Source: Antedon mediterranea
Taxonomy: Eukaryota > Animalia > Echinodermata
Reading direction: 5' to 3'
Assembly: GCF_964355755.1 (NCBI RefSeq)
Contig: NC_092670.1
Coordinates: 24,228,795 to 24,292,794 of the forward strand
Length of the DNA: 64,000 nucleotides
The notes under the pieces are model-generated. The model made no database searches, had not been told where the DNA came from, and worked only from the letters and a program-made list of their open reading frames with translations. Shown one piece after another: positions 1 through 64,000 of the stretch. Position numbers and translations under genes: made by a program. The first letter of the stretch is position 1. Every line of letters begins with the position of its first letter.

Positions 1-64
1 GATAGATTTTCCATCATGGTTTTTAACAAAAATGTCAAATGTATCGGAGGTACGTGTTGCATAA
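1..64 (-). pseudogene. 5' part of the ubiquitin-like terminal exon of cGLR copy 1 (runs off the window edge)
   Basis: Acceptor ttttcctttag at 65-66, then (x)YATRTSDTFDIFVKNHDGKSI; near-identical to 6321-6384. Confidence 0.8.
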
Positions 65-1417
65 CTAAAGGAAAAAATATATATAATGTAGAAATATTAA
101 TTATGTAAATATAATAATATAATTCGCAAAGAATAACAAAATGATAATCTCAAGTTTTTATGTAATTTGTCAGCGTTTACTTAGCAAAATAATAAGTTTG
201 ACACCGCAAATCTCTCCGGAAACCAACCCGATAATTTATAAAGCGCTATCTGCAGTGCATTAAAGACCTCAAGCTAAAAATGGAATGTTTGATAGTCTAA
301 ACCAGTAAACTGTGAACAGATAAACAAAATGATTATCATCGCACCAAACTTCGCGATACTGGATTATTAAACTATATTTCGAATAGGAAAAACAATCAAA
401 TTAGCATATAATACAGGTACTATATATGCAAGCAATCCAACATTGTGCAATAAGCATCCAATGATGTTTCCATGGTATTTGGGGGAAAATAAATTCCACT
501 TATTACTGGCTTACATTTTATTCAGTAGGAAACTGATAATTCATCATCACGCATAGCTCTTTTAAGCCATCCCAGAATGTTGTCCAGTGAGGCAGGCTTA
601 TACCGATCAAGAAGATTCACTGATTCGCAGAAGAAGTTGGGCACGTTGCGTTTTTCAAGGAAAAGCATCAGAGTCTGAACCAAATCTTTGAATCTATCTG
701 CTAAACTGTCTTGGTGCCACGATAGGTCAGGACCGTCCTTGTTTAAATGCAGCATACAGTCTTAAGGTGATATGACGACAGCATTCCTAGTTGTGAAGAT
801 CCTGCCTTCTTCTGAACTGTCTTCAGAATTTTCAGGGTATCACTACGGCATTCATTTATTTTGTCAATGCTGTTGAATATACTTTTTTCTCTATCCGAGA
901 AACTCTCCCTCCATAATTGATCGTATTCAGAAGTATTTAAATGACGAGGACCTTTAGCCACAAAGTGCCTACCATCAATAGTTAAGCTTGGAACTATATC
1001 AATAGACATTACTTCCACCGTTGGATATTAAATACATGGCTGGACCACCAGATTCCTTAGGGGTTATCGTCATGCCTAGGTCATTCTCATCGCCATGAAC
1101 TATTTTGTCTACGGTTGACTGCATGTTCTGACGAACTGTATCAGGGTTCAATCGCCCGGCTTTTATAAAATCAGCCAATGTAGATTCAATCGAATGTGAC
1201 GTTTTCTCAATCAAATAGTAGCCATCTAATCTTCCTTCTGTGATTCTCCAATTATTAGTAGACAGTTTCAAAGGAACCAGTAAATCAAATTCGTCTGCCT
1301 TAATCACCTTCAAACCTTCGTATGTACTTCCTTGATGAAAGATCTGCTTAAAGTTAAATGATGAAGAGTGATGGGAGATCTCGAACTTTTTTATATTTTT
1401 TCAACGGCTTCTTTTGC

Positions 1418-3056
1418 GAGGCGAGTCATATGGCCAAGCGGTTAAGGCAGGGGCGCCGTTTACCGTACCTAAAGAGCCAACAACAACATCGGCAAGGGTT
1501 CGAGGCCGACTCGCTCCTAGTTCTGGTGGTGGAACAAGTCTTCTCGGATAAGGACTATAAACCGTAGGTCCAGTGTACACAGTTATAAGTTACCAGTGGC
1601 GTATCCGGACCAGGATTTTGAAGTTGGGGGGGGGGGGGGGCCGGGAATTGCCAATTTGCCGACAAAATTGGTGTCATTATCTGTACATACACGACGTCTC
1701 TGATCAATATATGTTCTAGGATTACATAGTCATATTGCCTTATATGGGATGACGATGCAAAATTAAAACCAAACCAACATTATCTGTTAGTATGTTGTAT
1801 TTACAATAAAGAAAGAATTAGGAAAATCTGATTGGTAGTTTTCGAAATATAGGGTCTAAAACATCGCCGAAAATGATCGTTTTTAGCCACGAAAGAAGTA
1901 AAACAATTTGCGGCCTCAGTCGACAATTCTATTAACTACGCCATTTTTGGTTAAAATAATTACATATAATTACGTTTTTTAGTAATTTATTTTATATATC
2001 ACCATTGGAAATATCAATAAAACATGTTATTAAATGCTTATAAAATATATAAAGTTGTTTACTTAACGGAATTCGGACAAATTCATTGCTCTAACTTTGT
2101 GTAGTAACGATCAGAGAGATTCATGGTACACGCGCGAGAGAAAACATTCCGCTGCGGGCGATTCGCATCCACCAATCAAATCAGCTAGAATCCTAAATCA
2201 TTCAACCGTGAGCAATGCCAATCGCGAGAAAGCTCAGCTTTGATTGGCTTACGATGACATCACATCACAAAATGGTGGTTTTGTAGTTGAGCCTCACGGA
2301 ATATTCTGTTCCAAAAATGAAATACATGGATATTTTTTATGGTATATGTGCTTTTTCTTTAAAAATTTTGAATAATAAAGGCCTCATATCGAGAAAAAAA
2401 ACCGGGTTTTTGGCACTTATAATAAATATATCTTAGACAAAAAAGCACATGGCATGTGGAACTATATAGCCTAATCTCTTAGCGTAGGAAGACATACAAA
2501 TTAAATCCCAGGTCATGAGAGGCTCAACTGCATGCAAAAACAAGGTTTTAGGGTAAGGTCAAAGACTTTTGAGTAAACAATCTACCGCGTACGGCCGTAC
2601 GTACGTGCTACACATTTTTTACGTGTTTCGTTAGATGTAATGAAAATAAAAAATAGTTGATCTGAAGGGATCAATGATGATATGTAAATAAACAAACACT
2701 CAAAAGAATTATGTTTACAGTTCAATTATTGTCAGAATAAATAGTTTATTTTTTTCCCCGGCACCTTTGTTTGCCGACGGCCGCGATGATGTGCCGACGG
2801 AAACGAAATCAGGGGGGCCCGGGCCCCCCCGGCCCCCCTACTGGATACGCCACTGGTTATAACCTGTGTGTACTTTAAAGAACCCAGTTCATTATTCGAA
2901 AAAGAGTAGGGGGTTACCCCGGTGAACTGGTTCACACAATAGCCCCTGTATCAGGGGGATTACCACCTATCTGATAGGACAGTGATTAATTCACTATTGG
3001 TAATCCTTGGCCACATTGCCTAAAGACATAAAATAAAATAAAATAAAATAAATAAA
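1418..3056 (+). mobile_element. tRNA-derived SINE inserted in the cGLR copy 1 coding exon
   Basis: A-box TGGCCAAGCGG, B-box GGTTCGAGGCC, core GGATAAGGACTATAAACCGTAGGTCC shared with 25241-25561, (AAAAT)n tail, TSD TTTTGC at 1412-1417 and 3057-3062; empty site in copy 2. Confidence 0.85.
1594..2855. mobile_element. Non-autonomous TIR DNA transposon (hAT-like) nested inside the SINE
   Basis: TIRs CAGTGGCGTATCC ... GGATACGCCACTG with G/C-rich subterminal runs; GTTATAA near both flanks (imperfect TSD); the SINE body resumes after 2855. Confidence 0.7.
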
Positions 3057-4146
3057 TTTTGCTTGTCTCTGTTCATGTTGAGGGATGTTGACCTCATCTA
3101 GAAGGTAACTCCTTAGAGCTCCTATCAAATTTGCTGCACACATACTGCACTCTAAAAATTGTAAAAGATGGTTATATGAATAGATACAACGATAGCATTT
3201 AATGATTTTATTTCTAAGAAATGCAATGTATATAATTAGTTATACTATACAAATTTAACCTATATTATTTATTTAACTGTTCGATCCAGAAGGTTCTGCG
3301 TATACGGGCAAAATGCCTCCTTAATTATATACTAGAAACATCAATTTCAATAATGAAATCATACATTTTGTTTAAAAACTCTTTATAATATCTTCCTAAG
3401 ATAGAAATATGGAACTATATCGTAATAGTGAAAACTAATGTTATCAAATTTACATTTCACGGTACATCTGAGATAGATCAGGTAGGTATCTAAGGCAGAG
3501 ATTTGTACCAAAGTTTTTTCATTGTGCTCGCCTATGTCAGAATTAACCATAATTTATATATAGATACATACCCTATAGGCCTACCGTAATTAAATCATAT
3601 ATTATATTTGGAAATATCCTATTTTTAACTTTCTTCGTGGTATCGGATTATTCATCAAATGATTAAAAGGTACATATATTTACACAGCATCCAAACTCAA
3701 CAAAAAAATGTGGTTTTTTTTTTTTGCCTCTCCTACCATTTTGTCTGTGTGCATGCGTCCGTGCGTGGTAGATTTATTTTATGAATGAATGTCTATTTGG
3801 AATTGGAACCATTCTGAAGGAAATCGAGAACGTGCGTATAGTACGATGCACATCGATTAATTTAAAAAAAAAGACAAAACAAAAATGGTATTATTAATAT
3901 AATTTGTCGTGTTTAACATAATGACTGGTAATTTGGAATAATAAATTTTGTAATATGATACGATCATACTGTTGTCCTTAAGTTATTTTTAGACTTAAAC
4001 TATTGTTGTATGTATGATATTATATGGCCTACAGTCTGCTGTGAGAGAAAATGCACCGATTGTTAATTAAATATCATATCTACTCTACGCAGCCATATAA
4101 CCGTCTTAATGAAAATTAATTAAAATAAATGACGAAAATTGACTAA

Positions 4147-4410
4147 CCTTAGTTTGTTTGTGAAACAGTATTTTCACTAGACATTCCGGCTGGTTTTGAC
4201 TACGCAAATTTGTGACAAACTATGTTTTAAACATTAGACAAGAGGAAGTCCCGTTACTTCCTCGCCATCCAGGGTTAAACTTCATAAAATGCTATTTTTA
4301 TACACTAGTGATATTGGAAATTCCCACAGGTCGTTCTAAAATGTATTATGCGGGCATGAGAGTAATGACGTCATAATAAGATGCGAGTCATATTTTTACA
4401 TGATTGGCTA
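4147..4410 (-). promoter_or_regulatory. Putative promoter and non-coding exon 1 of cGLR copy 1
   Basis: CCAAT (~4403), CRE TGACGTCA 4366-4373, NF-kB GGGAATTTCC 4316-4325, TATAAAAA 4295-4302, GGGACTTCC 4244-4252, donor AAG|GTTAGT at 4147; same order as in copy 2. Confidence 0.65.
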
Positions 4411-6122
4411 CTTTTCAAAACGTTGACATGCTGAGATAAAACAATGAATACGAAAATATAACTATTTAATAATTAGTACCAATTACATACGCTTAGTTTT
4501 ATATTTGTCATCTATGTAATGCATTTTCTTCTTTTTTTTTTGATATAACAAAATTAAGAAAACAAGTTAAGAGAGTCTGAGCCGAGAATTATATTGTTAG
4601 GCAGGTTGTCCACTTGTCAAATTTAATAGGTCTTCCTCCAATTAAAGACCACTTTTGCGACCCATGTTTTAGTGGTCTTTAATAGCTTTGGTCTCTAATT
4701 AGAATCCCTTCAACTAAAGACAGTCACTTAGTTTTAAAATTACCTAGAGGATGTTTTTCGAAGAGTTTGGTATAAATGTAAACCAGCTTGTTGGTTTGTC
4801 TGCTGTACATTTGTGTATTTCAAAAACTGAATTAGTTTTTATGTTATTTTTTTGGCCTAGCGTACATAAGAGCCAAAGACTGAACCGTAATTCTGAATTC
4901 AAAGTACCATTAAATGTTTATTAAAATGCAAACAAACGAATTAAACAATTTAAAGAAATCAAATATGTACTTAAACTACTAATAAAAATACTATTGCAAG
5001 CTGCCATCACCTTGTATTAATTAATGTTATCAGTAATTGTAGGAATGATTTTAGAGTCTCATTACCGAAGTTTTACAAAAGGTTAGGTCTACGTAGATTG
5101 TTTCTTAATATTAATAAATACAAATAAAAATTAACACAACACAAATCAAGATTTAACAATAAAAGACACATTTTTACATATTTTTTTAACACTTCTTTTG
5201 CAAACGTGTCACAAAATTACCATTATCATGTATGTCATTAATTTAGCAAATAAGTTTCATAACCTTATTATTTAATAATTAGTTATAATTAGTTTATAAC
5301 CTTTGTCCAGTACAAGTTTTTAATTCTGAGAAAAACAAATATTTTAAATATTGAATCTGAGGTCTGTTGCAGAGATATATAACTATAATAAATAATATAT
5401 ATAATATAACAAATTGAATATGTTTATAGTGGAAAACAAGAAAACGAGAGCCACTGAAAACAAGTTTATGCTTACATAATGAATCAAAATTACAGTATCA
5501 TTCGGAAACATCTTAGTTAAAAACAATAAAAAGTTTAAAACATTTTATTTACATACATTTATTTGCACACACCCTATGTTTTGTCTAAAGTCATATTTGA
5601 GGTTAATTTTAAATTAAATGTATTAATGTACGAATTATGAATGTAAAACAATTGTACGTCCATCACTTAAAATAACGGAAGCCAATGGCAGTAAACAGTT
5701 AACAACAGGCTACAATACATAATGATGAAGTACAACATAATTATTATAAAAGTTTAAAACAACCTTTATAAATTAAATTATTTTTCTTAATCAATATCTC
5801 ATCCTAATCATTACCGGAATAACTGTAATCGAAAAACTCCACTCTCAATTACTAATAATTAGTGTGTGTGTTACTAATAAAAAAGTGTGGTTTGCCCAAA
5901 TATGGTAGTAATAATGACGTCATCATGTTCATTTATGGGCACATCACATTTTTTGTCACATAAAGTTTGATAGTGTAGACAGAGCTTGATATATAAAATA
6001 TTTCACCGAACATTATCGCTATCGTTTGTCCTTTTCGTGATGTTATTTCCGTGTTGGAAATAACTTTTATTTTATAGGCTGTATGTAGGCCTGTAACCTT
6101 TTAGGATTGATTTCGATCTGTA

Positions 6123-6384
6123 TTATCGACCTCCTCTTAATCTTGGTAGGAGATAAATTGTACTCTGGTCTTTAATGCTGTAATAGCCCAATGTGTTGCC
6201 ATCTTCTAGTTGTCTACTCTCAAATGTTAGTCTCTGTTGATCCACTGGAACACGCTCCCTTCCTGCGATTTCATGTTTCAGTTGTTTTACTGTGGTTGAT
6301 CTGCGCATGTTTTGATAAACGATAGATTTTCCATCAAGGTTTTTGACAAAAATGTCAAAGGTATCAGAGGTACGTGTTGCATAA
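6123..6384 (-). CDS. Ubiquitin-like domain exon ending PRLRGG-R*
   Basis: FDIFVKNLDGKSIVYQNMRRSTTVKQLKHEIAGRERVPVDQQRLTFESRQLEDGNTLGYYSIKDQSTIYLLPRLRGGR aligns to ubiquitin over its full length; the first strand lies upstream of the ORF-track Met and starts at a splice acceptor. Confidence 0.9.
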
Positions 6385-7775
6385 CTAAAGGAAAAATATA
6401 TATAATGTAGAAATATTAATTATGTAAATATAATAATACAATTCGCAAAGAATAACAAAATGATAATCTCAAGTTTCATGTCATTTGTCAGAGTTTTACT
6501 TAGCAAAATAAGAGATGTGTGACATCGGAAATCTCTCCGATGAATTACAAAGCGCTATCTGCAGTGCATTAAAGACCTCAAGCTAAAAATGGAACTTTTG
6601 ATAGTCAAAAACAGTAAACTGTGAACATCATTGCGCCAAACTTCGCGATACTGACCCTTAAACTATATTTCGAATAGGCAAAACAATAAAATGACACTAT
6701 ATGCAAGCAATCCAATATTTTGCAATAAGCATCCAATAATGTTTCCATAGTATTCGGAGAAAAATAAATTCCACTTATTACTGGTTTACCTTTTATTCAG
6801 TAGTACTCTGATAATATGCTCATCATCACGTGTAGCTCTTCTAAGCCATCCCAGAATGTTGTTCAGTGAGTCTGCATCATAGCGATCAAGCAGATTCACT
6901 GATCCACGGAAGAAGTTTGGCATGTTGCGAGTTTCAAGAAAGTGCATCAGAGTCTGAACCAAGTCTTTGAATCTATCTGCTAAACTTTCTTGGTGCCACG
7001 ATAGGTCAGGACGGTCGCTATTTAAATGTAGCATACACGTTTTAAGGTGATACGACGACAACATTCCGAGTTGTGACAACCCTGCCTTCTTCTGAACTGT
7101 CTTCAGAATTTTCAGGGTATCTCTACGGCATTCATTTATTCGGTCGATGTTGTTGAATATACTTTTTTCTCTATCCGAGAAACTCTCCCTCCATAATTGA
7201 TCGTATTCAGGAGTATGTAAATGACGAGGACTTTTAGCCACAAAGTGCCTACCACCAATGTTTAGGCTTGGAACTATATCAATAGACATACTTCTTCCGT
7301 TGTATCCAACATCCAACGTTATGGCTGGACCAGAATAACTAAGGTTTATCCTCATACCTAGGTCACCAATTCCATTAACAACTGTCTGCACAGTTGACTG
7401 CATGCTCCTTCGAACTCTATCAGGGTTCAATCGTCCGTCTTCTATAAGGTTACCCAATGTCGAGTCAGTGTAATGTGACGTTTTCTCAATCAAATAGTAG
7501 CCATCTAATCCTCCTCCTGTGATTCTCCAATTAGTAGATAGGTTCAAAGGAACCAGTAAATCAAACTCATCTGCCGCTATTACCTTCAAACCTTCATATG
7601 AACTTCCTTGATGAAAGATCTGCCTGAAGTTAAATGGTGAAGAGTGGTGGGATCTCACAAACACGTTTTTTATTTTTTGAATGGCATCTTTTGCTTGTGT
7701 CTGTTCATGTTGAGGGATGTTAACTTCATTTAGAAGGTAACTCCTTAGAGCTCCTATCAAATTTGCTGCACACAT
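6123..7775 (-). CDS. cGLR copy 2: cGAS-like nucleotidyltransferase predicted fused to a C-terminal ubiquitin-like domain; coding exons 7775-6790 and 6384-6123 (415 aa spliced; 329 aa if the intron is retained)
   Basis: Catalytic motif QGSSYEGLKVIAADEFD plus SIDIVP; Mab-21 motifs WRESFS and LSSYHLKT; acceptor at 7784-7785 just before the ATG; donor AG|GTAAAC at 6789 and acceptor tttag|T at 6385 are both phase 2 and join in frame (NK-S-YATRTS). Confidence 0.85.
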
Positions 7776-8131
7776 ACTGCACTCTAAAAATTGTAAAAGA
7801 TGGTTATGTGAATAGATACAACGATAGCATTTTAATGATTTAATTTCTAAGAAATGCATTTTATTTTAATGTTTATCATTAATTAATGATACTATACAAA
7901 TTAAACCTATATTATGTATTTAACTGTTCTGCGTGTACGGGCAAGTATAGGCCTCCTTAACCATATACAAGAAAAATAAATTTCAATAATACATACCGTA
8001 CCGTAATTGAATCTTATATTATATTTTGAAATATCCTATTTCTAACTGTCTTCGTGGTATAAAAGCTTACTCATTATCTATCAACTGATTAAAAATGGTA
8101 CATATTTACACAGCATCTAAAATCAGATAGT

Positions 8132-8170
8132 GGGAATTTACGAGAGTGGGAATTCACCAACTGTGACGTA
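8132..8170. promoter_or_regulatory. Paired intronic kB-like sites plus a CRE-like site in cGLR copy 2 intron 1
   Basis: GGGAATTTAC 8132-8141, GGGAATTCAC 8148-8157, TGACGTA ~8164; this segment is absent from pseudogene copy 1. Confidence 0.4.
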
Positions 8171-8723
8171 CACATAAGCATTTACATAAATGCAACAGCA
8201 AACCTTGTACATGATGATGATTTTTTTTTATTTTTGTTTTTTTTTTACCTTCCCCGCCATTCGTTGCAAGAAGGATTTGGCCTATTTATTGAATCAAAGC
8301 TTTGGTCACGTGCGTGGTAAATTGTTATGAATGAATGTCTTAATTGGAACCTTTCTGAAGGAAATCGGACGTGCGTATAGAGGATGCACATCATCTTTCA
8401 AAATCAAATTGAAAAAATACTAAATGACGGTATTATGAATAATAATTTGTGACTGTTAATTTGGAATAATAAAGTTTGTAATATGATGCGATCATACTGT
8501 TGTCGGTCGGTAAACACTAATTTAAATTTGAGCACGCGACTACAGCCATGTATATGGCCTTGACTTAAAATAGTATTGTTAGGCTGTATGATATTATTAT
8601 GCCTACTGTCTGCAGTAAGGGAAAATGCACCGATTGTTAATTCAATCGTATGATATCTACTCTTCGAAGCCATATAACCAACTTAATGAAAGTTGAATAA
8701 CATAAATGATGACAATTGACTAA

Positions 8724-8995
8724 CCTTAGTTTGTTTGTAAAGCAGTATTTTGACGAGACCTTCCGTTTCCGGCTGGTTTTGATCACGAAAATTTGTGACA
8801 AACTATGTTTTAAATTATTATTAACAAATAGGAAGTCCCGTTACTTCATCGCCATCAGTTGAACATTATAGCATATGCTAACATTTTATACACTATAGTG
8901 ATATTGGAAATTCCCACTCGTAGTTCTAGAACATTCTATGCATGAAAGTAATGACGTCATATTAAGGCGTGAGCCATATTTTTATGATTGGCTAT
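8724..8995 (-). promoter_or_regulatory. Putative promoter and non-coding exon 1 of cGLR copy 2
   Basis: CCAAT ~8987, CRE 8952-8959, NF-kB GGGAATTTCC 8906-8915, TATAAAA 8884-8890, GGGACTTCC 8831-8839, donor AAG|GTTAGT at 8724. Confidence 0.7.
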
Positions 8996-10303
8996 ACTAT
9001 TGAAAACAAACAGGCAAAGTTTTCCACTTTTTGGGTGCTGAGAATGTAATAAGGTGTTCCTCCAATTAAATACCACTTTTGCGACCCAGATTTTAGTGGT
9101 CTTTAATAGCTTTGGTGGTCTCTAATTAAAATCTCTTAAATCACCGTCACCACTTAGTGTTTAAAATACTCTATTTAGAGGGTGCTCTTCGTAGGGTAGG
9201 GTAAATGTAAACCAGCTGGTTGGTTTGTCTGCTGTCAATTTGTGTATTTCAAAAATTGAATTAGTTTTTGTTACTTTTCTTGGCCTAGCGTACATAACAG
9301 CCAAAGACTGAACCGTAATTCTGAATGCAAAGTACCATTAAATGTTTATTAAAATGCAACAAATGAATTAAACAACTTAAAGAAATAAAAGATTGACTTA
9401 AAATACTAATAAAAATACTATTGCAAGCTGCCATCACCTAGTTTGATTAATTAATTTTATCAGTAATTGTAGGAATGATTGTCGGGTGCCATCACCGATT
9501 AGTTTTTCAAAAGGTTACATAGATTGGTTTCTTAATATTAATAAATACAACAAATAAAAATGAACACAACAAAGATCAAGATAAAATACACATTTGACAT
9601 ATTTTGTAACATTTCTTTTGCAAAAGTGTCACAAAATTACATCATTCTCATGTCAATAATTTAGCAAATAAGTTTGGTAACCATTTTTGACACAATATAT
9701 ACACAATAGTCTGCTTTCATTTAAGTACTATAATTTAAATTAGTTTATAACATTGGTCCAGTACAAGTTTTTAGAAAAACAGACATTTAAGTATTGAATC
9801 TGAGGTCTATTGCACAGAGATATAAAGTGTTTAGAGTGGAAAACAAGAGGAGCTAGATACAAAAATATAAACATCTAACAACTTTTACAATTTCAGATCT
9901 AAAAACGGATAAAACTATCTGTCAAAAAATATATCAATATACTCTCATCTACTGGTTCAAAAGGTACATGATTTTGATTCCTAGAGTGAGTACGACCAGA
10001 AATGTTCAATTTGAACCAAGATATCAGATAGATCCTTAAAAGAAACAACACATCAAAAAATATGTTTATGCTTACAAAATGAATCAAATTACAGTATCAT
10101 TCGAAAACAATAAACCCCAAATTTAAAACATTTAAAATGTTAGCATACATTTATTTACACATCCCCTATCTGTAGGCCTATTTGCAAAACATCGTTTTTC
10201 TATTGTCTAGTTGTATCCTCTGCTGAATTTGATCATCCTTTCCTTGCATTTTCAGTAGGTATAACCATGGACCTATAAAGGGTATGGTGTAACTTCATTG
10301 TAT

Positions 10304-10530
10304 GAAGGGCGTGGTGGTGCAGTGAGATCGTAGAGGATTCTAATCCAACCTAGTTGCATTGCTTGTATCCTTCGGCAGGACACTATGTTTGCCTCTCTCC
10401 ACCCAGCTGTACATATACAAATGGGTACCTGCTAAGTTCAAGGCATAAATTTGCGCTAGTAACTTATGGAAGTATGTTTCCATATGTGTTGATCCAAAAA
10501 TGACTGGGGTAATAATATGTCTGTTTCCCC
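10304..10530 (+). mobile_element. Decayed tRNA-type SINE fragment
   Basis: GTGGTGCAGTG A-box-like start; GTATCCTTCGGCAGGACAC...TGCCTCTCTCCACCCAGCTG...AATGGGTACC resembles the conserved cores of metazoan SINEs. Confidence 0.45.
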
Positions 10531-10685
10531 AATGGAAAGCAGTGATATTTCTGATCTGGGCTTCCCTCTCTAAATAAGACTTGTCTAGTTGCTTACTTTT
10601 GAAAAGTTAATCTAATTAAAACCATCTTTCCCCTGTGTTTCAGTTGTTAATCTCTGCCCTTGCTGTCAGTATTGCATGTTGTATA

Positions 10686-11823
10686 TTATTCAACTTGGTC
10701 CTGAATACTTTGTGGTTTTCTGTCAAAAAAAAAAGACAAAATGTTTTATTTCAGTTAAAATATCTAAAAATTCTGTTGATTATAAACGTTAGACTGTTGC
10801 CGTAGATTCTTACTTTTTGTGAAGTAACACACTGATTATCTGCTCGTCATCGCGTCTAGCATTTTCCAGCCACTTCACAATATGATCCAGGGATTCTTTG
10901 TTGTACTTAATATTATTAATAATTAGATTCATTGACCTGCAGTGAAAGTGTGGTATGTTGGAGTCCCTAAGAAAATCTATCAATGTCTGAACTAAATCCT
11001 TGAACCTATCTGCCAATTTGTCTGGCTCCCACGATAATTCAGAACGATTGGCTAAATGAAGCATGCATGTTTTCAGGTGATAAGACGACAGTAGTTTTAG
11101 TTGGGATTCTCCTCTTTTTTCCCGAATTGTCTTTAGAATTTTTAGACAATCTCGACGGCATTCATTCATTTTGTCCATAGCTTTTATTCTTTTTTTTTCT
11201 TTCTTGGAAAAGCTCTCCCTCCATAGTTGACCGTATTCCTTGTGATCACGAAGATGCCGGGGACTTTTAGCAACAAAATGTCTGCCGTTTAGTATTAAGC
11301 CTGGAACAATATCAATAGACAACTTTTTGTCGTTGAACTTTAGTGTGATAGCTGGGCCAGAACTTCTCAGGTTTATTGTCATTCCTGTCATACCATTGAC
11401 AGCTTTCTGCACAGTCGACTGCATGCATTTACGCACTTTTTCCGGTATCAATCTCTCTTGCTCTATTAGGTCATCAAAGGTCTTGTCATTTTCATTTGAA
11501 TTCTGTGACTTCTCTGACTTTTCAATCCAAAAGTAGTTACCTAGGTCTTTTTCTTTTGGTTCTTTGATTTTCCAATCGCTAGATTTTAGGTTAAGAGGAA
11601 TCAAAAGGTCAAATTCATCAGCTGCTATGACCTTTAGACCTTCGTATGAACTTCCTTGATGGTAGATCTGCTTGAAGTTGAATGGCGAGGAGTGTTGGAA
11701 TTTATGAAAAGCTTCTCGAATCTTTTGAACGGCTTCTTTGGCCTGTGTTTGTTCAAGTTTAGTAAAAGTGACTTCAGTTTTAAGATAATTCCTTAGCTCC
11801 AGCAACAGGTTTGATTCAGACAT
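10686..11823 (-). CDS. cGLR copy 3; main exon 11823-10814 plus a probable short last exon 10719-10686 (adds KPQSIQDQVE*)
   Basis: QGSSYEGLKVIAADEFD, SIDIVP and LSSYHLKT intact; acceptor tttcag|ACAATG places the start at 11823; donor AA|GTAAGA at 10813; acceptor (t)n-gacag at 10720. Confidence 0.85.
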
Positions 11824-12395
11824 TGTCTGAAAAGATAAAATGATGCAGTAAGTAATTACCATGATCAATTTGCGTAATTATCTAGAAATTTCATTTCTAA
11901 ATAAAAAGACTTCCATTAAAAATAGGCCTATGCATTTTATTCAACAAAAGGCAAAATAAACGTTACTGAAAAGACAAAAATATTAATATCATACACTGCA
12001 CATTACCATTTTTATAGATCCATAAAACGCAGAAAAAAGTACTGTATATATACAGAGTACATATATATTGACGGTTTTAGAATGTCCTAGAGCAACCTAT
12101 TATGGCAGCTGGGTTCATCATTTATGGTTACCATTTGCCTAGATAACGGGATGTAATTCACCTTACTGGCAAAGGCTTTGGAACGATACCATGTGCAAAA
12201 TGTAACAACTGGAAAATAACTAACAATATCCTAAATTTGGCCGTTCCATACCCGGCGGCCGAAATGAACCGCACTCAGCCTGTAGTAGGCTACGTATTAT
12301 GATTATTTACTGTATATACACATTCATTCATAATACTAAATTTGAATAATAATATTCTACAGTGGTGTATTTCATTGCTTAGAATACTGTACTTA

Positions 12396-12590
12396 CTCTC
12401 GACAGGGATAATTATGTTGTCACTAATTTCACCAAGGAGTTATTGTACTAGACTATAATATTAGCTTACTAGCTAGGCCCTTTCTGGTAGATAGACGATG
12501 GGCGTGACGTGACACCGAACGACTACGCAACAGAAAAACAAAACAAACCTGGAAATTCCCAGGCATGTTTGGTTTGTCGCCCTCTGTTGT
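12396..12590 (-). promoter_or_regulatory. Putative promoter and exon 1 of cGLR copy 3
   Basis: NF-kB GGGAATTTCC 12551-12560; block GGTTTGTCGCCCTC shared with copy 4; donor GA|GTAAGT at 12396. Confidence 0.55.
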
Positions 12591-15294
12591 CTGGAAATAC
12601 AGTACTGTAGTGTGGTTGGTATCATTGTCTTGTGTATAAGCCGAGTTGGTGAATTGTATTGTTGAAAGAAAATATAACATTGCAGGCTATACCTCACTGT
12701 ACACTCAAATGATTTTGAATACATAATTGTTAGATAAAACCAATTGCTTTGATGGCTTGAATTGAGAGGATTAACTATTATTGTCCGATGTTATTCAGCA
12801 CATTTTTATTCAAGTACTGTAATTATTAATTATTTATTAAATGTGTGTCCAAAGTAGGCTAAGAGTGTAATTGTTATTGACAAAACTGTTGTTGAATCCA
12901 AGCATATAATTATTCGCATTAATAACTGCTTTATCAGATTTAGTTTTATAATATCGGGGAATAAAGGATTATGGATTGCCTGTTGACTCCTTTAAAGTAC
13001 AAGTAAATATAATTACTGAGTGTTAAATATTCAATTCAAAACTTTTATCTATTTTCCAATTTATTAATAAAAATTCACCTGATATGCTTAAGCTTGCATC
13101 TGAGATTTAACATTTAAACGTTGTTGATTTGGTAACGTAAAAGATGAATAGAAACCTTTAATTACATACATTTATTCCTATACCTACCCCTTCTTCTTTT
13201 AATGTTTTTTTCATTTGTTAGAACAATCAATATATATTTCAGCCCATTTTTCCCCTCAATCTTTTTTCCTAGTACTCTTCTAATTTGTTTTAATGGCCAC
13301 TGTTTTACCAACGTAATTGTTTACTCCAAAATGTTTTATGCTGCTGGTCAAATTGTTTCAGTTGTAGAAAACCATAAAAGATACGATACGATAATATTCA
13401 TTGTCATTTTCACAACAAGGTACAAATAAAATTTGGTTGGTTGATTTTTCTTCAATAACTTCTTAACGTTTTCCGTCTTGCGACATTACGCTTTCCACAA
13501 TTTGTTTCCATGTTTGTCTGTTTATGGCAGAGGATGGTTTGTTATTGTGTTAGTGTCTACATATCCTTGTAAGTCTTTCTTTATTTGATTCATCCTGTTA
13601 AACATGAATAGAACTATGAACAAATGACTGTCGGCAACGTTTAGTGTTTTGATTGAGAGTGATCAGTCTCCCAGTTTGGCTAAGTTTACAGAATTTATTT
13701 AAAGGGTTATCGGGATCTTGACGAATTTTATTGACAGAAGAATACTTTCTCTATGGTAGAACTTTATATTTTGTTGTTGTTTAGTTAAAGGCCAACTCGA
13801 TTCCAATTAATTTGTTTCTTCATTTAACAATACATGTGACAATTATACTGTACATTATATTTTATTTAAATATTCGGAAAATTATATTATTATAAGTAGA
13901 ATCAATCAATTATCAAAAAATACTACTAAAACACTACTGCCAGTTGGCATCATACCTTTGCTTGATTCATTAATCTTATCAGTAATTGTGGAGTTAGTAA
14001 GAACATAAAACTAGATTAAATTGTTTATTTAATTTTGTATTTATTTAAAAACATATTCAGGATAAAAGACATATATTACGGAACAACTATTTTACATATG
14101 AATCTGCTTTACATCTATAACATCTATACAAAGCTAAAACTACATAACACTTAATAAATTTTAAAATAAAATAATAAATAAAACAGTTAAAAACAAGTGT
14201 ATATTTAACTTAAGTATAATTTTTTTGACATGACATTGGATTTAAAGTAAAAACCCCTATTAAGGGGACACTTATAATTCACCAAGTGGTTATTTTAATT
14301 TCTATTACGGGGAAACAATTATTTTCCCATCACAAAACAACACAAACAAGACCAAAATAAGTTATATTCATTTGGTTGGATCTTCATAATTATTTAGGAT
14401 ACTAATTTCTCTGGCATTGTCTAATGAATTACAGTTTTCATTGGTAATATGCTTACATGTTACTCCACTTTGTTTGTTTGTTTATTATATTTTTCACACA
14501 CATTTACTCATATAATACAGTTGTACATTCTAATAGATTAATATAAATTAGATTAAAAGAAACATGTGTGTGGATGGAGATCAAATGAATTAAAGAACTT
14601 TAAGTCTGACCCCTATTTTTACACACCAATATTGTCAACTTTATTTCCCCCTTAATTTGTACTGTCAATTCAAGGGACTTTAACTCAATAACCTACAACC
14701 TGTTTTTTTCCTAATATTACTACATTTCCGTCGATGTGCCTTAAAACGATTGCTGTGGAATGCGACCAATCAGTGTAGGATCCAGATTGTAAAATGATGT
14801 GCTAAACGTAACATACAATATGTTCGTAACCTTCTAGATCATTCCTTGGATTAAAGTTTCTATTAAAAGCATACTATTCCTGATTGTTCTTATATTAATT
14901 ATAGATAGTTTCTTAAATCTAAACACATTCTAGAATGTTCATGTAGATGTTACTGTACATGTTAGGGAATGGTAATTTATTACATCCACTGCCTTTCCCA
15001 TTTCACTCATGATAATCTTGTAGCTAAGGAGGGTGAGTGGAATGATTGGTTAGGCTTGATACCAAGGTCCATACGATGCAAGCGATGACGATGGCAAACA
15101 TAATGCATCTTCAATACCGATACGGCGTTAATCTGCCAAAAGGCGCGCAGCATTTTTGATTATGCATTATTAACAGGTAGTGGACAGGTTATAATACCTA
15201 ACTTGTGAATGTCGTTTAAACAATAGCATTCGTTCGATGTATATAATGACATTAAACATTTATGAAAAACTAATCTTCAAGACCCCTATCAAGG

Positions 15295-15590
15295 ACAGTG
15301 CGCGTCTTATTGTTAAAGCATTCAACAGGTTATGGACATAGCATTTGTTCGATAATTCTTTAGAAAAAAAAACAAAAATCATTATAAATGACAAGGCGCG
15401 TCAATGTTTAAGCATTCAGTTTAAAACCAAGACAGAACAGCGTCGTCTTATAGAATTATGCATTAACAACCAGGTAGTAGATATAGAAGCTTTACTTCGA
15501 CGCCAAATGACAGCGTGCGTCAATGTTTAAGCATTCAGTTTACAATCAAGAGAGAATTGCATCGTCTTATAATTATGCGATAACAACTTC
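15295..15590. repeat. Degenerate tandem repeat with a unit of roughly 100-120 bp
   Basis: GCGTCAATGTTTAAGCATTCAGTTTA...CGTCTTATA..ATTATGC at ~15398 and ~15517, with a weaker copy at ~15300. Confidence 0.5.
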
Positions 15591-16421
15591 AACCGAGAGA
15601 GCTATTTTGCAATCACAATGCATGTTCAAGACACCGGTCATACAATATGCAAGACAAATATTTAAAACACTCTTTTCATTGGACCACAACATGTATACAT
15701 TATCCTTTCTGTTAAATTGTCCATTGCAACCGCATATTGATATCTTTATCGTGGCTGACAAAGTTTTAATTCTTTTTTTTTCTTTTCTTTTATTCTAATT
15801 AGTCCCGATTTAATATTGTATCGCACATTTGTGTTTTTCCCGTGAAAATACACTGATTGTGTTTTATATCCATTGAATAACTATCCTTATTGCAAACACT
15901 TTCAAGTGGTCAATTCTACAATATATTTTAAATATTTACAAATAATGTGATTATTAGGCATATATTTAAAATAATTAATTAAAAATTAGGCCTAATTGTC
16001 TCTTAATTGTAATTGTTTTTACTCGAATTTGAAAGTTATTTATTTAAAACGTTTAAATTGTAAAACACAAGCACGCACTCAGACTGGTCTTTAAATATAA
16101 TTAAATTAATTAATTACAGTAACTATATTTACTTTTATTTCCTCAACCTCCGCATCCTTCTAAACTTACAAAATCCATTTTTTAGACCTATTGAAGAGTT
16201 TCTTTATTTTTATTACGCTTGATTAATCATTTTCCTCGTGTTTCAGTTGAAGGACTTAACTTCGAAGCTGGTAGTTTTCTTCCTTAAAGGTTTTATCACA
16301 TTGCCTCGTTATATTTACTCCCAAATGTAAATCTCTGTTGATCAACTCTTTAAAACTTTTCTTCATTTTCTGTTGTAGCATTTCAGTTCATTATGTTTTA
16401 TATTACTTGGTCTTGAATATT

Positions 16422-17722
16422 TCACGATTTTCTGAATAATAACAAATACATTTTTTTAATTAATATACAAATTCTATTGCTCATAAGGTTGATGGCAAAT
16501 AGTTTGATTTCGCGAGGCACGTCACTGCACAATGTATGATGGGAAGAGTTTTCGAGCAATAGCGCCAACGTATAATACAAACTTTATAATACTTGTGATG
16601 GCGCCATTGCTTCCAATTCTATCCCATCAGGCATCACTAATGCTATTTGCGATATAATATTAGACCATTGTTCTATTACCTTTCTTGAAGTAAAACACTG
16701 ATAATCTGCCCATCATCACGTGTAGCATTGTTCAGCCATCTCACAATGCAATCCAGTGATTTTGTGTCATACTTTTTCCTATCAATAATTAGATTCACTG
16801 ATGTGCAGTAGAAGTTTGGTATGTTGTGTTTACTAAGAAAATCTATCAGCAACTTAACTAAATCCTTGAACCTATCTGCCAATTTGTCTGGCTTCCACGA
16901 TAAGTCACGATTGGACAAATGTAGCATGCATGTTTTCAGGTGATAAGACGACAGTGATCCCAGCTGGGAGGATCCTCTTTTTCTCTGAATTGTCTTCAGA
17001 ATTTTTAAACAGTCTCTACGGCAATCATTCATTTTGTCCATAGTTTTTATTCTATCTTTTTCTTTCTCTGAGAAGCTCTCCCTCCATAGTTGATCGTATT
17101 CCTTGTTATCGCGGAAATGTCTGGGACTTTTTGCAACAAACTGTCTGCCGTTTAGTGTTAAGCCTGGAACGATATCAATAGACAACACTTTGTCGTCATA
17201 CTCAACATTTAGTTTTATAGCTGGACCAGAACCTGCCAGGTTTATTATCATTCCAAGGTCTTTCATACTATTCACAGCTTTCTGCACAGTCGACTGCATG
17301 CTCTGACGCACTTTAGCCGGTATCAATCTTTCTTGCTCTATCAGTCCTAGATTATCAAAAGTTTGGTATTTTTCATTTGAATTTTCTGACTTTTCTGACT
17401 TCTTTGACTTCTGTGACTTCTCAATCCAAAAGTAACTGTCTAAATCATTTTCTGTTGGTCTGGTAATTTTCCAATCGGTAGATTTTAGGTTAAGGGGAAT
17501 CAAAAGGTCAAATTCATCAGCTGCTATGACCTTTAGACCTTCGTAAGAACTACCTTGATGGTAGATCTGCTTGAAGTTAAATGGTGAGGAGTGTTCGAAT
17601 TTATGAAAGTATTCTCGAATCTTTTGAACGGCCTTTTTAGCCTGTGTTTGTTCAAGTTTAGTGAAAGTGACATCAGTTTTAAGATAACTTCTTAGCTCCT
17701 TCAACAGGTTAGATTCAGGCAT
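16422..17722 (-). CDS. cGLR copy 4; main exon 17722-16680 plus a probable micro last exon 16431-16422 (RKS*)
   Basis: 348-aa ORF with intact GSSYEGLKVIAADEFD, SIDIVP and LSSYHLKT; acceptor ttttag|AAAATG; donor AG|GTAATA at 16679; acceptor attcag at 16432, followed by sequence homologous to the copy 3 last exon. Confidence 0.85.
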
Positions 17723-17828
17723 TTTCTAAAAGAGGTAAATAGTATGGTAAATACTATGATTGATTTGCATCTAGAAATTCAATTTTCTAACATAAAACAC
17801 ATAATTTTTCAACATAAAATGATAATTT

Positions 17829-18651
17829 AGAAGGACACCTTATCAGAATTATGATTTAAAGAGTAAGTATGTTCTAATCAATGAACTACGGAATACGGAA
17901 GTGCGGGATAGGATAACCATAAATAAAATAAATTAAATAGCCTAAAATACCTAATATTTTCGGAATATGGCTTGAAGTTTTTATAATGCAGAAAATTTAG
18001 AACCAGAATATACAGAAAAAGAGTTAGTTTTGCGTCGTGCTGATGAGGAAAAAAGACGAAATTCTTCTCTTTGTTGTCCTTGTTGTCGCTGCGGTACGTA
18101 CCGCTGCTACACTACTACTACTACTACAACTACTACTAGGCCTGGAACTCGTGTTGAACCATGGAGTAAAGTTACTCCATGGTTGAACGAAAATAAAGTA
18201 TGGCACTGCATCGTCAACCAACAGCCTCCGTTTGAAAGGTTTGCCAGTTAATTCCCCTACCAAATCCCGTTTGAATTATTTTAGCAATAAAAGTAACAAT
18301 AGATTAACAATAGATGAGAGATTTACGAATTGGCTTGCAGAAGAAAAGATCGATCATGCATGCATGACCGCATGTCGCGTTATTAGCCAATCATATTATT
18401 AGCGGATTCGCTTAGCCAATAGAAGCGCCGAATGCAACCGCGAATCTTAACATTTTCGTCGGCCGTATTTGACGTCACAAATAAGCTGCTGCCATGAGCA
18501 CAAGATAGCGATTTTCAAAAGTCTGGAAAACAACTTTAAAATCCTGTTTACTCGAAAACTACAAATCCGATTTAAACATAAATAGTTCTGAATATTAAGT
18601 TGGTAGGGTTACTTTTATAATAGTTAAGTAAAATATTAGAGTGTCCCCTTC
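17829..18651. mobile_element. Decayed non-autonomous DNA transposon (Kolobok-like) in cGLR copy 4 intron 1
   Basis: Imperfect termini AAGGACAC ... GTGTCCCCTT; internal remnant KRRLLVDDAVP resembling the THAP-domain C-terminal AVP motif. Confidence 0.45.
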
Positions 18652-19517
18652 ATTTAATGTCGGTGATTCTAACATGATAAATGAAGTTTTGACGTACTCT
18701 GTTAAAACTGTTTGAGATTAGAGGTATGCTTCTTGTCTTGAGAGCTTGAGGTTGGATGAAATGTGACCTTCACTTGACCAGATGCATGATATGTAGGTTG
18801 TAGGTTGTATATAGACGAATAATTAGAAGGTCCAAGAGTATACTTCTTGCGTTGACTGTAATATAAATATATTTATACATAATAAGACAGAGTCAACAAT
18901 ATAAAGGAGTATATAGGCCTGTATTTCCAGTCGAGGTATCCGAGTGTCAGTGCTGCACATCATTTCTAACGTGGTGCCTTTATCATGTAAGGTTAGGTAA
19001 ATGTTAGATTATCATACATATACACGGGGGTGAAATGTGAAGCACATGATATCATGTATTAACAAATATTCCTGTAATACTTCTGTAGAAATCTAGACAC
19101 TTCGTCGTCTGACTGCATGTAGAATTCATCTTTCTATCCTCGGCAAGTCAAATTTCAAACGTGCTTAGGCCTTTGGTTTATATATTTAATATTAGTGGGC
19201 CTACTGTCTGTTTTTTTTATATAATTATTTTTTTACATTATTGAACGGTTAACCGTGCCGATTTATAAATAATAAATTAAACACACGGCTGACACAATAA
19301 TGACATTGTCTCCCGGTAGCCACATTTGAAATGAATCAGTTGGTAGTTAGTGTCACCTATAAAAACCCAACTGTTTACAACAGGCCTACTTTAATAATAT
19401 CACATGCTTACTGTAGGCTATTCCAACTCCATGTTACCTACGCGAGTTCAAACTATATCACTATTATATTCTATTATGATGGGTGTACTAAATTGCTTTA
19501 AATTATAATTATACTTA

Positions 19518-19660
19518 CACAACAATAGCGTCAGTAACTTGAATTAGGATTACTGTGAACAAATACAGACGATCATATTATTCTGTACGTATAGCGGAAG
19601 CGGAAAAATTACAAATGGAAAACGGAAATTCCCAGTCTTGCTTGGTTTGTCGCCCTCATG
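19518..19660 (-). promoter_or_regulatory. Putative promoter and exon 1 of cGLR copy 4
   Basis: NF-kB GGGAATTTCC 19624-19633; GGTTTGTCGCCCTC block shared with copy 3; donor GT|GTAAGT at 19518. Confidence 0.55.
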
Positions 19661-21461
19661 AGTGTTCTTGATTATACATTACTAACGTGGATATGGTCCA
19701 CCGATTTTACTGAATTGTCACATACTGTATGATTTATAATGGTAAAACAGTAAAACTGAATTGCAACAGATTTTTACATGATAAACAACAATTAAAAAAC
19801 ACTAAAACACAATAGAATAAATGATAAAAAGGGAATCCATGTCTTCGTATAAACTATTTCTAATGCCTTTAATAGTCACTTGATTTTGTGTAGGATGATT
19901 GTATTATAACTCAATTAATTATAAATACCATGCTACCACCAAGTAGGCCTATAAGGTGCGACGTTTTTTTACAAATAAGTTTAGTAAAGACTAACACTGG
20001 AATATTTATTTTTCTTTTATAAGAAAGTCTTTGTAAGATAGAACTATTTTATTAAATCAAATTATTGTTTTTAATGACTGCAAATTTACTGCATTCATTT
20101 TTTTACATGTATTACAAATATACAAAATACGCATGAGTAACAGTAATAAACGATTTATTTAAATGTTTCTTTTTTTTCAACAGAAAAATAACGCATTTAC
20201 AATACAACTGTTTATCTTGAGTATTTTATAACAACAAATTTAATTTAAAAATCTTTATAATATACAGCACTACTTAACTATAACAATACAGTACACAACG
20301 TGTTTCAACCTTGTTTTTATGAAATTGTATGCCAGCGATAGATCCAAGATTGAGTAGGCCTACGTTACTAAACAGGCCTATACAGATTTAACATAAATAT
20401 TTATCAAAAGTGTTTCCGCTTGCTCCCATTTTTACCTTCTTTCCCTTTTCTAATTTATTTCCATTTGTTCATATCTTTTTTCCCATTTCTCCTTTCATCT
20501 TTTTTTTTTATCATTATTTTATATTTAGTACCCAAATTCATTAAAAATGCATACATAAATCTGGGTAATTAATTAAATAAATATTACTGAACAATTTAGA
20601 AAACTTATTTATTTTAATCTATTATTTCGTCTAATAATAGTATACGCTTCTAAAATCCACCAAACTTTATCGATGAATTACTGTAGTTATTCATTTATGA
20701 GAGAAATCATAACATAAATACAAATAAGGATATTTACTTGCAAACTTGAATATAAACAACAAATATGAATATAATTGATTTAAATACGGTGAAAAAATAC
20801 AGTGTTTGTGGAATGTAACGACAATATTGATTGATAAACTACGTTGTGACTAGACTCAAAGTCTAGGCCGGCATTTATTTTCAAATACACAGGCCAGCGA
20901 GATATATTAATAACTCATTGTGATTGTGATTTTTTACTATGAGATCGTCTTGATTTCATGTTTTACCACGATCGAACATGGTCCTAATTTCTCTCTTTAA
21001 AAAAATTACTACGTTGAAAAAAAATTTATACAACATCTCATGAGAAACTATTACAGTATGTCTACATATCTTTCCCAACAGTTGATTGCAAAATTAAACA
21101 TTCTTACAGGAGTTCTGTTTTTCTTTAAAGAAGTTTTCCATTATCAATCTTTTTAATTAAGTCAAGATTCTTTTTTATAAAATCAGTTCTTATTATTTTA
21201 TGGAATTGATTCCTGTCATCTAAATTATTTTTTAAAAGATAGTAATGCATTATTTATTGAATTCTTCATTTTACATTCTAAATTAGAAAACTAAAATATG
21301 TTTAATATTTTCAATAATATTAGGAATTAAAATCAATTAATAAAAGTGTGTATAACATATAGTGATAAGCTCTAGTAAAAGTTAGAGAAACAGATAAAAA
21401 TACTTCTGTTGACAAAAAGGTATTTGTGTACAATGATGATTTAATTAAAAACAGTTCTATA

Positions 21462-24400
21462 TCAAAATGTTGTCATCTTAATTTCTTGCTGAAAGTTTGT
21501 TTTGCGGGAATTGCAAGTACACATATGTACGATAGTGTACAGATATGGATTAATGCACGAGTTGATAGGAATTATGAATGTTGCCGCCCAGACATATATT
21601 TCCTCTGGAATTTCCCACATTTCCGTCTCTGAACAAATCCATATCAGTATGACAGGGAACCAACAGCAGAAATCGGTGAAAACTATTATACCTAATTTCC
21701 AAGCCCTTCTTGTTAGATCCTTTCGTCTTTTTATTTTGTTGACAGTAGCTCCTGATCTCTTAACAGAGAAGAAAATTGCGACATAACTCGTTGCGATCAC
21801 GATAAAACCTAAGCCATTGAATCCAATAAAAATGGCAATAGCATACTCCCAGCCTGGCCACCGACTTCTTGTTAGTGGCAGTGCAAGGCAAACGCTCTGT
21901 TTCCCATAGTATTTTTCTCCAAAATACGATAAATTAATAAAGTCTAATCTGTTTACAAGTGGAAGAAAACTGAGAACAACCCAAACTAACCAACTAATAC
22001 CAATAATAATTTTACATTTTGTACTGTTTAGCCGTTTTGTAGTGAAAGGGTTCACGATGTTAACTGCACGGTCGATGCTCAATATCATCAATGTAGTTAC
22101 AGAACATTGGCCGGAGAGAGTAGAAATAGCACCGGCAAAGCTACAAAAAAAACTGCTTTTCCAATATCTTGCAACTTTTGCATACCGTCCTCTATAATGT
22201 ATATCTGCACTCGCTATTATGATCAGATAAACTGCCATCAGCAAGTCAGACACAGCCAGATTAGTAATGAGCATGGTTTGCACCTTATTAAAATCATTTT
22301 CATTTTTGTCCTTGTAATTAAACCTTCTTGATAAAATAACAATTCCATTACCAATGACAGATGAAACACCAATAACTAATATCAATACTCTTAACACTTC
22401 TCGTTTTAGTAAGTCTGCACAGGAAGCAAACGCATCTGTTGGTTCGCAGACATCAATGTCACCCACAAGACAACATAGACTAAACAAATCTGAATATCTA
22501 AGAGAATTAACGAAAACAAAACATAGTTGTAAAGTAATGTTATTTTGTACATCTTACCTGCCTCATATATGGGTATTAAAATCCTTTCAATACTTACAGT
22601 TCTTGTAAGTTCTTCAGTTCTTCAAAGGTTTTATCTCTGTAATTCTGTAAGTTGTTGTCCTTTAAGTTTCTACAAAATAATAATTGTATAAATAACCTAT
22701 TAAAGCACAATGGTATGTTAAAGTGAGTCGACGAGAGATTGTGAAATGAATATATTTAGTTATTGTTGGTTGGTAAGATATGCTTTTGCCTGTTTAGTCA
22801 CTGGTCCCGAATAGACGAAATTATTGTCTCTTACGATTACAAAGTCAATACATTTATCTCATTTTACTGTATTTATATAAAAGAACGGTTCCACCAAAAA
22901 AATGTATCAATATCCGTTTTGTATCCGTATTTGTATTTCAGTTAAGTTTTAAATGAGTTAAATAGTTATTTAATCTATTCCTTTTATTAATCATTTTGAT
23001 AGTTATGATTTTGCATTATATTTCCTGGAAGAACACAATTATATTGTGAATGCGTTTCCGTTATAAAATAAAAATACTAATAATAATAATAAAGGTTTAA
23101 CAATTAATTGAATATTTAGACCCATGTTTACAAAACAACTTAATGTTTAAATAAATTATATGATTGTTATGCAAACTAGTTCTGCCTTTTAGTCCATGGG
23201 CCAGGTCCAGTTTTTTGCGAAAGCAGTATCAAATTGGTGGCAAATGCTACCATACATTTTTGGAAAGCTTAATATGTCTACTTTTCAGAAATCCATGATA
23301 GCAATGCCAATTGTACAGCTTAATAGTAATTTTTTAGGATTATATAACACCGCCTACGGAAAATATGCACCACAAAATTTTGGGGTAGGGGGTAACACTT
23401 TTGCTAATAACTCGGGATTTAATGAACAGATTTGCATTGTCTTGGTATCAATATGTAGTGTATAGACTGTTTAAGTGTAATATATTTTTTTCTAAGTAAA
23501 TCCAACAATTATTGACGCCATTAGAGATCAGAAGGTCATTGAACTTTAGTAAAAAATGATTTTTTGTCTAATATTACCTTATAACTTTCAGTTTTTAACA
23601 AAAAAAATACAATAGATGTTATGCAAACTGATGTTTTCATGAACATATAGACCCAATAAACAAGAAAATTGAAGTTAAAGATTAACAAAATATGAATATG
23701 CTGTGTATTATGAATAAATTTGTTGTTTTTAGTAATTTGTAATCGTTTACAATTATGGGGTAGGGGGTAACATTTTTGCGAATAACTTACAATTTAGTTA
23801 ACAGATTTGCATTTTCTTGCTATCAGTATGTAGTGTATAGATTGCCTAATTGTAATATACTTTTTAAAAATGAATCCCGCATTTGTTGACATCTTTAGAG
23901 GTCAAAAGGTCACTGACCTTTAATAAAAAATGCAATTTCTTCTAAATTAGCTTATAAATTTCAATTTTAAACACAAAAATACAGGAAATCTTATGCAAAC
24001 TAATATTTTCTTAAACCTATAGACACAATAAATAAGAAAATTGAATTTAACATTTTTTCTGAATTGAATATGCTGTGCATTATAAAGAAACTTGTTCCTC
24101 ATTAGTTATCTTTGACAATAATGGGGTAGGGGGTAACGTTTTTGCAAATAACTTAAGATTTAGTGAACAGATTTACATTTTCTTGTTATCAGTATGTAGT
24201 GTATGGATTTCTTTATTGTAATATGCTTTTAAAAAATGAATCGAAAATCTATTGATGTCTTTTAGAGGTCAAAGGTCAATAACCTTAAATCAAAAATGCA
24301 ATTTCTTCTAAATTAGCTTATAAATTTCAATTTTAAACACAAAAATACAAGATATCTTATGCAAACTAATGTTTTCTTAAACCTATAGACACAATAAATA

Positions 24401-27400
24401 AGAAAATTGAATTTAACAATCAAATATTCTGTGAATTTATGAGGACATTCTGTCTGTTAATAGTATTATTATTAACAATTATAGGGTAAGGGGTTACATT
24501 TTTCCTAATAACTTTGTATTTAGTGATCACATTTGCATATTTTTGGTATTAATATGTACTGCGTAGGTTGCCTAATTGTTATATTCATGTTGAAAAAATA
24601 AAACGTAACATATATTGACATCATTGTAGGTCAAATGGTCATTGAACATTTAAAGAAATGCAATTTTGTCCAAATTTAACATTAATAAAGTTTCAATATT
24701 TAACGCAAAAATACACCAAATCTAACTTTTTTTTTAAACCTATAAAGACAATGGACAAGAAATTGAAGTTAAAGATTAAAAACAAATAAACATGTGTAAT
24801 AATATTAGGAATTGTGACCGTAATAGTAATTTGTAATTATTAAAAATTATGGGGTAAGGGGTAACATTTTTGGTAATAACTTTGAATTTAGTCTACATAT
24901 TTTGCATTTCTAGGAACCAATAATATAAACTGTTTAATTGCTATATATTAAAAAATTATCAAAATGTTATTACCAATAGATTTATGTGGTTTTTAACTTA
25001 TTAAACCTATAGAAAAAAATTCACCGTTTAGTATTTGTTTTGGGGTACGAAATAACAAAATGCATGACTTTTTGGAAGCTATACATTATTTGATTTATTA
25101 TTAATTAAAATAAATGAAATTTAAATATGAGGATAATAAATAAACATATCCAGCTTCTGTGTTGTAAATTGTTTTTTATAATTTACATTCTAAACATTCA
25201 ATTGTCTATAGTAATCATAGAAATTGTTTAGATTACCATGTAATCGTGGGTGAGTGGCCGAGCGGTTAAGACAGTGGAACCGTAATCACGTAGCCATAAC
25301 ATCGGCAGGGGTTCGAGGCTCACTCACTCCATGGTTCTGGTGGTAGAACGAGTCTTCTCGGATAAGGACTATAAACCGTAGGTCCAGTGTACACAACTTG
25401 AACCTAGTACATCTTTCGAGACGAGTAGGGGGTTACCCCGGTGTATTAGTACATCACAGCCACTGATCACCAACTGGGCCCTCTGGGAGACCAGTCTTTG
25501 ACTGAAGAGGTTACCCAGTATAAATATATATTTCAATTTCAATTTCAATTTCAATTTCAATTATATCTTTTATTTGCAACTGATAAGATATTCTAAGGTT
25601 ATAATTGTTCATCTTGTTTGCAAATGCAAATGAGATAGTTTTCTAAACAAAACTGTTATGGTATTGTAATATTACAGGACAATTACATTTTACTTCATCT
25701 TGATTTAAAGAAAACAGTTAGTTTATTCAAACTCATTAATATGTCAATTTTTTAGATTTTCATATTAGCTGCAGTTCCACATCTTCCACATACGTTTGAA
25801 AGAACTGGGTATCTCTATGTTTTCATATCGCAGTTTAAAGTATGTTCCATGTATCTTGGCATGGTTGAAGGTGGTTGTAAGTTTTCCCCATTTTGATCAA
25901 GGTTACCATTAATATCTTTTAACCAATGTTTTAACCAAGAACACTGGTGCAGCATGTTACGGTCTTCAGTCTCTTTGTGTTTTCTGGACTCCTGGAAAGG
26001 ACCCAAAATATTGTGTCGAGAGAGACATTGACATGGAAATTAACAATTATATTGGAGGATAACTCTGACACAACCACCTAAAGTTAGGTGAGAAGGTCCA
26101 GTCAATACAATTTACACAGGAAGGAAAAATCTTATCTGGTACATCTTCAGAAGAGAGTCATGCATACTTCACATTTTCCTCATTGCTCACAGACGCCACT
26201 GAGCCAAATAGTGTTTCTATCCATTGTTGGATGCCCTTCACATCTCTAGAGAATACAGACTGAAGACTATAACGTGCTGTACCAGTGTACTTGGTTCTAG
26301 TATTTTCGTCAGCTTTTTCATAACATTTTAAAAGATATTAACGGTAACGTTGATCAAAATCGGGAAACTTGCAAAGTATCACATTCCAAAATGTCAAGGA
26401 ACATTGCACAAGATCATACTTCAGTTTGCGATAACAAAATCATGTCTTTTAAAGATTTCTATATATACCCAGTTGTTTTAAATGATGTAGGCTTTACTGG
26501 AATTTGACGATGTAATATAATAGAATTAATTTTCGAGAAAGTGTGAATTGCTAAACTGCAGCTGATATGCAGATCTGAAACATTTACATATTGTTACGGA
26601 GTTCATTTTTGTAAACCAAGATACAGGAAAATGTCAGATGAACATTTATAGAAAAGAATATCTTTTAAATACAAATTTAATTGGTAGGCCCTAGTGTCAT
26701 TTTTAAATTTACTATATAAGTCGATTAATTGATTTAAAGTACAATCTGTAAAATAATAACAATTTATACAGTATAGCCTAAAAAGAGTAGCCGTAGGATA
26801 TGTATTTAAAAAATAACCAAATACCCTATCTAAAGTAGTGGAGCTGTAGCTTGGTGGTTAACATGCTTGCCTTCCAATCCCAAGTTCCGGGGTTCAATCC
26901 TGACCTAGTGCCAGGCTTGTAACTCACGACTCTTTCAACTCCACTCCTTAAGCCTTAAGTGAGACTTAGTTTATAATCACGATAAATTATAAAATAGTTT
27001 ATCCACCCTGTAATTTCATGATGAAATATATGTTTTTATAAAGCTCCTATCCTCATATTAAAACAAAATCATTAATTTTTTTTCCAATAATTTATACCCT
27101 CCAACAAGTCATGCATAATGTGTGCATTGTGTACCCCACAACAACACTAAATACTAAAATTTTGTCTACAGGCTTTAAATAAAACTACACAACCACTATT
27201 ATTTGAGATCAAAGTGTTGCATAATTTTTGGATATAACAATTTTTGATTAAACAGTTTATACAGTACCTTACTTATTGTTACCAAGAAATGCAAAATATG
27301 TTCAATAAATTCAAAGTTATTAGCGAAAATGTTACCCCTTACCCCATAATTTTTAAGGATTACAAATTACTAATACGGTCAAAATTCTTCATATTGTTAG

Positions 27401-30400
27401 GGCCTATACATGTTCATTTGTGTTTAATCTTTAACTTTAATTTGTATTTGTACATTGTCTTTATAGGTTTAAAAAAAAACACCAGTTTGTAATGGATTTG
27501 TTGTATTTTTGTGTTTAAAATTGAAACTTTATTAATGTTAAATTTGGACGAAATTGTATTTTTTGTTAATGTTCAATGATCCTTTGACCTACAATGATGT
27601 CAATTTGTTACGTTTTATTTTTTCAACATGAATATAACAATTAGGCAACCTACACAGTACATTATTAATACAAAAAAATGCAAATTTGATCACTAAATAC
27701 AAAGTTATTAGAAAAAATGTTGCCCCTTATCCTATAATTGTTAATAACAAATTATTAGTAACGGACAAAATTTCTTCATAAATTCATAGAATATTTGTTT
27801 GTTTAATTTCAATTTTCTTATTCATTGTGTCTATATGTTTAGGAAAACATCAACATAAGATCTTTTGTAAGTTTGTGTTTAAAATTGAAATGTATAAGTT
27901 AATTTAGAAGAAATTGCATTTTTGATTGAAGGTCATTGACCTTTTGACCTCTAAAGACGTCAATAGATGCTGGATTCATTTTAAAAAAGTATATTACAAT
28001 AATGAAATCCATACACTACATAATGATAACATGAAAATGTAAATCTGTTCACTAAATCTTAAGTTATTTGCAAAAACGTTACCCCCTACCCCATAATTGT
28101 CACAAATTACTAATGACGAACAAGTTTCTTTATAATGCACAGCATATTCAATTTAGAAAAAATGTTAAATTCAATTTTCTTATTTATTGTGTCTATAGGT
28201 TTAAGAAAACATTAGTTTGCATAAGATTTCCTGTTTTGTGTGTTTAAAATTGAAATTTATAAGCTAATTTAGAAGAAATTGCATTTTTTATTAAAGGTCA
28301 GTGACCTTTTGACCTCTAAAGATGTCAACAAATGCGGGATTCATTTTTAAAAAGTATATTACAATTAGGCAATCTATACACCACATATTGATAGCAAGAA
28401 AATGCAAATCTGTTAACTAAATTGTAAGTTATTCGCAAAAATGTTACCCCCTACCCCATAATTGTAAACGATTACAAATTACTAAAAACAACAAATTTCT
28501 TCATAATACACAGCATATTCATATTTTGTTAATCTTTAACTTCAATTTTCTTGTTTATTGGGTCTATATGTTCATGAAAACATCAGTTTGCATAACATCT
28601 ATTGTATTTTTTGTTGTTAAAAACTGAAAGTTATACGTTAATATTAGACAAAAAATCATTTTTTATTAAAGTTCAATGACCTTCTGACCTCTAATGGCGT
28701 CAATAATTGTTGGATTTACTTAGAAAAATATATTACACTTAAGCTGTCTATACACTACTTATTGATACCAAGAAAATGCAAATCTGTTCATTAAATCCCG
28801 AGTTATTAGCAAAAGTGTTACCCCCTACCCCAAAATTTTGTGGTGCATATTTTCCGTAGGCGGTGTTATATAATCCTCAAAAATGACTATTAAGCTGTAC
28901 AATTGGCATTGCTATCATGGATTTCTGAAAAGTAGACATATTAAGCTTTCCAAAAATGTATGGTAGTATTTGCCACCAATTTGATACCAAAAAAATGTCT
29001 GGCCCATGGACTATTTGACTAAAATACTTCTTCTTAGGAGATGTACTTTGAAGCAAACTTTGATTCATCTTAAATTGTTTATATATTGGAAATGCGTATA
29101 ATTGGTAAAACGTAAAATGTTCCAAAAAAAATTAAAGGAATAAGGCGAAATAGGAAAATGCAGCATAATCTATAGTAGTTATTATTTTTTTATTTAAACA
29201 ACTGAATGATTTTATATTAAAATGTTATAATGCCAATAACAATAGTGAAATTAAGATGATTAAATTTTAAATATTTATCAAGGTTACATAACAAATACTT
29301 TAATTGTAATTGTTTAGGATGCACAAAACGCTGTTAATACAGGTTTTCATCAAAATGCATTAGGCCTACTTAAATTGTCTTAATATGTATGTGTTTTAAC
29401 ACATGGGAAAATTGTCTATGTTGAACATTTTTCAATTAGCATTAACAACATATAAACATAATCATAATATACTTACAATTTTTCTAGAGATATCAAACCA
29501 GAAAAAACATTGACTTGCAATGCACTAATTTTGTTCTGAGACAAATCCCTTCAAAATAGATAAAATACCTAATAAACACTAAATTGACTATTTTAGTATC
29601 AAAGTATAAATGTAAATAAGTCAAAACGACTGATGGACAACAACATAAAAAAGACAATAGAAACTTGGAGAAGGTTTAGAAATAAAAATATTCAGTTCTT
29701 TCAGAGATGTCAAACCAGAAAAAGCCTGGTAATTTACTAATTTGGTTGAAAGACAAATCCCTTTGAAGTAAATACAGTAAACATGCGAAATAGTATATGT
29801 GATCATTTTTCAATGAGCATTAACAACAATTAAACATAGTCATATAATTACAATTTTTCTAGAGATATCAAACCAGAAAAAACATTGACTTGCAATGCAC
29901 TAATTTTGTTCTCAGATAAATTCCTTCAAAATAGATAAAATACCCATTAAACACTAAATTGACTATTTTAGTATCAAGAAAAAACACAATATTATTATCA
30001 TGCCACAGTTCATTGAATGCCACAATCTAACGTTGGCGTCTATTTTTAAATGTGAATAAGTTAAAACGACTAATGGACAACAACATAAAAAAGACAATAG
30101 AGACTTTAGGAAAGTTTAGAAAAAAAAAATACTCACAGTTCTTTCAGAGATGTTAAACCAGAAAAAGCATAGCCTGGTAATGTACTAATTTTGTTGTAAG
30201 ACAAATATCTTTGAAGTAAACACAGTAAACATGCAAAATAGTATATGTTGAACATTTTTCAATGAGCATTAACAACAATTAAACGTAATCATATATAAAA
30301 AATAAACACTGGAGATGTCAAACCAGAAAAAAACATTGTCTTGCAATGCACTATTTTTGTTCCAAGACAAATTCTATCAAAATAGATAAAATACCCAGAA

Positions 30401-33400
30401 AACATACTAAATTGACTATTTTAGTATCAAGAAAAAACACAATTATTATTATTATTATCAAGTCACAGTATATTGAATCCAACAATCTAACGTTAACGTC
30501 TATTTTTAAATGTGAATAAGTCATAACGACTAATGGACAACAACATAAAAATGACAATATAGACTTCGAGCAAGTTTAGAAATAACAAGGACATATACAT
30601 GGCTGCAGTCGCGTGCGAAAATTTGAGTTAGTGTTTACCGACCGACCAACCGACCGACGTAGTAAGCTGTAGAGTTTATATATTGGAAATGCGTATAATT
30701 GGTAAAACGTAAAATGTTCCAAAAAGATTAAAGGAATAAGGCGAAATAGGAAAATGCAGCATAATCTATAGTAGTTATTATTTTTTTATTTAAACAACTG
30801 AATGATTTTATATTAAAATGTTATAATGCCAATAACAATAGTGAAATTAAGATGATTAAATTTTAAATATTTATCAAGGTTACATAACAAATACTTTAAT
30901 TGTACTTGTTTAGGATGCACAAAACGCTGTTAATACAGGTTTCTATCAAAATGCATTAGGCCTACTTAAATTGTCTTAATATGTATGTGTTTTAACACAT
31001 GGGAAAATTGTCTATGTTGAACATTTTTCAATTAGCATTAACAACATAAAAACATAATCATAATATACTTACAATTTTTCTAGAGATATCAAACCAGAAA
31101 AAACATTGACTTGCAATGCACTAATTTTGTTCTGAGATAAATCTCTTCAAAATAGATAAAATACCTAATAAACACTAAATTGACTATTTTAGTATCAAGG
31201 TATCAATGTAAATAAGTCAAAACGACTGATGGACAACAACATAAAAAAGACAATAGAAACTTGGAGCAGGTTTAGAAAAAAAAATACTCAGTTCTTTCAG
31301 AGATGTCAAACCAGAAAAAGCCTGGTAATTTACTAATTTGGTTGAAAGACAAATCCCTTTGAAGTAAATACAGTAAACATGCGAAATAGTATATGTGATC
31401 ATTTTTCAATGAGCATTAACAACAATTAAACATAATCATATAATTACAATTTTTCTAGAGATATCAAACCAGAAAAAAACATTGACTTGCAATGCACTAA
31501 TTTTGTTCTCAGATAAATCCCTTCAAAATAGATAAAATACCCATTAAACACTAAATTGACTATTTTAGTATCAAGAAAAAACACAATATTATTATCATGC
31601 CACAGTACATTGAATGCCACAATCTAACGTTGCCGTCTATTTTTAAATGTGAATAAGTTAAAACGACTAATGGACAACAACATAAAAAAGACAATAGAGA
31701 CTTTAGGAAAGTTTAGAAGAAAACAAATACTCACAGTTCTTTCAGAGATGTTAAACCAGAAAAAGCATAGCCTGGTAATGTACTAATTTTGTTGTAAGAC
31801 AAATCTCTTTGAAGTAAACACAGTAAACATGCGAAATAGTATATGTTGAACATTTTTCAATTAGCATTAACAACAATTAAACGTAATCATATATAAAAAA
31901 TAAACACTGGAGTTGTCAAACCAGAAAAAAAACTTTGTCTTGCAATGCACTATATTTGTTCCAAGACAAATTCTATCAAAATAGATAAAATACCCAGAAA
32001 ACATACTAAATTGACTATTTTAGTATCAAGAAAAAACACAATTATTATTATTATTATTATCAAGTCACAGTATATTGAATCCAACAATCTAACGTTAACG
32101 TCTATTTTTAAATGTGAATAAGTCAAAACGACTAATGGACAACAACATAAAAATGACAATATAGACTAAGAAGAAAGTTTAGAATAACAAGGAATCGCGT
32201 GCGAGAATTTGAGTTTGATGTCAAACCAGCAATGGTCTGACATCAACATAAAAAAGACAATAGAGACTTTGGGCAAGTTTAGAAAAAATACTCACAGTTC
32301 TTTCAGAGATGTCAAACCAGAAAAGGTATCGGCTGGTAATGTACCAATTTGGTTGTAAGACAAATCTCTTTAAAGTAAACACAATAAACATGCGAAATTG
32401 TCTATGTTGAACATTTTTCAATTAGCATTAACATAAATTAAAACGTAATCTTATGAAAGATAAACACTTGAGATGTCAAACCAGAAAAAATATTTGTCTT
32501 TGTCTTGCAATGCACTAATTTTGTTCCAAAATAAATCCCTTCAAAATAGATAAAATATGCCTACCCAGTAAACATAATAAATTGACTATTTTAATATTAG
32601 GGAAAAAAACACAATATCATGTCACAGTACATTGGATGCAACAATCTAACGTTGGCGTCTATTTTTCAATGTAAATAAGTCAGAACGACTGATGGACAAC
32701 AACATAACAAAGACAATAGAAACTTGGAGCAAGTTTAGAAATAAAAATACTTACAGTTCTTTCAGAGATGTCAAACCAGAAAAAGCATAGCCTGGTAATG
32801 TACTAATTTGGTTGAAAGACAAATCTCTTTAAAATAAACACAATAAACATTCGAAATTGTCTATGTTGAAAATCTTATAATTATCTTTAACAACAATTAA
32901 ACATAATCACATAAAAAATAATGCACTAATTTCGTTCTAAGACAAATCCCTTCAAAATAGATAAAATACTATTAAACACTTTTCAGCAATAAGTAAATGT
33001 AACAAAGATTTAACTTTAATCAAGAAAAAAATATTTTTAAACATGTCAAACCAAAGAAATTGTCTCTTAACATGATTTTGCGATTGATCATAATATGCTA
33101 ACTTAAGTACTTATTACTTTTTTCAGAAAAGGCAGGTTACGTTAGTTAGTAAATAATAATTATATTTATTGTTAGGCCTACAGTTCTTAGAGATATCAAA
33201 CCTGGATGGTAATTCATTAATTTGTATCCCAGAAAATTCCTTCAAATTAAACACAATATACGGTAGAAAAGGAAAGTGTGCCAAATCACCAAATAACAAG
33301 TTTACTTTAGTAATAATGTACGTAATTAAGAATATAAATAAATACCTTACATTTTTTTTCAGACATGTTAATCAAGAAAAAAACATATTTTTTTTTAAAC

Positions 33401-34971
33401 ATGAGGAATTGTCTATGTTTAACATTGTTTAATTAGCAATAACAACATTTAAACGTAATCATATAAAAAATAAACACTTACAATTTTTCTAGAGATGTTA
33501 AACCAGAAAAAACATTGGCTTGCAATGCACTAATTGCGTTAAGAGACAAATCCCTTCAAATAGATAAAAACCCAGTAAACATACTAAATTGACTTTTTTA
33601 GTATCAAGAAAAAATATCGGCTTGTGTACTAATTTTGTTGAAAGTCAAATCTCTTCAAAGTAAATAATAACTAAACATTTTGAAATTTTCTAAATTGAAC
33701 ACTTTTCAAAACTAATTCAATTTCAAAAATATGTTATGTAAATAATAAATATACCTCTTATGCTTTTCATTTTTTTTTTAAAGAATAAATATAATGCTAA
33801 TTTCATTATTCCTCAACATATCTAAACTACGGTGATATTATTTCTATTTCATTTGATAATTTATCTCTGTTTTGTATCCTTTATACATTATACATTATTA
33901 TATGAGGTTTATGCTATAATCTAATTTTCAGTTTTAACCACTCTCACAGTATTATTATACTGTTTAATTTTTGTTTAAAGAAAAATCAACCGCATTCAAA
34001 ACATTTTGTTAGGCCTATGTTTTTCCCCAACTTGTTTCGTCTTAGTCGTTGTCGTCATATTCTTTTAGAAATAATAATGATAGTTCAGTAAAGATACCTA
34101 CAATGATTTGATTGGACAATGCTGGTTGTAATTAGAAATGTCTGTCCAGTTATATCTTATTGGATTGTTACAATAATATTCGCATGTCACTGGTGAGAAC
34201 TGACAGGAGAAATTCACTGGGCAAACCGCTTCTATAAAAACATAAGAAATAAATAAATAAATAAATACAAAACAATAACCGAAGCTAATTAACAGACAGT
34301 CGTCTTCAAGTAACGTTGTGACACATTAAGATCGTGGGCTCCATTCTGTACGACTGAGGAGAATGATTCACTCTAAGCCTGTGCGGTCACCTTCACCATA
34401 CCTAGGTGTATTTTGGTAAGACTCTAGGCCTACGTTATTATTTTATGTAGTCATAATTTTTTTGTAATCCTGATTCCTTGCCGTTGTTCATTGTGATATG
34501 GATGAGTTTCCTCGCTGACCCCTCCTTGTGTTATTTTACTATCAAAGATGTATTGTCCCCAAAACAATACAAATGAAGATTAATACAACTTCAAACTTTT
34601 CCCCCGAAAATAAAAAAAATCAATTCAAACAAACCAAGACAATCGCTGGATTGACTTTTGTTTTTCTTTAAATTCCAGTTTTATCTAAATCATTGTTTTG
34701 TTTGATTTAATTTTTGGAGATATGAATTGTTTAACAAAAATGGGAAACAAGCAAAACTGCAGAAAATCGATTATTGGAAGTTTACTCAATTTTATAAGTC
34801 TGATAATCAAGATCAAGCGACTACAATAGCAAACATATACATTACACTTTAAAAATATTATACATGTATAATGACAATAATAAAAGCAATCATACCAGAA
34901 ACATTGCAACAAACAGCAAGCGGTACAGTCAAGAATATGACGATTATGATTTTAAAGATGACAGCCATCAT
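21462..34971 (-). CDS. LRR-containing class A GPCR 1 (RXFP/GRL101-like 7TM), about 629 aa. Exons: 34971-34896 (signal peptide), 34231-34102 (Cys-rich cap), 72-bp LRR exons 33553-33482, 32826-32755, 32367-32296, 31806-31735, 31144-31073, 30208-30137, 29923-29852, 29548-29477, 22669-22598, and 22497-21462 (hinge + 7TM)
   Basis: MMAVIFKIIIVIFLTVPLAVCC signal peptide; all listed exons have AG/GT ends with compatible phases (1, 2, 2...); hinge LCC...C.P.DAFASCADLL; TM motifs NLAVSD, SIDR, CLALP, FTDFCCWFP, NSCINPYLY. Confidence 0.85.
25241..25561 (+). mobile_element. tRNA-derived SINE with a (TTTCAA)n tail
   Basis: A-box TGGCCGAGCGG, B-box GGTTCGAGGCT, same core as 1418-3056, different 3' end. 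Confidence 0.8.
26838..26915 (+). other. Degenerate tRNA-like sequence (SINE head or tRNA pseudogene)
   Basis: TAGCTTGGTGG A-box, GCCTTCCAA anticodon-like loop, GGTTCAATCC B-box; stems pair poorly. Confidence 0.4.
29078..32190. repeat. About 1.6-kb direct tandem duplication within the LRR exon array of GPCR 1
   Basis: 29078 to ~30585 is repeated almost exactly at ~30675 to 32190, including the same 5-bp deletion in the pseudo-exons at ~29693 and ~31290. Confidence 0.85.
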
Positions 34972-36749
34972 TCTTCTTTACTCAACTCAACTAAAAATAA
35001 ACGTTTACTCCATGAACTTGTTCGTTATGTTATAAACGTATCGTGCTAACTACTCATATATAATTGAATAATTCTGTTGCGTTGATTTTAGTGCGTATTA
35101 AACATTTAGACAAATTACTTCACCAGATATTACTAGTATAAACGTCTTAAATAACCAATATCGTAAAGTACAACATTAAAAGTGAAGTAGTCGTGTGGTC
35201 CTCTTAGCCTACTGTTGCAAAATATTTTTTAACGGTGACTAACCCAGAGTTTGAGTCGAAAGTTTGCTAGTTCAGGACTTAACCCCCGTCATTTTAGTAA
35301 TAAATATATATTGTGTTAATAATTTCAGTGCTATTATGCCTACAAAAATTGATTTCAATTGATGTGTCTAATAGAAGTGGTGCTGTTCATAATGTTAATT
35401 GTGGCACATGCAAGCGAAATCGGACATAAGTAGCATTTGTAGATTTGTAGAAACAGCCAAAAACAATAAAAGGCTGAAAAATTACATATTTTTATTTTTA
35501 CAGAAAATGATAACTGAAACAATACTTATTTACATTACCTTGGTATTTTCCTATTTTGAGACAAATAAATAGATACATTTTAACATTTTGTTTAGTATGT
35601 TGGTTAAAAGGATGGTGTAAATTATGTATGATTTTCATAAAACCTATCATGTTTTATGCTTAAATTGAAAGTGTTCCATTGGGTTGATTTTAATTAAATT
35701 CATCATTTCTGTCCTTAACCTGAACAAAAATAATGCAGCCTGGTGTCTAGTCATATGTTGTATGCTCCTACGTTTATTTTTATTTGTGAAAGTTATCTCC
35801 TTTTTAGTTTTTACCGAGTAAATCCTGTAAATGTTTTAATTGTTGCTATTTTTTGTTATATTCTTAAATCTGGCTTTTGTATAATTGTTTCTTTATCTTA
35901 ATTCTCGTCAAAGTATACCTACACTATGAGAAAAGCACAGATGGAATACGTGACTAGATTCTTCTTAACTTTGATTTAACATGCGTCTTGGAGTACCGGC
36001 TTTGTTATTATTAATTATAATTGATAAAGTTCGTCGTCGTATTTGATATTAATTTAGTGTTTAGTTAAATTTAACATCGCGTTCATGTTGTCTATACGCA
36101 TTTAGATTTTACAAATAATAATTCCTTCCTATGAGTTGTTTTTCTCTTGTAATGTAGAATTAAGCCTACCGTATTGTGTATGTTATTACACATTCAAATA
36201 TTATTGTTTAATATTGATTTGGAGTTTGCAGGGTTTTAACTTTATAACTTTAACCATGGAGAAATCTTTAACTAAATCATAAACTGACTGTATTACAGCA
36301 TTAGTTTCCTTATGGCCTATTTATTACATTAAACTATTGCGCATATATCAAAATATACCGATTTAATTGTACAGAAAAAGAAATATAATATTGTCTCCCA
36401 GCCCTCCTAAAAAATATTTTTAAATTGTTTGATTATTTATGCCGTTTTAATACGAAACACAATTGTTAATCATGTTTACCAAAATTGGATCGAAACACAA
36501 ATATTTAGCTGAACACCCTGTAATTTAAAGCAGTCTTAAGTGTCTTATAGATAATGATTTGTTTAAATTTAATTTGGTTGTCTAATTAAGTGAAATCATA
36601 ATTTAATAAACATGATAAAAACTAAAAAGTGACCTTACTTTAAGTCTGATTTTATTAATCTTCATTTACCATGTTTTAGGGCACATCTTTAAATTATTTT
36701 TAAAACAGCATTATGTTATACAGAATGAATGAATACATATTCATAACGG

Positions 36750-37200
36750 TTGATATGTAAGAAAGTTCTTGGCATACCTTATAAATCTAATAACGACAGA
36801 TCACGAGGGCTGAACTTGGGCGTTTTCCATTATGGATTGATGTATACAAGAAATTGTTAGCTTTTTTGCTAAAGGTAATCGGAATGGCTCCAAATCGACT
36901 TCCTTATAAATGTTATGCGCTTTTGAAGCGATTTCAGGAAAACGAAGGTAAACCAAATTGGGTATCAAATATCAAATCAATCCTCAAGCGATACCGGTAT
37001 GGCTTCGGCTATGCATGGCTTAACCAGGGTGTTGGAAATAAGCGTTTATTTCTTATGTAATTTAAAAAAACGATGTATTCACAGGAGTGGCGGTCACAAT
37101 CTGACTCACGCAGCAGACTTTTTTATCTCAATATTAAACAGTCAATTAAGTTAGAAAAAAAAACAAACAACAAGTAAAAGTATTTATGCATAGAAGATAC
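36750..37200 (+). mobile_element. Decayed non-LTR retrotransposon ORF2 C-terminal fragment (second copy at ~56800-57240)
   Basis: RAELGRFPLWIDVYKK...NRLPYKCY...NWVSNIKSIL..GFGYAW, typical of the LINE post-RT region. Confidence 0.55.
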
Positions 37201-37869
37201 ATTTTGTTGATAAGGACCTCATCACACAACTTAAATGTAAATATTAGAGTAAATGATAATTTCTTAAACCTATGTCAGATTTAAATGCTTATGTTAATCT
37301 GTCAAAGTATTTATTTGTATCGTTAAAAAGGAGAGAGTCAACCTTACAATAATATATTGTGAATCTATGCGCCCGTGGCCTAAAGATAAAATAAAGGCAG
37401 GCACCATTGCCTGGAATTAAAAAAAAACCTAGGCCTAACATCTCAATAAATGATATAGCATTTATCTTTGTTCTAAATTTACGAAACAATCCATTTTATT
37501 AATAAATTCCACTTTGTTCTTTTGCCCATTTATTACAAAATCCTGCTACATAGTACAGATCTGAAACGCGAAATATATTCGTCTATTTCTTTTTCAGGCT
37601 TGGGGAAACCGCAATGGTATCGTTATTGGAATAAATAAAGGAACTCATAGGTAATAGTATACCTAAAATTAGCTAACAAAGATGAGGATTAGGCACAGAA
37701 AACCACAAATACATAAATCATAACATACATTTATTCATCTCATAAACAAACAAACCAAGCAAAGAATAAAAAATATTTTTAATGATGAAAGGGACCTCCA
37801 ACAAGAAACCCCAGCCAGAACAACACAAAAAGAAGCAGATAGGTTAAATGAACCCATTATAGGCCAACA

Positions 37870-39774
37870 TACTGTACATTACATTATACATAATCATGGC
37901 ATAATTATTACATTAGCTTAGTAAAAATTATTATAAATCAATAAAAGAAAGTTTATATTTCATCTTCAAAATAGCCAACGATGAAGCTGTCAATGCTGTT
38001 CCATATTTCAAGAGCAACACAGCATTAAGACTAGTACATTTAAATTTTCTTTTCTTTGACTTAAGTCTAGTTTTACCTCTAGTGTTATAATTGTGCTTGT
38101 TCGATTCTTTTCCAAAGATAGACACCAACCTAGTATTTAGATCATGAGTGACAGAGTACATTACAGTACCAATTTGATAAGAAATAAAGTCTTGCATTTT
38201 AAGAAGTCCATGTCTACGGAAGACGGACGATACACTGTCTCTGAACTTTGTGAAGGTGATAACACGTAGTGTTTTCTTTGGAGACGCTTGATTTCATTCA
38301 TACAAATACGATTCGTACGTGCAACCCCATACAACAATGCCATACTTGAATATTGGTTCTATAAGGGATTTATATATCGAAAGTAAGGCTTTAAGTGGTA
38401 GAAAGTGTTTTACTCTATAGTATGCCAATATACTTAGATACTTTTTTTGATACGACGTCAATGTGTTCTTTGAAATTAACATGATCGTCTAAATAAACCC
38501 CACGAAATTTAGTTTTATTTGCTCTTTTGTAAATCTGTAAATAAAACTTTAATTTGATCTATGTCAACTTTTCTTTTTATACTTCGAAATATCATAAAAT
38601 TGGTTTTATTTACATTTAATGACAGTTTGTTACATTACAACCATTCATTAATTTTATCAATTTCGGTAGCGACCAGAGTATTTAATTTTTGTGAGATAAG
38701 AAAATATTAGTATCATCAACAAATAAAATAAGGGATAACAGTTTAGAGCAACTAAAGATATCATTGATGTAAAGTATAAATATGAGGGGTCCAAGTATAG
38801 ACACTTGGGGCACACCATATTCAATATTACGAATTGTAGATTTAACATTATCAAAGACTGTGTATTGGCGTCTTCGGGAGACATAGCTCTTAAACCAATT
38901 TAAAGCTGTACCCCTGATACGGTACTAATCAAGTTTCTTTTTGTAAAATGATGTGATCAATCGTATCGAATGCTTTGCTAATTTCCACAAATATACCGAT
39001 ACCATACTCTCCCTATATCAATGGCATCGAATACCTTATCGATACGTTTGAGAATAGCCATATATGTGGAGCTTTGTTTTTGAAGACCGAATTGAGAAAG
39101 GTGAATAATTTTAGTTTTCTGTACATAGTTATATAGCCTATTGTATACAATACGCTCTAGAATTTTAGATAGGGTGAGATGCACGGAGATAGGTCTGTAG
39201 TTTGAAAATAAATTTTCTCTCTTAATCACCGGCTTTATTTGTTGGAACAACCCTGGCTATCTTTGTCATATCAGGTACAATACCCGTTTCTAGCGAAAGG
39301 TTAAAAATGTAACAACGGAATTGAAAGAGGGTAAATAATATGTTTAATGATCCTGCTATTGTTATCATCCACACCTTCAGTGTTGGAGGTTTGCATGCTT
39401 CTAACAAGTTGTATAATTTCTTCTGGGTTGGTAGAATAAAAAAAAGAAGGAGTTAGTAAAACTACCTTTTAAGAATGTCTGATAGTTTATGTTGCTAGTC
39501 TGGATATTATTAGCCAGGGTTGCCCTAATATTTGTAAAATAATCAATGAAACCATCAGAAGTGAATTTAGCGTCATCGGTGTCAGGGGTAACAGCTTTCT
39601 TCCTATTTCCCCTGCTGAGAACCTCACCAAGAATATTCCAAGTCTGCTTTCACGTTACTTTTAGCCGCACCGAGAGCACTGGAGTAATATTGGCGTTTAC
39701 AAATTCTAATTAAATGAGTGAGTTTGTTTTTGTATTTAGTATATTTTTGTCTATTGTTATCACTTGGATTTTTG

Positions 39775-39776
<2 letters not shown>
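37870..39776 (-). mobile_element. Decayed LINE (CR1/L2-group) reverse transcriptase fragment
   Basis: Fragments [41 protein letters not shown] and LFVDDTNIF across several frames. Confidence 0.8.

Positions 39777-39866
<90 letters not shown>
39777..39866. repeat. (TA)n microsatellite; the empty counterpart of the insertion site at 59811-62780
   Basis: Direct read; flanks match those at 59790-59810 and 62780-62850. Confidence 0.95.
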
Positions 39867-39870
<4 letters not shown>

Positions 39871-41039
39871 GTACCCATTTACATACGATTTTACAGGAAA
39901 AGGGGTACAAATCTACATTAGAAATCGTTAAAATCTTCAATTTTTTTCACGCTGCTGCTCTAGCCCGCTACGTCACACGAGATGACTCATTAATTAGATG
40001 AAATCAAGCAGCAGTTATAGTACTACACTTTGACATTTTTGTTAAAATGGAAACTCCACTATAATGTATAGGTAGCAGCTACATTTCTGGTATTTATGAG
40101 TCCCATGATAATACTGTATTTCGCTGTCAGATAATCATTGAATTATTATCAAAACAGTCCATGAAAGTTTTTGTTTGTAATATGATACTTCACACTTAAG
40201 GCGTGATGAAGTGACCCCCAGACTTGACCTTAGCAATAAAATAAAATAAATTGAGTCTGTTTCATATCAAAGTTATTCACTTCTGTAACAAAATTCACAT
40301 TATAGAAAGAGAAAAGAAACGTTTAATTATAACTCAAAAACCACATTGTCTGACAGATTTTTGCTTTTAATTACATTTTTTAAGGTAAAATAACTATTAT
40401 ATGACAATAAAATGACACATTCAAAAACAAATTTGAAATAAAAAATATTTTTCAGAGGGACAATATATCTTTAAAACTGTTAAGTCATTAAGCGAGCAGC
40501 GTTTTTTGTAAGAAATATTTCTTGTTTAAAGTTGAACAGAGTTCAACTTCAACGTTACGATCGGTAAAACTGACTGACCAATCAAATAGTTCATAAATTA
40601 CGTCATCATTGTTTGTGACAATTCTTATTTTTTACAACGCGACGATGTTTTTTGTTCTCTTTTAAAGTCTGACATTTCAAAATAACATTTGTAAGTAAAA
40701 CTAAGTTTTAATATAAAAACAATTTAATTTAATGTTGTCTTTAGTGTAAAGACTAGATTAAGATATCAGCGAAAACATGTCCTAGGCCGGCTGGGTTGAA
40801 GCATCAAAACCCCTAACTTTTTCAATTTTGACACGGGCCCGGCTGCGCGTGACCGGCCTTGGCTTTTCAAAACTTCACGTCCATGTGTCCCAGCAACGTC
40901 GAAAGAACCAAGAAACCAACGATCACGTAAAAATTCGCGACGGAAAAAGAGGCTTTAGGCGCAAAAAAAACAGTTCCGTATATTAAATATGGTCTATACA
41001 AAACCCACTATATTCAAATAATTATATGACAAGAATCTA

Positions 41040-41171
41040 CTGGCCTCAGATGCTATTTCCGGGCGTGTAGAAAAAAATTCCCGGGTGGCATGCCCCCGGA
41101 CCCCCCTCCCCCTAGACGATTATTTTTCCCATATCGTCCCCCTCTTTTTCAAAATCCTAGATCCGCCCCTG
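41040..41171. mobile_element. End of a hAT-like non-autonomous element
   Basis: AAAATCCTAGATCCGCCCCTG terminus (CAGGGGCGGATCTAGG on the minus strand) preceded by GCATGCCCCCGGACCCCCC; partner TIR not located. Confidence 0.4.
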
Positions 41172-42298
41172 CTTTCTCTCTGCTTCTCTTCCACGCCCCT
41201 TATGACCAGGCAATTTCTTCTGCTGTATTGTTCAGCTTCGTTCTAATAGATCTGTACAGTTACATAGTCACACAAATAGGCCCATGTCATGTTTGAATTG
41301 AATATTGTAAGTTTCCAGTTCTTAGCTCGTAGCCGGTCAAACAATGTTAACTTTATCATGGGGAAACCCCTTATTTCTCCATGACTTTACCAAGTCACCA
41401 ACGAATCTGTGATAACGAATCTCATCATACCATTTTGATAAAGAAGAAAAAAAATGCCAATAGGCCTACTTTACAAATCGTTACATTATATCGCAACTAC
41501 AAAACAGGCTATCAAGCTTAATTCATTCATTCAAGAATATTTAATAATTTCGATAATGGTAAATAACAATACATATGATTAAAACAGTTTAAAGACTTAA
41601 TATCTCAAGAAAAACAAATTGTTTGTAACATGCAAGATCCCATAAAAAGATAACAAGTACATCAAAAACATTTCAGAAAAAATTACTTGCACCATAATTG
41701 TAAAATATAAATGTTATCAATAATTTGAAATTAAAACTTTTAAATACGGATTTAGCGTTTAAAAATTCGTCAGGCTATTCCATATCTGTAAACTTACTGC
41801 AATAATGATGAATGGATTAAATGGATTTTATGTAATTCTTTACATTAAACAATAATACATTGAAGAAAGTGCATAAATAGTAAATCTATAAAATGCTTTA
41901 CGTAATTAATATAACAAAATTAAAATTTAGTGTCGATTTACACAAAACATGATACATCTTCAATTGCTTTTCTCAATATTTGATTACACGTCATCATTTT
42001 AAATATGAAATCTTCTCACAGTGGGTTAATGAGAGTGCTGGATTTACGTACTAGCATCTATATATAAATTTACGTAAGGGCAAAATTCGGTAAATCGCAA
42101 TTTATTTCTAGAATTTTTAATCGATGGTATATAAAGTTGGTTCGTACTTTCGGTACTGATTTTAACCACTAATTGATGTAACCCTGTTTACTAATTAAAT
42201 TGAGTTAGATAATTAGTTATTGACAATTAAAACGAATTTAGGTTCAACGATTTGCCCCAAATAGGGGTGTCTTCCGATCGTGGTATACACTGTCATAA

Positions 42299-42697
42299 AG
42301 CCCATTTACACTTGGACGATAACGATGGACGATAAATATATAAACATGCATTTTTTTTACATAAAACAAAATAAATTAGAAAGGTTTTCGTTCTAGAACT
42401 ATAGGATAATCATTTATGCTGTCTTTGATAAAAATAATATTTTAAAAATTCCAATCAAATGACGTCATGATAAATAAAAACAATAAAATCATTGTATTGT
42501 CACGATATTATTGCTCTTACTAATCGTGATGTCATTTGATTGGACGTGTGAAAATATCATTTTCAGCAAAGGAACCATAGAAGGTTATTCTATAGTTCTA
42601 GAATGAAAAGTTTTTTATATTTCTTTTGTTTTATGTATGAAAAATGCACATTTGTCTATTTATCGTCGATCGTTATCGTCCTAGTGTAAATGGGCCT
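42299..42697. mobile_element. PIF/Harbinger-type MITE nested in the Helitron
   Basis: TIR GCCCATTTACACT..GGACGATAACGAT / ATCGTTATCGTCC..AGTGTAAATGGGC; TAA on both flanks; absent from the sister Helitron at ~54964. Confidence 0.75.
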
Positions 42698-42939
42698 TAA
42701 TGCATGTCCATCTTGAAAAATACCCGCATACAATAACACGAGGATGCTTCGCCTTTTCCTATCTCCTCCAACGATAATTGTATTTAATGGCTGAAAACCG
42801 GTTGAACAGCTCAAGTACAGCATCATAATGTTGAAGACAGGTGTATCGTTACATGTATTTTTTCGACTATTCATTCAATCTTTTATTACGGAATCTCTGG
42901 TCCATAGAAAGTAAAAAGTACATATAAATGAAATGAAAT

Positions 42940-43600
42940 AAACAAGACTACTACTACTCATCCTAGGATGGCATTCCACCTGGAGAGCATCTTCGACTTA
43001 ACTAAGACATTGCTTATAATCGTTGAGACTAAAACATTTTCGCTTGCATTTAGTCTACCCATCAGGCCATATATTGATTTTCTTAACAATTCATAGAAAG
43101 AAGAATTCTAAATTCCGTAAACATAATAAGGCTGGCATTGCAATGTCGAGGCCTTTGTAGCAACATTCTTAAACCATTATTATTGTAACATACTTGGACA
43201 GATCGCAAGGTACCCTGATTATAATTGCACCATAATGTAGCACAATACATATTTACACAATATGTTCTAAATAAAACACATTTTACATTGATAGAACACA
43301 TACTAAATTTACTGACCAAGGAGTTGGCTCGGATACACAAAGATCTGTATTGCCGCTTTATATCGAAATCACATAAATCCAAGGAGATAACATGACCAAG
43401 ATATGTGGTGAGTCAACATATTCTAAGGTTTTACCATTAATGGTAATAATAGGTTTCAATTGAATCCACCGTGACTTAGGACTGATTATCATACAAGATG
43501 ATTTCTTAGCATTGTAAACAATATCATTTTTGGCCGCAAAGCATTCAGACATTTTAATTAAATGTTGCAAACCTCATGCAGAAGGTGATAAAAGCATCAT
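42940..43600 (-). mobile_element. Decayed LINE 3' fragment
   Basis: LLSPSA*GLQHLIKMSECFAAKNDIVYNAKKS and DIKRQYRSLCIRANSLVSKF...LFRTYC. Confidence 0.65.
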
Positions 43601-44495
43601 CTATATACGTTAGGTTGTTAAATTTATTTCAATAAACACTGTGACAGTGACAGTTTTAACAAAGTATTAAATCGCAATTGTTTTACTCTATTTAGTGGTA
43701 TATTAATTATAGGTCTTTAAAAAAATTGTCTTTACTGAGTGGGTAATAAAGAACTATAAAGTAAAGAATAATTTAATATAAAGAATATATGAAAAAAAAT
43801 GTTCCTCTTTTTACCTATCCTCATCCCCAACCCTTAACCCTAATGTTAGATACAAAACACAAATTGGGTTTGTTTAAATGAGTCCAAATCAAAAAATGTG
43901 GACTCATTTTGTTTCTCTTTCGGAAGTAATTCCCAGGGTGCTAATTTTGGTGTACTACATAAATCATTGTGTCTATTTATTTGTCGACAAAGTTGTATAG
44001 TCCTACATTTGAAATCGCCAGTTTTTTTACGCTAGAAATTACTATGTATTCAAAAACCATCTAGTGATTCATAATTTTTCCCAAAAAAATAAAAAAATCT
44101 AATCATCAACAATGTTTATAAACCAGTAGTTTATATTATTATGAAGCAGTTTTTATTATTATATCTATTATTACACAAATAGATTGAAATGATGATTAAA
44201 AAAAAAGAATGATATATAATATTAAATGATCTAAATAAATTATAAAATCTGTGCATAAGAGTATTGTATACAATATATTTACAGGTAGGCGCTAATTAGG
44301 AAAGGAACAACTACAGTAAAACAAGCACATTTACTGGGAAAGTACTGTGTGATGGATATTTACAACATAAATAAAACAATATAAAATATATCAACATTGA
44401 ATATCACACAAATTTAAATGTTGCGTAATTACATGTAAACATAATTTATATACAATTGTGTACACATATCTGTAAATTTACATAACATATACATA

Positions 44496-47400
44496 TCAAA
44501 TGTCAACTTTTGTCATCTTAATTTCTTGTTGAAAGTTTGGTTTGCGGGAATTGCAAGTAAACATATGCACGATAGTGTACAGATACGGATTAATGCACGA
44601 GTTGATAGGAATTATGAATGTTGCCGCCCAAACATATATTTCATCTGGAATGTCCCACCTTTCCGTCTCTGAACAAATCCCCATCAGTATGACAGGGAAC
44701 CAGCAACAGAAATCGGTGAAAACTATTAATCCTAGTTTTCTAGCCATTTTAACCTGTTCCTTTCTCCTCAGTCGTCTGTTAACTGTTGCACCTGAACGTT
44801 GAACAGAGAAGAAAATTGCAACATAACTCGTTGCGATCACGATAAAACCTAAACCATTGAATCCAAAAAAAATGACAATAGCATACTCCCAGCCTGGCCA
44901 TCGACTTTTTGTTAGCGGTAGTGCAAGGCAAACACTCTGTTTCCCATAGTAGTTTTCGCCAAAATACGATAAATTAATAAAGTCTAATCTGTTTACAAGT
45001 GGAAGAAAACTGAGAACAATCCAAACTAACCAACTAATACCGATAATAATTTTACACTTTGTACTGTTCAGCCGTTTTGTAGTGAAAGGGTTCACGATGT
45101 TAACTGCACGGTCAATGCTCAATATCATCAATGTAGTTACAGAACATTGACCGGAGAGAGTAGAAATAGCACCCGCAAAGCTACAAAGAAAACTGCTTTT
45201 CCAATATCTTGCAACTTTCGCGTAGCGTTCTCTGTAGTGTATATCTGTACTCGCTATTATGATCAGATATACTGCCATCAGCAAGTCAGACACAGCCAGA
45301 TTAGTAATGAGCATGGTTTGCACCTTATTAACATTACTGTCATTATTCTTGTTAAACCGTCGTGATACGATTACAACTACATTACCAATGACAGATGAAA
45401 CACCAATAACCAACATCAATACTCTTAACACTTCTCGTTTTAGTAAGTCTGCACAAGAAGCAAAGGCATCTGTTGGTTCGCAGACATCAATGTCACCCAC
45501 GAGACAACACAGGCTAAACAAATCTGAATATCTGAGGAAATTAATGATAAATTAATTACTGTAAACTAATACTATGTTGTTTTTGTAACCTGTCTACATA
45601 ATATATTTCTTCTGTAGGCCTAAGCCCGGAAGTGAACAGTTGCATTTTTAACAACCTCTGTATGAAGTGAAATCAGCGTAGAAGATTGCATCGAAAAGTT
45701 TAGCATACATTTGGGACTGCTCAAAGGAAAATACAGTTCTTTAAAATAATATGAATTCGTGTCAAGTTTAAAAAACAATTATTGAATATAATAGGTGCTT
45801 AAACATATTTTTGTATTGTAAATGCATTGTTATTAAGGTCTTATTCAATACTTACAATTCTTGTAAGTTGGTCAGTCCTTCAAATGTTCTATACCTGTAA
45901 TTCTGTAATTTGTTATCCATTAAGTTTCTACGAAAAAATAATCAATGACCAATTAAAAGCAAAAAATAGTAATAGAAAACGCGCAATGGATATGTAAAAT
46001 TAGTGTTTGTTGGTTGGTAAGGTATGTTTACCTAGTAAGACTTACGGTTACAAAGTAAACACATTTATATTTATATACAAGATTAGTTCCGCTATAAAAT
46101 GTACCGTTACTTTTAATTTATTCGTTGTACTTCAGTTAAGTTTTTAATTAGTTTGAATTGATATCTTTTAATCCAATAATGCTAAATAGTTATTGTAATC
46201 TATTCCTTCTTTTGATTTTGATAGTTGTGATTTTACATTATATTTCCTGGAAGATAACAATCATATTTTGAACGCGTTTCCGTTATAAACTAAAAATACT
46301 AATATTAGTAATAACGTATAACAATTAATTAAATATTTAGACCCATGTTTAAAAAAACAACTTAATGTTTAAATAAATTATATGATTGTTAGGTAAACTA
46401 GTTTTGCCTTTGACTAACATACATCTTCTTAGAAGCAAACTTTGATTCATCTTAAATTGTTTATATATTGGAAATGCGTATAATTGGTAAAAAGTAAAAT
46501 GTTCAAAACTTACAAAATTAAAAGAATGAGGCAAAATAGGAAAATGCAGCATAATCTATAGTAGTTATTATTATTATGGTTTCATTTAAACAACTGAATG
46601 ATTTTAAATTAACATTTTATAAAGCCAATAACAATAGTGAAATTAAGATGATTACATTTTAAATATTCATCAAGGTTACATAACAAATACTTTAATTGTA
46701 CTTTAAAGGATGCACAAAACGCTGTTAATACAGGTTTCCATACCATCAAAATGCATTAGGCTTACTTAAATTGTCTTACGTTTGTATTCTTAAACCGGAC
46801 TTTAGTCATAGTTCGAAGTTCGACTTGAAAAAGTCGTAGTTCGAGCTATTACTTCAAATTCGATTAAAAAACGAAGTAGTCGAAGTTTGCAGTTCGACTT
46901 AATGAAGTCGAGCTTTTAGTCGAGGTGCACACGTCTGGGTAACAAAGGCTAAACATTGGCCAATGACAAGAGAGTATTTGAGGAGCAGACGAAATTTTGC
47001 GCATTAATATCACTTTCCATTTTTTTACAACACTTTTTACGCATCAGGACTATATACATGAAAAATAATTTTAATCGTTAATTATTAGAACAATATCAGT
47101 ATTAATTTAACAGTGAAGTATATTTGATTAACAACAAACAAAATCTTCAAAATATATTTAGGAACCATGGCGGTACGGTAACTTTTATATTTTCTAGGCC
47201 CCAACAAAGTATGATCGCGACGTACCACGCACTTCATAGCGTGACAAGAAAGCGCTAGGCCCCCTAAACATTTCATCGCGTGGTGAATTTCCGTATCTGC
47301 CATTGTCGCTATGGCGTCACGTAGTTCAAGTCGGACTTGCGCGAAGAAAATAATGTAATTTGTATACGGTTGTAAATAAAGATGATTTTCATTTTTATAA

Positions 47401-50400
47401 CTTATACCAATGTATATTTAATTAAGCTAATATAAAAATAGATATTTCATTCTTCAATATCTGGCCAATATAACAACTCAATGACTGTTACGTTTTTCAT
47501 GAACATCGTTTAAAAACCATTTAGTCGACCATTTAGCCTGCCCCCTCCAGGACTAAAAAAAATCGATCAAAATCCGTCTCGATTTAGTCGAGGTTGGCCT
47601 GAATTAGTCGGCGATTTAGTTGAAGTTCGGTTTATGAATTAAAATGACGTCATTTTTAAAGTTTTAGCTCGAACTACGACTAAAATCCGGTTTAAGAATA
47701 CGGGCGTTAATATGTATGTGTTTTAAAAAATGGGAAAATTGTCTATGTTGAACATTTTTCAATTAGCATTAACAACAATTAAACATAATCATATACTTAC
47801 AATTTTTCTAGAGATATCAAACCAAAAAAAAAACATTGGCTTGCAATGCACTAATTTTGTTCTGAGATAAATCCCATCAAAATAGATTTAAAAAAACCCA
47901 ATAAACACTAAATTGACTATTTTAGTATAATGAAAAAACATAATATTATTATCATGTTACAGTACATATAATGCAACAATCTAACGTTGGCGTCTATTTT
48001 TCAATGTAAATAAGTCAAAACGACTGATGTACAACAACATAAAAAGACAAAAGAAACTCTGAGCAGGTTTAGAAATAAAAATACTCAAAGTTCTTTCAGA
48101 GATGTCAAACCAGAAAAAGCATAGCCTGGTAATGTTCTAATTTGGTTCAAAGACAAATCCCTTTGAAGTAAATACAGTAAACATGCGAAATAGTATATGT
48201 GAACATTTTTCAATTGGCATTAACAACAATTAAACATAATCATATACTTACAATTTTTCTAGAGATATCAAACCAGAAAAAACATTAGCTTGCAATGCAC
48301 TGATTTTGTTCCGAGACAAATCCCTTCAAAATAGATTAAAAAAAACCCAATAAACACTAAATTGACTATTTTAGTATAATGAAAAAACATAATATTATTA
48401 TCATGTTACAGTACATTTAATGCAACAATCTAACGCTGGCGTCTATTTTTCAATGTAAATAAGTCAAAACGACTGATGTACAACAACATAAAAAGACAAA
48501 AGAAACTTGGAGCAGGTTTAGAAATAAAATACTCAAAGTTCTTTCAGAGATGTCAAACCAGAAAAAGCATAGCCTGGTAATGTTCTAATTTGGTTCAAAG
48601 ACAAATCCCTTTGAAGTAAATACAGTAAACATGCGAAATAGTATATGTGAACATTTTTCAATTGGCATTAACAACAATTAAACATAATCATATACTTACA
48701 ATTTTTCTAGAGATATCAAACCAGAAAAAACATTGGCTTGCAATGCACTGATTTTGTTCCGAGACAAATACCTTCAAAATAGATAAAATACCAATTAAAC
48801 ACTAAATTGACTATTTTAGTATCAAGAAAAAACACAATATTATTATCATGCCACAGTACATTGAATGCCACAATCTAACGTTGGCGTCTATTTTTAAATG
48901 TGAATAAGTTAAAACGACTGATGGACAACAACATAAAAAAGACAATAGAGACTTTGGGCAAGTTAAAAAAAATACTCACAGTTCTTTCAGAGATGTTAAA
49001 CCAGAAAAAGCATAGCCTGGTAATGTACTCATTTTGTTGTAATACAAATATCTTTGAAGTAAACACAGTAAACATGCGAAATAGTATATGTTGAACATTT
49101 TTAAATTAGCATTAACAACAATTAAACGTAATCTTATATAAAAAATAAACACTGGAGATGTCAAAACAGAAAAAAATATTGTCTTGCAATGCACTATTTT
49201 TGTTCCAAGACAAATTCCTTCAAAAATAGATAGATGTACAACAACATAAAAAGACAAAAGAAACTTGGAGCAGGTTTAGAAATAAAAATACTCAAAGTTC
49301 TTTCAGAGATGTCAAACCAGAAAAAGCATAGCCTGGTAATTTTCTAATTTGGTTCAAAGACAAATCCCTTTGAAGTAAATACAGTAAACATGTGGAATAG
49401 TATATGTGAACATTTTTCAATTGGCATTAACAACAATTAAACATAATCATATACTTACAATTTTTCTAGAGATATCAAACCAGAAAAAACATTGGCTTGC
49501 AATGCACTAATTTTGTTCCAAGACAAATCCCTTCAAAATAGATTTAAAAAAAACCAATAAACACTAAATTGACTATTTTAGTATAATGAAAAAACATAAT
49601 ATTATTATCATGCCAAAGTACATTGAATGCCACAATCTAACGTTGGCGTCTATCTTTCAATGTAAATAAGTCAAAACGACTGATGTACAACAACATAAAA
49701 AGACAAAAGAAACTTAGAGCAGGTTTAGAAATAAAAATACTCAAAGTTCTTTCAGAGATGTTAAACCAGAAAAAGCATAGCCTGGTAATGTACTAATTTT
49801 GTTGTAATTCAAATATCTTTGAAGTAAACACAGTAAACATGCGAAATAGTATATGTTGAACATTTTTAAATTAGCATTAACAACAATTAAACGTAATCTT
49901 ATATAAAAAATAAACACTGGAGATGTCAAAACAGAAAAAAATATTGTCTTGCAATGCACTATTTTTGTTCCAAGACAAATTCCTTCAAAAATAGATAAAA
50001 TACCCAGAAAACATACTAAATTGACTATTCTTAGTATCAAGAAAAAACACAATTTTTATTATTATTATTATCAAGTCACAGTATAATATTGAATCCAACA
50101 ATCTAACGTTAACGTCTATTCTTAAATGTGAATTAGTCAAAACGACTAATGGACAACAACATAAAAATGACAATATAGACTTAGAGCAAGTTTAGAAATA
50201 ACAAGGACATATACATGGCTGCAGTCGCGTGCGAAAATGTGAGTAAGTGTTTACCGACCAACCAACCGACCGACGTAGTAAGCTGTAGAGTCGCGTTTGC
50301 ACTCGACTAAAAATATTGACAGTTCTTTCAGAGATGTCAAACCAGCAATGATCTGACATCAACATAAAAAAGACAATAGAAACTTTAGGCAAGTTTAAAA

Positions 50401-53400
50401 AATACTCACAGTTCTTTCAGAGATATCAAACCAGAAAAGGTATATGCTGGTAATGTACCAATTTGGTTGTAAGACAAATCTCTTTAAAGTAAACACAATA
50501 AACATGCGAAATTGTCTATGTTGAACTTTTTTCAATTAGCATTAAGGAAAATAAACGTAATCATATGAAAGATAAACACTTGAGATGTCAAACCAGAAAA
50601 ACATTTTTCTTGCAATGCACTAATTTTGTTCCAAGATAAATCCCTTCAATATAGATAAAATAGGTCTTCCCAGTAAACATAATAAATTGACTATTTTAAT
50701 ATTAGGGAAAAACACAATATTTTTATCATGTCACAGTACATTGAATGCAACAATCTAACGTTGGCGTCTATTTTCAATGTAAATAAGTCAAAACGACTGA
50801 TGGACAACAACATAACAAAGACAATAGAAAATTGGAGCAAGTTTAGTAATAAAAATACTTACAGTTCTTTCAAAGATGTCAAACCAGAAAACGCATAGCC
50901 TGGTAATGTACTAATTTGGTTGAAAGACAAATCTCTTTAAAATAAACACAATAAACATTCGAAATTGTCTATGCTGAAAATCTTTAAATTATCTTTAACA
51001 ACAATTAAACATAATCACATAAAAAATAATGCACTAATTTCGTTCTAAGACAAATCCCTTCAAAATAGATAAAATACTATTAAACACTTTTCAGCAATAA
51101 GTAAATGTAACAAAGATTTAACTTTAATGAAGAAAAAAATATTTTTAAAGATGTCAAACCAAAGAAATTGTCTCTTAACATGATTTTGCGATTTATCTTA
51201 ATATGCTAACTTAAGTACTTATTACTTTTTTCAGAAAAGGCAGGTTACGTTAGTTAGTAAATAATAATTATATTTATTGTTAGGCCTACAGTTCTAAGAG
51301 ATATCAAACCTGGATGGTAATTCATTAATTTGTATCCCAGAAAATTCCTTCAAATTAAACACAATATACGGTAGAAAAGGAAAGTGTGCCAAATCACCAA
51401 ATAACAAGTTTACTTTAGTAATAATGTACGTAATTAAGAATATAAATAAATACCTTACATTTTTTTTCAGAGATGTTAATCAAGAAAAAAACATATTTTT
51501 TTTTAACATGAGAAATTGTCTATGTTTAACATTGTTTAATTAGCAATAACAACATTTAAACGTAATCATATAAAAAATAAACACTTACAATTTTTCTAGA
51601 GATGTTAAACCAGAAAAAACATTGGCTTGCAATGCACTAATTGCGTTAAGAGACAAATCCCTTCAAATAGATAAAAACCCAGTAAACATACTAAATTGAC
51701 TTTTTTAGTATCAAGAAAAAATATCGGCTTGTGTACTAATTTTGTTGAAAGTCAAATCTCTTCAAAGTAAATAATAACTAAACATTTTGAAATTGTCTAA
51801 ATTGAACACTTTTCAAAACTAATTCAATTTCAAAAATATGTTATGTAAATAATAAATATACCTCTTATGTTTTTCATTTTTAGTCGCGTGGAAGCGACTC
51901 TATAGTTCACTATGTCGGTCGGTCGGTCTGTCTGTCGGTCTGTCTGTCGGTCTGTCTGTCTGTCGGTCCGGTATCACTATGCGTTTTATCGCTTTCTGAC
52001 CTTATCTTGATATCAGTTTAATCTAGCTAGGTCAATTTTTCACAGTATATTCCTTATGGCCAGGAATCAATGTGGTTATGTTTTCACGGTGCGCAATAAA
52101 AAATTACGTGGTCTACGCACGATTTAACGAAATCACGTTTGTAATCATATCTTCACAACCATGAATCACAATTAAATAAAATTTGGTACTCATAAATTTC
52201 AGGGAATAAATCATCATATGGCAATACAATTACGTGCGTAGCGCATGTAACGCATGCGTACGCGCGCTTAACATTTTCAAAATTTATTTTCGATGAAATA
52301 AGAGTACATTTCAGGCAATTTTAGGCGTTTACAAAATTGCCATGAGTGCGCATATTTTTGTGCGTGCACTGCACGTTAAATGTTATTGCGCACTCTTTTT
52401 GCCCGATTTCTGTTTTCTTGACTTACTTTTCAACTCGAAATTACGTTATACGAGCACGTCGAAAGTGACAGGCTACGCACGTGTAAATTAAAAAAAAATA
52501 AATGTTTTTAAACATTTCAACATTTTTAAACATGTTCAGTAATTTCGGTCAGTATGGTTCACTATGTCGGTCGGTCGGTCTCTCTGTCTGTCTGTCTGTC
52601 GGTCTGTCTGTCGGTCTGTCGGTCTGTCTGTCGGTCTGGTATCACTATGCATTGTAGCACGCGACTTAATGGCTGTTGGCCTTGTTTTTTTAAAGAATAA
52701 ATATAATGCTAATTTCATTATTCCTCAACATATCTAAACTACGGTGATATTATTTCTATTTCATTTGATAATTTATCTCTGTTTTGTATCCTTTATACAT
52801 TATACATTATTATATGATGTTTATGCTATAATCTAATTTTCAGTTTTAACCACTCTCACAGTATTATTATACTGTTTTTGTTTTTGTTTAAAGAAAAATC
52901 AACCGCATTCAAAACATTTTGTTAGGCCTATGTTTTTCCCCAACTTGTTTCGTCTTAGTCGTTGTCGTCATATTCTTTTAGAAATAATAATGATTAGTTC
53001 AATATATACCTACAATGATTTGATTGGACAATGCCGGTTGTAATTAGAAATGACTGTCCAGTTATATCTTATTGGATTGTTACAATAATATTCGCATGCC
53101 ACTGATGAGAACTGACAAGAGAAATTCATTGGGCAAACCGCTTCTATAAAAACATAAGAAATAAATAAATAAATACAAAACAATAACCGAAGCTAATTAA
53201 CAGACAATCTTCAAGTAACGTTGTGACACATTAAGATCGTGGGCTCCATTCTGTACGACTGAGGAGAATGATTCACTCTAAGCCTGTGCGGTCACCTTCA
53301 CCATACCTGAGTGTATTTTGGTAAGACTCTAGGCCTACGTTATTATTTTATGTAGTCATAATAAGTTTGTAATCCTGATTCCTTGCCGCTGTTCATTGTG

Positions 53401-53883
53401 ATATGGATGAGTTTCCTCGCTGACCCCTCCTCGTGTTATTTTACTATTAAAGATGTATTGTCCCCAAAACATTAAATATGAAGATTAATACAACTTTAAA
53501 TTTTTACCCCGAAAATAAATAAATTAATTCAAGCATATATTGATGTCAAGACAATCGCTGGGTTGACTTTTGTTTTTCTTTAAATTCCAGTTTTATCTAA
53601 ATCATTGTTTTGTTTGATCCAATTTTTGGAGATATGAATTGTTTAACAAACATGGGAAACCAGCAATACTGCAGAAGATCGATTATTTGAATTTTACTCA
53701 ATTTTATAAGTCTGATAATGATCAGATCAAGAGACGACAATAGCAAACATACATTACACATTAAAAATATTAGACATGTATAATGACAATAATAAAAGCA
53801 ATCATACCAGAAACATTGCAGCAGATAACAAGCGGTACAGTCAAGATTATGACGATTATGATTTTAAAGATGACAGCCATCAT
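44496..53883 (-). CDS. LRR-containing class A GPCR 2 (paralog of GPCR 1), about 605 aa. Exons: 53883-53808, 53143-53014, 72-bp LRR exons 51660-51589, 50934-50863, 50481-50410, 49530-49459, 49051-48980, 48771-48700, 48323-48252, 45927-45856, and 45531-44496
   Basis: Same architecture, splice phases and TM motifs as GPCR 1. Confidence 0.85.
46779..47706. mobile_element. PIF/Harbinger-type MITE in an intron of GPCR 2
   Basis: TIR CG...GTATTCTTAAACCGGA / TCCGGTTTAAGAATAC...CG; TSD TTA; empty site GTC-TTA-ATATG at ~29377. Confidence 0.85.
50200..50312 (-). mobile_element. Short Helentron-type HINE (DINE-1-like); truncated copy at ~30584-30675
   Basis: AACAAGG end, subterminal inverted repeat AGTCGCGTG / CACTCGACT, (CCGA)n microsatellite; related to 51881-52686 in the opposite orientation. 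Confidence 0.55.
51881..52686 (+). mobile_element. Helentron-associated non-autonomous element (HINE, DINE-1-like)
   Basis: Inserted in a T run (empty site ~33770-33779); subterminal IR AGTCGCGTG / CACGCGACT; duplicated core with (GTCK)n microsatellite; GGCCTTGTT end. Confidence 0.7.
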
Positions 53884-54728
53884 TCTTCTTTACTCAACTC
53901 AACTAAAAATAAACGTTTACTCCATGAACTTGTTCGTTATGTTATAAACGTATCGTGCTAACTACTCATATATAATTGAATAATTCTGTTGCGTTGATTT
54001 TAGTGCGTATTAAACATTTAGACAAATTACTTCACCAGATATTACTAGTATAAACGTCTTAAATAACCAATATCATAAAGTACAACATTAAAAGTGAAGT
54101 ATTCGTGTGGTCCTCTTAGCCTACTGTTGCAAAATATTTTTTAACAGTGACTAACCCAGAGTTTGAAGCGAAAGTTTGCTAGTTCAGGACTTAACCCCCG
54201 TCATTTTAATAATAAATATATATTGTGTTAATAATTTCAGTGCTATTATGCCTACAAAAATTGATTTCAATTGATGTGTCTTATAAAAATGGTGCTGTTC
54301 TTAATGTTAATTTGTTTATTGAATTTAGTATAATAAGACATTAGTAATACTACTCATATCAGGTGCGCCTCCTGTGTGTGCGCGGTCGCAATAATTATGT
54401 TGGCTCGTCGTGCATTATTCATCATTTCTGTCCTTAACCTGAACAAAAACAATGCAGCCTGGTGTCTAGTCATATGTTGTATGCTCTTACATTTATTTGT
54501 ATTTGTGAAAGTTATCTCCTTTTTAGTTATTACCGAGTAAATCCTGTAATGTTTTAATTGTTGCTATATTTTGTTATATTCTTAAATCTGGCTTTTGTAT
54601 AATTGTTTCTTTATCTTAATTCTCGTCAAAGTATACCTACACTATGAGAAAAGCACAGGTTGAATACGTGACTAGATTCTTCTTAACTTTGATTTAACAT
54701 GCGTCTTGGAGTATCTGCTTTGTTATTA

Positions 54729-56050
54729 TCTATATATAAATTTACGTAAGGGCAAAATTCGGTAAATCGCGCCTTACTTCTATAATTTTTACTCGATGGT
54801 ATATAAAGTTGGTTCGTACTTTCGGTACTGATTTTAACCACCTGATGTAACCCTGTTTACTAATTAAATTAAGTTAGATAATAAGTTATTGACGGTTAAA
54901 ACGAATTTAGGTTCCAAGATTTGCCCCAAATAGGGGTGTTTTCCGACCGTGGTATACACTGTATAATGGATGTCCGTCTTGAAAAATACCCGCCACAAAA
55001 ATGCGAGGAGGCTTCGCATTTTCCTATCTCCTCCTACGATAATTGTTTTTAATAGCTGAAAACCGGTTGAACAGCTAGAGTACACCATCATGATGTTGAA
55101 GACAGGCCGATTTTCTTTAAAAAATACTATTTTGATAGATTTAATATACGATTATACAAATCTATTGATTTGCGATGAATGGAACATCCCAATCTCTCAG
55201 TCTGCCAGAGTTTGGTTTAACACAAGTACTGTAGGTAAATTTATGAGCCCTTGGTTTAACACATACGGTAGGTAAATATATGGGCCCTTTGAGAATAAAC
55301 TTGCGAGATTGTGGATAGGCTCTACTGTTAGATATATAAACACATTATTATATACAAATAAACTTTATACTGACAGTTCTTTCTCAACGTTTGTATTAAT
55401 TAATAATTACCAAATATAAACGTCGTAGTGGTGTATCGTGACATGGTACTTTAATATTTCAATCGATTATGACAGTGACAGTTTTAACTAAACTAAATAA
55501 AGAATGTTCTCTAATATAATTAGGAATCTCTTGCCATACACGGGGAAAATTAGTGTACAATGAATATTTAAAAGAAATAAATAAATAAATAAAATAAAAA
55601 AAGTATTAAATCGGAAATGTTTTACTGTATTTAGAGGTATATTATTTATAGGCCTATAAAACATGAAAAAAATATTTCGTTACTGAGTGGATAAAGAATA
55701 TATTTAAAAATTGTTCCTCTTTGTACCTATCCGCTTTCCCATCCCTCAACCCTAATGTTACATACAAAACACAAATTGGGTTTCTTTAAATGAGTCCAAA
55801 TCAAAAACTTGGACTCATTTTGTGATAAGTTTCTCCTTCGGAAGTAATTCCCAGGGTGCTAATTTTAGTTGACTACATAAATCATCGTGTCTATTTATTT
55901 GTTTCTGTAAACGACAATGTATAGGCCTATAGTCCTGCGGTACGTACATTTGAAATCGCCAGTTTTGTTACGCTGAAATTACTGTGTATTCGAGAACCAT
56001 CTGTGGGAACGACCTAGATGGTACGCGAGCGAAGCGAGCGTACCATCTAT
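54729..56050 (+). mobile_element. Non-autonomous Helitron
   Basis: A|TC 5' end; 12-bp-stem hairpin TAGATGGTACGC...GCGTACCATCTA at 56015-56049; CTAT|T end; absent from the paralogous site at ~36010. Confidence 0.75.
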
Positions 56051-57899
56051 TATCATTGATAATATCATTATAATTGATAAGGTTCGTCGTCGTATTTGAT
56101 ATTAATTTAGTCATTAGTTAAATTTAACATCGCGTTCATGTTGTCTATACGCATTTAGATTTTACAAATAATAATTCCTTCCTATGAGTTGTTTTTCTCT
56201 CGTAATGTAGAATTAAGTCTACTGTATTGTGTATGTTATTACACATTCAAATATTATTGTTTAATATTGATTTGGAGTTTGCGGGGTTTTAACTTTATAA
56301 CTTTAACCATTGAGAAATCTTTAACTAAATCATAAACTGACTGTATTACAACATTAGTTTCCTTATGGCCTATTTATTACATTAAACCATTGCGCATCTA
56401 TCAAAATATACCGATTTAATTGTACAGAAAAAGAAATATAATATTGTCTCCCAGCCCTCCTAAAAAAATATTTTTAAATTGTTTGATTATTTATGCCGTT
56501 TTGATACGAAACACAATTGTTATTCATGTTTACCAAAATTGGATCGAAACACAAATATTTAGCTGAACACCCTGTAATTTAAAGTGTCTTATAGATTAAT
56601 GATTTTTTTTAATTTAATTTGGTTGTCTATTTAGGTGAAATCATAATTTAATAAACTTGATAAAAACTAAAAAGTGACCACCTTACTTTAAGTTTGATTT
56701 TATTAATCTTCATTTTCCATGTTTTAGGGCACATCTTTAAATTATTTTTAAAACAGCATTATGTTATACAGAATGAATGAATAAATATTCATAACGGTTG
56801 ATATGTAAGAAATTTCTTGGCATACCTTATAAATCTAATAACGACAGATCACAAGGGCTGAACTTGGGCGTTTTCCATTATGGATTGATGTATACAAGAA
56901 ATTGTTAGCTTTTTTGCTAAAGGTAATCGGAATGGCTCCAAATCGACTTCCTTATAAATGTTATGCGCTTTTGAAGCGATTTCAGGAAAACGAAGGTAAA
57001 CCAAATTGGGTATCAAATATCAAATCAATCTTCAAGCGATACCGGTATGGCTTCGGCTATGCATGGCTTAACCAGGGTGTTGGAAATAAACGTTTATTTC
57101 TTATGTAATTTAAAAAAAACGATGTATTCACAGGAGTGGCGGTCACAATCTGACTCACGCAGCAGACTTTTTTATCTCAATATTAAACAGTCAATTAAGT
57201 TAGAAAAAAAACATACAACAAGTAAAAGTATTTAGGCATAGAAGATACATTTTGTTGATAAGGACCTCATCACACAACTTAAATGTAAATATTAGAGTAA
57301 ATGATAATTTCTTAAATCTATGTCAGATTTAAATGCTTATGTTAATCTGTCAAAGTATTTATTTGTCTCGTTAAAAAGGAGAGAGTCAACCTTACAGTAA
57401 TATATTGTGAATCTATGCACCCGTGGCCTAAAGATAAAATAAAGGCAGGCACCATTGCCTGGAATTTAAAAAAAAAACCTAGGCCTAACATCTCAATAAA
57501 TGATATAGCATTTATCTTTGTTCTAAATTTACGAAACAATCCATTTTATTAATAAATTCCACTTTGTTCTTTTGCCCATTTATTACAAAATCCTGCTACA
57601 TAGTACAGATCTGAAACGCGAAATATATTCGTCTATTTCTTTTTCAGGCTTGGGAAAACCGCAATGGTATCGTTATTGGAATAAATAAAGGAACTCATAG
57701 GTATACCTAAAATTAGCTAACAAAGACGAGGATTAGGCACAGAAAACCACAAATACATAAATCATAACATACATTTATTCATCTCATAAACAAACAAACC
57801 AAGCAAAGAATAAAAAATATTTTTAATGATGAAAGGGACCTCCAACAAGAAACCCCAGCCAGAACAACACAAAAAGAAGCAGAAAGGTTAAATGAACCC

Positions 57900-59808
57900 A
57901 TTATAGGCCAACATACTGTACATTACATTATACATAATCATGGCATAATTATTACATTAGCTTAGTAAAAATTATTATAAATCAATAAAAGAAAGTTTAT
58001 ATTTCATCTTCAAAATAGCCAACGATGAAGCTGTCAATGCTGTTCCATATTTCAAGAGCAACACAGCATTAAGACTAGTACATTTAAATTTTCTTTTCTT
58101 TGAATTAAGTCTAGTTTTACCTCTATTATTATAATTGTGCTTGTTCGATTCTTTTCCAAAGATAGACACCAACCTAGTATTTAGATCATGAGTGACAGAG
58201 TACATTACAGTACCAATTTGATAAGAAATAAAGTCTTGCATTTTAAGAAGTCCATGTCTACGGAAGACGGACGATACACTGTCTCTGAACTTTGTGAAGG
58301 TGATAAAACGTAGTGTTTTCTTTGGAGACGCTGGAGTTCATACAAATACGTACGTGCAACCCCATACAACAATGCCATACTTGAATATTGGTTCTATAAG
58401 GGATTTATATATCGAAAGTAAGGCTTTAAGTGGTAGAAAGTGTTTTACTCTATAGTATGCCAATATACTTAGATACTTTTTTTGATACGACGTCAATGTG
58501 TTCTTTGAAATTAACATGATCGTCTAAATAAACCCTACGAAATTTAGCTTTATTTGCTCTTTTGTAATTCTGTAAATAAAACTTTAACTTGATCTATGTC
58601 AACTTTTCTTTTTATACTTCGAAATATCATAAAATTGGTTTTATTTTCATTTAATGACAGTTTGTTACATTAAAACCATTCATTAATGTTATCAATTTCG
58701 GTAGCGACCAGAGTATTTAAGTTTTTGTGAGATAAGAAAATATTAGTATCATCAAAAAATAAAATAAGGGATAACAGTTTAGAGCAACTAAAGATATCAT
58801 TGATGTAAAGTATAAATATGAGGGGTCCAAGTATAGACCCTTGGGGCACACCATATTCAATATTACGAATTGTAGATTTAACATTATCAAAGACTGTGTA
58901 TTGGCGTCTTCGGGAGACATAGCTCTTAAACCAATTTAAAGCTGTACCCCTGATACGGTACTAATCAAGTTTCTTTTTGTAAAATGATGTGATCAATCGT
59001 ATCGAATGCTTTGCTAATTTCCACAAATATACCGATACCATACTCTCCCTATATCAATGGCATCGAATACCTTATCGATACGTTTGAGAATAGCCATATA
59101 TGTGGAGCTTTGTTTTTGAAAGACCGAATTGAGAAAGGTGAATAATTTTAGTTTTCTGTAAATAGTTATATAGCCTATTGTATACAATACGCTCTAGAAT
59201 TTTAGATAGGGTGAGATGCACGGAGATAGGTCTGTAGTTTGAAAATAAATTTTCTCTCTTAATCACCGGCTTCATTTGTTGGAACAACCCTGGCTATCTT
59301 TGTCATATCAGGTACAATACCGTTTCTAGCGAAAGGTTAAAAATGTAACAACGGAATTGAAAGAGGGTAAATAATATGTTTAATGATCCTGCTATTTTTA
59401 TCATCCACACCTTCAGTGTTGGAGGTTTGCATGCTTCTAACAAGTTGTATATTTTTTCTGGGCTGGTAGAATAAAAAAAAGAAGGAGTTAGTAAAACTAC
59501 CTTTTAAGAATGTCTGATAGTTTATGTTGCTAGTCTGGATATTATTAGCCAGGGTTGCCCTAATATTTGTAAAATAATCAATGAAACCATCAGAAGTGAA
59601 TTTAGCGTCATCGGTGTCAGGGGTAACAGCTTTCTTCCTTTTTCCCCTGCTGAGAACCTCACCAAGAATATTCCAAGTCTGCTTAATGTTATTTTTAGCC
59701 GCACCGAGAGCACTGGAGTAATATTGGCGTTTACAAATTCTAATTAAATGAGTGAGTTTGTTTTTGTATTTAGTATATTTTTGTCTATTGTTATCACTTG
59801 GATTTTTG

Positions 59809-59810
<2 letters not shown>
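57900..59810 (-). mobile_element. Decayed LINE RT fragment (duplicate of 37870-39776)
   Basis: Near-identical to 37870-39776; [18 protein letters not shown] and NYRPISVHLTLSKILE. Confidence 0.8.
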
Positions 59811-62765
<2,955 letters not shown>

Positions 62766-64000
62766 TATATATATATATATTATGTACCCATTTACATACG
62801 ATTTTACAGGAAAAGGGGTACAAATCTACATTAGAAATCGTTAAAATCTTAATTTTTTTTCACGCTAGTTATAGTACTACACTTTGAAATTTTTGTTAAA
62901 ATGGAAACTCCACTATAATGTATAGGTAGTAGCTACATTTCTGGTATTTATGAGTCCCATGATAATACTGTATTTCGCTGTCAGATAATCATTGAATTAT
63001 TATCAAAACAGTCCATGAAAGTTTTTGTTTGTAATATGATACTTCACACTTAAGGCGTGATGAAGTGACCCCCAGACTTGACCTTAGCAATAAAATAAAA
63101 TAAATTGAGTCTGTTTCATATCAAAGTTATTCACTTCTGTAACAAAATTCACATTATAGAAAGAGAAAAGAAACGTTTAATTATAACTCAAAAACCACAT
63201 TGTCTGACAGATTTTTGCTTTTAATTACATTTTTTAAGGTAAAATAACTATTATATGACAATAAAATGACACATTCAAAAACAAATTTGAAATAAAAAAT
63301 ATTTTTCAGAGGGACAATATATCTTTAAAACTGTTAAGTCAATAAGCGAGCAGCGTTTTTTGTAAGAAATATTTCTTGTTTAAAGTTGAACAGAGTTCAA
63401 CTTCAACGTTACGATCGGTAAAACTGACTGACCAATCAAATAGTTCATAAATTACGTCATCATTGTTTGTGACAATTCTTATTTTTTACAACGCGACGAT
63501 GTTTTTTGTGCTCTTTTAAAGTCTGACATTTCAAAATAACATTTGTAAGTAAAACTAAGTTTTAATATAAAAACAATTTAATTTAATGTTGTCTTTAGTG
63601 TAAAGACTAGATTAAGATATCAGCGAAAACATGTCCTAGGCCGGCTGGGTTGAAGCATCAAAACCCCTAACTTTTTCAATTTTGACACGGGCCCGGCTGC
63701 GCGTGACCGGCCTTGGCTTTTCAAAACTTCACGTCCATGTGTCCCAGCAACGTCGAAAGAACCAAGAAACCAACGATCACGTAAAAATTCGCGACGGAAA
63801 AAAAGGCTTTAGGCGCAAAAAAACAGTTCCGTATATTAAATATGGTCTATAAAAAACCCACTATATTCAAATAATTATATGACAAGAATCTACTGGCCTC
63901 AGATGCTATCTCCGGGCGTGTTGGAAAAAAAAATTCCCGTGGGGCATGCCCCCGGACGCGATTTTTTTTTTCGTACGTAAGTTGGGGACCCCTTCATGAA

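Follow-up and report, generated by a model that had tools for sequence, protein, structure and literature searches.

We analyzed a 64,000-nucleotide stretch of DNA (the window) from the crinoid Antedon mediterranea. A gene on its minus strand encodes a nucleotidyltransferase (NTase) of the cGAS-like receptor (cGLR) or Mab-21 type, followed by a ubiquitin-like domain (Ubl) (Table 1). The open reading frame that begins at the gene's ATG closes with AAT AAA AG|G TAA, and this in-frame TAA overlaps the donor of an intron (AG|GTAAAC at 6790/6789; the acceptor, TTTAG|T, is at 6385/6384). If the intron is removed, then the joined frame has 415 amino acids, has the C-terminus LLPRLRGGR, and is letter-for-letter identical to the RefSeq protein XP_071965973.1 ("cGAS-like receptor 3" of Antedon mediterranea). 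An earlier note, made from the sequence alone, had proposed a phase-2 intron of 405 bp and a single cGLR-Ubl frame of this length. This is borne out by a joint in a sequencing run (described below), by the identity to the RefSeq protein, and by matches to Pfam. The same note claimed that the Ubl has no start of its own; indeed, both of the in-frame ATGs in the intron reach stops before the Ubl, so we rejected a stand-alone Ubl gene.

Table 1. Features of the cGLR-Ubl gene and its tandem relatives (positions in the window).
Feature	Positions	Strand	Details
Spliced gene	6123..7775	minus	Source Antedon mediterranea (crinoid); ATG at 7775
5' non-coding exon	8725..8851	minus	From a 211-nt X1 contig; upstream end is the contig's reach only
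Exon with the whole cGLR/Mab-21 nucleotidyltransferase	6790..7783	minus	Residues 1-328; Pfam PF03281 and PF20266; motifs; X1 contig
Phase-2 GT-AG intron, 405 nt	6385..6789	minus	Sequence, and joint in X1
Exon with 9-residue linker, one ubiquitin-like domain (residues 338-414), and stop	6123..6384	minus	Pfam PF00240; model
R-L-R-G-G tail and Arg codon CGA	6126..6143	minus	Run X1 reads TGA for CGA
Copy 1, broken tandem duplicate	1..3143	minus	Start at 3143; interruption at 1418-3056 (1.6 kb); frame breaks, stops
Paralogous cGLR exon P0007	10814..11823	minus	Same phase-2 donor; RefSeq joins it to a short non-Ubl exon near 10718
Paralogous cGLR exon P0005	16680..17722	minus	Same phase-2 donor; database protein has a short tail without Ubl

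Five sequencing runs cover the stretch. None is recorded as RNA, and we took one of them (X1) to be RNA by guess, because it has the intron's joint and has zero depth in intronic bins that are covered by the DNA-like runs. In one X1 contig (depth 15.2), the joint 6384/6790 "skips 405, CT..AC", which is GT-AG on the strand of the gene. The short side of this joint has 30 letters, which is one below the 31-letter bar for bridging. The joint was tested in two runs and found in one: it is present in X1, as expected if the intron is spliced in the way that the earlier note proposed, and was not found in the DNA-like run X4. The support from RNA is thus one contig from one run of one study. Another X1 contig (6790-7694) stops precisely at the donor, and the DNA-like runs X2, X3, and X5 continue uninterrupted past it (contig 6565-7110). 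At the other end of the gene, a 211-nt X1 contig combines 8725-8851 with 7700-7785 and has a matching loose end, which joins a non-coding exon to an acceptor before the ATG. (The donor AAG|GTTAGT, at 8725/8724, is at the 3' edge of this exon.) A second X1 contig near the donor (6716-6819, depth 6.6) covers 74 nt of the intron, which means that there is also unspliced RNA or a short form that ends at the in-intron stop. A scan of the intron (6385-6789) for the poly(A) hexamers AATAAA and ATTAAA found none. The fusion is a real gene.

The X1 contig differs from the window near the end of the gene. It has TGA instead of CGA (Arg415) at 6126-6128, so its product would end with RLRGG and a stop; four DNA-like runs carry the window's letter. 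C-to-U editing at 6128 is disfavoured, as the same contig has nine other differences, which makes an allele or a paralogue likelier. At all four diagnostic sites in the first 64 nt of its Ubl exon, X1 has the letters of copy 1. The last 30 cGLR letters of the joint contig agree with the window copy (the exon at 6790), and its 3' part tracks the window copy down to 5960, which favours an allele as the cause of the letters that resemble copy 1. We consider an allele to be likelier than long-range splicing from 6790 to the acceptor of copy 1. Separately, very high-copy short repeats lie at about 5900-5990 and 8500-8560; one of them is just downstream of the Ubl's stop and is touched by the X1 contig.

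We then considered the nucleotidyltransferase half. The first coding exon matches Mab-21 (PF03281, E 3e-17) and Mab-21_C (PF20266, E 2e-17), both over the cut-off. The motif of this family is a G-S loop with three acidic metal ligands, and the catalytic motifs are intact (G57-S58, E70, D72, and D166). QGSSY..DEFD and S[IV]D[IV] are present in all seven of the family proteins that we checked. By fold and motif, the protein is a cGLR, and we predict that it is an enzyme. Its pI of 8.9 (for the NTase) is compatible with binding nucleic acids but demonstrates nothing. The nearest relatives with solved structures are MiD51, then Sp-cGLR1 and cGAS. The top match, MiD51 (SMCR7L), has E 3e-26 by sequence and 28% identity in a fold search. 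Where MiD51 has D-H-I-Q, the window protein has D-E-F-D, so the crinoid enzyme retains acids that are absent from MiD51. Unlike MiD51, it lacks an N-terminal anchor and has a Ubl tail. The crinoid cGLRs are nearer to MiD51 than to cGAS yet have the catalytic acids, so they may inform the origin of MiD49/51 from an active enzyme. In another crinoid, Anneissia, 47 cGLRs and 3 STINGs were counted, and close Anneissia homologues of the window protein appear in that list of cGLRs (Li et al. 2023, PMC9980059). As a side observation, some proteins are tandem double cGLRs (P0047, an 871-aa protein from Anneissia, and P0150, with 730 aa).

In each of the window's four cGLR exons, the GT donor sits at the equivalent position (10814, 16680, 6790, and 515 on the minus strand). 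Copy 1 is 84% identical over 1-1417, and its Ubl exon begins at 64 and runs off the edge of the window. Judging from its sequence, copy 1 is a pseudogene. It had been cited as conserving the splice sites. It does have the same GT and AG, but because it is a broken duplicate, these sites add little support. In a tree of NTase domains (described below), the two Ubl-less paralogues (10.8 and 16.7 kb) group with the window gene as its sisters (100/99). Database models link the four tandem cGLR exons to differing last exons, with either a Ubl or a short tail. Similarly, among the RefSeq isoforms from Anneissia, one Ubl exon is common to two different cGLR exons, and one cGLR exon is paired with two different Ubl exons. 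Cassette splicing, with exon swapping among cGLR and last exons, is therefore possible, but as these isoforms are gene models, it is only a lead.

The second coding exon matches ubiquitin (PF00240, E 4e-22). It has a beta-grasp fold, with TM scores of 0.89-0.94 in the Atlas against domains of ubiquitin or OASL. In the predicted model, the beta-grasp elements have pLDDT of 81-91, and the last four residues are below 50. (The AlphaFold model is poor across residues 200-334, with a mean pLDDT of 60, and is silent on how the domains pack.)

We compared eight distinct Ubl domains from crinoids. (P0004 was omitted because it is identical to P0002.) Pairs of these domains are 34-85% identical, and they are 40-50% identical to ubiquitin. 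They align without gaps and have a common one-residue insertion relative to ubiquitin, which suggests that these Ubls have one origin. LRGG is invariant in all eight domains; of the other columns, 18 of 73 are invariant. As a control, we used other Ubl domains from the homologue searches, at 38-52% identity. RGG is kept in 4 of 259 of these domains (4 of 65 proteins), which are not independent, as the proteins are related and are mostly of unknown origin. If only C-terminal control domains are considered, then RGG is kept in 1 of 10, and that one is shark OASL. With the crinoid set counted as four lineages, Fisher's p is about 8e-5, which is rough because the control proteins are related. Because the model shows no structure for the last residues, folding probably does not account for the retention of LRGG. 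Overall, this is good comparative evidence that selection maintains the LRGG end and that the diglycine matters.

Six of the nine fusion proteins with LRGG terminate exactly at GG. The window protein has one more residue, and two others have 12 and 15 more. Removal of the terminal arginine had been proposed as a step before conjugation, but this is not a general step, because those six fusions and the X1 contig already end at GG. The terminal arginine is incidental. A tenth fusion (P0017, from another chromosome of Antedon) has a Ubl without GG and then a hydrophobic tail. This tail is a repeated hydrophobic stretch and is possibly membrane-spanning.

How widespread is the fusion? The homologue searches yielded an expansion in crinoids. 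Of 194 proteins that we fetched, 10 carry both domains, and all 10 are from Antedon or Anneissia japonica. The homologue searches used a word index, which is insensitive, with a range of 180-809 aa, so it does not follow that the fusion is crinoid-only. In a HMMER search of 50% representatives with a full-length profile, poly-Ubl proteins dominated the hits, and the result excludes only non-crinoid fusions above about 278 bits. In the tree, which was made from 28 NTase domains, fusions with LRGG from Antedon and from Anneissia occur together in each of two starred clades (98/96 and 99/99). Among the inner branches, 7 of 25 are open, including deeper ones, and a single origin of the fusion is not settled.

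The earlier note did not say whether such fusions are catalogued; the architecture is already in Table S2 of Li et al. 2023 (PMC9980059). This table has six rows with UBQ or ubiquitin, all from Anneissia japonica and all automatic domain calls; several of these proteins are homologues of the window protein. A term search of the preprint's main text did not find "ubiquitin", and none of the cGLR-UBQ proteins from Anneissia is in the screening table (supplements 1-6 were searched). Nor did we find selection on the tail, or conjugation, addressed in the preprint's text. More broadly, we found no discussion of fusions of cGLR or Mab-21 to ubiquitin-like domains in echinoderms in the literature that our search covered, which did not include most subscription papers. 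The architecture is catalogued but undiscussed, and the analysis of the tail is new here.

Because the LRGG end seems to be under selection, our leading reading is conjugation. By analogy to chicken OASL, a host E1 would activate the Ubl's tail, and the whole predicted enzyme would be ligated to lysines. We give this a probability of roughly 0.55. Chicken OASL (PDB:7SBI) combines an NTase with Ubls, ends with LRLRGG, and forms conjugates, mostly to itself, in DF-1 cells (Shepard et al. 2022, PMC8764230). A caveat is that the terms "mutant" and "activating enzyme" are absent from the main text of that paper, so that study seems to have no control with a mutated GG. Conjugation would be the best explanation for what we observed (the splice, the domains, the catalytic motifs, and the conservation of the tail), and support for its four steps falls from the first to the last. 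First, Gly414 would be exposed, either directly in the forms with a stop codon or after a deubiquitinase cuts off the extension. Second, a host E1 would adenylate the exposed diglycine. Third, the tail would be ligated to the enzyme itself and to other proteins, as for chicken OASL. Fourth, ligation might cluster the enzyme, localise it, or turn it over, and thereby tune the output of cyclic nucleotides to STING.

Which E1 could act? The contacts that have been named for UBA1 are the Ile44 patch and R42, R72, and R74 (PMC12355090). The hydrophobic Ile44 patch of ubiquitin (L8, I44, H68, and V70) is degenerate in the window protein (P0001), which has L8, T44, Y68, and L70, and also P71; it keeps R42, R72, and R74. 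Across the eight crinoid Ubls, I44 is always replaced (by T, Q, or V), as is L71 (by P or G), and L8 is kept in just one. R42 is kept in four, R72 in seven (one domain has G72), and R74 in all eight. Given that none of the eight has I44 and that only half retain R42, ordinary use of UBA1 is doubtful. ISG15 has LRLRGG yet requires UBA7, and FAT10, with its polar patch, is a substrate of UBA6 (PMC12355090). LRLRGG by itself is insufficient for a substrate of UBA1. Given the polar patch, UBA6 is at least as likely as UBA1 to be the E1. UBA6 has been reported in sea urchins, and UBA7 as a vertebrate duplicate (PMC10341865, PMC11354881).

Among known systems, the earlier note drew a parallel to conjugation of the CD-NTase by Cap2 in type II CBASS, but avian OASL is nearer and has already been reported to conjugate to itself. 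Like the window protein, avian OASL is an immune nucleotidyltransferase with a C-terminal Ubl and an LRGG end. However, OASL is an OAS enzyme with two Ubls, while the window protein is a Mab-21/cGLR protein with one. The window protein is not a member of the OASL family, as it does not match the OAS family (OAS1_C) and has a single Ubl. OASL clusters are its top feature matches in the Atlas (score 0.86), which is only a lead. The Ubl from Antedon and the last Ubl of a shark OASL share 52% identity and both have RLRGG, and Thr44 and the LTFES motif of the crinoid Ubl resemble the OASL lobe. Nevertheless, an origin of the crinoid Ubl from OASL is unsupported, because just one of the eight crinoid Ubls is closer to the OASL lobe than to ubiquitin. 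As the other Ubls in the family are no closer to the OASL lobe than to ubiquitin, convergence with OASL is likelier than common descent. The shark OASL (P0041, from Heptranchias perlo) ends with RLRGG and 11 more residues, so OASL carries the conjugation motif outside birds too.

In type II CBASS, Cap2 ligates the bacterial cGAS via its C-terminal glycine, and the output of cGAMP rises (Jenson et al. 2023, PMC10097602). There, a dedicated E1-E2 protein that is encoded in the operon acts on the enzyme's own tail, whereas in crinoids a beta-grasp domain would borrow the host's machinery. To our knowledge, conjugation of the CD-NTase in type II CBASS works without a Ubl domain. Type II CBASS has linked genes for Cap2 (an E1-E2 protein) and Cap3. 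The locus in the window is from an animal and contains introns, and neither an E1 or E2 nor a frame like Cap2 or Cap3 is evident in the window's list of open reading frames (six were scanned against Pfam, as unspliced frames only). ISG15 and FAT10 are also immune-type Ubls with polar patches that replace Ile44, but they are stand-alone di-Ubls without an enzymatic payload, and ISG15 requires UBA7 from vertebrates.

The strongest alternative, which is possible but falls well short of even odds, is that the free LRGG is a non-covalent signal and is never ligated. The tail could mimic unanchored ubiquitin for readers of diglycine, or it could be bait for deubiquitinases of the host or of viruses. 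ZnF-UBP domains read the free GG, and a free diglycine end could be selected for non-covalent readers. This would account both for the conserved tail and for the lost Ile44 patch, but most readers of ubiquitin rely on that patch as well. Cleavage sites are present in the extended forms (P0037, P0039, and the reference allele), but the forms that end at GG have nothing to cleave. Finally, non-covalent roles have been described for avian OASL Ubls as well, but OASL, with the same layout, does form conjugates.

It is unlikely that the Ubl is a folded accessory domain (for stability, ligand binding, or contact with the proteasome) whose LRGG is a remnant of a ubiquitin-derived exon. Such a role would fit with the sister paralogues that have no Ubl, with the Ubl of P0017, which has a hydrophobic tail instead of GG, and with mammalian OASL, which is missing the motif. 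But a leftover should decay, as in the equally diverged control domains, rather than persist in all eight of the crinoid Ubls that we compared, across two clades and two genera. It is barely credible that the fusion is an artefact of annotation or assembly, with a main product that ends at the in-intron stop. The TAA at the donor, the X1 contig that enters the intron, and the copy-1 letters in X1's Ubl exon speak for it, but against it are the exact GT-AG joint in X1 that is absent from X4, the nine LRGG fusion proteins in the databases from two genera, and the intron without a poly(A) hexamer.

To return to conjugation, covalent attachment has so far been described for a cGAS-family enzyme in bacteria and for an OAS-family enzyme in birds. 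If the crinoid cGLR is ligated, it would be a third, and probably independent, ligated immune nucleotidyltransferase, and it would be in an invertebrate deuterostome that is thought to lack UBA7. Two questions become testable: are animal cGLRs regulated by conjugation, and on which E1 do immune Ubls depend outside of vertebrates? Natural controls are available, namely the sister paralogues without a Ubl, the versions with a stop codon or with arginine, and the extended forms. A more ambitious proposal, which we consider rather doubtful, is that crinoids independently evolved a modifier like ISG15 or OASL that carries a second-messenger synthase as its payload. Through the tail of its Ubl, the cGLR would be ligated to proteins of the host or of viruses, which would prime the synthesis of cyclic nucleotides as in type II CBASS, and phase-matched one-exon cassettes would swap last exons with and without a Ubl as an on/off switch.

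The window contains other features, whose open frames are all on the minus strand. Broken open reading frames at 61175-62859 resemble what we take to be a retroelement with reverse transcriptase and endonuclease; the single frame from this region that was scanned had no match in Pfam. A long TA-rich repeat (about 59.3-61.1 kb) adjoins them. Near-identical open frames of 120 codons, at 37931-38293 and 57975-58337, are probably copies of a fragment of a mobile element. Two near-identical exons at 21462-22553 and 44496-45551 encode 7-transmembrane receptors, and the first of these matches 7tm_1 in Pfam.
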